IMG/VR virus record: IMGVR_UViG_3300049432_000036
Coordinates: 1 to 59,583 of that record
DNA: 59,583 bases
Origin: a virus
Lineage: Duplodnaviria; Caudoviricetes
Strand: one strand, 5' to 3'
This document shows, in pieces, positions 1-59,583 of the stretch. How positions within the stretch are numbered: position 1 is the stretch's first letter; the number at the start of each line of letters is the position of its first letter. Under the pieces are notes generated by a model. The model was not told where the DNA came from and ran no database searches. It worked only from the letters and a program-made list of their open reading frames with translations. The position numbers were made by a program, and so were the translations under genes.

Positions 1-127
1 AGACCGCCGCGCCGGTCCCCGCGTCCCTGGCTAGCTCCAACGAAGCGTTCTGAGAGGAACTGAAATGCGATTCATCACCAAGGCGAAGTACGCACTCATG
101 ATCGTGGCCGTAACGGCCAGCATGGGT
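1..127. repeat. 127-bp terminal direct repeat (copy 1), assembly circularisation overlap
   Basis: Identical to 59457-59583; cuts through genes; length equals a common assembler k-mer. Confidence 0.95.
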
Positions 128-466
128 GCGACGAAGGACTGCGGCGGAAAGGCCGCCGGAGCCAGTTATGCTGGAGACGGCGTGACCATGTTCGTCGGAG
201 CTGACAACCGGGCCTGCTCCGGAAACACAAAGTGGTGTTCTGAGGAAGGGAACGGCAAGCTTCGGTTCGGGAAGACCTACACGGCCGAAGCTGTCGGGTC
301 GCTGAAGGAGTTCCCGGACTGCGAGTGGTCGGTGTACACGATCAACGCGAGTGGCCGGGTCCGCGTGCAAGGGAAGGGCACGGGGCGCAAGGCCAAGATC
401 AAGGTCGACCGGCCGGAGACGGTGCACGTGTTCCTCAAGTCCGAAGACTGCGGGCTGTGGAAATGA
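65..466 (+). CDS. Hypothetical secreted/lipoprotein-like protein
   Basis: RBS GAGG; basic N-terminus, hydrophobic stretch, then Cys; Cys-containing beta-rich body. Confidence 0.75.
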   Translation: MRFITKAKYALMIVAVTASMGATKDCGGKAAGASYAGDGVTMFVGADNRACSGNTKWCSEEGNGKLRFGKTYTAEAVGSLKEFPDCEWSVYTINASGRVRVQGKGTGRKAKIKVDRPETVHVFLKSEDCGLWK

Positions 467-765
467 AACCGGCCGTCCGTAGCGTCGAAGAGATCGTGAC
501 CATTCGGCTCGATCTCCGGGGTGACGGTGAGTTTCCGGTCGCTGGTGCCCCGAAGCACAAGGTGGTAGAGGTGGCGTGGCTGACGAAGTCCACCAGCTCG
601 CACCCCATCCAGGCGACTCTGAAGCCGTCCCTGCGAGTCAAGTGCTGGCTGACCTGGGCCGAACTCCCCGATGAGGTCCAGACAGCGCTGATGCTCGCGG
701 CTCAGCGCGGCGATATCCCGGACGTGGAGAGCTGGTCCAGGGCCCAACGAAAGTCACGAGCCTGA
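463..765 (+). CDS. Hypothetical protein
   Basis: ATGA overlap with upstream stop; starts MKPAVRSVEE. Confidence 0.7.
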   Translation: MKPAVRSVEEIVTIRLDLRGDGEFPVAGAPKHKVVEVAWLTKSTSSHPIQATLKPSLRVKCWLTWAELPDEVQTALMLAAQRGDIPDVESWSRAQRKSRA

Positions 766-781
766 CCGAAGGGTAAGGATG

Positions 782-810
782 GCCGCCCCTCTCCACCAGG
801 GGCGGCTTTT
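782..810 (+). terminator. Intrinsic terminator
   Basis: GCCGCCCCT/AGGGGCGGC stem followed by TTTT. Confidence 0.75.
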
Positions 811-868
811 CCTGGCCAATCGGCCGTACACTGGGTGCGCTGTCACCCTGACAGGAAGGCGGTCTGCT

Positions 869-1912
869 ATGACCGAAGAGAAGATCCTCACCCGAGTTCG
901 GAATCTCCTGAACAAGGCCAACCAGACGGAGTTCCCCGAGGAGAGGGATGCGCTCATTGCGAAGGCCGATGAGCTTATGATCAAGCACACCATCGACGAA
1001 GCCATGCTGATGGCGACGATGTCGAAGAACGACCGACGCAAGCCGGTCAAGGAGCACTTCACCGCAGCCGACGCGAACGCGCCGCACTGGGAGAAGTTCC
1101 GCACGGTCCTGCGTCACATCGCGACCCTTCACCACTGTCGCATCGTGTTCCACTACGCCGGTGATTGCACCCTGTTCGGCTTCCACGAGGATGTCGAGTA
1201 CGTCAAGATGAAGTGGCTCAACGTCTATCTTCACTTCAGCCGGACGATCAACCCGCGTTGGGACACGTCCCTGTCGGCCGGAGAGAACGCCTACAACTTC
1301 CACCGCGCCGGTACGGCCTGGACGGATGTCGAGGGAGTTTGCATCAACGCCGGTCAGAAGCTAAACGTCAAGCAGCTCCGGTCGGCCTACCGCGCCCACT
1401 GCGCAGCGATCGGCGAAGAGCCGAAGCGTATGACCCAGTCGAACTTCTACTACAAGGAGGCGTTCGCCGAAGCCTTCCGTATGCGCATCTGTGCTCGCAT
1501 CATGGACCTGATAGGGTCTCGCGACTCGCAGACCGCCGAAGCCGGAGCGCTGGTTGCGGTGAAGGATCTCCGGAGCCAGGTCGATGACCTGTTCTATGAG
1601 ACGTACCCGAACCGCCGCCCGATGACCCCGGAACAGGTCGCTGAGCTGGAGCGGCTGAACGCGGAAGCCGAAGAGGCACTGCAGCGTCGCCTGGAGGCGA
1701 TGTCTCCGGCACAGCGCCGGGAGTACGACGCGGAGCAAGAGCGCCGACACCGCGAGCGCGAGAAGGACAACGCCCATTACTGGCGGAACCAGGAGCGCAT
1801 CGAGAGCCGTCTCAACCGATCCGGCGGGGCGCGCAGCGGCCGGGTATCGGCCGATCAGGTCGACCTGTCCCGTACCGAGTCCGTGAACAACGCGGGCCGG
1901 AAGGAGTTGTGA
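869..1912 (+). CDS. DUF2786-domain protein
   Basis: N-terminal KILTRVRNLLNKA..FPEERDALIAKADELMIKH matches DUF2786 pattern; RBS AGGAAGG. Confidence 0.75.
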   Translation: MTEEKILTRVRNLLNKANQTEFPEERDALIAKADELMIKHTIDEAMLMATMSKNDRRKPVKEHFTAADANAPHWEKFRTVLRHIATLHHCRIVFHYAGDCTLFGFHEDVEYVKMKWLNVYLHFSRTINPRWDTSLSAGENAYNFHRAGTAWTDVEGVCINAGQKLNVKQLRSAYRAHCAAIGEEPKRMTQSNFYYKEAFAEAFRMRICARIMDLIGSRDSQTAEAGALVAVKDLRSQVDDLFYETYPNRRPMTPEQVAELERLNAEAEEALQRRLEAMSPAQRREYDAEQERRHREREKDNAHYWRNQERIESRLNRSGGARSGRVSADQVDLSRTESVNNAGRKEL

Positions 1913-2556
1913 TGTTGGCAGCCGTATGTGGGTCCTGTACCGGACACCACGACACAATTGATGAATACCGCGTCTGTGCCGGAGTCGGCGTGGCGAGGTC
2001 GGAGTCTGAGGTCATGGACCGGGTCTCTGGTACGACGACCACGATCAACCCGCCGTCCGATCGCCAGGTCAAGTACGCGCTGGACCTCTTGGAGTCAAGG
2101 GTTTGGCCGGACGGGTTCTCTGATGAGGACTTGCGAGGGATGGAACGGCGCGTCGTCTCGGATCTGATCGACCGCTTGCACAAGGCACCTCGGCGTCCTA
2201 GCGATCGGCAAGTAGGGGCCACTGGCTTCAAAAAGGACGAGTTCGCCGACGTGCCCAACGGCCGGTACGCCTTGAACTACGAGGACGAGGGCTGGAAGTT
2301 CTTCCAGGTCCACCAGGGCGTCAAGATTGCCTTCCTGGATCTCCTGATTGGTTCGCCCGGCTCCTACCGGAAGCAGAGCATGCGCGGTGCGCCCCGGGTC
2401 AAGATCCTTGAACGGATCCAGGAAGACCCGCGATCGGCTTCCGTCAACTTCGGGATCCAGAGCGGGACGTGCGGTATCTGTTCGTCGCCGTTGACCAACG
2501 AGGAATCCCTCAAGCTGGGTATCGGCCCGGTATGCCGCGCGAAGATGGGGTGGTGA
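1912..2556 (+). CDS. DUF6011-type Zn-finger protein
   Basis: C-terminal CGICSSPLTNEESLKLGIGPVC. Confidence 0.75.
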   Translation: MLAAVCGSCTGHHDTIDEYRVCAGVGVARSESEVMDRVSGTTTTINPPSDRQVKYALDLLESRVWPDGFSDEDLRGMERRVVSDLIDRLHKAPRRPSDRQVGATGFKKDEFADVPNGRYALNYEDEGWKFFQVHQGVKIAFLDLLIGSPGSYRKQSMRGAPRVKILERIQEDPRSASVNFGIQSGTCGICSSPLTNEESLKLGIGPVCRAKMGW

Positions 2557-2557
2557 C

Positions 2558-2746
2558 ATGAGCAAGGAACGCTTGACATTGGACGAGTTGATCGCACAAC
2601 TCTGTCAGTTGCGGGAGGAGTCGTGGGCTTCCGCCCGGGACTTCGTGGCGGTCGAAATGCCGTTGTCAGATCTCACTTACATCGAGCGGGTTGAGCTGGT
2701 AGGCAGCCGCGCCTACATCGTCGCGGCGGAGGTAGATCGCACATGA
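2558..2746 (+). CDS. Hypothetical protein
   Basis: Tightly packed in operon. Confidence 0.65.
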   Translation: MSKERLTLDELIAQLCQLREESWASARDFVAVEMPLSDLTYIERVELVGSRAYIVAAEVDRT

Positions 2747-3648
2747 GGTACATCGCAACGACGACGAGGCGGGCCCATGTGGTGGTGAAGAGCTCGCCAT
2801 GTTCGATCGTGAACCAGAACGTTGACGCATGGAAGGGTCAGCGTTCCCTGAAGCCAGAGGACGTCATCGACAACTACAAGGACTGCGCGCGGTGCGACAC
2901 GCACAACCAGGCGCGGAAAGAGCTCACGAACCCGCAGCCGGAGCCGAAGCGCCGTTCTAACGTCGTGAAGCTGGTGACGAAGGACAGCGTACCGGTCGCC
3001 GATGAACGTACGACGAAGAAGGCACAGGAACACGCCGACCTCGCTCGGGAGTACGGATGGGAAGTCAAGATCACGTCGAACGTCCGGCGCGGCCTAACGG
3101 TCATCGCCTCGAAGGGCGACGAGATTTGCGTCCTGGCATATCGCGAGAATGGCGTCCTTTGGAATGATGAAATCCGTTTCAAGGTTCCTGGTAGATCTGT
3201 TCCTATGCATAACTCGGGAACCTGGCGTCGTCAAGTGTCCCTCCCGGAGGGCAAACGACCCATCCCGGCGCGACCGAAGCGATTCGGGAACAAGAGGCCT
3301 GCCGGACCCATCAGTTCATCTGAGTCTGCAAATTCCGAGGAAACTGAGGATGAAAATACCGCTGAGGTAATCCCGCTGAATTCATCCTCGCTTCCTTTCC
3401 TGAAGGACGACGAAGACGCGATCATCGCCGACGCGATCAAAGGCCAGGTCCTCTACTGGCGGAACAACATGATGGCGAAGGTCGTCAGCGCCCGCGTTCC
3501 GACGAAGGCGCGGATGATCCGCTTCAGCTACACGAAGCATGGTCGCCGGTTCGTGAGCTTCCCCGAGACGGAGTTCACGAAGGATGGCGAGATCTGGGGT
3601 GCAGAGCGCTCCGTGGCCATCGAGGACATGCTGCGGGTGAGGGCGTAG
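2743..3648 (+). CDS. Hypothetical protein
   Basis: 301-aa ORF, ATGA overlap, GGAGG RBS. Confidence 0.75.
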   Translation: MRYIATTTRRAHVVVKSSPCSIVNQNVDAWKGQRSLKPEDVIDNYKDCARCDTHNQARKELTNPQPEPKRRSNVVKLVTKDSVPVADERTTKKAQEHADLAREYGWEVKITSNVRRGLTVIASKGDEICVLAYRENGVLWNDEIRFKVPGRSVPMHNSGTWRRQVSLPEGKRPIPARPKRFGNKRPAGPISSSESANSEETEDENTAEVIPLNSSSLPFLKDDEDAIIADAIKGQVLYWRNNMMAKVVSARVPTKARMIRFSYTKHGRRFVSFPETEFTKDGEIWGAERSVAIEDMLRVRA

Positions 3649-3696
3649 CGAGAACCCATCGCCGCGCTGGCTACGCGTGGCCAGGATACGTGAAGA

Positions 3697-3730
3697 GATG
3701 CGGGCCTGGGTCCTACCCTGGGTCCGCATC
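3697..3730 (+). terminator. Intergenic stem-loop (terminator/stabiliser)
   Basis: GATGCGGGCCTGGG pairs with CCTGGGTCCGCATC (with G-U pairs). Confidence 0.55.
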
Positions 3731-3761
3731 CCCAAGCCATTAGAAGCCAAGGAGGCCGACC

Positions 3762-5699
3762 GTGAAGGTGGTAGTGGAGAAGATCGGTAACCGCATCCAC
3801 CTGCGGTCGCCGTTCGAGTACAAGGACCGGGCCAAGGGACTGCCCGGCGCAAGGTGGTCGAAGAGCTCGAAGTCATGGACATATGCATGCGACCTTGAGA
3901 TCTGCCGAATGATGCGGGAAGAGTTCCGCGAGGAATTGGAGATTGGCCCTGAGTTGTTTGCATGGGCCCAAAATGAAGTCTCCCGCGAGCGCGCGGCTAC
4001 GACAATGCTCCGGGCAACAGGGGTCTCCTATGATGCGAAAAGTGTTGTTGTCCCTACGCGCGTAGAACGACTAACACCTAAAATCGCTTGGGGGTTCAGA
4101 GGTAAACCGTACCAAGTCCCGGGCGCGCGCTTCCTCGCGTACGCGAGGCAAGCACTGATTGCAGATGAACCGGGAATGGGTAAGACCATTCAAACTCTGG
4201 CCGCATTAGTGGAGAACCTTACCGAGGGCGGACGGGTGCTCGTGCTCGCTCCGAAGACCTCGGTGACCGCAGTTTGGCGGGAAGAGCTCCGCAAGTGGCT
4301 GGAGGGATTTGAGCACAGTGTCACGGTCCTCTCCGGCCTGACTCCGGCGAAAACCCAGGAACGGCTGGAGGAGTACGACGCCTTGCCGGACGACGGACGC
4401 TTGCATTTCCTCTTGGCCAACGCCGAGATTGTCCGCATCAAGTCCACCATGACCTGTACCCGCGTCGGCAGCGAGAAGGGCTGCGACGGAACGTACGAGT
4501 GGTGCGAGTTCGCCGACAAGCACAAAGGCGCGGTCGAGCCACGTCTGCCACAACTCTTCAAGCGGCAGTGGGACGCGATCGTGGCCGACGAAACCCACAA
4601 GTGGCTGATCAACACGAGGGGCAAGAAGGCGTCCCAGGTCGGCCGGGGATTCGTCGCGCTGAAGACCGTTGATGACGGCCTGCGGTACGCGCTGACCGGC
4701 ACACCCTACAAGGGCAAGAAGCACAACCTGTGGGGCACGCTCAACTGGCTCCGTCCGAAGGTCTACACCAGTAAGTGGAACTGGATCGAGCGGTATTTCG
4801 AGGTCCAGAAGACCGACTACAGCCGGGTGATCGGTGACATCATTCCGGAACGCGAGGAATCGCTCATGCGCAGCTTGGACGCGCTGTGTCTCCGGCGTAC
4901 CAAAGCTGAGATCAGGAAGATCAACCCCGACTGGATGCCGCCGGAGAAGATCTACCACCAGGTCAAGGTGCCGATGGATCCCAAGCAGGCCAAGGCGTAC
5001 AAGTCCATCACCCGGGACGCGGAGGTGAAGCTCAAGGGCGGAACCCTCACCGCCCTGGGCGTTCTCGCAGAGTTCACCCGGCTCAAGCAGTTCGCGTCCT
5101 GCTACGGCTACATCAACGACCGGGGCGAGTTCATGCCCAGCCTGCCATCTGGGAAGTTCGACTGGCTGTTGGAGTTCCTGGAGGAACGCGGCATCGAGAC
5201 CAAATCTGGGACGGCCAAGTATGGCGACCTGAGCGAGGAAGTTCACAAGGTGGTGATCGCCTCCCAGTTCACGAAGAACATCAATCTCTGGGCCGCTGAG
5301 TTGGTAGCGCGTGGCATCCCCTGCTACGTCCTGACCGGCCAGACCTCCGAAGGGAAACGGTCCGAGCTCGTCCGCCGGTTCCAGACCGACGACCGGCCGC
5401 GAGTCTTCCTCATCAACACGATGGCTGGTGGTGTATCGATCACCTTGGACGCAGCCGACGACGTTGTGATCATGGATGAGACGTGGATCCCGGATGACCA
5501 GTTGCAGGTTGAAGACCGGGCGCACCGCGCGTCGAACGTCAAGCACCAAGTTCATATCTGGTACGTACGTGCCGAAGACACGATCGAGGAGATGATTGCA
5601 GAGGCCAACTTTGCCAAGGCTGAAAGCAACTTTGTGATGCTCGACAAGAGGCGAGGTCTAGAGTTCGCCTCTGCGCAGTATGGGATTGACCCCAAGTAG
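3762..5699 (+). CDS. SNF2/SF2 DNA helicase
   Basis: ADEPGMGKT (motif I), VADETH (II), LTGTP (III), QVEDRAHR (VI). Confidence 0.92.
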   Translation: MKVVVEKIGNRIHLRSPFEYKDRAKGLPGARWSKSSKSWTYACDLEICRMMREEFREELEIGPELFAWAQNEVSRERAATTMLRATGVSYDAKSVVVPTRVERLTPKIAWGFRGKPYQVPGARFLAYARQALIADEPGMGKTIQTLAALVENLTEGGRVLVLAPKTSVTAVWREELRKWLEGFEHSVTVLSGLTPAKTQERLEEYDALPDDGRLHFLLANAEIVRIKSTMTCTRVGSEKGCDGTYEWCEFADKHKGAVEPRLPQLFKRQWDAIVADETHKWLINTRGKKASQVGRGFVALKTVDDGLRYALTGTPYKGKKHNLWGTLNWLRPKVYTSKWNWIERYFEVQKTDYSRVIGDIIPEREESLMRSLDALCLRRTKAEIRKINPDWMPPEKIYHQVKVPMDPKQAKAYKSITRDAEVKLKGGTLTALGVLAEFTRLKQFASCYGYINDRGEFMPSLPSGKFDWLLEFLEERGIETKSGTAKYGDLSEEVHKVVIASQFTKNINLWAAELVARGIPCYVLTGQTSEGKRSELVRRFQTDDRPRVFLINTMAGGVSITLDAADDVVIMDETWIPDDQLQVEDRAHRASNVKHQVHIWYVRAEDTIEEMIAEANFAKAESNFVMLDKRRGLEFASAQYGIDPK

Positions 5700-5702
5700 A
5701 GT

Positions 5703-5738
5703 GCGGCCCGTATCCCAGTGAGGTGGGATACGGGCCGT
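5703..5738 (+). terminator. Stem-loop after helicase
   Basis: 15-bp stem GCGGCCCGTATCCCA/TGGGATACGGGCCGT. Confidence 0.65.
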
Positions 5739-5776
5739 GCTGTGCGGGAGGTCCGCACTTACCCAGGAAGGGAATC

Positions 5777-6505
5777 ATGAACAAGATCACGAAGTTCCTC
5801 ACCATCACTCTGCTGCCCGCAGCCACGGTGCTCGTCGCCACCTCTCCGGCGTCGGCGGTCAACTCCGACACGGCCCGCGCTGCGGTCGTGGTCCAGCCGT
5901 CGCCCAACACGGTCGGTACCGGCGAGCTCAAGAACGGCGGCACGTTCGGCTGGGACATGGCGGACAACACCATCCCCTGGCTGAAGCTGGGCTCGCAGCT
6001 CCGTGGTGAGATCCGTGCGGCCCAGACGAAGTCCGATGCGGCGGCGGAGAAGGCGACGGCAGCGGAGAACAAGGCGGATGACGCGCTGGCCCGGCCGGAC
6101 AAGGGCGGAGCCCAGACGCTCTTCACCAAGGCCGGTACGACCATCGTGAACATTGGCGGCACCTTCTCCACGCGGCACACCGAGGTCGGCACGTTCACCA
6201 TGAAGAAGGGCACCTGGCTGACCAGCCTGCAGGCGAAGTTCAACCGCAAGACCGCTTCGCCCGCCGGTGACCCTGACGTTCAGCCGCAGCTCCAGCTCGT
6301 CTGCGACGGCCAGTACGTCACCATCATGGGCAACTCCATCTCCCCGGCGCTGGACGCGGACCTGACCGGTTCCGCCGTCAACATCATCACCGTCACGGCC
6401 GACACCACGTGCACCGTGAACACGTTCGGTTACAACAGCGTTCGCGGGCAGCAGGGGTCCGGTGAGATCACCGTCGACGCGCAGGTGATCGCTACCAACG
6501 CCTGA
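5777..6505 (+). CDS. Secreted protein with signal peptide
   Basis: MNKITKFLTITLLPAATVLVATSPASA (AxA cleavage site); RBS GGAAGG. Confidence 0.8.
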   Translation: MNKITKFLTITLLPAATVLVATSPASAVNSDTARAAVVVQPSPNTVGTGELKNGGTFGWDMADNTIPWLKLGSQLRGEIRAAQTKSDAAAEKATAAENKADDALARPDKGGAQTLFTKAGTTIVNIGGTFSTRHTEVGTFTMKKGTWLTSLQAKFNRKTASPAGDPDVQPQLQLVCDGQYVTIMGNSISPALDADLTGSAVNIITVTADTTCTVNTFGYNSVRGQQGSGEITVDAQVIATNA

Positions 6506-6521
6506 CCTACCCGTTTGTAGC

Positions 6522-6565
6522 CAGTGGCCCGCTCCTATTTCCCGGGGAGCGGGCCACTGCTGTTT
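6522..6565 (+). terminator. Intrinsic terminator
   Basis: 14-bp stem CAGTGGCCCGCTCC/GGAGCGGGCCACTG then CTGTTT. Confidence 0.75.
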
Positions 6566-6574
6566 GGAGGCAAT

Positions 6575-6868
6575 ATGGACATCTACCAAGATATGAATGA
6601 TTGGTGGGTCGGCTACTACCGTGGTGAGGATTACCACTATGTATGCCCCTTGCCAACGATCGTGATCCGCTGGGCGCGCAAGTCCATACATCCCCGGCCG
6701 GTTCCCTCGCCTAGTCGTCGGCTTCCCAAGGGTGTACGGCGCGGACAGCGTCCTGATGTTCGGCGTGTTGTTCTCCGGCCGGTCAATCTCGACCAGCCGC
6801 CATCCCGAGTTACCCAAGCGCTGTTCCGGCAGCGCCCAACGAGGAAGCTGGAAGAAGATGATGAGTAG
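6575..6868 (+). CDS. Hypothetical protein
   Basis: GGAGG RBS before ATG 6575. Confidence 0.55.
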   Translation: MDIYQDMNDWWVGYYRGEDYHYVCPLPTIVIRWARKSIHPRPVPSPSRRLPKGVRRGQRPDVRRVVLRPVNLDQPPSRVTQALFRQRPTRKLEEDDE

Positions 6869-7334
6869 ATGGAAGACCTTGAACCCGTTTGTCCTGTTCC
6901 CGATCCTGACTACCATCGCGGTGCTACTTGCCGCGTGGCTCTGGCAGCCTTCGGCGGTCGATGTCAGCCCGCTCGTGAAGCCGCCGATGATCGAGGTTGG
7001 GGTGGCCGTCCCCGAGACCATCGTGAGCGTGGGCCAGGGACAGGTCGTCGGGGATGAGGCGTTCTGGCATGGCTTCCGCCTTGACCGTGGCTGGCACTTG
7101 GCGGAGACTGGCGACTATGGCCGCTACACGCTTGTGGCTACGGTCTCCAACATCCAGGGTGAACCGGCGACAGCCCGAGTGCTCGTGCAAGTACGAGTTG
7201 CGGAGCGCGACATCGAGATGTTGTTGTGCAGGGTTACCTTGGAGGCTGGTGATTCCAAGCCGCTGATCTGCTCTGACACCAGCCATGCATCCTACACGTC
7301 GCGTTGGTCGCGCATCACGCTCAGTGCCGTCTGA
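6858..7334 (+). CDS. Membrane-anchored protein
   Basis: N-terminal TM helix FVLFPILTTIAVLLAAWLW followed by beta-rich domain. Confidence 0.7.
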   Translation: MMSRWKTLNPFVLFPILTTIAVLLAAWLWQPSAVDVSPLVKPPMIEVGVAVPETIVSVGQGQVVGDEAFWHGFRLDRGWHLAETGDYGRYTLVATVSNIQGEPATARVLVQVRVAERDIEMLLCRVTLEAGDSKPLICSDTSHASYTSRWSRITLSAV

Positions 7335-7672
7335 TGGTGAAACGCAGGGCACCTAGCGCTCGATGGAACCGGGAGCATCGTGACAAGATCCCGCACCGCA
7401 CCCGGCTGGCCGCAGCCTTCCATGCTTGGAAGATCAACACGTTCTTCCCGGATGGGAAGCGGGATCGAAAGCCGTACCCCTGCTGCTGGGGACCGGACTA
7501 CCACACTGGTGAGAATGCAAAGATACATTGGCATGTCGGTCGGCCGACTACCAATCACCAACGTGGCTATGACGGGCCGTGGCAGGGCTACTCGGCAGAG
7601 GAAATGAGCAAGCTCGTGTCTGGTGGCCAGAGGAGGCTGAATGGGATAAACACCAGAAACCCAAACCCGTAA
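7334..7672 (+). CDS. Hypothetical protein
   Basis: TGATG coupling to upstream gene. Confidence 0.55.
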   Translation: MVKRRAPSARWNREHRDKIPHRTRLAAAFHAWKINTFFPDGKRDRKPYPCCWGPDYHTGENAKIHWHVGRPTTNHQRGYDGPWQGYSAEEMSKLVSGGQRRLNGINTRNPNP

Positions 7673-7747
7673 CAAAGTTTGAAGTTTGCCTATCATCAAG
7701 TACGACGTTAAGTTCATCCCGGACAACAACAGGAAGGAGTCACCATC

Positions 7748-8221
7748 ATGGTGGCACGGAAGACGGCGGCGAAGAAGACCGCCGCCAGCAAGCGAGCGGC
7801 AGCGGCACCCGTGGAGGAGGTCGAGGAGACCACCCGGCGTGGGCGTACGCCGGACATGGGGAAGTACGAGCTGTTCGCGGAGTGGGCTGCCGAGGAGCAC
7901 GACTTCGAGGTGGACCCCGAGCAGGCGATGTTCGTCATGACCCACTACAAGGATTTCCAGGTCTCGGACGTCAACAAGCAGTACAACGAGGACAAGCGGG
8001 CGGCTGCGGAGCAGGCGAAGGCCGAACGGGCCAGCCGTCGTGCGGAGCGCGAGTCGGCCAGCGACGACGAGGACGTGGAGAAGCCGGTCCGGCGTACCGC
8101 CAAGAAGGCCAGCGCTGCAACGGCTTCCGCCCCGGCCAAGAAGGCTGCGGCCGCCAAGAAGGCCCCGGCGAAGAAGGCAACCGCCCGGCGTCGCCCGGCG
8201 GCGGCTCAGGAAGCATTCTGA
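7748..8221 (+). CDS. Ala/Lys-rich histone-like (putative DNA-binding) protein
   Basis: AAKK/PAKK repeats flanking a small folded core; AGGAAGGAG RBS. Confidence 0.75.
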   Translation: MVARKTAAKKTAASKRAAAAPVEEVEETTRRGRTPDMGKYELFAEWAAEEHDFEVDPEQAMFVMTHYKDFQVSDVNKQYNEDKRAAAEQAKAERASRRAERESASDDEDVEKPVRRTAKKASAATASAPAKKAAAAKKAPAKKATARRRPAAAQEAF

Positions 8222-8235
8222 CCCTGCCCCGGTAT

Positions 8236-8268
8236 CGCCCCGCTCTCACCTGACCGGAGAGCGGGGCG
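8236..8268 (+). terminator. Stem-loop after histone-like gene
   Basis: 12-bp stem CGCCCCGCTCTC/GAGAGCGGGGCG. Confidence 0.6.
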
Positions 8269-8300
8269 TATCCGTCCCAACCACTTGGAAGGAGCTTGGG

Positions 8301-9416
8301 ATGGCAACAAGGGCCAAGACCCCAGAACCCGCTGTGGTTCACATCCGGACCTCGGAACGCAAGCACTTCCACCGTTGTGTGCTCCGGTGGAAGTGGACCA
8401 TCTTGGATGGGCTCGTGACGAAAGACCCGAGTCACGCGCTGTGGTTCGGCTCCGGCATCCACGAGGCGCTTGCTCACTACTATGCACCAGGGCTCAAGCG
8501 GAACAAGGATTTCGTGGAGGTCTGGGAAGCCTGGTGCGACGACGGCTCCGGCGACGGGCAGTACCAGAAGGTCTCCGACCTGGGCGACAAGTTCGTGGAG
8601 TCTCGTGAGCTCGGCATCGCGATGCTGCGAGGACACTTCGAGCGCTGGGGTGAGTATGACAAGAAGCTTGACTTCATCCAGTCGGAGATGCCGTTCCAGG
8701 TGATGATCCCGCTGGACGACGGAACCAAGATCGAGTATGACGGAACGTTCGACGGCGTGTTCATCGACAAGAACGACCGCAACAAGATCAAGCTTCTGGA
8801 GAACAAGACGGCGAAGGCCATTCAGGTCTCGCACCTCTCGCTGGACCCGCAGGCAGGGGCGTACTGGGCGATTGCCTACACGATCCTCAAGAAGCGTGGC
8901 GTGCTGAAGGACAACCAGAACATCTCCGGGATCATGTACAACTTCCTGCGGAAGTCGATGCCGGATGGGAAGACCCGCAACAAGAACGGACACGTCACCA
9001 ACAAGCCGACCAAGGCGCAGTACGTTGCGCAGCTGATGAAGAACGCCCAAGACGAGTTCCGGCTGTCGCGCCTGAAGATCGAGGACCTTGCAAAGGTTGC
9101 CGAGGAACGCGGCATCGAGGTCTACGGCGATGTGTCGAAGGTCCAGCCGTCTCCGCTGTTCGTTCGTGAGTTCGTGAAGCGGACTGCGCGCGAGCGGACG
9201 TCCGAGATCCAGGGCATCAAGAACGACGCGTTGCACATGAACGCTGTCCGCAACGGTCTCCTCCCGGTGACGAAGAACCCGACTCAGGACTGCTCGTGGG
9301 ATTGCAGCTTCTTCCAGATGTGCGAGCTCTACCAGCAGCAGTCGGACTGGGAACAGTTCCGGGATGCCGTGTTTGTCGTCAGGGATCCATACGAGGACCA
9401 TCGGAAGGTGGCGTGA
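8301..9416 (+). CDS. Cas4/RecB-like PD-(D/E)XK exonuclease
   Basis: N-terminal RTSERKHFHRC, WFGSGIHEAL, GTFDG..ENKT, C-terminal C-x3-C-x5-C. Confidence 0.85.
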   Translation: MATRAKTPEPAVVHIRTSERKHFHRCVLRWKWTILDGLVTKDPSHALWFGSGIHEALAHYYAPGLKRNKDFVEVWEAWCDDGSGDGQYQKVSDLGDKFVESRELGIAMLRGHFERWGEYDKKLDFIQSEMPFQVMIPLDDGTKIEYDGTFDGVFIDKNDRNKIKLLENKTAKAIQVSHLSLDPQAGAYWAIAYTILKKRGVLKDNQNISGIMYNFLRKSMPDGKTRNKNGHVTNKPTKAQYVAQLMKNAQDEFRLSRLKIEDLAKVAEERGIEVYGDVSKVQPSPLFVREFVKRTARERTSEIQGIKNDALHMNAVRNGLLPVTKNPTQDCSWDCSFFQMCELYQQQSDWEQFRDAVFVVRDPYEDHRKVA

Positions 9417-9595
9417 GGCCCCTGAAGGACGCGGGCCTGGCAGAGGTACACGCCCTGCGTCGCAGAACCAGGAGACAGCTTGCTATGGCCCGCATCGGCA
9501 AGGCTGACTTCGAGTACATCGATAGGCGTCTCGATGAGATTGAGGCGCGTATCGTGTCCATGCAAGAGTTCGATGAGTACGGAAAGGAGGCATGA
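9413..9595 (+). CDS. Hypothetical protein
   Basis: GTGA overlap; fills gap to ATPase. Confidence 0.65.
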   Translation: MRPLKDAGLAEVHALRRRTRRQLAMARIGKADFEYIDRRLDEIEARIVSMQEFDEYGKEA

Positions 9596-10440
9596 TGGTA
9601 GCTACACGGGGACTGCCACCTGAGATCATCGATCTACAGGACTACACGGAGTCCATCAACTGGTTGTTGTACGGGCATTCCGGCGCGGGCAAGACGGTCA
9701 TCGCAGGGAAGCTTCCCGGCAAGGTGCTCATCCTCGCCAACGAGCAAGGGACCATCTCGGCGAAGCGCCAGGGTTCCAAGGCGAAGGTGTGGACCATCCG
9801 CAAGTGGGAGGATCTGGCGGAGGCATACGAGTGGTTGGCGAACAACGACCACCCGTTTGACTGGGTCGTGATCGACACGATCACTCAGATGCAGTACAAG
9901 TGCATCAGGTGGATCATGCGTACAGTCGTCGCCGGGAACCCGCAGCGTGATCCGCACATCCCGGCCCAGGGTGACCACTTCAAGTGGCAGCTTGCCATGA
10001 AGGAGATGGTGACGGACTTCAATGAGCTTCCGGTCAATGTCCTTTGGACCGCACAGGAGATGGTACGCGAGGACACGGAAGGCGAAGAGCTAGTCCTGCC
10101 CTTGATCGAGGGGAAGGATTACCAGATCTCCGCCTGGGTCTGTGCGCAGATGGACATCGTCACCCATCTCAAGAACCTCACCGTCAAGAAGAAGGCGGCG
10201 AACGGAGCTATCACCAAGACGTTCGTACGTCGCCTTACCTGCAACGAATCCCCTCCCATCTTCGCCAAGGACCGGTTCGATGTCCTCGGGCGAACGGTCG
10301 ACAACCCGGACATCGTGGAACTGCTGCAACGCATCAAGGACACGGAGAACGGGCGACCAACTTCGACAGCTGCCCGCCGTCCCGCAGCCCGTGCCGGTGT
10401 GGCAGCGAAGCGAACGACACGTAAGCGCACCAGCGCTTAA
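9592..10440 (+). CDS. AAA_24/Sak4-like ATPase (recombination)
   Basis: Walker A YGHSGAGKT, Walker B VVIDT, AKDR motif; follows exonuclease. Confidence 0.85.
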   Translation: MMVATRGLPPEIIDLQDYTESINWLLYGHSGAGKTVIAGKLPGKVLILANEQGTISAKRQGSKAKVWTIRKWEDLAEAYEWLANNDHPFDWVVIDTITQMQYKCIRWIMRTVVAGNPQRDPHIPAQGDHFKWQLAMKEMVTDFNELPVNVLWTAQEMVREDTEGEELVLPLIEGKDYQISAWVCAQMDIVTHLKNLTVKKKAANGAITKTFVRRLTCNESPPIFAKDRFDVLGRTVDNPDIVELLQRIKDTENGRPTSTAARRPAARAGVAAKRTTRKRTSA

Positions 10441-10458
10441 CTCAGGAAGGAACTACAG

Positions 10459-11472
10459 ATGGTTGCAAGAGGCAAGGTTGTCGTCGCCAAGTGGGGCGTG
10501 CCCTCGAAGGAGCCCGAGGACGTTCCGGATTTCCTCAGCAATGAGGAGATCGCGGAGAAGATGGGCGGTGAGCCCAAGGGCGTTTACCGCCTCAAGCTCA
10601 AGAAGATGGTCGTCGTCAAGAACAAGAACAACGACGACATGATCAAGATCACCGCCGAGATCTTCGAGACGGACAAGGAGAAGAAGGGCTACAACGGCTG
10701 GGCCTTCTGGACTCAGGAGAACGTCACCGAGGAGTCCGCCGGATACCTCAAGGCGTTCCTCCGGGCGTTCGGCGCTTCGTGGGCCGACTTCCAGCAGCGC
10801 ACGAAGATGACGCCGGAGACCAAGACCGAACCGGCCCAGATTGTCTCCATCGGCAAGGTCAACTTCGCCGGTACCAAGCCGGTCCTGGTCCGCGCCACGG
10901 TCGGTATGGGCCGGGCGCAGAACGGCTACGAAGCCCGTACCGAGATCAAGCGCTGGCTGCCGATGGCGGACGCCGACGCCGACGCCGATGAGGTCGAAGA
11001 CGCTGACGAGGTCGAGGATGAGGACCTGTTGGACGACGAGGACCTGGAGGAGTCGGCCGACGGCGGTGAGCTGGAGGATGAGGACGACGAGGAAGCGGAG
11101 CTGCGCGAAGAGCTGGACGGGCTGAGCCTCCCGGACCTTCGCAAGCGCATCAAGTCCAACGACGCCGACGCCAAGACGGTTGGGCTCAAGAAGCCCGCCC
11201 TGATTGACCTCATCGTGGAGCAGGAGTTGCTGCTGGACGACGAGGAAGAGCCGGAAGACGAGCTGGACGAAGACGAGGACGACGGCGGTGAGGCCGAACT
11301 CCGGGAGGAGCTGGAGGCGCTGACCATCGGCGCTCTCAAGCAGCGGGCCAAGGCCAACGGCGAGAAGGTTGTTGTCCTCAAGCCGATCAAGGACAAGGCT
11401 GAGGTCATCGACATCATCGTGACCCAGGAGCTTCTGGGCGATGACGAGGACGGCGAAGAACCGCCGTTCTGA
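10459..11472 (+). CDS. ssDNA-binding protein-like (DUF669-like) with acidic tail and two helical repeats
   Basis: Follows Sak4-like ATPase; beta-rich N-domain; D/E-rich tail ending EEPPF. Confidence 0.7.
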   Translation: MVARGKVVVAKWGVPSKEPEDVPDFLSNEEIAEKMGGEPKGVYRLKLKKMVVVKNKNNDDMIKITAEIFETDKEKKGYNGWAFWTQENVTEESAGYLKAFLRAFGASWADFQQRTKMTPETKTEPAQIVSIGKVNFAGTKPVLVRATVGMGRAQNGYEARTEIKRWLPMADADADADEVEDADEVEDEDLLDDEDLEESADGGELEDEDDEEAELREELDGLSLPDLRKRIKSNDADAKTVGLKKPALIDLIVEQELLLDDEEEPEDELDEDEDDGGEAELREELEALTIGALKQRAKANGEKVVVLKPIKDKAEVIDIIVTQELLGDDEDGEEPPF

Positions 11473-11546
11473 TCCGAACGACCCTTGGTGGATAAGGCCG
11501 TGCAGAACCGTTCAAACCGGCTAGCCGTCGCCAAGACCAAGGGTTA

Positions 11547-11584
11547 GGAAGGGGTCGTGGGATTGGTAGCCTGCGGCCCCTTCC
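11547..11584 (+). terminator. Stem-loop after SSB gene
   Basis: GGAAGGGGTCGTGGG/CCTGCGGCCCCTTCC. Confidence 0.65.
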
Positions 11585-11642
11585 GTTCATCCCTACGCGC
11601 GTAACATAGCGCTCCTGACCCGATCCGTGATTGGGGGTGTTA

Positions 11643-11936
11643 ATGAGTAAATTCCAAGGATTGAGTGATATCAATCCATTGCATATGCCTAGCAAGTTCC
11701 AGGAGGGACTGTGGGCCGACTACGTCATGGAGCAGGACGGCACAGACACCGAAGGCAACTGGCACGGCAGCTGTCCCCTGCATACTTGGGGGGCCGGTGA
11801 GCCGACTGCGTTGTTCAACTTCCAGTCTGGTGTGATGGTGTGTCTGGGCGATCCCTGCTGCCACGAGGGCAAGCGGGCAATCAGCCTTACCAACGTCCTG
11901 ACGCAGATGCGGAGCAACCTACATGAGAAACGCTGA
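11643..11936 (+). CDS. Stand-alone primase-type (CHC2-like) Zn-binding domain protein
   Basis: GNWHGSCPLH...ALFNFQSGVMVCLGDPC resembles the Zn domain of the next gene. Confidence 0.6.
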   Translation: MSKFQGLSDINPLHMPSKFQEGLWADYVMEQDGTDTEGNWHGSCPLHTWGAGEPTALFNFQSGVMVCLGDPCCHEGKRAISLTNVLTQMRSNLHEKR

Positions 11937-14766
11937 CAAGTACGTTCGGGCATTTGAACGTTTCCTTGTTGGCCAGCCCCAGTCCGATGGCGAGTGGAGA
12001 AGCTTCTGCCCGATCAACGAGGACCCGACGACTTCCAAGTCACCGAGTGCAAGTTTGAACTTCGAGACTGGTTTGTGGCATTGCCAGTCTTGTGGTAACG
12101 GCGGAACGATCCGGTTGCTATACCGGACTATGAGGGAACAGCGGGGAATGGAGTCTCCGGCGGCGCGGAAGAAGCCGGGTGACACCAGCAACGTCGTGAA
12201 CATCGACAAGACCAAGCCTTTGCCTAGTGCGGAGCAGGTTGAGTTCTGGCATAAGACGTTGATGGCGTCGGCTCGCGCTCACAAGTACGTGAGCGAGGAA
12301 CGCGGGCTGACGGATGAGACGTTGCGGAAGTATCTGGTTGGCTGGGACGGGCAACGATTCACCATCCCGGTCTATGACTCGGACGGCGACCTCGTCAACA
12401 TCCGCCGGTACAACCCGCGAGCCCGCAGCCACAAGGACAAGATGATTAGCTGGGGTCCTGGTTATGGGTCCGGCCGGATCTATGGGTTGGAGGTGCTGCA
12501 AGAGCATGACGAAGTCCTGTACACAGAAGGCGAGTGGGACAGGTTAGTTGCCATGCAGGCTGGGTTTCCGGCGGTGACGGATACGTCCGGCGCGTCGGTG
12601 TTCAAGCCTGAATGGGCTCGATACTTCAAGGGCAAGACCATCTATTTCGGTTTCGATGATGACAAGCAGGGCGACGCCGGAGCGATGAAGGCGACGCAGT
12701 ACCTGAAGCAAGTTGCGGCGGGCTGCTACCGGATCAAGCTCAACACCGGCATCGAGGGCGGCGACATCACGGACTACTTCGTGAAGCTCGATCGGTCGGC
12801 CGACGACCTGTGGCAGCTTCATGATGAAGCAGTGCCGCTTTGGCAGCCGGAGGAGAAGCACCAAGTACCCGCTGCGGGCCGTGCGGTCACGGTCGAGGAG
12901 TCGCAGAACGTCAACTACTCCGAGCCCTTGGAGTTGACGGTAATGATCATCGGGAAGCAGACACCGGCGTTCATCGCACCGAAGCGGATCGAAGCGACTT
13001 GCGGCATGAACGCCGGTGCCGTTTGCAACATGTGTCCGTTGATGGTGAATGACGGGAAGATCATGAAGACGGTTGAGCCGGATGACGAGAAGCTGTTGAA
13101 GTTCGTCAACATCGGCGACGCCCGGGTGAATGAGTTGTACGGCGAGATCACCGGAGCTATGTGCAAGAAGTTCGTTGACTACGATGTGACTGCGGCTTAC
13201 AACATCGAGGAGCTTGTAGTCACACCCTCGTTGGACTACCGCAGCGAGGACACCGAGACGCCCATCCAGCGTCGCGTGTTCAACGTTGGCACCTACTCCA
13301 CGCCAATCAACCAGACTGTGAAGATCATCGGCAAGCAGGTCGCCGAATCACAGACGCAACGTGGTACGTTCATGGGCTGGCATCTCCAAACGGTCAACAC
13401 TGACCTGGAGGAGTTCGAGATGACCCCTCGGATCATGCAACAGCTCAAGCGATTTCAAGTCAAGCCGGGTCAGTCCCCGCTCGACAAGTGCATGGAGATC
13501 GCACGGGATATGGCATCCAACGTCACGCACATCTACGGGCGACCTCTGTTGCACGTCGCGTATGACATGGTGTTCCATTCCGTCATCCAGTTCGACTTCG
13601 ACAAGAAGCCAGTGAGGAAAGGCTGGCTAGAGGCGCTGATCATCGGCGACACCCGTACCGGCAAGAGCGAGGCCGTAACGCACCTGAGGCGTCACTACGG
13701 AGCCGGAGTCATCAAGTCCTGTGAAGGAGCCTCATTCGCCGGTCTCGTGGGCGGGGCGCAGAACGTACCCGGCGGCAAGAGTGGATGGATGGTTACTTGG
13801 GGCGTGATCCCGCTCAATGATCGGCGGCTTGTGGTGCTGGACGAGATGTCTGGACTCATGGCCGTCAAGGAGCGGAACATCCTCGGTGACATGTCCTCAG
13901 TTCGATCCGAGGGCAAGGCCGTCATCAGCAAGATCGTCCAGGACGAGACCAGCGCTCGTACAAGGATCATCTGGTTGTCCAACCCGAGCGATGGAACACG
14001 GATCGCGGACCTGCCCGGGTCGGCGCTGAGGGCGATCAAGAAGCTCATCCACAACCCCGAGGACATCGCCCGTCTCGACTTCGCGATGGCCGTTGCAAAC
14101 AACGAGGTTGACGCCGACATCATCAACTCAACCGAACACAAACCAGTCCGGCACCGATACACGTCGGACGCCTGCCACAACCTCATCATGTGGGCGTGGA
14201 GCCGGAAGAAGGAGCAGGTGATCTGGGGCCAAGGTGCGGAGCAAGCTATCTATGACGCGGCGATCAGCATGGGCTCTCGCTACGTCTCTGATCCACCACT
14301 AGTACAGGTGGAGAACATCAGGGTCAAGATCGCCCGTATCGCCGTCGCGCTCGCAGCCCGCACGTTCTCGTGCTCGAAGAACGGCGACAAAGTCTGGGTA
14401 AGGAAGATGCATGTTGAAAGTGCGATCGAGTTCTTGGACGCGGTCTATTCGTCTGAAGCGATGGGTTACATGCGTTCTTCCCGGCGCGTACTCGTCACCC
14501 GGCAGGAAGCACAAGACTCCAAGGGCAAAGTGCGGAAGTTCCTCAAGAGCGAACCGCATGTCCTCGCTGCGGTTCGGGCGATCGGCGCGGAGACGTTTCG
14601 TTCCCGTGACTTTGAAGAGCAGGCGGCGCTGACCAAGGACGAAGCGAACTTGGTCATGAGGTCGTTGACCGAATGGCGGATGATCTCGCGTGAAGCGCGC
14701 GGCGCAGTCCGCTTCGAGCCAGCCATGACGGAAGTGCTGAGGGAGTTGGAAGATGCCGGATACTGA
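11923..14766 (+). CDS. DNA primase (Zn finger + TOPRIM) fused to MCM-like AAA+ helicase
   Basis: CP..PSASLN..GLWHCQSCG; TEGEWD and FDDDKQG TOPRIM motifs; GDTRTGKS, VVLDEMSG, SNP, IARLDF. Confidence 0.88.
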   Translation: MRNADKYVRAFERFLVGQPQSDGEWRSFCPINEDPTTSKSPSASLNFETGLWHCQSCGNGGTIRLLYRTMREQRGMESPAARKKPGDTSNVVNIDKTKPLPSAEQVEFWHKTLMASARAHKYVSEERGLTDETLRKYLVGWDGQRFTIPVYDSDGDLVNIRRYNPRARSHKDKMISWGPGYGSGRIYGLEVLQEHDEVLYTEGEWDRLVAMQAGFPAVTDTSGASVFKPEWARYFKGKTIYFGFDDDKQGDAGAMKATQYLKQVAAGCYRIKLNTGIEGGDITDYFVKLDRSADDLWQLHDEAVPLWQPEEKHQVPAAGRAVTVEESQNVNYSEPLELTVMIIGKQTPAFIAPKRIEATCGMNAGAVCNMCPLMVNDGKIMKTVEPDDEKLLKFVNIGDARVNELYGEITGAMCKKFVDYDVTAAYNIEELVVTPSLDYRSEDTETPIQRRVFNVGTYSTPINQTVKIIGKQVAESQTQRGTFMGWHLQTVNTDLEEFEMTPRIMQQLKRFQVKPGQSPLDKCMEIARDMASNVTHIYGRPLLHVAYDMVFHSVIQFDFDKKPVRKGWLEALIIGDTRTGKSEAVTHLRRHYGAGVIKSCEGASFAGLVGGAQNVPGGKSGWMVTWGVIPLNDRRLVVLDEMSGLMAVKERNILGDMSSVRSEGKAVISKIVQDETSARTRIIWLSNPSDGTRIADLPGSALRAIKKLIHNPEDIARLDFAMAVANNEVDADIINSTEHKPVRHRYTSDACHNLIMWAWSRKKEQVIWGQGAEQAIYDAAISMGSRYVSDPPLVQVENIRVKIARIAVALAARTFSCSKNGDKVWVRKMHVESAIEFLDAVYSSEAMGYMRSSRRVLVTRQEAQDSKGKVRKFLKSEPHVLAAVRAIGAETFRSRDFEEQAALTKDEANLVMRSLTEWRMISREARGAVRFEPAMTEVLRELEDAGY

Positions 14767-14944
14767 AGGTACGTGCGGCGCCAAGGCGACGGTTGCGATC
14801 GGCAGGTTTACTGATGCCGATGTGGAATGCGGTCGCAAGCCGGGGCATGAGGAGGAGTTGCATGTTGCATCCGAAACCAAGAAGGCCATCGACAAACGGA
14901 CCGGCAAGGAAAGCGATGCAACGCTCATCATCACCTGGGCTTGA
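14753..14944 (+). CDS. Hypothetical protein
   Basis: Overlaps primase stop; Cys/His pattern. Confidence 0.55.
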   Translation: MPDTEGTCGAKATVAIGRFTDADVECGRKPGHEEELHVASETKKAIDKRTGKESDATLIITWA

Positions 14945-15185
14945 GCTCGTCACCGTTCCCAATGCTGAGGACATGGACGATGAGACGTTCCTCAAGCACA
15001 TCGACAAGCGTCACCGCCAGGACACGAAACACGACGGGCAGAATGTCCTCTTCCCTCGCAGCAGCTGGACGGCGTGGGTCCCGCTGTACCGGACGTGGCA
15101 TGAGAGACTCCACGCCATAGCGATCCCAGGCCAGTACGACCACGAGCACCTACGGCCAGCCTACTTGGAAGGGGAGGAAGAATGA
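14916..15185 (+). CDS. Hypothetical protein
   Basis: His-rich small ORF in operon; start uncertain. Confidence 0.6.
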   Translation: MQRSSSPGLELVTVPNAEDMDDETFLKHIDKRHRQDTKHDGQNVLFPRSSWTAWVPLYRTWHERLHAIAIPGQYDHEHLRPAYLEGEEE

Positions 15186-15316
15186 AGAAGCTCATCAAGT
15201 GCCAAGGCTGCGGGTCGAAAGTCTGGGTGCCGCAGGAGACCATGATCATGCCCCGGCACCGCAAGGCTGATCGAAGCCGCTGCCCGATGTCACAGAAGAA
15301 GGTGGAGACGGAATGA
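15182..15316 (+). CDS. Small Zn-finger protein (44 aa, not in ORF track)
   Basis: MKKLIKCQGCGSKV...PRH....RCPMS; ATGA overlaps at both ends. Confidence 0.6.
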   Translation: MKKLIKCQGCGSKVWVPQETMIMPRHRKADRSRCPMSQKKVETE

Positions 15317-16134
15317 GAGTTGCAATCCTCGGTAGCGGACCGGCGGGGATGATGGCTGCGGCGGCGGTCAGCCACGGACACGACTGGAGTGGTGGTCCGT
15401 ATGACATCCAGATCTTCTCCGCCGGTGGCAAGTCCTCGCTCTTCGGGGCGCAGTACTTGCATGCTCCTATCCCTGGCTACACTGACAATCGGTACCCCAA
15501 CGCCAAGCGCCCCATCAACTATCTCCTCCGGGGCGAAGCGGACGACTACCGGCTGAAGGTGTACGGGCCGATGTGGGATGGGACGGTGTCGCCGGAAGAG
15601 TTCACGGAGACCCACCACGCGTGGGACATCCGCCAGACGTACGACGCGTTGTGGAAGGAGTATGAACGCGACGTCAACGAGGTCCGCATGGACCCGGCGG
15701 GCATGCGATTGTTGATGGACGGCCGGACGGCGTACGGGTCGTTTGACCTGGTGATCAACTCGATCCCTCGCCCGGCCCTCTGCGCAGAAGGGCACCAGTT
15801 CTCCTCAACCCAGATCTGGGCGGCCGGGGAAGCGCCGGAGCTCGGCATCGACCTCGATCGGTTCAAGTGCCCGGACAACACCGTCATCTGCAATGGTGAG
15901 GATAGTCCCAGTTGGTACAGGCTTTCCAACATCTTCGGATACAAGACGGTTGAATGGCCGGAGCACATCAAGCCGCCGATCCCCTCATCCGCTCTCGTCA
16001 CGAAGCCGCTGAAGACGAACTGTGACTGCTGGCCGGGCGTGTTACACGTCGGCCGGTACGGCAAGTGGGCCAAGGGCGTGTTGTCCCACACGGCCTATGA
16101 GGAGGTTAAGGAGCATGTCTCGTCCAAGGTTTGA
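15313..16134 (+). CDS. FAD-dependent oxidoreductase (UDP-galactopyranose mutase-like fold)
   Basis: VAILGSGPAG dinucleotide-binding motif, GAQYLH, C-terminal GRYGKW. Confidence 0.8.
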   Translation: MRVAILGSGPAGMMAAAAVSHGHDWSGGPYDIQIFSAGGKSSLFGAQYLHAPIPGYTDNRYPNAKRPINYLLRGEADDYRLKVYGPMWDGTVSPEEFTETHHAWDIRQTYDALWKEYERDVNEVRMDPAGMRLLMDGRTAYGSFDLVINSIPRPALCAEGHQFSSTQIWAAGEAPELGIDLDRFKCPDNTVICNGEDSPSWYRLSNIFGYKTVEWPEHIKPPIPSSALVTKPLKTNCDCWPGVLHVGRYGKWAKGVLSHTAYEEVKEHVSSKV

Positions 16135-16753
16135 TGCGCCGGTTGTGGCGCTCGATATCGACGGGACGTTGGGTGACTACCATGGCCACTTCATCCGCTT
16201 CGCGGAGCAGTACCTAGGCCGCTCGCTTCCCGACCCGTACGCAGTGACCGGCGGGATACCGCTCTACAAGTATCTCCACATCAGCCACTCGATGTACCGC
16301 CAGATCAAGCTCGCTTATCGGCAAGGCGGCATGAAGCGCTCGATGCCGGTCTATGAGAATGCATCCAATCTGTCCAGGATGATCCGGCGGAACGGTTGCC
16401 AGGTGTGGATCTGTACGACGCGTCCCTATCTGCGCCTGGACAACATCGACCCCGATACACGCCATTGGCTACGGCGTCACAAGATCCAGTATGACGCGGT
16501 GTTGTTCGGCGAGCATAAGTATCGGGACCTCAAGAAAGCGGTTGGAGACCGCGTGTTGTTCGTCGTGGACGACCTACCACCGATGTTGGAGCAGGCGTCC
16601 GAGTCCGGTATGACAACCGTGCTGCGACGCCAGCCCTACAACGACGGTTGGTACTACTCTGCCAACCACATCGCAAGCGACCTCGAAGAAGTGATGGAAG
16701 TATTCAGGAAGGAGTTCACCAATTATGTCGAGTCACAACCACGGGTTCGGTGA
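16115..16753 (+). CDS. HAD-superfamily (5'-nucleotidase-like) phosphatase
   Basis: ALDIDGTL (motif I), CTTR (II), VVDD (IV). Confidence 0.85.
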   Translation: MSRPRFDAPVVALDIDGTLGDYHGHFIRFAEQYLGRSLPDPYAVTGGIPLYKYLHISHSMYRQIKLAYRQGGMKRSMPVYENASNLSRMIRRNGCQVWICTTRPYLRLDNIDPDTRHWLRRHKIQYDAVLFGEHKYRDLKKAVGDRVLFVVDDLPPMLEQASESGMTTVLRRQPYNDGWYYSANHIASDLEEVMEVFRKEFTNYVESQPRVR

Positions 16754-17495
16754 AGCCTGTCGGCCGTCGTGTGAGCTGTACGGCATGGGGAACGCGCAGA
16801 ACTCGCCGCGCCAGCCGACCAACCCCGACCCGATGAACCGGCCGATGCCGACCTATGCGGATCGAGGACGGCCCGCGCCCTCCCGGCCCGCCCAGGAACT
16901 GTTGGCGGCTGAGCGGTCGATGTCCCAGGCCGCCATGGGCCGGATGCCCGAAGAAGCAGAGCTGTCCAGTATCGCGGCGGGCCGACTCACTCCGCCGCCT
17001 TTGGCCCCGGCCCCGCAGTTGACGGACTCGGACTTTGTTGGCGGCAAGCCGTTGCGAACGGATCACCCGATGCCGCGTTCGAACGCCGACCTCGGCAGAC
17101 GATTGGAGGCCGATGGCCCCAATTACCAGGTTGACCAGTTCGCCGAGAAGCGCGAGGCGGATGACGCGTTGTGGCTGCGAGTCGGCATCAACGCCGATCT
17201 CGTCCCGCCACGAGTGATGGACATGATGCACAACCTGGCCACGGACGCGTTGCCATCGTTCGTTCGTCACAACCTCGAATACCGTGATGCTGACCAGGCG
17301 CTCGGATACCGAGGGCAGTTCGCCGAGATCTCTCATGTCGTGGCGAAGCTGAGGAAGCTCGTGTGGGATGATCAGTATGGTGTGACGTTCGAACACGTCG
17401 CATCTGATGAGGTGCGCAAGGAACTCAAGGCGCTCATCGGGCATGCACTGTTGGCGCTCGACCTACTGAAGGCAGGTAACAAGAATGGAAAGTGA
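16725..17495 (+). CDS. Protein with C-terminal all-alpha NTP-PPase-like (Nmad1/DUF1599-like) domain
   Basis: RHNLEY..LGYRGQFAEI..KLRKLVWD..LKALIGHALL; Pro-rich disordered N-half. Confidence 0.55.
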   Translation: MSSHNHGFGEACRPSCELYGMGNAQNSPRQPTNPDPMNRPMPTYADRGRPAPSRPAQELLAAERSMSQAAMGRMPEEAELSSIAAGRLTPPPLAPAPQLTDSDFVGGKPLRTDHPMPRSNADLGRRLEADGPNYQVDQFAEKREADDALWLRVGINADLVPPRVMDMMHNLATDALPSFVRHNLEYRDADQALGYRGQFAEISHVVAKLRKLVWDDQYGVTFEHVASDEVRKELKALIGHALLALDLLKAGNKNGK

Positions 17496-18231
17496 ACTAG
17501 AACTGAAGCGACCCCTCTGGGTGATTGGGGCCAAGGGCGGCAATCTCGGAGGGATGGTCGCGAAGGTCGCGAGTGACGACTGGTACTACAAGGAGATCAT
17601 CGTCACCGATACGGAGGTTGACGTTTGCAACCAGGAGAAGTTGGTACGGTTCGTCGCTGAGATCAGGAAGAGCTCACCGGAGACCGGCATCGACATCGCC
17701 TATTGCGCAGGCGTCAACATCCTGGATGCGATCATGGACGTGGACGAGGTGAACCTGTACCAAACGTTCAACGTCAACGTCATGGGGTTCATTCGAGTGA
17801 TGCAGGCGCTGGAGCGCGTGTACTACCCCGGCGACGAGCTTCCGATGATGACGAGGCAGACGCGCTCTAACGTGGTTGCTGTAGCTTCGGATGCCGCCCG
17901 GGTACCGATGCGCCGATCGATCACGTACTGCGCCAGCAAGGCCGCTCTCGTCCAAGCCGTGCGGGTCGCGGCGAGGGAGTTGGCCCCGTTCATCCGCGTC
18001 AACTCCGTCTCGCCGGGGATCATCGATGAGACCCCGATGACGGACACCATCGACCGCGAGGTCATGCGGCAGCGCTCGTGGACTCGGGATCAGCAGCTCG
18101 ATTACGAGCGCTCATCAATCCCGATGGGTCGGCGCGGACACAAAGGCGAGGTCGCCGACCTCATCCTGCACACCCTGCTCGGGCCGGTCTACATGACCGG
18201 CTCCAACATCGAGATCAACGGAGGCAAGTGA
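17485..18231 (+). CDS. Short-chain dehydrogenase/reductase (SDR)
   Basis: GAKGGNLG, CAG, YCASK catalytic motif, IRVNSVSPG, YMTGSNIEINGG. Confidence 0.92.
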   Translation: MESELELKRPLWVIGAKGGNLGGMVAKVASDDWYYKEIIVTDTEVDVCNQEKLVRFVAEIRKSSPETGIDIAYCAGVNILDAIMDVDEVNLYQTFNVNVMGFIRVMQALERVYYPGDELPMMTRQTRSNVVAVASDAARVPMRRSITYCASKAALVQAVRVAARELAPFIRVNSVSPGIIDETPMTDTIDREVMRQRSWTRDQQLDYERSSIPMGRRGHKGEVADLILHTLLGPVYMTGSNIEINGGK

Positions 18232-18233
18232 AC

Positions 18234-18725
18234 ATGCGTGGCATCAGCTTCGACGTACCGCTGGCGGGAAACATCAAGATCGACCAGCTGGCGTTCTGTG
18301 CCTGGGACGACGCCGACGAGGAGTTCATCAAGGACTTCCTGGGACTCCGGCACCGCAACTGGATCGAGGACACCGTGACGGCGCGCGGGCAGGTCGGCGC
18401 GCTGGACGACGTGACCAACGTCGCCAAGCTGCTCTTCAACTACGATCTCGACCACGAGATCGAGATCCTGCGGTACATCGAGGGGCCGAACTACCTGACC
18501 CTGGCGGACGTGCCCGGCGGCCGGATGTGCCACATCGGTTCCCATTTCATCGGCGATGGTCTCGTGCCCCGGGTCGATGCGCAGATCATCCAGCAGCTCG
18601 TGACCCAGGAGCATTCCAACCCGTTCCAGGCGGAGCACAAGCGCCACTACCGCTACACCATCTACAACACCTACCAGAAGCTGGGGATGTTCTTCAAGAT
18701 TATCGAGCGGTTGGACAATGCCTGA
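18234..18725 (+). CDS. VOC/glyoxalase-fold (epimerase-like) protein
   Basis: IDQLAF...EIEILRYIEGPNY...MCHIGSH...KIIER pattern. Confidence 0.55.
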   Translation: MRGISFDVPLAGNIKIDQLAFCAWDDADEEFIKDFLGLRHRNWIEDTVTARGQVGALDDVTNVAKLLFNYDLDHEIEILRYIEGPNYLTLADVPGGRMCHIGSHFIGDGLVPRVDAQIIQQLVTQEHSNPFQAEHKRHYRYTIYNTYQKLGMFFKIIERLDNA

Positions 18726-19020
18726 CATCCCGGGCAAGCTGCGCGAAGCGGCCGGGGTCTTCGAGGCCCGCAATGAGGTCTACCAGGACGCCTACAAGAT
18801 CGTGGGCAAGGTACTGGAGGACCTGTTCCCGAACGGCATGAAGCTTGTGTCGGAAGAGGACCACACGAGGTATCACCTCCTGGCCCTCATCATCGTGAAG
18901 CTGACTCGCTACTCGGCGAACTGGCAGACCGGTCACAAGGAGTCGATGGACGACCTCATCGTGTACGGAGCGATGCTGGCGGCGATCGATGACGAGATGC
19001 CGAAGCTCCCGGAGTTCTGA
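18718..19020 (+). CDS. DUF6378-like all-alpha nucleotide pyrophosphatase-like protein
   Basis: ARNEVY...VKLTRY...HKESMDDLIVY. Confidence 0.6.
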   Translation: MPDIPGKLREAAGVFEARNEVYQDAYKIVGKVLEDLFPNGMKLVSEEDHTRYHLLALIIVKLTRYSANWQTGHKESMDDLIVYGAMLAAIDDEMPKLPEF

Positions 19021-19190
19021 TGGAACTGATCGTGAAACCCAGCGGCGACAACAAGTTCATTACTGTCGCTGAACTGTTGGAACTCGCCGACGCTTGCCGT
19101 CATCAGGAGATTGACCCGAAGCGCATTGTCTGCGCCGACGGCCCGATCAGCCTGCGCAACGAGCTTCGCGGCCTGAGGATCAAGAGGTAA
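19020..19190 (+). CDS. Hypothetical protein (56 aa, not in ORF track)
   Basis: TGATG coupling; ends 2 nt before dnaE start. Confidence 0.6.
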   Translation: MELIVKPSGDNKFITVAELLELADACRHQEIDPKRIVCADGPISLRNELRGLRIKR

Positions 19191-19192
19191 AC

Positions 19193-22100
19193 ATGGAGTA
19201 TGTATCCCTTCACCATCACAGCACTTACAGCTACATGGACGGCTTCGGGCCGGTCAAGGATCACGTCGAACGCGCGGCGGAACTAGAGATGAACGCTCTG
19301 GCCCTCACCGAGCACGGCAACGTCTCCTCTCATGTACAGCTGGAGAAAGAGAGCAACAGGCTAGGTATCAAGCCGATCTTCGGGCTGGAGGCTTACTGCG
19401 CGCCGTCGAACATGAAGGAGCAGAAGAACCGGCGGAAGTGGCACTTGACCCTGTTGGCTGAGACGGATGAGGGATACCGCAACCTCATGAGGCTTGTCAC
19501 CAAGTCGTGGGCGGAGGGCTTCTACCAGTGGCCCACCGTCCACGGCGAGTGGCTGAGGGAGCACAGCGAAGGGATCATCGCCCTGTCCGGCTGCGCAGAC
19601 TCTCATCTGTCTTGTACGTTGCTCGGCGGCAAGGGCCGCGAGACGGGCGACGAGCGGGAAGCCCTTGCTGTTATGAGGAATTACAAGAGGATCTTCGGTG
19701 ATAGGTACTATGTCGAGGTCCAGATGTTCCCCGAGTTGGAGCGGACGCGGAAGCTCAACCCTTGGTTTGCAAATGCTGCGGCCAAGCTCGGCGTGAAGAT
19801 CGTCGCGACCGCAGACTGCCACTACCCGTTGCCCGATGACAACAAGATGCAAACTATCCTTCACACGGCCGGGCGCGGACTTGGCACCGTGGACACGGCG
19901 GAGTCACAGTGGGAGTACAACATCCGGCTGTGCCCGCCGTCCTCGGACCGCGTTGTCATGGATCGCCTGCGGGCTACCGGCCTGACTAGGTCACAAGCCT
20001 CCCAAGCCCTCCATACAACGGCGGAGATCGCTAGCCGTTGCAGCGTTGAGCTTCCGAAGATGGATATGTTGAAGTTCCCTTTGCCTCGTGGGGTGAAGGA
20101 CAAGACTGAGCTGATCTGGTCTTGGCTTCGGGAAGGCTGGAAGTTCCGCTGGCAGACTGATGCCTACCTTCGAGAGCACAAGAAGGAGGCTGTAGAGCGG
20201 ATCAAGTACGAGATGGAAATGATCATCATGAAGGACTATGTTGATTACTTCCTCATGCTCTCGGATGCTGTGCGCTGGTGCAAGGAGAAGGCAGACCCGG
20301 TCGCCGTCGGCCCGGCCCGTGGGTCGGCCGCAGCGTCGTTGGTTTGCTACATTCTGCGCATCACGGAGATCAACCCGCTTCCTTTCCCCAACATGCTGTT
20401 CGAGCGGTTCATCGACATCAACCGAACCGACCTTCCTGACGTCGACCTGGACTTCGATGACGAGAACCGTTGGCAGCTCGTAGAGCACTTGACCGACTTG
20501 TACGGCGCGGACCACGTCGCCAACATCGGTACCTACACGAAGTACCGGGGCAAGAACTCCTTGGAGGATGTGGCACGTGCACATGACATCCCCGTTTGGG
20601 AGATCCAGCCGGTGAAGGATCTGATGATTGAGAGATCGGGCGGTGACTCCCGGCTGGACTCTTCGATCGAGGACACCGTGGACATGTTCCCGGCTGCGCG
20701 GGCCGTCTTCGACAAGCACCCCGAGTTGGAGTATGCGCTTCGGCTTGAGGGCAACATGAAGGCGTCTTCGGTCCACGCGGCCGGACTCGTGATCAGCAAC
20801 GACCCCATCACCGAGAACGTCGCGATGTATGAGCGGAAGGACAAGCACGGGAACTCGCGACGTGTGGTGAGCGTGGACAAGTATGACGCGGAGTACTTGG
20901 GCATGCTGAAGGCCGACTTCCTTGGACTCACCACCATGGGGATGGTAGCTCGTGCCATCAAGCAGATTGGGATGCCCCTCAACGACCTGTACCACCTGCC
21001 GTTCACGGATGAGAAGGTGCTGGAGGCGTTCCGCGAGAACGACGTGGTTGGCATCTTCCAGTTTGGCGGAGGTGCTACCAAGATTGTCAACGGAGATGTG
21101 AAACCGGACAACTTCCTGGAGCTGTGCGATATCAACGCGCTCTCCCGGCCGGGGCCGCTTCACTCGGGCAGCACCTCCGACTACATCGACATCAAGCATG
21201 GGCGGAAGAAGGCGGAGAGCTTCCACCCGATGATCGATGAGATCACGAAGCACACTTATTCCACAATCATCTACCAGGAACAGATCCTCAGAATCATCAA
21301 GGAGATGGGTGGTCTTCCCTGGACGCACGTCCAGGAGATCCGGCGCATCATCTCCCTCAAACGAGGGGTCGGCGCGTTCCAGCAACGGTTCGAGCAGTTC
21401 GTTGAAGGGGCGAAGGAGCACGGCGTTGACCGCACTCTCGCAGACCGCATCTGGAAGCGGTTGGTAACGGCTGGACAGTACGCCTTCAACCAGTCGCACT
21501 GTGTGAGCTATTCGGCCTTGGCCTACTGGCAGATGTACCTCAAGGTCTACCACCCGCAGGCGTTCTACGCAGCTTGTCTCGTGAAGTTCGACAAGATCCA
21601 GTACAAGCTGATGCGGGACGCTATGAGCCACGGGCTGGCGATCAAGCCGCCGGGTCTCAACACTGCGCACGTCGACTGGTACAGCGACGGCGATGTCATT
21701 CGCGCAGGATACAAGCAGATTCCCGGCGTCGGCTACAAGATGGCCGAAGCAATCATCGAGGAACGGGAGACCAACGGGCCGTTTGAGAACTGGGAAGATC
21801 TCATCAGGGTAAAGGGGATTGGCGAGAAGACCGCGCCGAAATACGCCCACTGGGCTGCACACGAAGACCCGTTCGGTATCCACCGCGTGGACCTCGTGTT
21901 GGAGCGGGTGCGGAAGGCGATCACGTCCGGCCGACTGATGGACCAGGACATGAAGGGTCGTATGATCCCGCTGCCCACGCCAAACTTCCGAGGTGCGGAG
22001 ATACCCACAGATCAAGGTGATGTAGCCGTCACCTACATCGGCATCCCGCAGAAGCGGAACCCGCAGGATGTCATCGAGGATGAGCGGGCGCGTACGGGTA

Positions 22101-22387
22101 AGAGCATGGCTGAGGTAACCGCCGAGATCAAGCGGCCGGACCTCTCGAAGAAGATGACCGTTGAGTGCTTCGACGACACGGATGTCTTGGTATATGTGAG
22201 GTTTGGCCGGTATGACTTCCCGCGCTTCGAGAAGGCGTTGTGGAATATGCGACTCAACCACGACGTGTTGATCGTGAAGGGCATGAAGCGGAAGGGCTTC
22301 GGTACCGGCATCCATGTCAAGGCGGCGTGGTGTATCGACCCGGATGACCTGTTAGAAGAGGAAGACGGCGAGGAGGATGAGTCATAG
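19193..22387 (+). CDS. dnaE: DNA polymerase III alpha subunit (DnaE-like, family C)
   Basis: PHP motifs HHHS/TEHG/DCHY; RGSAAASLV; catalytic PDVDLD; KADFLGL; AFNQSH. Confidence 0.97.
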   Translation: MEYVSLHHHSTYSYMDGFGPVKDHVERAAELEMNALALTEHGNVSSHVQLEKESNRLGIKPIFGLEAYCAPSNMKEQKNRRKWHLTLLAETDEGYRNLMRLVTKSWAEGFYQWPTVHGEWLREHSEGIIALSGCADSHLSCTLLGGKGRETGDEREALAVMRNYKRIFGDRYYVEVQMFPELERTRKLNPWFANAAAKLGVKIVATADCHYPLPDDNKMQTILHTAGRGLGTVDTAESQWEYNIRLCPPSSDRVVMDRLRATGLTRSQASQALHTTAEIASRCSVELPKMDMLKFPLPRGVKDKTELIWSWLREGWKFRWQTDAYLREHKKEAVERIKYEMEMIIMKDYVDYFLMLSDAVRWCKEKADPVAVGPARGSAAASLVCYILRITEINPLPFPNMLFERFIDINRTDLPDVDLDFDDENRWQLVEHLTDLYGADHVANIGTYTKYRGKNSLEDVARAHDIPVWEIQPVKDLMIERSGGDSRLDSSIEDTVDMFPAARAVFDKHPELEYALRLEGNMKASSVHAAGLVISNDPITENVAMYERKDKHGNSRRVVSVDKYDAEYLGMLKADFLGLTTMGMVARAIKQIGMPLNDLYHLPFTDEKVLEAFRENDVVGIFQFGGGATKIVNGDVKPDNFLELCDINALSRPGPLHSGSTSDYIDIKHGRKKAESFHPMIDEITKHTYSTIIYQEQILRIIKEMGGLPWTHVQEIRRIISLKRGVGAFQQRFEQFVEGAKEHGVDRTLADRIWKRLVTAGQYAFNQSHCVSYSALAYWQMYLKVYHPQAFYAACLVKFDKIQYKLMRDAMSHGLAIKPPGLNTAHVDWYSDGDVIRAGYKQIPGVGYKMAEAIIEERETNGPFENWEDLIRVKGIGEKTAPKYAHWAAHEDPFGIHRVDLVLERVRKAITSGRLMDQDMKGRMIPLPTPNFRGAEIPTDQGDVAVTYIGIPQKRNPQDVIEDERARTGKSMAEVTAEIKRPDLSKKMTVECFDDTDVLVYVRFGRYDFPRFEKALWNMRLNHDVLIVKGMKRKGFGTGIHVKAAWCIDPDDLLEEEDGEEDES

Positions 22388-22544
22388 CTTTCGATGGTGC
22401 CCGGCTTTCACTTGGGGCGCAAGGCGGCACTTGCATAAGTGTTGCATGACGGACCAACACAAGTTCCGTGGATTGATGATGCACTTCTGCGAGTGCGGGC
22501 ACGCATGGGAGGCGAAGATATGGGATGGATTATCTGGGGAGTAA
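22377..22544 (+). CDS. Small Cys/His-rich protein (55 aa)
   Basis: GGAGG RBS; MSHSFRWCPA...HFCECGHAW. Confidence 0.5.
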   Translation: MSHSFRWCPAFTWGARRHLHKCCMTDQHKFRGLMMHFCECGHAWEAKIWDGLSGE

Positions 22545-22631
22545 CCCTCTGGGGCTTTATATGCTTCGGACTTGGGATGCTGCTCGGCGCATACGTAACC
22601 AGAGAACATCGAGCGATGAGGAGTTACTGGG

Positions 22632-22928
22632 ATGGCCCTTGGCAGCAATCGGGACAAGCAACCGACTCGGGTGGCGGAGATCCTGCTGAACGCGCAGGCT
22701 CTGGACGACCGGCGCCAGGTACAGATCAACCGGCAGATCCGGATCATCAACCGGCTCGTGGAGGAGAACACGGCCCTGCGGAACGGACTTGAGTCGATTC
22801 GCAACGACGAAGACCAGGAGATGACCGCCGTCGAAGCTGCGGTCGCCACCCTGGCTGGGGCAAACAACATCACCGAACGCTGGCACCGCGAAGACGCGGA
22901 GTGGGAAAAGGAGCAGGAGAAGAAATGA
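22632..22928 (+). CDS. Hypothetical coiled-coil protein
   Basis: Heptad-like sequence; ATGA overlap with next gene. Confidence 0.6.
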   Translation: MALGSNRDKQPTRVAEILLNAQALDDRRQVQINRQIRIINRLVEENTALRNGLESIRNDEDQEMTAVEAAVATLAGANNITERWHREDAEWEKEQEKK

Positions 22929-23614
22929 CCGAACCGAGCATCACCGGAATGGCAGCACAAGACGGCGGGACCGAACTGCTGAAGTACATGGGAACGGACG
23001 CGCAGCGTTGGGCTCAGGCGTTCATGAAGGTCGTGGCCGATCGGCCCGCGCCGGAGATCGATGAGGGCTTCATGATCGGCTGGTTCGCGAATGCGATCGA
23101 GACCGGCCGGTCCGCAGCCATGAGTAGTTCGGAGTACGTCACCAGCATCAACGAGTTCGCCCTCAAGGCCAACGAGACCGCCCACAAGAAGGGCTGGTGG
23201 AGCAACGCCAGGCAGTTCGACGGCGTACTGATGCTCATCGTCTCGGAAGCCAGTGAAGCCCTGGAGGAGTGGAGAAACAACCACAAGGAGGACGAAGGCT
23301 ACTGGAGCCTGCCGAAGTACCGGCCAGCGATCGAAGCCCTCCCTGAGGGACTGCGTGAGACCGCAGCCACGATCGAAGAGATGCCTGATGATGGAATCGA
23401 CATCGTGGATGAGAACTTCAATCAGGACGAGATCCAGGCTCTCGCCATGGAGGGCTTCCTGAAGCCTGAGGGTATCCCGTCCGAGCTGGCTGACATCGTG
23501 ATCCGCGTCATGGATTGCGCGGTGGAGTACGGCATCGACCTCGAAGACGAGATCACCCTCAAGATGGCCTACAACGCCACCCGGCCGCACAAGCACGGAG
23601 GCAAGCGCTCGTGA
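22925..23614 (+). CDS. MazG-like NTP pyrophosphohydrolase
   Basis: LIVSEASEALEEWR, ELADIVIRVMD, KMAYNATRPHKHG. Confidence 0.88.
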   Translation: MTEPSITGMAAQDGGTELLKYMGTDAQRWAQAFMKVVADRPAPEIDEGFMIGWFANAIETGRSAAMSSSEYVTSINEFALKANETAHKKGWWSNARQFDGVLMLIVSEASEALEEWRNNHKEDEGYWSLPKYRPAIEALPEGLRETAATIEEMPDDGIDIVDENFNQDEIQALAMEGFLKPEGIPSELADIVIRVMDCAVEYGIDLEDEITLKMAYNATRPHKHGGKRS

Positions 23615-23732
23615 GCCGATGGTGCACCAGAAACCACAGGATACATGGGCTGTTGCACTACACCAGCATCCGGACTCGCTTGATCCTGGAAGCGAGTCAC
23701 CTATCAACGTACGCTTGCAGGTTGAGGAACCG

Positions 23733-24218
23733 ATGACACTTCGTATCTACATCGCCGGGCCGATCATGGCGCCAGGCGCGGACGGCTTCCTGCCGACAAG
23801 GGCGGAAATCGAAGGCCGCAAGAAGAAGTTTTATGAGGTATACAACAGGATTCGGGAGAGCGTCGGCAACGACAACGTCGTGGTCAACCCGCTCGACATC
23901 CCGGCCTGCGGCGGTGTGCCAACGAACCCGTATCTCCACGCGGGATTGCCACAGTGTCCGTCAACCGAGATGGGCGGCGTCGAACACTCGTGGCAGTGTT
24001 TCCTCAGGTACGACCTGGAGAAGATGGTCATGTGCGATGAGCTCGTCATGCTCCCGGGCTGGGAAGGGTCGCCGGGAGCCTCAGTCGAACACAAGGTGGC
24101 GAAGATGCTCGGACTGGAGATCAACTTCTGGTGCGACGTCCACAACATCTCCCACCCCGAAGACGGTTTCAACCCTGCATGCGAAGGAGTGACGAATGTC
24201 AACCGTATTCATCCCTGA
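23733..24218 (+). CDS. DUF4406/nucleoside 2-deoxyribosyltransferase-like protein
   Basis: IYIAGP, VVNP, CDELVMLPGWEGSPGASVE. Confidence 0.85.
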   Translation: MTLRIYIAGPIMAPGADGFLPTRAEIEGRKKKFYEVYNRIRESVGNDNVVVNPLDIPACGGVPTNPYLHAGLPQCPSTEMGGVEHSWQCFLRYDLEKMVMCDELVMLPGWEGSPGASVEHKVAKMLGLEINFWCDVHNISHPEDGFNPACEGVTNVNRIHP

Positions 24219-25224
24219 GTGGCTCGTGACCCGGCGCGAGACGGACGACGGGCACCTGTTCCCGGCGGCCAGCCGACTCGACAGCGACACGACGGAGCAC
24301 GACGTTCTCACCAGGGATGTGGCGTTCAACCGTCACTCCATGAACGACGGGCACCACATCTCGCCGTACGACAACAACACGGTCCAGGTCGGCTCCGACA
24401 ACATCGAGGCGGCGCTGGTACAGGGGATCGATGAGGCGAACTTCAAGCGCGTCCTGTCGGCCGCGACGCGGGCCACGATCGGTATCGACATCACGCCGGA
24501 ATGGGAGGTGTGTGATTACAACTGGGATCTGGTGACCGAATGCAAGAAGGGCCACACGGATCACCGAGCCGACACGGTGCGCAGCCGACGCATGGGGTTG
24601 CGTGATCCGCTGGAGCCGGAGAAGGACTGGGAGGAGATGTTGAAGGGCGGTCTCCAGACGGCGCTAGAGTCGCAGACCATTGTGTTCGCGGTCACTGGGG
24701 TGTCGCGGACTTGTACGCATCAGCTCGTCCGCTCCCGGCGCGCAGCCTTCCACCAGCAGTCCCAGCGAGCTTCGTTCATGGGCGACCACCCCGAGATGCG
24801 GATGCCGGAGAGCGTGTGGCGGAAGCCGGACGTACGGCTGAAGTGGATCGAGGCGATCATGAAGTCGCACGAGGCGTATCGGGCTGCATGCGAGGCCGAT
24901 GTGGCATATCAGGACGCCCGGTTCATCTTGCCGGAGGGTACGACCAACTTCATCATGCTGGAGTACCCTGTGCGCGAGTTCCTGAACGTGTACGCCTACC
25001 GCGCCTGTCACATGTTCCAGTGGGAGATCGCTGCGGTCATGCGGGAGTGCCGGGAGGCGCTGCTGAAGGCACACCCGTGGTTGGAGCCGTACGTGAAGAT
25101 CACGTGTGAGAAGACCGGCGTGTGCGAGTTCCAGGGCTGGGAGAAGGTCGAAGGGCAGTGCACGCTGCCCATGGCGAAGGAAGACAACCGGCGGTTCAAG
25201 CCGGTTCATCACCGGATCGGATAG
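24196..25224 (+). CDS. thyX: Divergent ThyX-like flavin-dependent thymidylate synthase
   Basis: GVSRTCTHQLVRSR..FHQQSQR, DARFILP, QWEI; several canonical residues substituted. Confidence 0.85.
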   Translation: MSTVFIPEWLVTRRETDDGHLFPAASRLDSDTTEHDVLTRDVAFNRHSMNDGHHISPYDNNTVQVGSDNIEAALVQGIDEANFKRVLSAATRATIGIDITPEWEVCDYNWDLVTECKKGHTDHRADTVRSRRMGLRDPLEPEKDWEEMLKGGLQTALESQTIVFAVTGVSRTCTHQLVRSRRAAFHQQSQRASFMGDHPEMRMPESVWRKPDVRLKWIEAIMKSHEAYRAACEADVAYQDARFILPEGTTNFIMLEYPVREFLNVYAYRACHMFQWEIAAVMRECREALLKAHPWLEPYVKITCEKTGVCEFQGWEKVEGQCTLPMAKEDNRRFKPVHHRIG

Positions 25225-25281
25225 TTGAAGTTCGGCGGTGCGTCGGCTCCGGTCGGCGCACCCACCACCTTGGAGATGTTC

Positions 25282-25692
25282 ATGCCCGAACCAAAGGAGA
25301 TCGATCCGAAGCTGCTGGATCGGATCAACGTTGCTATCCACGAGTCCCTGATGCAAATGGTCAGGGTCATGGTACAAACCGGCTTCAAGCCCGCGTCTGC
25401 GATCAGCCTCGTGCGCGAGCGCCTGGACAACATCGAGTCACTCATCAAGGAGGAAGAACGTGGTACGTCTGCTGATGTTTCTCTACTGCTTGCTGGTGGC
25501 AAGCGAAAGCTCAGCGCCGAAGAAGTCAAGGCGCGTCTGGCCGTGGTCCGGCCGCCGGAAGGCGGACCCGGTGAAGGACTTCCTGGCGCTGCGGGAGAGC
25601 CGGGCGCACCAGTTGGCCCTGGAGGCAGGGTCAAGAGCGCTGGTGAAAGCGTCCACCCAGACGACATCGAAGTCTGTGAAGGGCACGGCTGA
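25282..25692 (+). CDS. Hypothetical protein
   Basis: MPEPKEIDP...; 3' part overlaps next ORF. Confidence 0.5.
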   Translation: MPEPKEIDPKLLDRINVAIHESLMQMVRVMVQTGFKPASAISLVRERLDNIESLIKEEERGTSADVSLLLAGGKRKLSAEEVKARLAVVRPPEGGPGEGLPGAAGEPGAPVGPGGRVKSAGESVHPDDIEVCEGHG

Positions 25693-26050
25693 CAAGCCGA
25701 AGCACAGGGCAACTGTCGAGGTGATCCCGCCCTCGCTCGTGGAGTTCGAAGCGGAGACGGCGGTCATTCTCCAGATACCGCGTGCAACTGAGGCGTCGTA
25801 CCGTCTGGGCATGTTCGGCAACCGGCGGTATGACAACCCGATCGGCCGGACGCTGACCCGGGAGTTCATCCGGCGTGACCCGCAGCACACGCCCCTGATC
25901 GCCATACGCCATGTCCCGGTTGAGGACGCAGTGCGAGCCGCATGGCACGCCACCGTCACCCACGAGGGCCAAACCTCGCCAGCGTCGGCGCAGGCTCCGA
26001 AGGGACGGGCCACCCCGAAGCGCCCGAAGCGGAAGCAGAGGGACTGGTAA
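25460..26050 (+). CDS. Hypothetical protein
   Basis: AAGGAGG RBS before GTG; TAATG coupling to next gene. Confidence 0.55.
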   Translation: MVRLLMFLYCLLVASESSAPKKSRRVWPWSGRRKADPVKDFLALRESRAHQLALEAGSRALVKASTQTTSKSVKGTADKPKHRATVEVIPPSLVEFEAETAVILQIPRATEASYRLGMFGNRRYDNPIGRTLTREFIRRDPQHTPLIAIRHVPVEDAVRAAWHATVTHEGQTSPASAQAPKGRATPKRPKRKQRDW

Positions 26051-26289
26051 TGGCCCTCGACAACAACCCTGGCCAGTTCGCTCCGGGGTCGGAAGGGAAG
26101 TGGGGTGACTTCGTGGACAGCGTCGGAGACATCACCCGTCACACGCCGTCACAGGTCCGCGCGGCGCAGCTCTCGGTGGTGGAGATCGGAGCGAAGCTGG
26201 ACCCGGTCGAAACGTTGTTGTTTCTATCAATGCTGGGGATTGACAGGAAGGTCGATCAACATGACGACGATTGCAAGGACGGTCGATAG
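26050..26289 (+). CDS. Hypothetical protein
   Basis: TAATG coupling. Confidence 0.6.
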   Translation: MALDNNPGQFAPGSEGKWGDFVDSVGDITRHTPSQVRAAQLSVVEIGAKLDPVETLLFLSMLGIDRKVDQHDDDCKDGR

Positions 26290-26554
26290 GGACAAGTCCC
26301 TTCCCCACCAGATCATCATCGGAACCGGACGGCATACCGGCGAGATGTCGGTGAGTTGTAACTGCCGGAAGTTCGGCAGGCAAGGCGGCGGATACTCGCC
26401 GATGGGGTTCGTGGCGTACGGAGACGGGTCGGAGCTCGAAGCCCTCAAGCTCTACAACCAGCCGGGCTGGCACAACAAGGTCGACGGGGAGCCGGACTTC
26501 CACCCCGAGCTCAACAACTACCAGAACGTCAAGAATGTGGAGGTCAATGAATGA
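26261..26554 (+). CDS. Hypothetical protein
   Basis: AGGAAGG RBS; CxC motif. Confidence 0.6.
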   Translation: MTTIARTVDRDKSLPHQIIIGTGRHTGEMSVSCNCRKFGRQGGGYSPMGFVAYGDGSELEALKLYNQPGWHNKVDGEPDFHPELNNYQNVKNVEVNE

Positions 26555-27150
26555 GCCGGTACACGTCGGAGACTACGGGGTGGGCTGTGGTGACGGCTTA
26601 CGATCCCGGCGGTACGACTGGCTGGAGTGTGATGTGTGTTGAACCCACAGCCCTGCTGGTGAAACGACACGCCTCCATCGAGCGGCCGAAGGTCTATGGG
26701 GCGGCCGGTAAGCCGCTCCCGGGAGTGCTGAAGCACTTTGCTTATGGAGAGATCACCGGTCCCCGTCCGGAGCAGTGCGACCAGCTTGCCGAGCTGATCG
26801 ATATGTGGGCTGACTGCGCGGTGGTCGGCGAGCGGTTCGACCTCCGCAAGTTCCTGCGCGATCCGGCGCTGTTGGAGCCCGTACGGTTTAACGCTTGCAT
26901 CGAATGGCATCTGTACGGGTCCGGCCGTCCGCTCCACGAACAGACACCAGAACAAGCGAAGTCACGATGGAACGACGACCGGCTGAAGCGGGCGAAGTCG
27001 CTGGGCCATCCTTGGTGGGTGGTTGGGAAGGATCACGCACGGGACGGCGTACGCCATGCGGGGTTGTTCCTGGATCGAGCTCGCCAGCAACCGGAGCTGC
27101 GCGGCAGAGCGTGGCCCCATTTGTTCAATCTCAAGGGAGAACTGAAGTGA
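26551..27150 (+). CDS. RuvC-like Holliday junction resolvase
   Basis: AYDPGGTTG, VVGERF, HARDGVRH (RNase H fold acidic residues). Confidence 0.8.
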   Translation: MSRYTSETTGWAVVTAYDPGGTTGWSVMCVEPTALLVKRHASIERPKVYGAAGKPLPGVLKHFAYGEITGPRPEQCDQLAELIDMWADCAVVGERFDLRKFLRDPALLEPVRFNACIEWHLYGSGRPLHEQTPEQAKSRWNDDRLKRAKSLGHPWWVVGKDHARDGVRHAGLFLDRARQQPELRGRAWPHLFNLKGELK

Positions 27151-27584
27151 CTGAGAAGCTTGTAGACCTCCGGCCGGAAGAGGGCGACCACCCTCTCATC
27201 AAGCTACCGGCAACGGTGGTCGAATGGATGCGGGATCGGCCACAGCCTCCGTTGTACAACGCGTACATCTGCCGTCGCCGTGCCAAGCACATCATCGTCA
27301 CCGTCGACATCCACGCGGGCGTGACGCCCATGTTCCTCAGTTGCCGCGACCCGCACTGTGACTCGGACATGGTGTCGGCCGGATACCCCGGCGGCGGCAA
27401 GGGACCGGTTCCGGATCACCTTCGCGACAAGCCGGTCTGGGTCTGGTACCGGATGAGCGAGCCGGAGTTCCGGAAGGAACCGGCTGAGGTACGCGGCCAC
27501 GTTTTGCAAGGCGGGCTGAAGATCCGGCCCTGCCCACTGACGCTGGACCAGTTCGAAGCGGAGTGGGCTCGTCATGGCGCGTGA
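27147..27584 (+). CDS. Hypothetical protein
   Basis: GTGA overlap; Cys motifs. Confidence 0.65.
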   Translation: MTEKLVDLRPEEGDHPLIKLPATVVEWMRDRPQPPLYNAYICRRRAKHIIVTVDIHAGVTPMFLSCRDPHCDSDMVSAGYPGGGKGPVPDHLRDKPVWVWYRMSEPEFRKEPAEVRGHVLQGGLKIRPCPLTLDQFEAEWARHGA

Positions 27585-27813
27585 TCGCCGGTTCGGCGGC
27601 GCGATGTGGATGGAGTATCTGGGCTCCATTCTGGAGACGGAGCCGGAGGTATGTCCGGACTCCGCGATCACGCGCTACAAGTACGACGAGTGGAACTACA
27701 TCGAAGTCCACATGAGCGAACGTGGTATCGAGATCCGCTCGGTAGGGGCAGAAATGCTCATCAGTCCTATATCTGGTAACAACGTCGAAGTCTTTCTGAG
27801 GGATCGCAGATGA
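27574..27813 (+). CDS. Hypothetical protein
   Basis: Packed in operon. Confidence 0.6.
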   Translation: MARDRRFGGAMWMEYLGSILETEPEVCPDSAITRYKYDEWNYIEVHMSERGIEIRSVGAEMLISPISGNNVEVFLRDRR

Positions 27814-28208
27814 GCAGGCAAGTGGTAGTGGATCAGCGCTTCGAGTCCGAACCGGCCAAGGTGGTGTGGAAGTACTCGGTGCCTCTGGAGAGGGGACCGC
27901 AGCAGATTGCGATCTTGCCCGGCTCGCGTATGGTGCACTGCGAGTTCTTCGCTGTCTCGGCTGTGAGCGGAGAGTTCCAGATTTGGTACGAGGTGCCGCT
28001 CATCGTGATGGAGGAGCCGTACAAGCCGCGTGTGTTCCAGGTCTTCGGGACCGGCGACCAGAGCATTCCCAAGTCGGCCAAGCATGTGCACACGGGCATC
28101 TACTGGAACGAAGACCGTGGACGCCGGACCACGCCGCAGTACGTGTGGCACTTGTACGAGTACCCGAGCGGCGCTCACCTCGTGGAGAAAGTGACAGGGA
28201 TCATCTGA
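27810..28208 (+). CDS. Hypothetical phage protein
   Basis: VWKYSVPL...FQVFGTG...YVWHLYE, a common small phage-protein pattern. Confidence 0.7.
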   Translation: MSRQVVVDQRFESEPAKVVWKYSVPLERGPQQIAILPGSRMVHCEFFAVSAVSGEFQIWYEVPLIVMEEPYKPRVFQVFGTGDQSIPKSAKHVHTGIYWNEDRGRRTTPQYVWHLYEYPSGAHLVEKVTGII

Positions 28209-28480
28209 TGGGCCCCGAGGAGCGCTGTGCCGATACTGACATGTTGGTTGGGCAGTGCGCTTGTGCGAAGCATCGCAACTCGGTGATGGACTGCGAGGTC
28301 TACGGAGATCGCACGTCGGCCGAGAAGAGACGCATCATCACCGGCCGGTTCAAGGTCCGCTGGGGCGCTGACTGTAGCGACTGCGGAGCGCCGATCCTGA
28401 TGGACGAGGCCGCAGCATACACCAATACGGGCGCGATCGTTTGCGGTCCGTGCTCAGACATCATTGAAGGAGTGGCGTAA
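28208..28480 (+). CDS. Cys-rich (Zn-binding) hypothetical protein
   Basis: CSDC and CGPC pairs; TGATG coupling. Confidence 0.65.
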   Translation: MGPEERCADTDMLVGQCACAKHRNSVMDCEVYGDRTSAEKRRIITGRFKVRWGADCSDCGAPILMDEAAAYTNTGAIVCGPCSDIIEGVA

Positions 28481-28830
28481 TGGGCATGCGTGGCAAGGTG
28501 ACACAGGACTCCCTGAACGAGTCGGAAGCGGCGGAGTTCTGGGAGCAGTGCGTGGGCGATCGCCAGCTATCGTGGACGGTTGGGAAGTTCTCCAGCCATG
28601 ACCACTGGCCGGTGAAGTTGTACGAAGCCGAGACCGGCGAGAGTGGGACGCTTGTCATCACCGATCTCCAATTTGCCCAGGTGACATTCGTGTACGCGAA
28701 GAACGGCGTTGACTGGCACACGCTCTCCCTGGAGTACCTCAACGACGACGGCGATTGGAAGCCATTCAAGATCTCGGTGGAGTTCGTCCGCTGGCAGACC
28801 CACCGGCGGAACCGCCGACTCCAAGCATGA
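28480..28830 (+). CDS. Hypothetical protein
   Basis: TAATG coupling. Confidence 0.65.
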   Translation: MGMRGKVTQDSLNESEAAEFWEQCVGDRQLSWTVGKFSSHDHWPVKLYEAETGESGTLVITDLQFAQVTFVYAKNGVDWHTLSLEYLNDDGDWKPFKISVEFVRWQTHRRNRRLQA

Positions 28831-29006
28831 GCCGGGATCGCTTCAGCACGTACGAGGTGGTGTGGGAAGAAAAGAACATCGAGGTCGGTACTGCGCGCTG
28901 CGACGTGGTGGCGAAGGATATCGACCAGGCACTACGTCGCTGGCGTTCGGATCATAAGAAAGTGGCACTTCGCCACATCAAGGGGATCTGGAGGGTAAGT
29001 CGTTGA
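28827..29006 (+). CDS. Hypothetical protein
   Basis: ATGA overlap. Confidence 0.55.
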   Translation: MSRDRFSTYEVVWEEKNIEVGTARCDVVAKDIDQALRRWRSDHKKVALRHIKGIWRVSR

Positions 29007-29740
29007 TCGTCTCCCATAAGTACAAGTTTGTGATCGCTGTGCCTTGCGGCATGGGCTGCGGTCCGTGGCTTAACCGCATAGCTGCGGAAGGGCCGGAGGG
29101 GTATCTCGAAGTCGTCGGGCATCCGAACGATGTAGTGGTGCCGGAAGGCTGTGAGAAGTATGCCCGGTTCTTCGTGGATACCCCACAGACTCGCTTGCCT
29201 CGGATGTACCTCGCGCAGATCGACAATGATGTGCCTTGGAAGCTGCCACCGGAGGAGCTGGAGGAAGCGGGCAGTAGTTCGCTAAAACGCATTGAGAGAT
29301 GGCTGGAGTGGTACGCGGTACGTCGGCGCGGACACTTCACCCGGATGGCGGCGGAGGACCGCAAGGGGAATGGGTGGGGGATGCGATCAGGGCACGGGGA
29401 GTGGGCATACTTCGAGCACCCGACTCAGCTCGCGCAGGCGTTCGCCGGTATCGGGAATCACCCGGCCCGGGCCGATGCTCCGTGGGGCCGTATCGCGCCG
29501 AAATTCATGAAGCTGGAGGAATTCTCTCGCGGCTGGAAAGACGTGATTAAAATGGTGCACGGGGAGTCGCAAGACGCCAAAGACACCCGTTCGCTGTTGC
29601 GTTGGCACATTCCTGACATGGAGAAGTTCTATGAGATTCGCGATGACCTCGCGACGTTGTTTCTCCAAGAAGGCGCTTGGAACTATGTCACGAAGGTCCG
29701 TAAGCAGCAATCTGGGGATGTTTCTCTGTTTGATCAGTAA
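29003..29740 (+). CDS. Hypothetical protein (N-terminus weakly sulfotransferase-like)
   Basis: 245-aa ORF starting MIVSHKYKFVI. Confidence 0.65.
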   Translation: MIVSHKYKFVIAVPCGMGCGPWLNRIAAEGPEGYLEVVGHPNDVVVPEGCEKYARFFVDTPQTRLPRMYLAQIDNDVPWKLPPEELEEAGSSSLKRIERWLEWYAVRRRGHFTRMAAEDRKGNGWGMRSGHGEWAYFEHPTQLAQAFAGIGNHPARADAPWGRIAPKFMKLEEFSRGWKDVIKMVHGESQDAKDTRSLLRWHIPDMEKFYEIRDDLATLFLQEGAWNYVTKVRKQQSGDVSLFDQ

Positions 29741-29788
29741 TGTGCAGCAAACACAAATAAGCCTCGACGCGGATCTACGTACGCGTAT

Positions 29789-29812
29789 AGGCGATCGCGC
29801 GCGCCTTTGTTT
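29789..29812 (+). terminator. Possible terminator ending the replication arm
   Basis: AGGCG/CGCCT stem followed by TTGTTT. Confidence 0.45.
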
Positions 29813-29956
29813 GACTTCTAGGGGACATCTCTCGCGCGAGGAAAATGCGATTCTCTCTTACGGGCGTAGGAGACATGTTGGTTTCGGGAGAGGGGAGTGG
29901 GAGGGTAGTTTCGAGGATGGTCCTAGGCGTAGGCGCTCGCGAGGGAGGGATTTGAC

Positions 29957-30379
29957 GTGAAGTTTCTGGGGTTTCTACATAGGGGTGTGAAAGAGGTGCA
30001 AGAGCCTGAGGTTGCGGTTTGGAAGGGACCGGTGATCCAGGTTGCTTCGATGTGCCAGCATATTACTGGGGATCGACACAAGCTTGTTGTTGTGGATCTC
30101 CGGCCGCTGGTTCGGGAACTTGCGACGGGCGTTGTTGGTGAGGTAATACCGCTCGGTGGGATCCAGATGGGCACGTTTGGAATCGTGCTGAAAGGGTTTG
30201 CTGCGACGGATATCTGGGCCGTGATGCGGAATGTGCTCTGGGAGGATGAGCATTGCATGGTTTGTTGCGGGGCCATGCTGAAGTTCGTGGAACCGCTTCA
30301 CAATGAGCTCCTGACTAGGTGCGGACCTACAATTGGCCGCAATGGAAGGAGTGTGACGGATGAGTACTGGACCGATTGA
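29957..30379 (+). CDS. Hypothetical protein
   Basis: GGAGG RBS before GTG; G/T-rich. Confidence 0.6.
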   Translation: MKFLGFLHRGVKEVQEPEVAVWKGPVIQVASMCQHITGDRHKLVVVDLRPLVRELATGVVGEVIPLGGIQMGTFGIVLKGFAATDIWAVMRNVLWEDEHCMVCCGAMLKFVEPLHNELLTRCGPTIGRNGRSVTDEYWTD

Positions 30380-30784
30380 GTTTGCGCGATCTGTCCCCGT
30401 TGATGAATTGGGGAGTACGGAATATGGAGGTGATCCTGGTCTTGTTGCTGGGAGCCCTAACGTTGCCGGTGTTGGTCTATCCGGCCGTGGGGTTGATCAC
30501 CTGGCGCATCTCACTACGGCGGAACGCCTGGGCGTGTTGCAACGGTCCAAGTCAACGGCGTACGTTGAGGTTGAGGTTGACGAGGATGGTGCGGTCACTG
30601 AGACGCACGTTGTAGTTGCTGATGGGGTCGATCCGGTCACTGGTCTTGGTGTTGCTGAGGCCGACGCGGATGACGGAGTTGCTGGGGTACCGGCGACGGA
30701 CTTTGCTGGTGGACCGAACGCCGAGTAGTTAGTTGCATGGATCGGTAATTGTCTAACCCAAGCTGAAGCGAAGTGGAGCGGAAA

Positions 30785-31396
30785 ATGCCTGCCTCTTCTG
30801 GTGAAACTCCTCGCGGTCGAGGTCGGCCAAAGGGCAGCAAACCAAGTCCGGCGCAAGCTGCTGCATTGAAGGCTGGTGCTGCAAAGAGAGCCGAAACGTT
30901 GGCCAATCGTAGGAAGGCCAAAGAACAGAAAGACCCTGACGTTAAGTCACGACACCAGATGCTCTTGGACGGTGAGCTCAAGGTGTCGGAGCTTGATGAT
31001 GACGAGCTGTCGAAGTTCCGGGGTCGTGACATCGACGGCGAGTTCAAAGGCAGGATTGCGCCTTTGCCCGTCAAGCTGCATGCGTCGATTCGTCAACGCC
31101 TGTTGGGAAAGATGCAAGCAAACATCGAGGGCTTCCTTCCGCGTGCAACGGAGATCCTCAACGACATCGCGGAGTCGAGTGAGAACGACTCTGCAAGGGT
31201 CAAGGCCGTCGACCTGTTGTTGCAACGAGGCGCTGGTAAGGTGCCCGACGTGGTCCGGGTCGGCGCAGAAGACCCGTGGGATGTCATCCTTGGTGACGTG
31301 TTGCGAGATGGTGGATTGGAGTCCGAGGAGCTGAAACGCTTGACGGACGGCCTGACCGACCTCGCAGGGCGTGGCGGGCGCGACGACGGCTTCTGA
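30785..31396 (+). CDS. Probable terminase small subunit
   Basis: Directly upstream of TerL; basic N-terminus (RGRGRPKG), helical ARVKAVDLLL motif. Confidence 0.65.
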   Translation: MPASSGETPRGRGRPKGSKPSPAQAAALKAGAAKRAETLANRRKAKEQKDPDVKSRHQMLLDGELKVSELDDDELSKFRGRDIDGEFKGRIAPLPVKLHASIRQRLLGKMQANIEGFLPRATEILNDIAESSENDSARVKAVDLLLQRGAGKVPDVVRVGAEDPWDVILGDVLRDGGLESEELKRLTDGLTDLAGRGGRDDGF

Positions 31397-31487
31397 ACGT
31401 GGCAGGGTTGGGCCTACGGACGTGAAGGGATGCGTCCGTGGGTCCTTCCTTAGCTTATGGCTTCATAATCGCTTAGAAAGGAACCTC

Positions 31488-33014
31488 ATGGCTCCGAGAG
31501 TTGCCCTGGGAGAGGTGGACCCGGAGCGCTTGTACGCGGCTCTGAGGAAGACCCGGCCGCTTGCATACCCGATGTGGAAGAACGGTGGGTTCAAGCCGCA
31601 TCTCTCCCAAGCGGCCGTGTTGATGCATAGCGCTCGTAACAAGGTCGTATCGGGCGGACGACGGCTCGGCAAGTCGGAGATCGGGGCGGCCGAACTCGAT
31701 GCTGAAGTGGTCAAGACCAAGATCGTTCTCTCCAAACTGATCGAGATGGACAAGCGTCGTGAGTTCTGGATCATTGGGCCGGAGTACACGGATGCTGAGA
31801 AGGAGTTCCGCAAGCATTGGAACCTCCTCAAGAAGCTGGGGATTCCGTTCGACAAGCCTGGTTCCTACTATGATGCGCATAGTGGTGATATGCAGCTTTC
31901 GTTGATGAAAGGCCGGTACCTGGTACTTGGAAAGTCGGCCAAACATCCGGAGCGTCTGGTTGGTGAGGGATTGAACGGGGCCATTATGGCGGAAGCGGCG
32001 AAGATGAAGGAGAGCGTGTGGTCGAAGTACATCCGGCCGACGCTCGCTGACTTCAACGGATGGTCCATCTTTGCCAGTACACCAGAAGGCAAGAACTGGT
32101 TCTACGAGCTCTGGCAGGACGGCCAGGACCCTCTGAACGATGAATGGGCATCGTGGCGCATACCCTCGTGGATGAACCCGTATGTCTATCCTGGTGGAGC
32201 TACCGAAGCGAGCATCGCGACCCTTCGCGCAGCTCTCGAAGAACGGGCCAATGGCTTCAATTTCCAGGCGTTGGTGAAGCGTCTCCGGTTGAATCCCGAG
32301 ATCGCCTCGATGGTTCGTGACCTCGATGAGATCACCTTCAACCAGGAAGTCGCGGCGGACTTCTCGGAGTTCGTCGGCCGGGTGTTCAAGGACTTCGATG
32401 AGGAGGTGCATGTTGGGGACTTCAAGTACAACCCCGACTGGCCTTTGTATGCGGCGGTGGACTACGGATTCACGAACCCTTTCGTGTGGCTCCTGATCCA
32501 GATCGATCCGTTCGACAACGTGTATGTGATCAATGAGTTTTACGAAAAGGGCCTGACGATTGACGACGCAGCGCGTGAGTTGATCGCTCGTGGCTTGGCG
32601 CCGACGACCATGACCGGCTTCTATCCCGACCCCGCTTCGCCCGGCGACACCGCAGCCTTGGAGAAGCATCTCAAGATTGCAAGCTTTGGCCATACGGGTG
32701 GAGAAATCTCGACACGGCTCCGGTACATCCGCGAGGCGCTGAAGGTCCGCAACAAGCACCTGCCTTGGGGCGACCCGGAACGTAGGCCCAAGCTGATGTT
32801 CGATCGCAAGTGTGAGAACTCGATCCGGGAGTTCAATGACTACCGCTACCCGAAGGGTGAGGAGAAGCGGGACAAGAACAATCAAGAGAACCCACTCAAG
32901 AAGGACGACCACACTCCAGAAGCACTCGGGAGGTTCTACCATGGCTACTACGGAAACCCCGACCAATCCGCCGGAGTCACCACAGTCCGACGCGGGCGCT
33001 TCGCTCGGCGTTAG
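31488..33014 (+). CDS. terL: Terminase large subunit
   Basis: GGRRLGKS Walker A, MAEAA Walker B variant, ASTPEGKNWFY, VDYG and DDH nuclease motifs. Confidence 0.95.
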   Translation: MAPRVALGEVDPERLYAALRKTRPLAYPMWKNGGFKPHLSQAAVLMHSARNKVVSGGRRLGKSEIGAAELDAEVVKTKIVLSKLIEMDKRREFWIIGPEYTDAEKEFRKHWNLLKKLGIPFDKPGSYYDAHSGDMQLSLMKGRYLVLGKSAKHPERLVGEGLNGAIMAEAAKMKESVWSKYIRPTLADFNGWSIFASTPEGKNWFYELWQDGQDPLNDEWASWRIPSWMNPYVYPGGATEASIATLRAALEERANGFNFQALVKRLRLNPEIASMVRDLDEITFNQEVAADFSEFVGRVFKDFDEEVHVGDFKYNPDWPLYAAVDYGFTNPFVWLLIQIDPFDNVYVINEFYEKGLTIDDAARELIARGLAPTTMTGFYPDPASPGDTAALEKHLKIASFGHTGGEISTRLRYIREALKVRNKHLPWGDPERRPKLMFDRKCENSIREFNDYRYPKGEEKRDKNNQENPLKKDDHTPEALGRFYHGYYGNPDQSAGVTTVRRGRFARR

Positions 33015-33339
33015 TTGTGCGGAGTTCCTGAAGGCATTCGAGCGGATCATCGATCTGTTCAAGAAGGAGCACAAGCAGTCCGACTACACGTTGGCCGGTG
33101 ATTAGGGGCCATGAGCTACAAAGATCCGGCGAAGTTCGCTCGTGGCGCGTTCAAGTCCGATGCTGATCTGTGCACCAAGAGGTTCATCCAGATCGTTGCC
33201 AACGATCCGCATCTGGACTACAACCTCTCACGGCTACTTGCCTTGTTTGCAACGCCTATGCCTCGTACGACCGGCGGATACGCGCACCACGACGGCCTAG
33301 AATCTTGACCACCAAGCACGCACAACAGGAAGGGTCACC

Positions 33340-34857
33340 ATGACCACACAGGCAGCCGAGATGGTGACTCCATACTCCACTGTGGCCCCGTACTTCGGCG
33401 CACCGCCCACGTGGCTGACGGAGATGGACGCCCAGCGGATCTTGAGCTACCAGGTCTATGAGCAGATCTACTGGAACGTGCCGGAGACGTTCATCCTTCA
33501 GCAGCGTGGCTCGGATGCAGACCCGATCTACGTTCCGACTGCGCGGACGATCATCGACACCACTAATCGCTACGTAGCCAAGGACTTCGGGTTCATGATC
33601 GACCCGAACGTGGGCACGCCCGCCGGGCAGGATCTCCTCCGCAACGCCCTCACGTCGCTGTTCCGGCGCGAGAGGTTCTGGTCTCAGTTCGCGAGCAACA
33701 AGCGCTTCGGTTTGATCCGGGGTGATTGGATGTTCCACATCTGGGCGAATGCGAAGAAGCCGCAAGGCCGACGTATCACCATCGAGACAATCGATCCGGC
33801 CGCCTACTTCCCGGTCTACCACCCGGACGACCCGGCGCGTCTGATCGCCGTCCACATCGCTGAGCAGTATGTGGACCCGGAGGACAACAAGGTCTACATC
33901 AAGCGCCAGACGTACTTCCGGGGGCGCAACCCGCTGGAGAACGACGGGACTGACACAACGATCTGGAATGAGGTGGCGTTGTTCGACCCGAAGGGGTGGG
34001 AGGACATCACCATCAACCCCAAGACGGTCATCAAGCCTCTCGTCCAGCTTCCGCCGCAGATCACCAGTATCCCGGTCTACCACATCCGGAACTTTGAGAC
34101 CCCCGGCGACCCTTTCGGCAGTAGCGAGTTGCGCGGCTTCGAACGGATCATGGCCGCAGTCAACCAGGCGATCTCCGACGAGGAGCTGGCGCTTGCCCTT
34201 GAGGGCTTGGGGATGTATGCAACGGACGGTGGTCCGCCCCGAGACGAGCAAGGGAACATCACCGATTGGGTCATGAGCCCTGGCAACGTAGTCGAGCACG
34301 CAAAGGGGTCCACCTTCAACCGGGTAACCGGCGTGGGAACGGTGACGCCGGTACTCGATCACATCCAGTTCCTGATCAACAGCTTGAAGGAGGCATCCGG
34401 CACGCCCGACGTGGCCACAGGGAAGGTTGACGTGGCGGTTGCTGAGTCGGGTATCTCCCTGAGCCTTCAGATGGGCCCGATGATCTCGAAGGTCTCGGAG
34501 AAGGACCAAGTGGTCACGGACGTCATGCGGCAGATGTACTACGACATCTCCTATGGCTTCCTGCCTGCATACGAGGCGACGGTCACGGACGCCTATGCCG
34601 AGCCGTCGTATGGTGAGGTACTGCCGAACGACAAGGCCGCTCAGGTCGCCGAGATCCTTCTGATGCAGAGCCAGGCTCTCGTGGACGCCGACTGGGCACG
34701 TACCGAGATTGCGAAGATTCGCGGGTATGACTTCGGCAACTCCATGAGCCAGAAGGTCATCGATGACATGGCGGAGAAGGCCGCTGCCGTCGACCCGTTC
34801 GCAGCCCGGATGGCGGCGGAAAGTGAAGTACAAGACGAAACCGGAGGAGCAGCATAA
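33340..34857 (+). CDS. Portal protein
   Basis: 505 aa after TerL; IPVYHI..GSSEL and SGISL portal-like motifs. Confidence 0.88.
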   Translation: MTTQAAEMVTPYSTVAPYFGAPPTWLTEMDAQRILSYQVYEQIYWNVPETFILQQRGSDADPIYVPTARTIIDTTNRYVAKDFGFMIDPNVGTPAGQDLLRNALTSLFRRERFWSQFASNKRFGLIRGDWMFHIWANAKKPQGRRITIETIDPAAYFPVYHPDDPARLIAVHIAEQYVDPEDNKVYIKRQTYFRGRNPLENDGTDTTIWNEVALFDPKGWEDITINPKTVIKPLVQLPPQITSIPVYHIRNFETPGDPFGSSELRGFERIMAAVNQAISDEELALALEGLGMYATDGGPPRDEQGNITDWVMSPGNVVEHAKGSTFNRVTGVGTVTPVLDHIQFLINSLKEASGTPDVATGKVDVAVAESGISLSLQMGPMISKVSEKDQVVTDVMRQMYYDISYGFLPAYEATVTDAYAEPSYGEVLPNDKAAQVAEILLMQSQALVDADWARTEIAKIRGYDFGNSMSQKVIDDMAEKAAAVDPFAARMAAESEVQDETGGAA

Positions 34858-35141
34858 TGCCAGTAGGTAACGAAGACATCAAGATGATCGAGGACGGGAA
34901 GAACCTCTTCCAGTCGCAGTACTGCTCGTCATTCGTGGTCGCCGACGACACGACGGATGGGAACCGCCGGTCTCTGTTCTCGTGCCAGGCGTTCGAGAAG
35001 CATGGCGTGCATGGAAAGTTTGGCACGCCGGTCCACTTCGCTGCCAATGGTGACACGTGGTTCAGGGAGGGCGAAGGCGAATGGGCACACTGGCAGCACG
35101 AAGGTGATGTCTTGGTCGAGCTCAACATGTCCGGCGCGTGA
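34857..35141 (+). CDS. Hypothetical protein
   Basis: TAATG coupling to portal. Confidence 0.55.
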   Translation: MPVGNEDIKMIEDGKNLFQSQYCSSFVVADDTTDGNRRSLFSCQAFEKHGVHGKFGTPVHFAANGDTWFREGEGEWAHWQHEGDVLVELNMSGA

Positions 35142-35236
35142 GGCCGGGTATCACGGGGGCGCTGCGGGACATTCTGTGAGGCATGCCGGAGACTGCATGC
35201 ATTGCTTCGGCGAGGACGAGTGTCTGGAGAGTAGTG

Positions 35237-35356
35237 ATGGCAAACACCAAGAAAGCCAAGAAGCGCCGGGCGGGCAAGATCTCAGCGTTGCGCCGGAAGG
35301 GCCTGGGCCCGAAGGTCGCTCGTAAGATCGCGAACGGCAAGAAGAGCAAGTCGTAA
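35237..35356 (+). CDS. Very basic 39-aa protein (not in ORF track)
   Basis: MANTKKAKKRRAGKISALRRKGLGPKVARKIANGKKSKS; GGAG RBS. Confidence 0.6.
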   Translation: MANTKKAKKRRAGKISALRRKGLGPKVARKIANGKKSKS

Positions 35357-35444
35357 TTGCTGCAAAGCTTTGCTAGATGTGGCAATTGCGCGTAACATCA
35401 GGACGTTCGGCACTCAGCCGGACGAAGCGGAGCACAGGAAGGCA

Positions 35445-36386
35445 ATGCAAATGAGTGGCATGGCGGTCAAACACACGAAGGACCCGGGCGACCACGCGAT
35501 GAGCGCGGACTGTTGGTGCAACCCGGAGGTGATCAAGGTCGAAGCCGTCGCGGATCACCCGGCGCTCGATGAACCGCAAGGGATCCACGCCAAGGGCACG
35601 TTGGCTGAATGGTTGTACAACCGGTTCGGCACCAAGATGGAGCCGTTGGACCCAACCGAGACGGCGAAGACTTGGGACCGGCTCGAAGCCGAAGACCAGT
35701 CCTACTGGGCGCACCAGGCTTATGCCGTGCGACGTGCCGTTGAGCGCGTCGACGCGCCATACAAGCCCAAGCCCGAGCAGGATGACACGGAACTCGTGGC
35801 GTTGGCCGAAGACCAGACGATTCGTGCCCTCCACCACGTTCACGAGATCTGCGGCGGCGAGGTCAAGGGGTTCCGCCAGCTGAATCTCAAGGCCGCCGAG
35901 AGCATGGGCGAAGCGATCCGCATCGCGGTCGGCGCGGCGTCAACCTGCTGGACGAACATGATGGGCGCTGGCGTCTTCAAGAGCACCGAAGCGCTGGACA
36001 TCTCGACTCAGCTCGAACATCACATCGATGCTCACATCACGAAGGGTCTTGGGGCTATCGGCCTTCGGCACAACGTCATCGGCGCGAAACTGCGCGCGCT
36101 CAAGGAGCGAGGTGAGACAACCGTCCCGATCCAGGACGTGATGGACATCCTCGTGGGCAAGAAGGACCAGGAAGCTCACAGCACCGTGCCGTACAACGTG
36201 GAGAAGGCGCGTTGCTGGTGCGGGTCTGACGTCGGCCCGCGTCTGCCCAGCGACCCCTGGGGCAACGGCTGCCTTGCCGACATCAAGCACGACTGGGCAC
36301 ACGAGACTCCGGAGGCCAAGCCCGCTCCCAAGACGCCGGGGTACGACGGCCCGGAAGGCACCGAGTGGGGCGGTACGGCCCGATGA
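35445..36386 (+). CDS. Hypothetical protein
   Basis: AGGAAGG RBS; mosaic of CWC/HxxH motifs. Confidence 0.7.
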   Translation: MQMSGMAVKHTKDPGDHAMSADCWCNPEVIKVEAVADHPALDEPQGIHAKGTLAEWLYNRFGTKMEPLDPTETAKTWDRLEAEDQSYWAHQAYAVRRAVERVDAPYKPKPEQDDTELVALAEDQTIRALHHVHEICGGEVKGFRQLNLKAAESMGEAIRIAVGAASTCWTNMMGAGVFKSTEALDISTQLEHHIDAHITKGLGAIGLRHNVIGAKLRALKERGETTVPIQDVMDILVGKKDQEAHSTVPYNVEKARCWCGSDVGPRLPSDPWGNGCLADIKHDWAHETPEAKPAPKTPGYDGPEGTEWGGTAR

Positions 36387-36670
36387 ACGAGGATGACCTT
36401 GAAGTCCTGGCGTTCGCCGAGAAGGATGCAAACCCCAACTCGTGGAACATGCCGATCCACTACGAGGGCAACTGCCTGATCGGCTGTAAGGGCCGGAAGC
36501 TTCTACGCACCAGGAACCTGTTCGCGGTGGGCAACTGGATCGAGTACCACCGCGAAGGCGCGGAGCACGTAGGCAACCTGCTCAAGCGCTCCGGGGGTGA
36601 CCTCGACAAGCTTCCGGAGATCAAGGGCAACATCATGATGTGCGAGGGCGTTGGAGAGGTGGAGAAATGA
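36383..36670 (+). CDS. Hypothetical protein
   Basis: ATGA overlap. Confidence 0.6.
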   Translation: MNEDDLEVLAFAEKDANPNSWNMPIHYEGNCLIGCKGRKLLRTRNLFAVGNWIEYHREGAEHVGNLLKRSGGDLDKLPEIKGNIMMCEGVGEVEK

Positions 36671-37020
36671 GCGAGCCGATCGAGACGGCGACACCTTGGG
36701 GCGGCCGGTCGCAGAAGCCGCCAATTACTCAGGTGGAGGCGGAGCGGAAGGCGTTCGAGGCAGCAGCGAAGAAGGCGATGACCGAACCGGGCAACGGGAA
36801 GGTGCACCCGATGTCGGTCACGTCGGAAGGCTACGAGCCGAACCGGCCGATGGTCGTTCGGGACGACGCCAACGAGATCACCAAGAAGATCGGGAAGCGG
36901 CAGCCCGGCTACAACGACATCGTCGTTGACAAGTGGGACAAGGTGGTCGTGTACTCCGTAGTGACCTGCGCCGCGTTGATCGGCGCAGTCGTGGTGTACC
37001 TCTTCTTCAAACTGGGGTGA
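36667..37020 (+). CDS. Membrane protein (C-terminal TM helix)
   Basis: VVVYSVVTCAALIGAVVVYLFF. Confidence 0.65.
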   Translation: MSEPIETATPWGGRSQKPPITQVEAERKAFEAAAKKAMTEPGNGKVHPMSVTSEGYEPNRPMVVRDDANEITKKIGKRQPGYNDIVVDKWDKVVVYSVVTCAALIGAVVVYLFFKLG

Positions 37021-37023
37021 AAT

Positions 37024-37896
37024 ATGGCCGATCCGAAGCTAGACCGGGCACCGCTCGATGCGTATCTGCGTCGGCAAGTGACCGTAGATGTGGAAATGCG
37101 GAAGGTTCTACGGGCTGCGATCAAGTCCTTGGACTCCGAGATCAAGCGTCTGTCCGAGTCGGCCAAGATCGGCAACCAGGTTCGCGCGTCACAACTCCGT
37201 TTGACGCGGGAGCTGATGTCGGTATGGCGTGACGTCGGCTCGGTGATCGAGTCCGGCATCATGAACAGTGCAGAGGACGTGGCGAAAGTCCAGCAGGCGT
37301 TCGACAAGGACCTGATGAAGCGGCTTGGGACCAAGATGTCGCCGGACTTCGCCCGTTCTCTCGTCGCCCAGGCCGAAGAAGGACTCCAGTCCTACATCAG
37401 CCGACGTCACTTCAACATGACGCTGAGCGAGCGGGTGTACCGGAATGGCAAGAGATCCGTTGCTTCAGTTGAGTCGATCATCAACCAGGGTCTCTTGTCT
37501 GGCCGATCTGCGAGTGAGATCGCACGTATGGTCCGATCATTTATCAATCCTCGCACGCCTGGCGGGTTGTCTTATGCTGCTATGCGACTCGCAAGGACCG
37601 AGCTCAACAACGCCTTCCACGAAACCTCAATAAGGATGGCAAAAGATGATCCATTCGTGAGCCGGATGAAGTGGAATCTGTCCGGCTCACACCCGAAGCC
37701 TGATATCTGTAACCAGTTGGCTGGTAAAGTCAACAAGTCCGGCTGGGAACCTGGTGAATACTCCGTTGATCAGGTCCCGCGCAAGCCGCACCCGCAGTGT
37801 CTGTGTTTCACGACCACAGTTCCCATCAGCGAAGAGGCTTTCCTGCGCAACATGAACGCCGGGAAGTATGACAATATGGCTGAAGTAGCGGCCTGA
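37024..37896 (+). CDS. MuF-like minor head/head morphogenesis protein
   Basis: RLARTE, DIC..L and PHPQCLC motifs. Confidence 0.85.
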   Translation: MADPKLDRAPLDAYLRRQVTVDVEMRKVLRAAIKSLDSEIKRLSESAKIGNQVRASQLRLTRELMSVWRDVGSVIESGIMNSAEDVAKVQQAFDKDLMKRLGTKMSPDFARSLVAQAEEGLQSYISRRHFNMTLSERVYRNGKRSVASVESIINQGLLSGRSASEIARMVRSFINPRTPGGLSYAAMRLARTELNNAFHETSIRMAKDDPFVSRMKWNLSGSHPKPDICNQLAGKVNKSGWEPGEYSVDQVPRKPHPQCLCFTTTVPISEEAFLRNMNAGKYDNMAEVAA

Positions 37897-37907
37897 GCGG
37901 AGCAACC

Positions 37908-38297
37908 ATGGCGAAGAGCAAGGCAAAAGGGGCCAATAGCCCCAAACGTCCGACCTCCGTCAAGATCTTCTTCCTGACTTACCGCATCAACTACTACACG
38001 GAGCCGGAATGGCTGGCGTCGCCGTTGGACAACGACCTCGCCGGGCAATGCGATAGCAACGCTTCGTGTATGCACATACGTATCTCGCCGAGCATCCACG
38101 AGCAGATGTTGCGCGAAGTGGTGCTTCACGAGATCCTGCATGCGATCTGGTGGCATATGGGTCTGCGCGACAACCCGATCCAGGCCGATGATGTTGAGGC
38201 CCACGAGGAGGAGCATGTCCTGCGCACGTCGCACGGCCTGATGCCAGTAATGCAAGAGAATCCCAAGCTCATGGCCTGGCTCATGTCGCCCGGGTAG
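37908..38297 (+). CDS. HExxH metallopeptidase-like protein
   Basis: VVLHEILHAIW followed by EE. Confidence 0.75.
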   Translation: MAKSKAKGANSPKRPTSVKIFFLTYRINYYTEPEWLASPLDNDLAGQCDSNASCMHIRISPSIHEQMLREVVLHEILHAIWWHMGLRDNPIQADDVEAHEEEHVLRTSHGLMPVMQENPKLMAWLMSPG

Positions 38298-38332
38298 GCT
38301 CATCTCGCGGCCTCCCCGAGCCGTTGTTTGCA

Positions 38333-38370
38333 CAAGTAGCCCTACTGCCTAACGGTAGTGGGGCTATTTG
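38333..38370 (+). terminator. Stem-loop/terminator upstream of scaffold gene
   Basis: CAAGTAGCCCTACTGCC/GGTAGTGGGGCTATTTG. Confidence 0.6.
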
Positions 38371-38448
38371 CATTTCCCCATGTTCTACAGGCATCTCTGG
38401 GTGCTCCGGTATGCTTTGGTACCAAACGGAGCGGAAGGAGACAACCTC

Positions 38449-39126
38449 ATGACACAGAGCGGTCAGGAGGGTGGCTCGGCTGACAGCGCGCAGCAGGGCC
38501 AGCAGAACAACAGCACCGGCACTGACAGCGCGCAGGGCACGGGCAACGGTACGGGCGGTTCGTCGGCTGACAGTGCGCAGCAGAACGACAGCAGCTCCGC
38601 CGAGAAGGACAATGCCGTCAGTCGTGCAGAGTTCGAGCGGTTGAAGAACCAGCTCAGCGCGGCGGACCAGAAGCGATCGCAGGCTGAGGCTGAGCTGCAG
38701 GAGCTGAAGGACAAGGACCTGTCCGAGAAGGACAAGGCCGTCAAGGATCTCAAGGCCGTTACTGATGAGCGGGATTCCCTACTCAGCACGGTCAACGAGC
38801 TCCGGCTGGCCAACGCCTTCCTGAGCGCCAACAAGGTGACTTGGAACGACGGGGACGTTGCCCTTTCGATCGCCCAGGCCAAGGGGTATCTGGCCGACGC
38901 GGTGAACGACAAGGGTGAGGTCAACGCCAAGGAACTGGAGAAGGCGCTCGACAAACTCGCCGCCGACCACAAGTACCTGGTGAAGGTTACCGGGGACGAG
39001 GACGACGAGGAGGAGGAGACTCCTGCATCGGGTGCTCCGGCCAGTGGAGCCGGTCGCAAGAAGCAGGATGACCAGGTTCGTGCCGATCGGATCAAGTCGC
39101 AGCTGCCCGCCCTCGGACGACGGTAG
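38449..39126 (+). CDS. Capsid scaffolding protein
   Basis: Disordered N-terminus, coiled coil, KYLVK motif; two genes before major capsid. Confidence 0.8.
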   Translation: MTQSGQEGGSADSAQQGQQNNSTGTDSAQGTGNGTGGSSADSAQQNDSSSAEKDNAVSRAEFERLKNQLSAADQKRSQAEAELQELKDKDLSEKDKAVKDLKAVTDERDSLLSTVNELRLANAFLSANKVTWNDGDVALSIAQAKGYLADAVNDKGEVNAKELEKALDKLAADHKYLVKVTGDEDDEEEETPASGAPASGAGRKKQDDQVRADRIKSQLPALGRR

Positions 39127-39158
39127 CCCGAAACCCCACTATCCAAGGAGATTGCAAC

Positions 39159-39545
39159 ATGGCTCGGATCGACAAGACCGAACCTCATGTGGGGAGCTTT
39201 CGCGCTCCACTGGGGTTCCAGCCTGTCGCAGCCGACGTGGGCAAGATCTACGCCGTTGACATCAACGGTTCCGGCGCGGCTGTCAAGTCCGTGGACGGCA
39301 CCGACTGTCGTGGTGTGATCTGTCTCTCGTCGCTCATCCCGCAGGGCAAGCCCGTGGACGTCATGACGTCCGGCGAGATCGTGGACATCCTGGATGCTTC
39401 GTCCGGTGTCACCGGCTTCGCTGCGGGTGCCCTCGTCAAGGCCGGTGCTGCTGGTATCGTCAGCAACGCCGCTGCCGGCAAGGCCATCGGCTGGTTCGTC
39501 CAGCCGTGGCGTCTGATCGTCCGACTGCAGGCGGTGGCTGAGTAA
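39159..39545 (+). CDS. Head decoration/capsid cement protein
   Basis: Small beta-rich protein between scaffold and capsid. Confidence 0.65.
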   Translation: MARIDKTEPHVGSFRAPLGFQPVAADVGKIYAVDINGSGAAVKSVDGTDCRGVICLSSLIPQGKPVDVMTSGEIVDILDASSGVTGFAAGALVKAGAAGIVSNAAAGKAIGWFVQPWRLIVRLQAVAE

Positions 39546-40693
39546 TGGCTAGAGGATTCCACGCCGCAGGCGACATCCTGGTCACCCAGACGCAGGACGG
39601 CACCAACCTCAACCAGCTCTGGGACGACTACCAGGCCGCGCTGGCCATGTGGAACGCGCAGCGGGACACGCTCGTGTCGTTCCTCACCTACCGGACCACC
39701 GACCTCACCGAGCAGATGTACGACTCGGGCGAGATCGGCGACTTCGAGCCCGCCACCGAGTACGGCGTGCCGGTCGGCATCCGGCCGGGCGTCAAGCCGA
39801 TGACCATCGGTTACGACTTCGGCTGGTACGACCTCGCCGGGCGGTTCACCTGGAAGTTCCTGGCGAAGGCCACGAGCACTCAGGTGAACGCGTTCACCAA
39901 CATGGCGCTCGAAGCCGACAACCGGCTGATGTTCACCGAGGTCATGCGGACCCTGTTCCGCAGCGACCGCCGGACGGCGGAGGAAGGCCACCTGGTGTAC
40001 CCGTTCTACGCGGGCCAGGTCGGCGACAAGCCGCCGAACAACGGCACCACGGTGTTCGCGGATTCCCACAACCACTACGTCACGACCGGGGCAGCGACCT
40101 TCCCGGCCGCCGGAGCGGGTACCGCGATCGCCACCGCCGACATCACCGACCTCCAGGCCCTCGTGGACCTGGTCGGGGAGCACGGCTACAACGTGCAGAA
40201 CGGCTATCGCGTTGTCCTGATGGTCAACAAGGCCCAGGGCGACGTGATCCGCACGATCCGCAGCCAGGTCAACGGCGGGCCGGTCGGCTCCCTGTACGAC
40301 TTCGTTCCGGCTACGGGCACCAGCCCGTTCCTGCTGCCGACGAACATGCAGGTCGTCTCCGGTCAGCAGCCGCCCAACCAGCTCAACGGCCTTTCGGTCA
40401 TCGGCTCGTGGGGCGATGTCCTGATCATCCAGGACACCTACATCCCGGCCGGGTACATGGTCTGCTTCGCCACGGGTGGCGCGGAGACCCTGAACAACCC
40501 GATCGGTATCCGTGAGGACCAGATCGCTGGCCTGCGTGGGCTCAAGCTGGTCAAGGGCCGTGAGCCTGACTACCCGCTGATCGAGTCGTACTACACGCGC
40601 GGCTTCGGCACCGGTGTCCGCAAGCGTGGCGCGGGTGCGATCATGCAGGTGACCGCTTCGCCGACCTACACGGCTCCGGCCGTCTACGCGTAA
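39545..40693 (+). CDS. Major capsid protein
   Basis: 382 aa, strong codon bias, synteny; C-terminal YYTRGFGTGVRKRGAG. Confidence 0.88.
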   Translation: MARGFHAAGDILVTQTQDGTNLNQLWDDYQAALAMWNAQRDTLVSFLTYRTTDLTEQMYDSGEIGDFEPATEYGVPVGIRPGVKPMTIGYDFGWYDLAGRFTWKFLAKATSTQVNAFTNMALEADNRLMFTEVMRTLFRSDRRTAEEGHLVYPFYAGQVGDKPPNNGTTVFADSHNHYVTTGAATFPAAGAGTAIATADITDLQALVDLVGEHGYNVQNGYRVVLMVNKAQGDVIRTIRSQVNGGPVGSLYDFVPATGTSPFLLPTNMQVVSGQQPPNQLNGLSVIGSWGDVLIIQDTYIPAGYMVCFATGGAETLNNPIGIREDQIAGLRGLKLVKGREPDYPLIESYYTRGFGTGVRKRGAGAIMQVTASPTYTAPAVYA

Positions 40694-40706
40694 GGGAGGT
40701 TGCATC

Positions 40707-41054
40707 ATGCGTGAGATGGACATGAACAACCTCACTGACGAGGACAAGGCGTGGCTGCGGTCCTGGAACCGGGAGATTCCCGGCGAGGACGGCGCGGGCG
40801 TGCAGCAGGTCTTGGTTCCGGGTAACCCGCCCGGTGGCGAGACCAACCCGGCTGCAAACGCCGCCATGTTCGAGCCGGGAGCCGGTCCGGACCCGTTCGA
40901 CGGCCAGGAGCCGCCGGACGACTACAACGACTGGACTGGTGACCAGCTCTCTTGGGAGCTGGGGAACCGTGGCCTGCCGAAGTCCGGCAAGAAGGCCGAT
41001 CTGGTCGCACGTCTGATCGAGGACGACGAGAACGGTGACGAGCCCAACGGGTAA
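40707..41054 (+). CDS. SAP/HeH-domain head accessory protein
   Basis: YNDWTGDQLSWELGNRGLPKSGKKADLVARL matches SAP motif. Confidence 0.75.
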   Translation: MREMDMNNLTDEDKAWLRSWNREIPGEDGAGVQQVLVPGNPPGGETNPAANAAMFEPGAGPDPFDGQEPPDDYNDWTGDQLSWELGNRGLPKSGKKADLVARLIEDDENGDEPNG

Positions 41055-41076
41055 CCGTTGCACCTCGTCATGAGGA

Positions 41077-41126
41077 CGATTGCCCGGGTCACTTCCGCTC
41101 CGCTAGTGGCCCGGGCAGTCGCCTTG
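41077..41126 (+). terminator. Terminator after capsid genes
   Basis: CGATTGCCCGGGTCACT/AGTGGCCCGGGCAGTCG then CCTTG. Confidence 0.7.
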
Positions 41127-41237
41127 TACGGCACTGGCGAGGAGTGGCCCAGGGGCCATGAAGGGACGCGGAGACAACTCCGAGTCCAGCCCTAGTCTTC
41201 AAGTCGCCGTAGTGGCCACGAGAGCCATGGAGGGAAG

Positions 41238-41561
41238 ATGGCCGAGTACACCCCCGAAGAGCGGATGCAACTGCGTCGCATGATCGGCGATGCGACTGAG
41301 CCGTATACGTTCTCTGATGAAGAGATTGACGAGTTCCTCACGGCTACGGACGGCGATCTGCGCGCCGCAGCCGCCACCTACTGGTACGGCCGGTCGACTG
41401 AGTTCAGCCAGATGGTTGACATCACCGAAGCCGGGTCCAGCCGGAAGAACTCCGACCTGTTCAAGAACGCGCTTGCACTCGCCAAGCAGTTCGATGACGC
41501 CGACGACCTACCCACCGAGGTGGTCACGCCCTCGACCACGCGCCGGATCGTGAGGCGGTAG
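41238..41561 (+). CDS. Head-to-tail adaptor
   Basis: LRRMIGD..YTFSDEEIDEFL gp6-like pattern; synteny. Confidence 0.75.
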   Translation: MAEYTPEERMQLRRMIGDATEPYTFSDEEIDEFLTATDGDLRAAAATYWYGRSTEFSQMVDITEAGSSRKNSDLFKNALALAKQFDDADDLPTEVVTPSTTRRIVRR

Positions 41562-41563
41562 CT

Positions 41564-41926
41564 ATGGTGCTGTCTGAGAATGAGGTGATGCGGAAGCAGA
41601 CCGCCGAATTCATCGCTGTGTATCCGCTGGTGATTATCCTGGTGCGCCCCGGCGCTGAGGACGACGGCGCAGGCGGGACGCGGCCAGACCCCGAAGCCCT
41701 GGAACCGCAGATCTTCCGGCAGATCACTCAGCCGACCTCGCCGCAGGTCTTCACCCGCACGATCGATGGCGAGGAAGTCAAGCCCGATTTCGTGTTGTTA
41801 GGTGAGTGGAACGTCGATGTTCAGATCGGCGACTACTACTTCAAAGACGGCGCCAAGCACGAAGTGGCGTACGTCAAGGAAGACCGCCGGTACGAGACCT
41901 GGGCGGAGGTGGTGTACCGTGGCTAA
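41564..41926 (+). CDS. Head-to-tail stopper
   Basis: Synteny; DVQIGD motif. Confidence 0.65.
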   Translation: MVLSENEVMRKQTAEFIAVYPLVIILVRPGAEDDGAGGTRPDPEALEPQIFRQITQPTSPQVFTRTIDGEEVKPDFVLLGEWNVDVQIGDYYFKDGAKHEVAYVKEDRRYETWAEVVYRG

Positions 41927-42284
41927 GGATGGGATCGAGTGGAAGGGTGACCTATCCGGGAATCTTCAGACGCTCGGTGCTCGTACGAAGAACCGGATGG
42001 TTGCGACGGCCCACTACGTCGCCCCGCAGATCCAGAGCGATATGCGATCCAACGCGCCGTGGCAAGACCAGACGAGTAACGCACGCAACGGTCTCTTTGC
42101 CAAGGTGGTCGTGGCGACCAACGCCGTGTCGATCGTGTTGTATCACTCGGTGCCGTACGGGATCTGGCTGGAGCTGCGGTGGTCGGGCAAGTACGCGATC
42201 ATCACACCCTCGCTTGCAAAATGGGGTCCGAAGTACTTCGAGCTTCTGGCCAAGGCCGTGTTTGATCAGAAGGGACGGCCATGA
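41919..42284 (+). CDS. HK97 gp10-like neck protein
   Basis: APWQDQTSNARNGL, VPYGIWLE. Confidence 0.7.
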   Translation: MAKDGIEWKGDLSGNLQTLGARTKNRMVATAHYVAPQIQSDMRSNAPWQDQTSNARNGLFAKVVVATNAVSIVLYHSVPYGIWLELRWSGKYAIITPSLAKWGPKYFELLAKAVFDQKGRP

Positions 42285-42691
42285 GTATCCGCAAGCGTCT
42301 TTACCAGGCTGTTGTCACGGTGACCGGATACCCCGGCTCCCGGGTCTTGTCGTCCGGCGCTGGTGGGCAGGCCGCTCCCGGCAAGTCCCCAGTGCGGCCC
42401 TTCATCATGATCCGGTTCCAGCCGGACGGCCCGGGTCTCCTGCCCCGGCTCCCCGTGTCGCAGCTGCGGTGGAACGCGTGGGTTCACGATGAGCCGGGGA
42501 CCATGGAGAGAATCGACGCGGCTGTGGCAGCGTTGAAGGAAGGCATCCCCGGCGAGCTTGTCGGAGCTGGAGAAGGAGTCAGGGTCATCGAGACTGTCTG
42601 GGAAGGCACGTTTGCAGATGGCTATGACGACCACTACGGCACGAACGTGACATACGTGGACTTCCTCACCACCTACAAGTCCATTCCGTAG
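42281..42691 (+). CDS. Tail terminator
   Basis: Synteny; RPFIMI..WVHD pattern. Confidence 0.65.
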   Translation: MSIRKRLYQAVVTVTGYPGSRVLSSGAGGQAAPGKSPVRPFIMIRFQPDGPGLLPRLPVSQLRWNAWVHDEPGTMERIDAAVAALKEGIPGELVGAGEGVRVIETVWEGTFADGYDDHYGTNVTYVDFLTTYKSIP

Positions 42692-42720
42692 GATTACGCG
42701 CAAAGGAAGGAGCACTACAA

Positions 42721-43179
42721 ATGGCAAAAGTCAAGGTGCGGTACAAGGGCGCGAGTGACGTTCGCATCCTCCCGGCCGACCAGCTCAAGGAGCGCGGCGT
42801 CAAGGGCGTCACCGAGGACCTGGTCTTCTCGCCGGGGAACCTGTGGGCACAGGAGGTGGAGATGTCCGACGAACTGGAGGCCATCCTCCGTGCCGATGGC
42901 GCCTTCGTGATCCAGCCCGTCGCCGACGACGGCGGCACCACGGTCACCGATTCGGCTGACCCGCTGGAAACCTCAGTTGACGCGGTCGATGACACCGGCA
43001 ACAAGGTTGTCATGGACGAGACCGGCCAGACGGAGGAGAACAAGCACCCGCTGGAAGCCGAAGCCGAAGCGGTCGGTGAGGCTGAGAAGATGGAGGACGA
43101 GAAGGCACCTCTCTCATCCGAGACCGGTTCGACCGCCGGGCCCGACACCAACGTCGCGACCGGCAGCCGGAAGAGGTAA
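42721..43179 (+). CDS. Hypothetical virion-associated protein
   Basis: Strong RBS; acidic tail; in tail module. Confidence 0.7.
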   Translation: MAKVKVRYKGASDVRILPADQLKERGVKGVTEDLVFSPGNLWAQEVEMSDELEAILRADGAFVIQPVADDGGTTVTDSADPLETSVDAVDDTGNKVVMDETGQTEENKHPLEAEAEAVGEAEKMEDEKAPLSSETGSTAGPDTNVATGSRKR

Positions 43180-43182
43180 GCC

Positions 43183-43386
43183 ATGGAATTGCGCTGCGGA
43201 AGCAAGATGCACGGAAGGCTCATAGAAGGTGGGCTTTTCGAGGTGTCTTGTGGCAGCGCATTCTGCGGTAAGAAACCCGGCGTGGTAGTACTCCACCGAT
43301 TCAATGTCCAGACTGGTGAGCTGGTGGAAACCCTGAAGTACAAGGACACGCCGACCGTCAGCAAGAGAAACAGGAGGGTGGCCTAA
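43183..43386 (+). CDS. Small Zn-ribbon protein (Mu Com-like pattern)
   Basis: MELRCGSKMHG...VSCGSAFC. Confidence 0.6.
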   Translation: MELRCGSKMHGRLIEGGLFEVSCGSAFCGKKPGVVVLHRFNVQTGELVETLKYKDTPTVSKRNRRVA

Positions 43387-43940
43387 TGGCCGAAGAAGCA
43401 CTGCCGTATGGTCTGCGCGAGGTCGGATTGACCCCGTACACGACCCCCGCAGCGACCACACTCGGAGCGCCGGTGAAGTACCCCGTGGCGCGCACCCTCA
43501 GCTTCGAGGAGGCTGAGGACTTCGAGGAGCTTCGTGGCGACGACAAGGTCGTTGCCATCCGGGGCAAGGGTGCGTCGGTGAACTGGGAGATGGAGAACGG
43601 TGGCATTTCCCTGCCGGTGTACAAGAACATGGCCGGTGGAACGCTCATCACCACTGGTGTCACTCCGAGTACTGTCAGCACCTACAAGAAGAAGGTGACC
43701 GACGTTCGCCCGTACTGGAAGGGCGAAGGCCGGAGCATCAACGATGACGGCGGAGACTTCCACGGCATCCTGTACAAGGCGCGCGCTTCCGACTCGCTCT
43801 CCGGCGAGATGGCCGACGGCGCGTTCTGGCTCACTTCGGCCAGCGGGTCTGCGCTCCCGGCAACGCTCACTGGCGAGGTCGACACCTTGTACGACTTCAT
43901 CCTCAACGAGACCGCGACCCCCATCGACTTCACTCCGTAG
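43386..43940 (+). CDS. Major tail protein
   Basis: 184 aa; LPYGLR, ELRGDD; precedes chaperone and tape measure. Confidence 0.8.
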   Translation: MAEEALPYGLREVGLTPYTTPAATTLGAPVKYPVARTLSFEEAEDFEELRGDDKVVAIRGKGASVNWEMENGGISLPVYKNMAGGTLITTGVTPSTVSTYKKKVTDVRPYWKGEGRSINDDGGDFHGILYKARASDSLSGEMADGAFWLTSASGSALPATLTGEVDTLYDFILNETATPIDFTP

Positions 43941-43973
43941 TCGATTCACCCATCGGAGCCCCAGGAGGCCAGC

Positions 43974-44573
43974 ATGGTTACCTCTGCAAAGAACTGGAAG
44001 AACAAGCAAGTTGTCGGCGACATCGAGCTCACGCTCCCGTCCGGCAACACCTGCCTCGTGCGGCGTCTCAAGCCCGAGGCATTTCTCAAGACTGGGTTGA
44101 TCCCGGATTCCCTGTCCGGTATGGTGAATACCGCCATCAAGAGCAAGAAGGGTCTCCCGCCGGACGCTCTGAAGCAGATCGTGGCCGACCCGAAGAAAAT
44201 CCGGCAGGCCATGCAGATGACGGACGAGGTCGCCTGCTACATGGTTCGCGAGCCGAAGCTGGTCATGCCGCCGAAGTGTAAGCACGAGATGGCGGGAAGC
44301 CGGGTCTGCGGCGAGTACTTCGACACCGACGACAAGCGCCACGAGGACGACCAGCACCCCGACTGGCACGCGTTCATCGAGGGCGACCGCGACGAAGACG
44401 TGTTGTACGCCGACCAGGTGTCCGAGGAGGACAAGCAGTTCATCTTCCAGTTCGGGACCGGAGGAACCGCTGATGTAGAGCGGTTTCGTAAAGAATTCGG
44501 CGGCCATGTGGCAGGTATTTCAAACGGCCAAAACGTACGGGGTAAGGGCAAGCGAACTACTGGCAATAAGTGA
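43974..44573 (+). CDS. Tail assembly chaperone (G)
   Basis: Between major tail and tape measure genes; LTLPSG motif. Confidence 0.78.
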   Translation: MVTSAKNWKNKQVVGDIELTLPSGNTCLVRRLKPEAFLKTGLIPDSLSGMVNTAIKSKKGLPPDALKQIVADPKKIRQAMQMTDEVACYMVREPKLVMPPKCKHEMAGSRVCGEYFDTDDKRHEDDQHPDWHAFIEGDRDEDVLYADQVSEEDKQFIFQFGTGGTADVERFRKEFGGHVAGISNGQNVRGKGKRTTGNK

Positions 44574-44799
44574 TCCTTGGACTGCGTTCTGCGTGGACAA
44601 CGCCGTGGCTCACTTCGGTTCGTCGCTGGAAGCGGAGCTGGACTCCGTAGAGGGCAAGACATCCGCAGAGGTCAACAAGAAAAGGGCGAGAATCATGGAG
44701 AAGTGGCTGGACATCCCGCGCCGCTTCAAGTCGCCCATGGCGAGCCGTATGAAGTCTGACGTAGTGCACGACATCACTGTCCAAGGAGGCATTGACTGA
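44484..44799 (+). CDS. Tail assembly chaperone frameshift extension (GT), +1 frame
   Basis: Overlapping +1-frame ORF opens after TAG 44476-78, next to TTT_CGT at 44484-89. Confidence 0.65.
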
Positions 44800-47432
44800 T
44801 GTCCTATAACCTGGGTACGGCCGAAGGCGTCATTACCACTTCCTACAACGGGAAGGGAGTGTCTGAGGCCAACAAGGATGTTGACAAGCTCACCAAGGGT
44901 CACAAGGACGCTGCGGAGGCAGTCAACAAGGTAGGCCGTGCTTCAGGTATCGCTGGTGTCGCAGTCGCTGCGGGCATCGGTGTAGCAGTCAACGCTGCTG
45001 CGAACTTCGAGCAGCGCATGTCGGCTGTAAAGGCCGTGTCCGGCGCGAGCGCAGCCGAGATGGATCAGCTGAGCAAGAAGGCTCTTCAGCTCGGCAAGGA
45101 CACTTCCTTCAGTGCGACCGACGCGGCATCAGCGATCGAGGAATTGGTTAAGGCTGGTGTATCCGTACCCGATGTGATGAACGGTGCTGCTGACGCCACC
45201 GTCGCGCTTGCCGCAGCTGGTGAGGTCTCCCTCCCCGAAGCAGCTGCGATCGCATCGAACGCGATGAACCAGTTCCAGCTCTCGGCACAGGACATGCCGA
45301 AGGTCGCCGACCTCATCGCTGGTGCCGCTAACGCTTCTGCTATTGACGTTAAGGAGTTCGGCTACTCCCTGTCGCAGGCCGGAGCCGTTGCCAACCTCGT
45401 GGGCGCGAGCTTCGATGACACCGCGACGGCGATTGCCCTTATGGGCAACGCGGGCATCAAGGGTTCGGATGCCGGTACGTCGCTGAAGACGATGCTGTCC
45501 AATCTTCAGCCCCAGACCAAGAAGCAGACCTCCCTTATGGAGAAGCTGGGAATTGTCACGAAGGAGCAGGGCAACCGCTTCTTCGACGCCCAGGGCAACC
45601 TCAAGTCGTTCGCCGAGATCGCCGAAATCCTCCAGACTTCCTTGAAGGGCGCAACAAAGGCCCAGCAGCAGCAGGCGCTAGAGACCATCTTCGGTTCGGA
45701 TGCGATCCGTGCTGCGGCGATCTTCACCCAGGCCGGAGCCAAGGGCTTCGACAAGATGTCCGCCTCCATGAACAAGGTGAAGGCCGCCGACGTAGCGAAG
45801 ACCCGGCTGGACAACTTCAAGGGCTCCCTGGAGCAGATGAAGGGGTCGCTGGAGACGACCGGTATCGTCATCGGCCAGCTGTTTCTGCCCTATCTGCGAT
45901 CGCTCGTGGATGGGATCGCCAAGGTAGTCAATGCATTTCTGAGTCTTTCGCCCGGAGTCCAAAAGGGCATCGTCATCTTCGTCGCCATCGTCGGCGCGAT
46001 CCTGCTGTTCGTCGCAGCTACGGTGAAGATCGTTAGAGCCGTGCAAACAGTCATCGAAGTCGCGAAGGTTCTTCGTCTAGTGATGGCCTCCACTTGGGTC
46101 GCGACTTTGGGGCCAATAGCCCTTGTTATTGCTGCCATCGCGCTACTGGTACTAGGCATTAGGTATGCGTGGAAGCATTCGGAGACCTTCCGCACTGTCG
46201 TGCTCGCAGTATGGGGCGCGATCAAGACGGCGGTATCTGCCACTCTTGCCTGGTTTACTGGGACTTTGTGGCCCGGCATCCAGGCTGTCTGGAACGGGAT
46301 TGTGTCCGGCCTTCAGGCGGTCGGTAACTTCTTCGTGACAATCTGGAACGCGATCAAGACCGGAGTGTCAGCCGCGATCGGATTCGTGTCGAGCGTCATC
46401 ACGACCGGGATGAACGTCATCAACGCGATCATCAGCGCCGTACTCGGTGTGGTGATGGGAGTCTGGAACGCGTTCTGGGGAGTGTTCGGCGGCGTGATCA
46501 AGGCCGCCTGGAACCTCATTGTACAGGTGGTGAAACTGGGCATCGCGATGGTTCAGTTCACGATCGCCTCGGTGTTGAAGGTAATCGAGATCGTGGTGAG
46601 GACAGTTTGGGGAGCGATCTCGAAGTTCCTCACTACGATCTGGAACGCGATCAAGAGCGTGGCGTCGGCGGTCTGGAACGCGATCAAGGCTTACTTCGTT
46701 GGTGTATTCAACACCATCAAGAGCATCACCCTGACCGTGTGGAACGCTGTCAGGAATGCGGTCATCGCTGCGATCAACGCCGTCAAGGGTCCGGTCATGG
46801 CGGCGGTCAACGCCGTGAAGTCGGCGGTCTCGACGGCTTGGAACGCTGTGAAGTCCGTCAGCGTCTCGATCTGGAACGGCTTGGTAAGTGTGGTGTCCGG
46901 GCCGATCAACCGAGTCCTGTCGGTTGTCAGTAGCGTTGTGGGGAAGATCCGGGGTGTGTTCGCCGGAGCCGGTAAGTGGTTGTACAACGCCGGACGAGAC
47001 ATCATCCAGGGACTCCTCAACGGTATCGAATCCCTCATCAATGCGGTCACCGGCAAGCTCAAGTGGCTGACGGATCACATCCCGAAGGTCAAGGGTCCGG
47101 AGGCCAAGGACAAGCGCCTCTTGCGCCCGTCCGGCCGATGGATCATGGAGGGCTTCGTGGACGAGTTGGACAAGGGCGTCAACAACGCTCTTGCCTTGCT
47201 GTCGAACGCGACAGGGATGCTTCCCGACACGATTACTGCGCGATCGGTGACGGACGTGATGCCCGCGACCGGCCTAGCCCGCGCCGCAGCTGTCGTGTCG
47301 ACCGGCGGGCTCGCGACCCCGGCCGGACGAGTTACCAACCTCAACCTTGAGGTATACAACCCGGTCGGCGTGCCTACGTCCGAGGAACTCAGCACGCAGG
47401 CCACCCGCATGGCGACGTTGGGAGTTCTGTAA
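44799..47432 (+). CDS. Tape measure protein
   Basis: 877 aa Ala/Gly-rich; TP901-like core; WNAIK/WNAVK repeats. Confidence 0.95.
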   Translation: MSYNLGTAEGVITTSYNGKGVSEANKDVDKLTKGHKDAAEAVNKVGRASGIAGVAVAAGIGVAVNAAANFEQRMSAVKAVSGASAAEMDQLSKKALQLGKDTSFSATDAASAIEELVKAGVSVPDVMNGAADATVALAAAGEVSLPEAAAIASNAMNQFQLSAQDMPKVADLIAGAANASAIDVKEFGYSLSQAGAVANLVGASFDDTATAIALMGNAGIKGSDAGTSLKTMLSNLQPQTKKQTSLMEKLGIVTKEQGNRFFDAQGNLKSFAEIAEILQTSLKGATKAQQQQALETIFGSDAIRAAAIFTQAGAKGFDKMSASMNKVKAADVAKTRLDNFKGSLEQMKGSLETTGIVIGQLFLPYLRSLVDGIAKVVNAFLSLSPGVQKGIVIFVAIVGAILLFVAATVKIVRAVQTVIEVAKVLRLVMASTWVATLGPIALVIAAIALLVLGIRYAWKHSETFRTVVLAVWGAIKTAVSATLAWFTGTLWPGIQAVWNGIVSGLQAVGNFFVTIWNAIKTGVSAAIGFVSSVITTGMNVINAIISAVLGVVMGVWNAFWGVFGGVIKAAWNLIVQVVKLGIAMVQFTIASVLKVIEIVVRTVWGAISKFLTTIWNAIKSVASAVWNAIKAYFVGVFNTIKSITLTVWNAVRNAVIAAINAVKGPVMAAVNAVKSAVSTAWNAVKSVSVSIWNGLVSVVSGPINRVLSVVSSVVGKIRGVFAGAGKWLYNAGRDIIQGLLNGIESLINAVTGKLKWLTDHIPKVKGPEAKDKRLLRPSGRWIMEGFVDELDKGVNNALALLSNATGMLPDTITARSVTDVMPATGLARAAAVVSTGGLATPAGRVTNLNLEVYNPVGVPTSEELSTQATRMATLGVL

Positions 47433-48316
47433 TGGTGAACACGAGTCGTTGGCCGGTGACCGTCGATGGCACACGGCTCGATACGCTGGCCTACAACATC
47501 CGCACTCGGCAAGGCCGCGACCTCGAAGCGCCGCTGTCCGGCGAGGACATCGACACGGGCATGCGAGACGGCAACATCTGGGTCCCGCACAAGCGTCGTG
47601 GTCCAGGCCGACTGGTGTTGGATATGTGGGCGAACGGGACCGATATTGATGGTGTGATCCCGGTCGACGGCGACGACTACTACAAGTACATCAAGAACTT
47701 GGATCTCCTCAAGAGGATGTTTGGAGTAACGCACCGTCTCCTTGACGTCCGGCTACAGATGGACGCTGCGGGAACGGATATCCGCCAGGCGCTCTCGTAC
47801 AAGTCGGCGCTTGTCACGCCCGAGATGAAGTCCGGCTATCCGTACACCGCCGACCTCACCATCGAGCTCACGATCCCTGGTGCCTTCCTCCAATCGGTAG
47901 CCGATGCCAACTACACGTCCGGTATCGGGCTCACCGCCGGAGACAAGTCTCTCACGGCGGCGTTCGGCGCAGCTACCGCGCCGATGCGCGATCTGTGGGT
48001 AATCGTTGACGGGCCAGGGACGAACGTCCGGCTGACCGACCGGAATGCCCACTACATCCAGTACAACGGCATCATCGCCAACCTTGGCCGGTGGATCGTG
48101 AATACCACCGAGCAGACCTCGAAGATTGGTGTTGAGGCTGATGTGTTCACGATGAACGGGACCGATGTGTATGCACAGACGGAGTATGCAGGAGGCCACT
48201 CCCCCAATATGTTCGGCATCACGGCCGATCCACTAGGGCCGCAAGTCACCGTCAGTGGAACGGGCTTCGGCGCGAACAGTCGTCTCCGTATCCGTGGCAA
48301 GATCAAGTTCCTGTAA
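47432..48316 (+). CDS. Distal tail protein/minor tail protein
   Basis: Immediately after tape measure gene. Confidence 0.75.
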   Translation: MVNTSRWPVTVDGTRLDTLAYNIRTRQGRDLEAPLSGEDIDTGMRDGNIWVPHKRRGPGRLVLDMWANGTDIDGVIPVDGDDYYKYIKNLDLLKRMFGVTHRLLDVRLQMDAAGTDIRQALSYKSALVTPEMKSGYPYTADLTIELTIPGAFLQSVADANYTSGIGLTAGDKSLTAAFGAATAPMRDLWVIVDGPGTNVRLTDRNAHYIQYNGIIANLGRWIVNTTEQTSKIGVEADVFTMNGTDVYAQTEYAGGHSPNMFGITADPLGPQVTVSGTGFGANSRLRIRGKIKFL

Positions 48317-48325
48317 GGAGGCGAC

Positions 48326-49435
48326 ATGGCAACAGCATATCCGGCCGCGATTGATAACTTCAATCTACCAACCGCCGCGAACAACCTGAGCGACGCTCCG
48401 GTTATCCACCACTCGCAGCATAGTGATGTGAATGCTGCGGTTCGGGCTATCGAGTTGGAGTTGGGGACTCTCCCCAAGGGCGCGTCGGCCGACGTCAAAA
48501 CCCGGCTCAATGCCATCGAGGCATCGATCAGTGGTCTCCAGGCGAGCTCTGCCAAGGGTGCGCCGAACGGCTATGCTGGTCTCGATGCGGGATCGATGCT
48601 GGCCCAGAACGTGGATGCTGGGAAGATCACCTCCGGCTCCATCGCCGTGGCCAGGATTCCCAACCTGAGTGGTGCGAAGATCCTCGGCACGGGATCGGGT
48701 GGCGCGACCATCCCTCTGGACGCCGTGCCCAACCTCGCGGCTGCGCAGACAACCTCCGGCGTCTTTGCCGTCGCTCGTATCCCGGACTTCGACGCGGCGA
48801 AGATCATCAGCGGCACGATTGCGGCCGCGCGACTCCCCAGCACCGTGACGGCGAATGCAAATGCAACAGTAGTTGCCGACGTAGCGGGCATGCTCGCGAT
48901 CCCGCTCATCAACCGTGTTGATGGCATGATGGTTCTGGTGAAGAGCCCATGGACCCTCTACACGTACCGCGCCGACAACAACACCTTCATCCAGTCCGGC
49001 GGACCGGGTGCCGTCTCCGAGCCCGTGATGTACGCGGAGGATGCGGCCGACTACCTGAACGTTGGCGTCACCGTCCTCACCTCCGGCGTCAACTGCGGCT
49101 TCGCCTTCAAGGGTCCGCAGTCCGGCCGGATCATGGTCGCCCCGACGATGCACGCTAGCAACGACACTGCTGGTCTCTTCTGCTACCTGAGTTACGAGGT
49201 CCGCTCCGGAGCCGTCGTTGGCAGTGGTGGGCTAATTCACACCGCCACAACAGAAGAGGCATACGCGATCGGCGGCGGTGCGGCTACCCGTGGACGTGGT
49301 AGCGCTCTCCAGCTCATGGCCGAAGCGCTCGGGCCGGGCGCTGACTACAACATCCGTACGATGCACACTGCTGCTGGTGCCGCCGGTACGTTCGACATCT
49401 TCTTCCGCGCCATCACAGTGATTCCGGTGCACTGA
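48326..49435 (+). CDS. Minor tail/fibre protein
   Basis: AGKITSG-x-IAVARIP fibre repeats. Confidence 0.75.
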   Translation: MATAYPAAIDNFNLPTAANNLSDAPVIHHSQHSDVNAAVRAIELELGTLPKGASADVKTRLNAIEASISGLQASSAKGAPNGYAGLDAGSMLAQNVDAGKITSGSIAVARIPNLSGAKILGTGSGGATIPLDAVPNLAAAQTTSGVFAVARIPDFDAAKIISGTIAAARLPSTVTANANATVVADVAGMLAIPLINRVDGMMVLVKSPWTLYTYRADNNTFIQSGGPGAVSEPVMYAEDAADYLNVGVTVLTSGVNCGFAFKGPQSGRIMVAPTMHASNDTAGLFCYLSYEVRSGAVVGSGGLIHTATTEEAYAIGGGAATRGRGSALQLMAEALGPGADYNIRTMHTAAGAAGTFDIFFRAITVIPVH

Positions 49436-52400
49436 TGACGACGACATACGATGCCAACATCCCGTACGACTCCGTCATCGGGTACGACGGCAACCCGCCG
49501 ACTGTCACGAGCGCGCAGCTTCCGACCTGGCAGCTAGAGGTCTTCAACCCGTTCACCAGTGTGGTGTCCCCGCTTCCCGAAGCCGTCATCGACACGATGG
49601 ACTTCGCGGAGAGCCAAGCTGCGGCGATCAGCTTCACCATCGCTAATAGCAGCAAGGGTGCCAATCTCCTTGGTGATCTGATGATTGTTCGGCTGAAGGA
49701 GAACAGCAAGTATGTCCGCGACGGCGCTTGGCTGTTGCGTGGACAGAACTGGAACGCTGGCAAGCGCGCCCAGATCAAGACCTGGACCGGCCGGAGCCTT
49801 CTCTGGGATCGCCTCAACTACACTGTGATCCAGCCGACTCCGCGCAAGCTCTTCACCGGCCGGACGCCGGGGTACATCCTCAACGACTTGTTCACGGAAG
49901 CCCAGACGCGCGACGTTGGGTTCTGGGATAACTTCACGTGGACCTTCACCGCAACCCTGGACAGCAACGGCCACGCATGGCCGACCCCGCTGGGCTCGAT
50001 GGAGTATCTGCCCACCGCGAACTACGCCGATATCGTCAGCAACTTGGTCGACAAGGGAGTTGTGCAAGTATCCCTGGTAGGCAACGAGATCCGGGCCGTT
50101 GTCCCTGACACGGACGGCGCGCAGACGCCGGTGTTGCTGGTAGTTGGGAAGGATGTCACCGACGCACCACAGCAGTCGTCCGCAGACAATCTCGCGAGTG
50201 ACGTGGTGATCGTCGGCGACGAAGGCGTCACGGTGGTACGTGCAAATACTGAGACCCGTGCAAGGTACTGGCGCGAGGAAGTTGGCATCAGCCAGGGCGG
50301 CACCAAGGACATCGGCACTCTCTCCGTGTTCGGGGATGTGGCTCTGAGTGGCGGGTCTGAACCGAGGATCCAGAGGACATACGAGCTCGTAGTCACCCAG
50401 GAGCGGCCATTCCTGCCAGTCCGGGACTATGTCGTAGGGGATTGGGTCCGCGCCCAACACGCCGACGACACCCCGGCCCAGGCGTACCGCGTCAAGCAGA
50501 TCACCTTGAAGCAAGCCGGGGGTAAGTGGACCGGTAGCCTGGTGCTGAATGACAAGTTCACCGAGAATGAGCTACGGCTGGTGAAGAAGGTCCAAGGGAT
50601 CATCGGCGGTGCCGTGATCACCGGTTCGGCGCAGACCTCTACGCCGGACGCCGACAAGGACCTGTCGATTCCGAACGCGCCCACCACCCCCGTGGTCAAC
50701 ATGACCTCGTACGTGGATGATACGGGCCATACCAAGGTCGCGGCCACGGTCGAGTTCTCGCCGCCCGTCACCAACACCGACGGCTCCCCGTTCACCGACC
50801 CCGGCGACTACCGGATGGGTTGGCGCTACAGCACCGAATCCACTAGTGCATGGCGATACCTGCGCAACGACTCGCCGTTGTGGTACTTGTCGCCGTTGGA
50901 TCCCGGTCGATCCGTCGTGGTGCTTGCACAGGCTATCGACTCATCCGGCCACATCTCGGCATATAGCCCAGGCTACAGTTTTGACACGGTCGTGGACACG
51001 ACTCCGCCGCCGGTACCTTCCACGCCTCTGCTGACGAGCTTGTTGCGAACGTTGGTCGTCCAATACAACGGCCTGACCGCCGCCGGTGCGCAGCCACCCG
51101 CCGATCAGAATCGGATTGAGGTATTCACCAGTCTCGTCAATGATTTCAACGTGGAGCTGGAGGGGACACTTCGCGGCTACCTGAACTCTGCGGGCCAACT
51201 GAGCCTACCGATGTACACCGTGCCAATCGGGCAGACGGTATATGTCAAGTTCGTCGCCGTCGACAACAACGGCAACCGGTCCGCGCCCAGCATCCAGAAT
51301 TCCAATGTGCTGCAAGGGGTTACCGGCTCGGACATCGTCGCCGGATCGATCGTTGCGAACAACCTCGCGGTTGGCTCCGTGACTGCGCAGGCGATCCTGG
51401 CCGGTGCGATCACGGCCGACAAGATCTCCCTGGGCCAAACGATGAACCTCGTCCAGGACCCCAGCTTTGATAACCCCGACTGGTGCGCGCGTCGGTTGAC
51501 GACGGCGTGGACAGAGAAGCCCAGCCGCTGGGGATTCAAGAAGTCCGGTGACATCAACTGGTCGTTGATCAAGCGGAACGGCGGGTACCTCCAAGCGCTC
51601 TCCTCCGCAGACGGCGTCAACGGCGGCCGGATGTACTTGACCGACTGGATCTACACCCAGCTGGGAGAGTCGTACTACTTCGGCATGTATATGCGCGAGG
51701 GCGAGTTCACCCCCAACGCAGGCTCCAGTATCCGCATGGGCATCGACGTAGCCCAAGCAGACGGCGCGATCCTGACGGACGGCATCCCCTGCGCACCGCT
51801 TGGCGCGTTCTGGACGAAGTACGAATACCGTTACGTAGTGGGTAATCCGGCCTGGACCAAGGTCCGCTTCTGGATCCGGGCGGACAACCTGACCTCTGGT
51901 GACATCGCGATTGATGATGTCGAGGTGCGTGGCGGCGTCGGCCGGACGGAGTACGCCGGTAGTCGCGGAGTCATTGACCCGCTGGGGATTTTCGCCTGGG
52001 ACGGTGACGAGATCCAGACGGTTGCTGTCGACTTCCGCACCGGTGACGTGACCGTCGCAGGTACCATCACTAGTGGCTTTAGTGGCAAACGTACGGTCAT
52101 CAACCCTGGCACCACATTGCTGCCGGAGATGCGGTTCTACCCGCAAAGCGGAGACCTGTATGCCTATGTCAACGCTTCGGACAACGGGTCATACCCGTTC
52201 ATCGGCGTCAACGCGCCGGATGTTGGCACTAGTTCCCAAGTGATGATCTTGTATGACAACTCCTTTGTTTTGGGAGAGGTCAACAAAACCCTTGGTGAAA
52301 TGGTTGGCGCTGGTGTCCAAGGGCAAGGAACTGGAGCGGCAGCCTATCTGTGGCTGTTTGGTAAGGTGCCTTTGGCATCTGATGGAGATATGACTCTGTC

Positions 52401-52674
52401 CAGTTACCTCACAAAGAACATCGCCGCTAGCGGTGGTGCATTCGGTATCGCAGTCAGCAAGCCTCCGGCCGCTACTTCCGGACAATGGCTGCTGTTGTAT
52501 TCCATCAGAAGGAACAACGGACAGAGATTCCATCATTTCGTGACGGCTACGGCTGCGGGCTCCGAAACGATTTCGTTCTATCCGGCGGTTTCTGGTGGAG
52601 TAGATAACCCCGCCTTCAATGGAACCGTACTAGACATTCGTTACATGTGGGTTAGGAGCGATGGGGATGCTTAA
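49435..52674 (+). CDS. Baseplate hub/central tail fibre with FN3-like and carbohydrate-binding-like domains
   Basis: 1079 aa; DTTPPPVP, AVDNNGNRSAPS FN3 motifs; NLVQDPSFD CBM-like start. Confidence 0.8.
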   Translation: MTTTYDANIPYDSVIGYDGNPPTVTSAQLPTWQLEVFNPFTSVVSPLPEAVIDTMDFAESQAAAISFTIANSSKGANLLGDLMIVRLKENSKYVRDGAWLLRGQNWNAGKRAQIKTWTGRSLLWDRLNYTVIQPTPRKLFTGRTPGYILNDLFTEAQTRDVGFWDNFTWTFTATLDSNGHAWPTPLGSMEYLPTANYADIVSNLVDKGVVQVSLVGNEIRAVVPDTDGAQTPVLLVVGKDVTDAPQQSSADNLASDVVIVGDEGVTVVRANTETRARYWREEVGISQGGTKDIGTLSVFGDVALSGGSEPRIQRTYELVVTQERPFLPVRDYVVGDWVRAQHADDTPAQAYRVKQITLKQAGGKWTGSLVLNDKFTENELRLVKKVQGIIGGAVITGSAQTSTPDADKDLSIPNAPTTPVVNMTSYVDDTGHTKVAATVEFSPPVTNTDGSPFTDPGDYRMGWRYSTESTSAWRYLRNDSPLWYLSPLDPGRSVVVLAQAIDSSGHISAYSPGYSFDTVVDTTPPPVPSTPLLTSLLRTLVVQYNGLTAAGAQPPADQNRIEVFTSLVNDFNVELEGTLRGYLNSAGQLSLPMYTVPIGQTVYVKFVAVDNNGNRSAPSIQNSNVLQGVTGSDIVAGSIVANNLAVGSVTAQAILAGAITADKISLGQTMNLVQDPSFDNPDWCARRLTTAWTEKPSRWGFKKSGDINWSLIKRNGGYLQALSSADGVNGGRMYLTDWIYTQLGESYYFGMYMREGEFTPNAGSSIRMGIDVAQADGAILTDGIPCAPLGAFWTKYEYRYVVGNPAWTKVRFWIRADNLTSGDIAIDDVEVRGGVGRTEYAGSRGVIDPLGIFAWDGDEIQTVAVDFRTGDVTVAGTITSGFSGKRTVINPGTTLLPEMRFYPQSGDLYAYVNASDNGSYPFIGVNAPDVGTSSQVMILYDNSFVLGEVNKTLGEMVGAGVQGQGTGAAAYLWLFGKVPLASDGDMTLSSYLTKNIAASGGAFGIAVSKPPAATSGQWLLLYSIRRNNGQRFHHFVTATAAGSETISFYPAVSGGVDNPAFNGTVLDIRYMWVRSDGDA

Positions 52675-53203
52675 GATCACGGGGTTCGAAAGGCGAAAGG
52701 GATCTAGCATTATCTGGCTGGAGTTGCCAGAGGAGCTTGCAAAGGCCGACATCACCGTCTTCCAGTACATGATGCATGATGGCATTCTGGAAGCCTACAT
52801 GGAGGCATATGCACTCATGCCTGGTGAAGCCTTAGAGCTCATGCTGCTGGACTGGTATGACGATGATGTTGATATTCCTCCATATAAGGAGGAAGGAATG
52901 CGGGCCGTGGTCGAAGAGATTCTGGGCAATGTGGGCATGATTGATTGGTCCGCCGTTGATCGCAATGAGATTCTGTCTCAAATCACTGTGACTGAAGACA
53001 ACGCACCGGAGCTCGTAGCGCAATGGCGCGAGCGGCGTCGCCAAACCGAACAAGCGGTTGCTGCGCACCAACGGACGCAGGATGAGCGTGAGGCCGCAGC
53101 ATTCGTGGATGACCTCCCGGCCGCAGTACGCGCGCAGCCGCGCGATATCGACTCCATCCAGGCCATGGACTCACTAGGATTAGCTATCCAGTTTGTCGAG
53201 TAA
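52661..53203 (+). CDS. Hypothetical protein (possible fibre chaperone)
   Basis: AGGAG RBS; follows fibre gene. Confidence 0.65.
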   Translation: MGMLKITGFERRKGSSIIWLELPEELAKADITVFQYMMHDGILEAYMEAYALMPGEALELMLLDWYDDDVDIPPYKEEGMRAVVEEILGNVGMIDWSAVDRNEILSQITVTEDNAPELVAQWRERRRQTEQAVAAHQRTQDEREAAAFVDDLPAAVRAQPRDIDSIQAMDSLGLAIQFVE

Positions 53204-53221
53204 GACCACAGGAAGGTCATT

Positions 53222-53491
53222 ATGAGTCAGGAATCCATTCAGGTCCCGCAACAGAAAGTACAGGAGATCTTCAAGGGAAAAGCTCAGGTCGCCATCGGCG
53301 ACCTTCTTCTGGAGAACTCCCAGTTGTCGGCGGCCATGGAGACGATGTCGGTGGAACTCCAGGATCTTCGGCAGCAGGTGGCCGCGTACCGGCAGCGCGA
53401 CCTGGAACAGCGCACACCCGCGCGAGTGGACAACGTAGGCAACAACACGCCCCCGGACCCCGGGCCTCCGCAGGATCCATCGACGGCCTGA
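53222..53491 (+). CDS. Small coiled-coil protein
   Basis: AGGAAGG RBS; heptad pattern. Confidence 0.65.
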   Translation: MSQESIQVPQQKVQEIFKGKAQVAIGDLLLENSQLSAAMETMSVELQDLRQQVAAYRQRDLEQRTPARVDNVGNNTPPDPGPPQDPSTA

Positions 53492-53505
53492 CAATATGGG
53501 TCGCC

Positions 53506-53937
53506 ATGAACGGAGTAGGCGTGCGAGTCAGAGAGATGCTTGACAACGGGAGATTCTGGTCGGGGATACTATGTGCTGCCTCTTTCTCAAGAGGCACCGC
53601 ATACATAGAACGTCCGCCAGCTATTCCCAATGCGGCCGGGCGGGCTATCGAGACCTACATTCCGTACCCTGTATGGGGCTGGATACTCTTGGTCACAATG
53701 ACCATGATTGTCATCGGGCACCTCTTCTCGCACCTCCGTTGGTTTGGTATTGCGGGTCATACCTTATCGGTCATTGCATATGGCACCTTCGGTCTTTCGC
53801 TTGGCCTCTCCGCTATCGGTACCGGAGAGAGCTGGGCCAATACTGGCCTGTTCTTGTCCGCAGCCTTGTTGCATGTGAACTGCTCCATTTACATGGCGGA
53901 CGAGATCGCAGGCCATAAGAATGGAGGTGGAGATTGA
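53506..53937 (+). CDS. Multi-pass membrane protein (lysis region)
   Basis: About four hydrophobic segments. Confidence 0.7.
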   Translation: MNGVGVRVREMLDNGRFWSGILCAASFSRGTAYIERPPAIPNAAGRAIETYIPYPVWGWILLVTMTMIVIGHLFSHLRWFGIAGHTLSVIAYGTFGLSLGLSAIGTGESWANTGLFLSAALLHVNCSIYMADEIAGHKNGGGD

Positions 53938-54236
53938 TTCCCCTGGGCTTGACTAGCGAGGCCGTGATTGGTACTGGTTCCATCTTGGTGGCACTCGTGG
54001 GTGCGGTGTTCACCGGCATGGTCTCGCTGCGTCACGCCCGTAAAGACGTGGCTACTGCCAACGTCATGGAACTCCGGTCTCATCGAAATGCTTGGGAATG
54101 GTCTGTCCGAACCTTCTACAAGATCCTTCCGTTGTTGGACCCGGTCTTAGCCGCTGAGATCCGTACGGAGATGGCGAGACATCAAGAGAGAATCGACAAT
54201 CCCCAGCCTGATCACAAGAAGGAGTCCGCGTCATGA
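53934..54236 (+). CDS. Single-TM membrane protein
   Basis: VIGTGSILVALVGAVFTGMVSL. Confidence 0.7.
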   Translation: MIPLGLTSEAVIGTGSILVALVGAVFTGMVSLRHARKDVATANVMELRSHRNAWEWSVRTFYKILPLLDPVLAAEIRTEMARHQERIDNPQPDHKKESAS

Positions 54237-55117
54237 GCCCGATGCGAAGCTGGGGCAGGACAACTTGGATATTTGCCTTGTTCACTCTCTCGCTCTTGGT
54301 GATCGTTGCTGTGGGCACCATTCGAATGGCGTTCTATAGTGATGACCAAAAGGAACAAAAAGAGCAAGCCCAGGCCGGGCAAATAGAACAGCAGGAAGAC
54401 AAGAAGGATTTCGCCGCTGAGATTGATCGCATTTGCAAACTAAAGACGCCTGAAGCCGCGAACCTGCGGAAGCGCGGTAAATGCGAAGAGGCCAAGGAGG
54501 TCATCAAGGAGCCAACCGTTGTCCCGGAGAAGGGCGACCAAGGTGACAAAGGTGAGAAGGGCGACCCGCCTTCGGACGAACAGGTACAGCGAGCGGTCGA
54601 TGCGTGGTGTAGCAACGGTCGTTGTAACGGCAAGTCGCCGACCCCGCAGCAGGTGGCCGCAGCGGTAGCGGCCTATTGCAACGCTCGTGGGCAATGTACG
54701 CCTCCGAAGCCAAAGGACGGCGCAAAGGGTGAGCCGGGTGAAAATGCCACGAGCGAACAGATTGCGGCTGCGGTCGCGAGCTTCTGTGCTGGTGACAACT
54801 GCGACGGCGACGACGGCAAAGATGGCAAGGACGGGGAGAACGGCACGAATGGCACCAACGGCCGTAGTGTCTCCGTCAGCACTACCTCGATTGAAGGCGG
54901 CACGCGCGTCACCGTGAGCTATAGCGACGACACGCCACCGATCTCCTTCGATGTGATGAACGGTGCCAAGGGTGAACCGGGGAAGGTCGGCCCGCCCGGA
55001 CCCGCAGGCCCCGCATGTCCTACGGGATACCATCTTGAGTTGAGGCACATCGTGTCGACCGAAGCGCCGACCGGTGAAGAATCCCAAGTATGCATGAAGG
55101 ATGTGGAGTCACCATGA
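54233..55117 (+). CDS. Membrane-anchored collagen-like protein
   Basis: N-terminal TM helix; G-x-y repeats; three AV(A/D)xx(W/Y/F)C..C repeats. Confidence 0.8.
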   Translation: MSPMRSWGRTTWIFALFTLSLLVIVAVGTIRMAFYSDDQKEQKEQAQAGQIEQQEDKKDFAAEIDRICKLKTPEAANLRKRGKCEEAKEVIKEPTVVPEKGDQGDKGEKGDPPSDEQVQRAVDAWCSNGRCNGKSPTPQQVAAAVAAYCNARGQCTPPKPKDGAKGEPGENATSEQIAAAVASFCAGDNCDGDDGKDGKDGENGTNGTNGRSVSVSTTSIEGGTRVTVSYSDDTPPISFDVMNGAKGEPGKVGPPGPAGPACPTGYHLELRHIVSTEAPTGEESQVCMKDVESP

Positions 55118-55344
55118 CGTGGACCGGACCTGTTCCGAACCCGCCCGGCAAGACTAGCTACCAGGCAAGCGTCGAACACGCGAATGGAACCAGCTTCAAT
55201 ATCGAGGAGAACGCGGTGGGTGCATTGCCCGCTGATGTCGCGTCATCCTTCGAGTCGCTGATGGATCTGATCGCAGCCTCGCCGGACTGGACGTTGCTAT
55301 ATGCCAGTCGTGATTTGACCGGCCGCGAGACGTACACCCCGTAA
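55114..55344 (+). CDS. Hypothetical protein
   Basis: ATGA overlap. Confidence 0.6.
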   Translation: MTWTGPVPNPPGKTSYQASVEHANGTSFNIEENAVGALPADVASSFESLMDLIAASPDWTLLYASRDLTGRETYTP

Positions 55345-55365
55345 CACAATTGCAAGGAGCGGAGC

Positions 55366-55542
55366 ATGGAAAGTGAAGAGGAAGTGGTCGGTATCAACTC
55401 CGACTACCGCATGGAGGAACTGTCCGGCGATGAGGTCGCAGCCCTGGCCTTCGAGGCAGAGCACCGTCACCTCAAGTCGTGTCAGTCTGACGACGAGTCC
55501 AATGGTGAAAGCGACCTGAGCCTGACGGAGGAGGGCGAATGA
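55366..55542 (+). CDS. Small acidic protein (58 aa, not in ORF track)
   Basis: AAGGAG RBS; ATGA overlap with endolysin. Confidence 0.5.
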   Translation: MESEEEVVGINSDYRMEELSGDEVAALAFEAEHRHLKSCQSDDESNGESDLSLTEEGE

Positions 55543-56429
55543 CCGCGTATGCGTTGAGCGCCTTTGGCCCCAATCCCAACGCCGGTAAGTCGCCGAACGG
55601 CGCACAAGGTCGCGGTTGGGGTCCGGGTTGGCCGGATTGCCAGTCGAACAAGATGGTGAAGGTCACGAACGGCGACCACTCCGTCAACGTCCGGCGCGAG
55701 ATCGCCGAACTGGTCCTCACGCTGTTCCGGATTACGGCGCTGCGCGGATATGACATCAACCCGAAGGGCCAGCCGAACCAGACCTGGGGCTTCGCCTGCA
55801 GGGCTATAGCGAACACGCGTCGGGCATCGAACCACTCGTGGGGACTCGCGATCGACATCAACGCGCCGTCGAACCCCTACTCCATCACCTTCCACACGAA
55901 CATCCCGCCGCAGGTCGTGAACGACTGGGAGGTGTGTGGCTGGTACTGGGGCGGCCGGTACACCGTCAAGAAGGACACGATGCACTTCGAGTACATCGGC
56001 AATCCGACTTCCGTTGCCGGGCACTTGGCCAAGGCGAAGAGCATCCTCAACCAACTGCTCAACGCGTTGAAGCCTCCGGCGTCGAAGAACACCGTGAGCC
56101 TCAACTCCGTCGCATATGCGGCCAATGGTGGGTATTTACACTCCGGCCAGAAGGCTGCGGAGGACGACGCTCGTACGTGCCTGGAGTGGCTACACAACGT
56201 CCGGCACTACGCATCCGATCGAGACCTGCGGGTGTGGGAAGAGCGGCTGCGTATCGCCAAGGGCACGGACCGGCCGACCGATTGGAAGGCGGCGGGCGCG
56301 CAGTACGCCGGGATCATCAAGCGGTTCCAGCGCGTCCAAGGTCTCGCGGCTGACGGAGTCGTCGGCCCGCTCACGCGGTCGAAGCTTGCGGCCGCTATGA
56401 ACGCTGACAACTACCGCGTCAGCCTCTGA
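55539..56429 (+). CDS. Endolysin: M15 peptidase + peptidoglycan-binding domain
   Basis: SNHSWGLAIDIN, DTMHFE; C-terminal FQRVQGLAADGVVGPLT. Confidence 0.92.
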   Translation: MTAYALSAFGPNPNAGKSPNGAQGRGWGPGWPDCQSNKMVKVTNGDHSVNVRREIAELVLTLFRITALRGYDINPKGQPNQTWGFACRAIANTRRASNHSWGLAIDINAPSNPYSITFHTNIPPQVVNDWEVCGWYWGGRYTVKKDTMHFEYIGNPTSVAGHLAKAKSILNQLLNALKPPASKNTVSLNSVAYAANGGYLHSGQKAAEDDARTCLEWLHNVRHYASDRDLRVWEERLRIAKGTDRPTDWKAAGAQYAGIIKRFQRVQGLAADGVVGPLTRSKLAAAMNADNYRVSL

Positions 56430-56442
56430 AGGAGGAATGCAA

Positions 56443-56778
56443 ATGAGTAACAACGAACCGGTTCCATCCAGCAAGCCGAAGCCGGTAGTGTGGCTGGGCG
56501 GTATCGCTGCCGCTTGCACTGCCCTGGTGGGTATCCTGGCCCAGCCGGGTCTCAACGTGCCGCCGGTCGTGACCGCAGTTGTGGCCGGTATCGCGACGCT
56601 GTGCCTGGCCGTCGCTGGGTACATGACTCAGAACGTCACCGTCCCGGCGGCCAACGTCGCGGCGCGCTACATCAGCCAGACTGGTGAAGTCGTCGCCGGT
56701 CCGGCCGCGAAGCTCGTGGATGCGAGCGTGCGGGAGAACGATGCGGTACAGGTGACCTCGTTGCCGCCGACCGGCTAG
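56443..56778 (+). CDS. Holin
   Basis: Two TM helices, directly after endolysin; possible dual start MQM (56437/56443). Confidence 0.7.
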   Translation: MSNNEPVPSSKPKPVVWLGGIAAACTALVGILAQPGLNVPPVVTAVVAGIATLCLAVAGYMTQNVTVPAANVAARYISQTGEVVAGPAAKLVDASVRENDAVQVTSLPPTG

Positions 56779-56798
56779 CCGGTACCCTTGTAGTACTC

Positions 56799-56837
56799 GC
56801 GGCACCCAGCGGTTTCCTTCCTGACGCTGGGTGCCGC
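56799..56837 (+). terminator. Stem-loop ending lysis cassette
   Basis: 13-bp stem GCGGCACCCAGCG/CGCTGGGTGCCGC. Confidence 0.7.
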
Positions 56838-56902
56838 AGTTACGTTTACCGGAGTCCGGTATAGTTCCCGGACTTACTGCCCGCTGTGGCAAGACAGGAG
56901 GA

Positions 56903-57160
56903 ATGATGGCAAACGTCATCGACCGCATCCGGCTGACGCTGGACCCGCAGTCGGCCGCAAACGCCTTGTACGATGTGCTTTTGCAGTGGAAGAGGGCCGA
57001 CGACGAGTTGAGCGACATCCACACGCGTCGTAACCAGCGCCGCCGGGAGCTGTTCGCCCGCAGAGAAGCGTACGAGCGCGTTCTCGCAGCATTCATGGGG
57101 GTTACTCCCCAGAGCGTCCGACCGTTGCTGCGAGATCACTTCACGGAGCCGACCTCGTGA
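56903..57160 (+). CDS. Hypothetical protein
   Basis: AGGAGG RBS. Confidence 0.65.
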   Translation: MMANVIDRIRLTLDPQSAANALYDVLLQWKRADDELSDIHTRRNQRRRELFARREAYERVLAAFMGVTPQSVRPLLRDHFTEPTS

Positions 57161-57588
57161 CCGCCGAAGAAGACCTCAAGCTGCTGCTACAACTCGGCAC
57201 CGTCGACAACATCACGACAACGGCCCTGACCGACGCCGACCACATCGCCGGAGGCATCCCGAGATGGGCGGAGATCGTGGTGGATGTCGAGCGCGAAGGG
57301 AAGCTGCTGCGGCACTACTTCACGCGCCACGACGGCGAAGCGCTCGTGATGTCGGTACTCCGAGGGATGCACCCCCAGGCCGGTCGGCCGGTCGTCGGCT
57401 TCCTCTGGGAGAGGCTGGACGACTGCATGGTTGGCATCCTGGACGGCGAGATCGAGCCGGATGAGAAGCTTCGGTTCAAGGGCGAAGCGCTGGGACTCGC
57501 GTTCGCTATCGCGACCATCCGGCGACCACACGACCCGGACGTGGACGCTGTGCGCAAAGAGGCACGAGAGCGGTACGACGCGCGCTGA
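57157..57588 (+). CDS. Hypothetical protein
   Basis: GTGA overlap; 143 aa. Confidence 0.7.
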   Translation: MTAEEDLKLLLQLGTVDNITTTALTDADHIAGGIPRWAEIVVDVEREGKLLRHYFTRHDGEALVMSVLRGMHPQAGRPVVGFLWERLDDCMVGILDGEIEPDEKLRFKGEALGLAFAIATIRRPHDPDVDAVRKEARERYDAR

Positions 57589-57734
57589 CGCGTCAGTTAC
57601 TTGCAGTTACTGGCTACGGAGACTCACACATAAGCTGCATAACTCTCCGTAGTCGAAGGTAACGATCGTATTACGAGATCGCCCCGAGGGTGGTTTCGGC
57701 TTTGCGCTCCCTACGCGCGTAGGGTTAAGTCACT

Positions 57735-58198
57735 GTCACGGCCCCCGCTGTGGGGCTGCCTCGCTGAGAGAGCGGGCGCGCAACCTACGAGAGATACGGA
57801 CCGGCTAGTTGAGGTTCGGTAGCTCGCAGGGGATGGATCGAGAGATGGTGTCGGTCCGTAGCCCATACTCATCGGCCGGGAATCCGGGAAACTGGAATCG
57901 GCGGAGCCTGCCCTTAGGGAGAGGCTGAGCGGAGCGGAGAGGCACTAGCCCTCGTTGAGGCTCTAATCGGCACGCTACAAGGGAGAGACCGAAGTTGGTC
58001 TAAAGGACGGGTTGTAACACGAACCCCTTACCTGCCATCCACATCTACGGAACCGACTCTCATGGAGTTCGGCGCGGCCTAGGAAGCTACGAAATGACTT
58101 GCAGCCTGGCGGTTGTATCGCCCTCGAAGTCATGGAGAACTGAATAACGTCAACGAAACAAAGCAAGTTGGACGAATCGAAGCGGAGTTGATTCGTCC
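57735..58198 (+). ncRNA. Candidate large structured non-coding RNA (ends approximate)
   Basis: No credible ORF; about ten helices including two 11-bp stems, a GAAA tetraloop and long-range complementarity. Confidence 0.6.
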
Positions 58199-58272
58199 GG
58201 CCCCGTCGTACAAGCAGTAGCGCCAGGGGATGACCTTGGAGATGTCGGTATCGAATCCGACCGGGGCACGCA
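58199..58272 (+). tRNA. Degenerate tRNA-like element (pseudo-tRNA)
   Basis: Acceptor GCCCCG/CGGGGC; 5-7-5 arm CCAGG-GGATGAC-CTTGG; T-arm GTCGG-TATCGAAT-CCGAC; lacks U33, D-loop GG and CCA. Confidence 0.6.
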
Positions 58273-58297
58273 GATACCAACCGATAGGAGCTGCAAA

Positions 58298-58738
58298 ATG
58301 AAGATCAAGTTCATTGCCGAGTACACCGATGGCGTCTACACCTTCCTGGCGCTTGAGACCGGAGACCACCCGACTGGCTACTGTTCGGAGCAGGGTTGCA
58401 TGAACACCCCGAACAGCACCCTGTATGACGTTGAGGGCGACCCGATGTTGTTCTGCGCATACCACATCCAACGTCTCGACCAGGATGACGAGATGGGATG
58501 GAAGCGCGGCCGGACGATTTACCCGGTTGATGCCGATGGAGTCGAGGAGTGCTCGACCCCGGCGCAGATCGTCGCCGAATGGATCATCAACAACCCCGAG
58601 ATGTTCGTCGAGGTTGTGCCGATCCCGTTCAAGGAGATCGTTGCGGAAGACGAGAAGCGCGAGGGCATGCGCGACTGTAAGGGACGCGGGCCGGATCACC
58701 CGCAGTTCGACCCGGAGCAAGCCTACAACTTCAGCTAG
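58298..58738 (+). CDS. Hypothetical early protein with Cys/His motif
   Basis: AGGAG RBS; CSEQGC...FCAYH. Confidence 0.75.
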   Translation: MKIKFIAEYTDGVYTFLALETGDHPTGYCSEQGCMNTPNSTLYDVEGDPMLFCAYHIQRLDQDDEMGWKRGRTIYPVDADGVEECSTPAQIVAEWIINNPEMFVEVVPIPFKEIVAEDEKREGMRDCKGRGPDHPQFDPEQAYNFS

Positions 58739-58793
58739 GTCGAAACGGGGCCATTGGCCCCGTCGTCGCGTAGATGCGCGGCCTGACGAGACC
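58738..58793 (+). ncRNA. Type II hammerhead ribozyme
   Basis: GGTC-GAAA-[CGGGGCC att GGCCCCG]-TC^-[GTCGCGT agat GCGCGGC]-CTGACGA-GACC: complete catalytic core with three closed stems. Confidence 0.9.
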
Positions 58794-58816
58794 GTACCAA
58801 ACAGGAAGGCATTACC

Positions 58817-59509
58817 ATGGCAAACACGACTGCGCGGACTCGCAAGGCCGTCGCCGCAACGAAGACCGCTACTGCGAACATCACCGCCGCACGGAAGGCC
58901 GTAGCGAAGAAGACTGCGGCAGCGCCGGTCGGCGACAAGCCGAAGAAGGAGCAGACCTTCGAGGAGCGCGACTGGACATACTTGGACGACAAGCCACCCA
59001 GCGAGCAGCACGAGATCCTGGCCAAGGAGATCAACCGCCGGACGAACCTGGTGGATGACGACGGCGAGGACACGCCGATCAGCCCGAAGCAGGTCCAGGC
59101 CGTTCTCGCGATGTTCCCGCACTTCCAGCGGTCGGCGACGAACAAGGCCCGCGCCGGTTACCACCCGCTTGCCGCAGAGATCGTGGAGAAGCGTTCGGAG
59201 CACATGACCCTGGCGCACAAGGAAGCACGGGAGATCATGGACGGACTGGCCCAGGAAGTGGCCAAGAAGGCTCCGGCCAAGAAGACCGCAACCCCGAAGG
59301 CCAACCCGGCCGGAGCGGCCAAGGCTGTGGCCAAGCGGGCCGCGAGCCCGAAGCTCAACACCGAGACCCGGCCGTCAACTCCGGCCAATCCCGCGCCGAC
59401 CGCCCCGCTTCCCCACAACGGCAAGGCTCCGGCTCGCAAGGCGCGGGTCACCAAGAAGACCGCCGCGCCGGTCCCCGCGTCCCTGGCTAGCTCCAACGAA
59501 GCGTTCTGA
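58817..59509 (+). CDS. Ala/Lys-rich histone-like early protein
   Basis: AKK/PAKK-rich arms around a folded core; AGGAAGG RBS. Confidence 0.8.
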   Translation: MANTTARTRKAVAATKTATANITAARKAVAKKTAAAPVGDKPKKEQTFEERDWTYLDDKPPSEQHEILAKEINRRTNLVDDDGEDTPISPKQVQAVLAMFPHFQRSATNKARAGYHPLAAEIVEKRSEHMTLAHKEAREIMDGLAQEVAKKAPAKKTATPKANPAGAAKAVAKRAASPKLNTETRPSTPANPAPTAPLPHNGKAPARKARVTKKTAAPVPASLASSNEAF

Positions 59510-59583
59510 GAGGAACTGAAATGCGATTCATCACCAAGGCGAAGTACGCACTCATGATCGTGGCCGTAACGGCCAGCATGGGT
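59457..59583. repeat. 127-bp terminal direct repeat (copy 2)
   Basis: Identical to 1-127. Confidence 0.95.

What the first reader, a model, noticed from the sequence alone, without database searches (positions are those of the whole stretch)
58738..58793. Canonical type II hammerhead ribozyme between two early genes
Seen: stem II GGTC(58738-41)/GACC(58790-93) with the conserved G10.1-C11.1 pair; GAAA 58742-45; stem III CGGGGCC/GGCCCCG; GUC triplet with predicted cleavage after C58764; stem I GTCGCGT/GCGCGGC; CUGACGA 58783-89. It starts on the last base of the upstream stop codon and would cut about 52 nt before the next ATG (58817). Established: every invariant hammerhead core nucleotide is present. 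Inference: it processes the early mRNA.
Basis: partly seen in the sequence, partly recalled or inferred. Interest (0 to 1): 0.8.

Follow-up and report, generated by a model that had tools for sequence, protein, structure and literature searches.

The report
Hammerhead ribozyme before a phage gene
A small self-cutting RNA of the well-known hammerhead kind sits just in front of a gene in an uncultured soil phage and is kept in related phages, so it is very probably real, but it is an ordinary example of something already known to be common in phages.

Summary
Window 58738-58793 (+) has every hammerhead core nucleotide and three helices in type II order, and its minimum-energy fold is that junction. 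My descriptor finds this one site and none in 200 shuffled genomes. Three related contigs carry the same element before the same gene. Their core is invariant and stems I and III change in a compensatory way. A 15-sequence set confirms stem I covariation.

It scores below Rfam's type II cut-off (30.7 against 37 bits). It lacks the loop I/3'-tail pseudoknot typical of type II. It belongs to a compact architecture that is common in phage contigs and that the Rfam model largely misses.

The most likely action is cutting after C58764, 52 nt before the ATG of a 230-aa gene of unknown function, which would give that mRNA its own 5' end. Cleavage, "early" timing and the effect on expression are all inferred; no RNA data were found.

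Phage hammerheads have been known since 2011 (PMC3088659). This scan has noted many on other DNA. Verdict: a real, new member of a known kind, of modest interest.

The parts
58298..58738 (+). Upstream ORF (146 aa, unknown function). Its stop TAG 58736-38 overlaps the first base of the ribozyme.
   Evidence: GC3 0.82. No Pfam or PHROG match. Homologous in L002 but replaced by an unrelated ORF in L003.
58737..58737 (+). A at position -1, directly 5' of stem II. Faces G58794 across the open end of stem II.
   Evidence: A at -1 in 71 of 71 other viral-contig type II hammerheads with a 4-bp stem II.
58738..58741 (+). Stem II, 5' strand GGUC (11.4-11.1).
58742..58744 (+). Core G12 A13 A14.
   Evidence: Invariant in all 4 relatives.
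58745..58763 (+). Stem III hairpin: A15.1-U16.1 plus CGGGGCC/GGCCCCG, loop AUU.
   Evidence: 15.2-16.2 is C-G or U-A among relatives. Paired insertions of 1 bp (L127) and 2 bp (L002).
58764..58764 (+). C17. Predicted cleavage between 58764 and 58765.
   Evidence: position computed. Cleavage itself not tested.
58765..58782 (+). Stem I hairpin: 7 bp GUCGCGU/GCGCGGC, loop AGAU. Would be the 5' end of the downstream RNA.
   Evidence: Pair 2 is U-G/G-U/A-U/U-A, pair 3 C-G/U-A, pair 5 C-G/G-C among the 4 relatives. All 6 counted pairs covary in the 15-sequence set.
58783..58789 (+). Core C3 U4 G5 A6 C7 G8 A9 (CUGACGA).
   Evidence: Invariant in all 4 relatives.
58790..58793 (+). Stem II, 3' strand GACC (10.1-10.4).
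   Evidence: The three relatives carry one extra U between A9 and G10.1.
58794..58794 (+). G at position +1, directly 3' of stem II. Possible non-Watson-Crick partner of A58737.
   Evidence: +1 is A in 54, G in 12, C in 5 and never U among 71 hammerheads. The pairing is inferred.
58803..58809 (+). Shine-Dalgarno-like AGGAAGG, 7 nt before the ATG. AACAGGAAGG is conserved in all relatives, including L131, which lacks the ribozyme.
58817..59509 (+). Downstream ORF (230 aa): helical core between Lys/Ala-rich disordered tails, function unknown. The ribozyme travels with this gene.
   Evidence: 35 homologues; pLDDT 72-93 for residues ~45-150. No Pfam, PHROG or PDB-fold match.

Best explanation
This is a genuine cis-acting hammerhead self-cleaving ribozyme of type II topology (stems I and III capped, stem II open). 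It lies in the 78-nt spacer between two co-directional genes of an uncultured soil actinophage.

When the polycistronic RNA is made, the element folds and cuts itself between C58764 and G58765. The upstream RNA then ends just after the stem III hairpin with a 2',3'-cyclic phosphate. The downstream RNA starts with a 5'-OH on the 7-bp stem I hairpin. It carries a 52-nt leader with the ribosome-binding site of the 230-aa gene. The two products are held together only by the 4-bp stem II and should fall apart.

The likely purpose is to give the downstream gene an mRNA end of its own, so that its stability and translation no longer depend on what lies upstream.

Shown here: the motif, its statistical rarity, its conservation with compensatory changes, and its linkage to the downstream gene. 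Inferred: cleavage itself, its rate in the cell, the direction of the effect on expression, and the 'early' timing.
For: 1. All 13 core nucleotides are present, and the three pairs next to the core are standard. These are the acceptance rules given in the Methods of PMC3088659 (passages; sequence).

2. The motif is rare. There is 1 descriptor hit in the genome and 0 of 200 shuffles give any. It is the only Rfam match at E<=0.5 in the whole window. The MFE fold equals the junction.

3. It is conserved. Of the 5 distinct contigs with a homologue of the 230-aa gene and readable upstream DNA (window, L002, L003, L127, L131), 4 carry the element at the same place. The core CUGACGA/GAAA/UC is invariant. 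Stem I pairs 2, 3 and 5 and stem III pair 15.2-16.2 change on both sides. Stem III grows by whole base pairs. Every cell is a standard pair. A fifth variant 5' half appears as a loose end of a 20,955-nt contig in run X4.

4. In a wider set of 15 sequences aligned by sequence alone, 96.7% of cells are paired against 76.3% in shuffles. All 6 counted stem I pairs change on both sides. The covariation score is 0.504 against 0.109 +/- 0.03 (0 of 500 shuffles reach it), and slid controls give at most 0.094.

5. The element is linked to the downstream gene. Homology with L003 begins at 58732 while the upstream ORF differs. Contigs in runs X2 and X3 match 58735-58887 with 1-2 differences and diverge upstream of 58735.

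6. The context is typical. Among 92 descriptor hammerheads in other viral contigs, 43% of the 77 with a downstream same-strand ORF lie within 60 nt of its start, against 12% of random positions. Only 10% lie inside a same-strand ORF, against 49%.

7. There is precedent. Clustered phage hammerheads were shown to cleave in ~2-kb transcripts. A halovirus hammerhead lies 13 nt before an early gene, where the mapped 5' end matches the cut site (PMC3088659 passages).
Against: 1. The score is below the curated Rfam cut-off (30.7 against 37 bits).

2. There is no loop I/3'-tail pseudoknot. The best complementarity is 2 bp in all 4 relatives. The 3-bp matches to the 5' flank are no better than shuffles (P 0.6-0.99). 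Hammerheads without a stem I-stem II contact are slow at cellular Mg2+ (PMC6155905 passages), so the rate in vivo is uncertain.

3. In a 221-nt context the MFE keeps stem III, but it pairs the 5' strand of stem I with upstream coding sequence. In the MFE of the 3' product, stem I is replaced by long-range pairing.

4. One complete related genome (L131's record) lacks the element at this spot and keeps only a hairpin and the same ribosome-binding site, so the ribozyme is dispensable. Weak homologues in Gordonia phage LilyPad and Nocardia phage P3.1 also lack it.

5. The direction of the effect is open. In the glmS case, cleavage leads to degradation of the downstream RNA by cellular RNases (PMC6765202 passage).
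Confidence: 0.8

Rival explanations
1. It is a conserved structured RNA of hammerhead descent that no longer cuts at a useful rate in the cell. It would act as a pair of hairpins, for example as a barrier to exonucleases, a ribosome or RNase spacer, or a protein-binding site.
For: There is no detectable pseudoknot or loop-loop contact. The Rfam score is sub-threshold. The relative L131 keeps only a hairpin at this place.
Against: All 13 core nucleotides are invariant in 4 relatives while the stems vary freely. Hairpins alone would not constrain CUGACGA, GAAA and UC. The compact architecture has conserved flanks: A at -1 in 71 of 71. That points to a non-Watson-Crick contact rather than to none.
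Confidence: 0.1
2. The ribozyme serves the upstream RNA. It would make the 3' end of a leader transcript made of the 709-nt ORF-free region plus the 146-aa ORF, rather than serving the downstream gene.
For: A long ORF-free stretch, partly conserved, lies upstream. After cleavage the upstream RNA would end in the stable stem III hairpin.
Against: The element stays with the downstream gene when the upstream ORF is replaced (L003) and when upstream DNA diverges (X2/X3 contigs). A well-coding 146-aa ORF separates it from the ORF-free stretch.
Confidence: 0.1
3. Cleavage is gated by translation of the upstream ORF. A ribosome terminating at the stop codon, which overlaps stem II or lies 7 nt before it, would unfold stem II and part of the core. 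Cutting would then report on upstream translation.
For: The stop codon overlaps the first base of stem II in the window and in L003, and lies 7 nt upstream in L002 and L127.
Against: Tight gene packing in phages gives the same picture without any regulation. No test was possible. In the wider set the TAG was fixed by my search pattern, so its recurrence there says nothing.
Confidence: 0.1
4. It is a chance match to the hammerhead consensus in GC-rich intergenic DNA.
For: Sub-threshold RF02276 matches at E<=10 occur in 11 of 14 control genomes.
Against: 0 of 200 shuffled genomes give a descriptor hit. The element is conserved with compensatory changes in independent contigs.
Confidence: 0.01

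Closest known systems
Type II hammerhead ribozymes of bacteria and prophages (Rfam RF02276; Perreault et al. 2011, PMC3088659, passages read)
   Same: The catalytic core and the topology are the same (stems I and III capped, stem II open). The habitat is the same: phage DNA, intergenic, co-directional with the genes, close to the next start codon. The proposed role is the same: cutting long phage transcripts into gene-length mRNAs.
   Different: The published consensus has a very short stem II and a pseudoknot of 4 or more bp between loop I and the 3' tail. Here stem II has 4 bp, loop I has 4 nt, and the best tail complementarity is 2 bp. The score is 30.7 bits against a 37-bit cut-off. The three relatives are not found by the model at all.
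Compact type II hammerheads seen here in IMG/VR phage contigs (my own grouping; not a named family)
   Same: Shared features: a 4-bp stem II GGUC/GACC, A at -1 and a purine at +1, a 7-bp stem I whose last pair is U.G, a short loop I, and often a ribosome-binding site and ATG 15-45 nt downstream.
   Different: Most have a 3-nt loop I (60 of 89) and U at N7 (66 of 89). The window has a 4-nt loop and its relatives have 5-nt loops. N7 is C. The relatives carry an extra U after A9, as do 18 of 89. Many of those phages carry arrays of up to 9 copies. This genome has a single copy.
Halovirus HF1/HF2 hammerhead (HHphage) before the early helicase gene (PMC3088659, Discussion passage)
   Same: [quoted passage not shown]
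   Different: That one is a core variant in an archaeal virus, 13 nt before the ATG. This one has a consensus core, lies 52 nt (cut site) or 23 nt (3' edge) before the ATG, and has no transcript mapping.
Engineered ribozyme insulators such as RiboJ (recalled from memory, no call)
   Same: A hammerhead is placed in the 5' leader, so that the mRNA of the downstream gene always starts at the same nucleotide with a hairpin, whatever lies upstream.
   Different: That is a synthetic device built on a type III satellite-RNA ribozyme. A natural equivalent role here is an inference.

Membership tests
Hammerhead ribozyme (class) | Core consensus C3 U4 G5 A6 N7 G8 A9, G12 A13 A14, A15.1-U16.1, H17 (criteria as listed in PMC3088659 Methods) | tested here: met
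   CUGACGA 58783-89, GAA 58742-44, A58745-U58763, C58764. The same holds in L002, L003 and L127.
Hammerhead ribozyme (class) | Three helices around the core, with no mispair directly next to the core (10.1-11.1, 1.1-2.1, 15.1-16.1) and no multiple mispairs in short stems | tested here: met
   G58790-C58741, G58765-C58782 and A58745-U58763. Stems of 4, 7 and 8 bp without mismatch, with two G.U pairs in stem I.
Hammerhead ribozyme (class) | Helices supported by compensatory changes among homologues | tested here: met
   4 orthologous elements; 15 sequences: covariation 0.504 against 0.109, 0 of 500 shuffles. Stem II never varies, so it is neither supported nor contradicted.
Hammerhead ribozyme (class) | Mg2+-dependent self-cleavage 3' of H17, giving a 2',3'-cyclic phosphate and a 5'-OH | not testable with these tools
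No run listed as RNA holds this DNA.
Type II topology | Stems I and III closed by loops; stem II open, carrying the 5' and 3' ends | tested here: met
   Order along the strand is II(5')-GAAA-III hairpin-C17-I hairpin-CUGACGA-II(3').
Rfam RF02276 Hammerhead_II | Score at or above the curated gathering cut-off (37 bits) | tested here: not met
   30.7 bits. This is a database threshold, not a biochemical criterion. None of the 36 compact hammerheads in 20 other loci reach it either, nor do the elements in 14 further loci.
Typical prokaryotic type II hammerhead (Perreault 2011 consensus) | Pseudoknot of 4 or more bp between loop I and the nucleotides just 3' of stem II | tested here: not met
   Best complementarity is 2 bp in each of the 4 relatives. 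The paper itself says that only a majority of type II examples have it.
Natural fast-cleaving hammerheads | Some tertiary contact between stem I and stem II elements | tested here: inconclusive
   No Watson-Crick contact was found. A at -1 is invariant in 71 of 71 and +1 is never U. Loop I positions 1 and 3 are A in all 4 relatives. This hints at a non-canonical contact that cannot be tested here.

The most novel reading that the evidence does not exclude
The window's ribozyme would be one member of a distinct, under-annotated 'compact' architecture of type II hammerheads. Its features are a 4-bp stem II capped by an invariant A(-1) facing a purine at +1, a 7-bp stem I closed by U.G with a 3-5 nt loop, and no pseudoknot. 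On this reading it is the commonest form in phage contigs, escapes the Rfam type II model, replaces the Watson-Crick pseudoknot with a loop I / open-stem-II contact like that of type I and III ribozymes, and is inherited as one cassette with the ribosome-binding site and gene behind it.
Probability: 0.35. Interest if true: 0.5.

Novelty: new member of a known kind. Interest (0 to 1): 0.3.

Why it matters
What hammerheads do in phages is still an open question (reviews PMC6765202 and PMC6155905, passages). This example adds a clean single-copy case in an actinophage lineage. In the held library I found no paper that joins hammerheads with actinobacteriophages.

The case comes with a natural comparison. 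Close relatives either carry the ribozyme (L002, L003, L127) or lack it (L131) before the same gene and the same ribosome-binding site. That pair could be put before a reporter in Mycobacterium smegmatis or Arthrobacter to measure what cleavage does to the downstream mRNA.

The practical lesson is for annotation. The curated Rfam type II model misses this compact form: none of 36 compact elements pass. Phage ribozyme counts based on Rfam are therefore too low.

Tried and rejected
- **More relatives.** The 146-aa upstream protein found no relative in viral contigs. The 230-aa protein or its alignments found L002, L003 and L131 in viral contigs, L126-L128 in metagenome contigs, and nothing in genome contigs. 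L126 and L128 are cut before the spacer and say nothing about it. blastn of 58200-59583 against cultured phages found nothing. A 3'-half/RBS pattern found only the two known contigs.
- **RNA evidence.** No RNA holder is listed. The four runs laid were contigs, so starts, ends and expression cannot be read from them.
- **Rfam on relatives.** RF02276 does not find the L002, L003 or L127 elements even at E<=10.
- **Covariance model.** My model R1 kept MAFFT's one-column slip in the window's stem II, so alignment A4 was not used for counts. The four elements were parsed by script instead.
- **Alignment A5.** The middle of stem III and the 7th pair of stem I are not in register, so only 12 pairs were counted. 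The L139 row is shifted by one column and accounts for most of the unpaired cells. Four pattern hits with long stem III inserts (L028, L137, L145, L146) and the duplicate L143 were left out of A5.
- **Split or one-to-many hammerhead.** This idea came from earlier notes of the scan. Half-sites CTGANGAGACC and AGGTCGAAAC with 1 mismatch or fewer occur 5 times each, at chance level. Rejected.
- **Function of the 230-aa protein.** There is no Pfam or PHROG match, no usable Atlas hit, and no PDB fold match at E<=0.001 for the model (mean pLDDT 65.8). It remains unknown.
- **Other RNAs nearby.** There is no Rfam match at E<=5 in 57500-58320 apart from a snoRNA chance hit, and no tRNA.
- **Promoters and terminators.** There are no sigma-70-like sites in 57300-59583, and one terminator-like site on the minus strand, below the shuffle mean. 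This is uninformative for actinobacterial promoters.
- **Supplements.** Supplementary files of PMC3088659 (figures S4-S7 on tertiary contacts) were not seen. They may already show the compact, pseudoknot-free type II form.
- **First submission.** One search was returned for a missing confidence field. This report is the same with that field added and one garbled sentence in the membership table corrected.

Full report
**What is in the sequence.** The window is a complete 59,583-nt virus record with 60.6% G+C and a 127-nt terminal repeat. Nearly all coding ORFs are on the + strand. At 58738-58793 (+) the sequence reads GGUC / GAAA / CGGGGCC-AUU-GGCCCCG / UC / GUCGCGU-AGAU-GCGCGGC / CUGACGA / GACC. 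The upstream ORF 58298-58738 ends in TAG 58736-38. The next ATG is at 58817 and is preceded by AGGAAGG at 58803-09. Folded alone, the 56 nt give exactly the three-way junction (-29.2 kcal/mol, z -2.89, 1 of 200 shuffles as stable).

**Is it more than chance?** I wrote a type II descriptor: stem II of at least 3 bp, GAAA, a stem III hairpin ending in U, H17, a stem I hairpin, then CUGANGA. It finds this one site on both strands of the genome. It finds none in 200 dinucleotide shuffles, even with looser stems. At gathering thresholds Rfam lists nothing in the window. With E-values, the only match at or below 0.5 in the whole window is RF02276 Hammerhead_II at 58738-58800, at 30.7 bits against a cut-off of 37 and E 0.028. 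The E-value is 1.7e-4 for the 351-nt stretch and 6.7e-6 for the single family. At E<=10 the same model rings in 11 of 14 control genomes, so I do not lean on the Rfam score.

**Relatives.** The downstream 230-aa protein has 35 homologues in the large protein collection. DNA could be fetched for five distinct contigs with a readable spacer:
- the window;
- L002, a 61-kb virus record;
- L003, a 16.7-kb fragment;
- L127, a metagenome contig;
- L131, a 60-kb virus record.

L126 and L128 are cut before the spacer. Four of the five carry the element at the same place, ending 20-25 nt before the same AACAGGAAGG...ATG. In these four, CUGACGA, GAAA and UC never change. Stem I pair 2 is U-G, G-U, A-U or U-A. 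Pair 3 is C-G or U-A, pair 5 is C-G or G-C, and pair 7 is U-G or U-A. Stem III pair 15.2-16.2 is C-G or U-A, and the stem grows by one (L127) or two (L002) whole base pairs. No cell is unpaired. The three relatives have one extra U between A9 and G10.1. A 20,955-nt contig in run X4 shows a fifth version of the 5' half as a loose end. Contigs of runs X2 and X3 match 58735-58887 with 1-2 differences and then diverge upstream. These runs are DNA or of unknown kind, and X1 may be the source sample.

**Which gene does it belong to?** L003 has an unrelated ORF upstream. Its nucleotide homology with the window starts at 58732. The X2/X3 contigs also break at 58735. The ribozyme therefore travels with the downstream gene. 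L131, at 55% protein identity and from a complete genome, has the same ribosome-binding site. In place of the ribozyme it has only a GC-rich hairpin: my model aligns it with 49 positions deleted. Neither the descriptor nor RF02276 finds a hammerhead there. The element is therefore dispensable. Weak homologues in cultured Gordonia phage LilyPad and Nocardia phage P3.1 follow a repeat-rich gap of about 1.1 kb and have no hammerhead.

**A wider family.** Of these, 56 hold a full descriptor hammerhead, 92 elements in all and up to 9 per locus. A second pattern with the window's flanks found 18 stretches, 16 of them in new contigs. All of these fold as type II hammerheads, and most are followed within 15-45 nt by a purine-rich site and ATG. 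I aligned fifteen of them by sequence alone and counted 12 pairs that are safely in register:
- 96.7% of cells are paired, against 76.3% in shuffles;
- all six stem I pairs change on both sides;
- the covariation score is 0.504 against 0.109 +/- 0.03, reached by 0 of 500 shuffles, and slid controls give at most 0.094.

Stem II and the core were fixed by the pattern, so they carry no weight in this count. Across the 92 elements, 43% of the 77 with a downstream same-strand ORF lie within 60 nt of its start, against 12% of random positions. Only 10% lie inside a same-strand ORF, against 49%. ORF calling here was crude.

**Architecture.** The published type II consensus has a very short stem II and a loop I/3'-tail pseudoknot of at least 4 bp (PMC3088659, passages). 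PMC6155905 says type II contacts are usually Watson-Crick (legend passage). Here the best loop I/tail complementarity is 2 bp in all four relatives, and matches to the 5' flank are at chance level. The window instead fits a compact form that dominates my viral sample. The numbers come:
- Stem I has 7 bp in 67 of 89 distinct elements.
- Loop I has 3 nt in 60 of 89.
- In the 71 elements with a 4-bp stem II, the base before stem II is A in 71 of 71.
- The base after stem II is A (54), G (12) or C (5), and never U.

The window has A58737 and G58794. In 20 loci with 52 descriptor elements, none of the 36 compact ones reaches the RF02276 cut-off. Six of the other 16, with a long loop I or a long stem I, do reach it. 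None of 14 further loci scores either. From memory, a purine-A pair capping a 4-bp stem II resembles loop II of the classical type I and III ribozymes. That is a lead, not a result.

**Genome context.** The gene map is as follows:
- Helicase, exonuclease, Sak4-like protein, primase, DNA polymerase and nucleotide-metabolism genes fill about 3.7-25 kb.
- Terminase through the tail genes fill 30.8-53 kb.
- An M15 endolysin is at 55,539-56,429.
- A 709-nt ORF-free stretch follows at 57,589-58,297.
- Then come the 146-aa ORF, the ribozyme and the 230-aa ORF.

The terminal repeat cuts through the end of the 230-aa ORF and the start of the next ORF, so the map wraps round into ORF 65-466 and the replication genes. 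"Early" is thus a reasonable guess from gene order and no more. The capsid is 42-47% identical to capsids of Micrococcus, Microbacterium, Arthrobacter and Gordonia phages, which suggests an actinobacterial host. The 230-aa protein has a confident helical core (pLDDT 72-93 for about residues 45-150) between Lys/Ala-rich disordered tails. It has no family or fold match.

**How it most likely works.** Self-cleavage after C58764 would leave the upstream RNA ending just behind the 8-bp stem III hairpin. The downstream RNA would begin with a 5'-OH at the 7-bp stem I hairpin, 52 nt before the ATG. Only the 4-bp stem II would hold the halves together. This fits the proposal that phage hammerheads cut long transcripts into gene-length mRNAs with their own stability and translation (PMC3088659; PMC6765202). 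It also fits the halovirus case where a mapped 5' end matches the cut site. The direction of the effect is open: in the glmS system the cut RNA is degraded. Thermodynamic folds of longer stretches compete with stem I. Activity would then depend on co-transcriptional folding and on ribosomes clearing the upstream ORF.

**Novelty.** Type II hammerheads in phage DNA were described in 2011, and their function is still called an open question. Searches for 'hammerhead' with 'actinobacteriophage' found 0 papers. Searches with 'mycobacteriophage' found 4 papers whose titles and abstract openings concern other subjects (search listings only). This scan has already noted hammerheads in many other phage genomes, including arrays joined to ribosome-binding sites (unchecked AI notes). 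I therefore class this as a new member of a known kind. Its interest is modest: it is a clean single-copy case with a natural ribozyme-less relative, and it shows a blind spot in the Rfam model.

Noticed in passing
window 57589-58297: This 709-nt stretch has no ORF and lies between the lysis genes and the 146-aa ORF. It has no Rfam match at E<=5 and no tRNA. 57593-57776 is about 78% identical to L002 and L003, and 57876-57939 is 85% identical to L131. The rest is not alignable.
   Followed up: partly
L004-L123 and L134-L148 (viral contigs): Type II hammerheads fall into two architectures. The compact one (4-bp stem II, 7-bp stem I, 3-4 nt loop, A at -1 in 71 of 71) is missed by Rfam RF02276: 0 of 36 pass the cut-off in 20 loci, and 0 of 14 further loci score. 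Six of 16 long-loop elements pass.
   Followed up: partly
L135 10002-10065 (-): A Twister-P5 ribozyme (RF02684, 49.2 bits, above its cut-off) lies about 730 nt from a type II hammerhead (10793-10852, -) on the same strand of a 66-kb viral contig.
   Followed up: no
L036 2150-5077; L098 638-3809; L007 6231-9036: These are arrays of 9, 6 and 6 descriptor hammerheads within about 3 kb on one strand of viral contigs.
   Followed up: no
L131 2160-2260: In this orthologous spacer of a complete related genome, the hammerhead is replaced by a GC-rich hairpin (UUGGGGC-GUUG-GGCCCCAA) in front of the same AACAGGAAGG...ATG. It resembles a leftover stem III.
   Followed up: partly
L132 1293-2389 (Gordonia phage LilyPad) and L133 1342-2431 (Nocardia phage P3.1): An unannotated, repeat-rich gap of about 1.1 kb lies between membrane/lysis genes and the weak homologue of the 230-aa gene. 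It is the same layout as in the window, but without a hammerhead.
   Followed up: no
window 1-127 and 59457-59583: The 127-nt terminal repeat runs through the end of the 230-aa ORF and the start of the next ORF. It looks like the wrap-around of a circular or permuted assembly rather than a physical genome end.
   Followed up: partly
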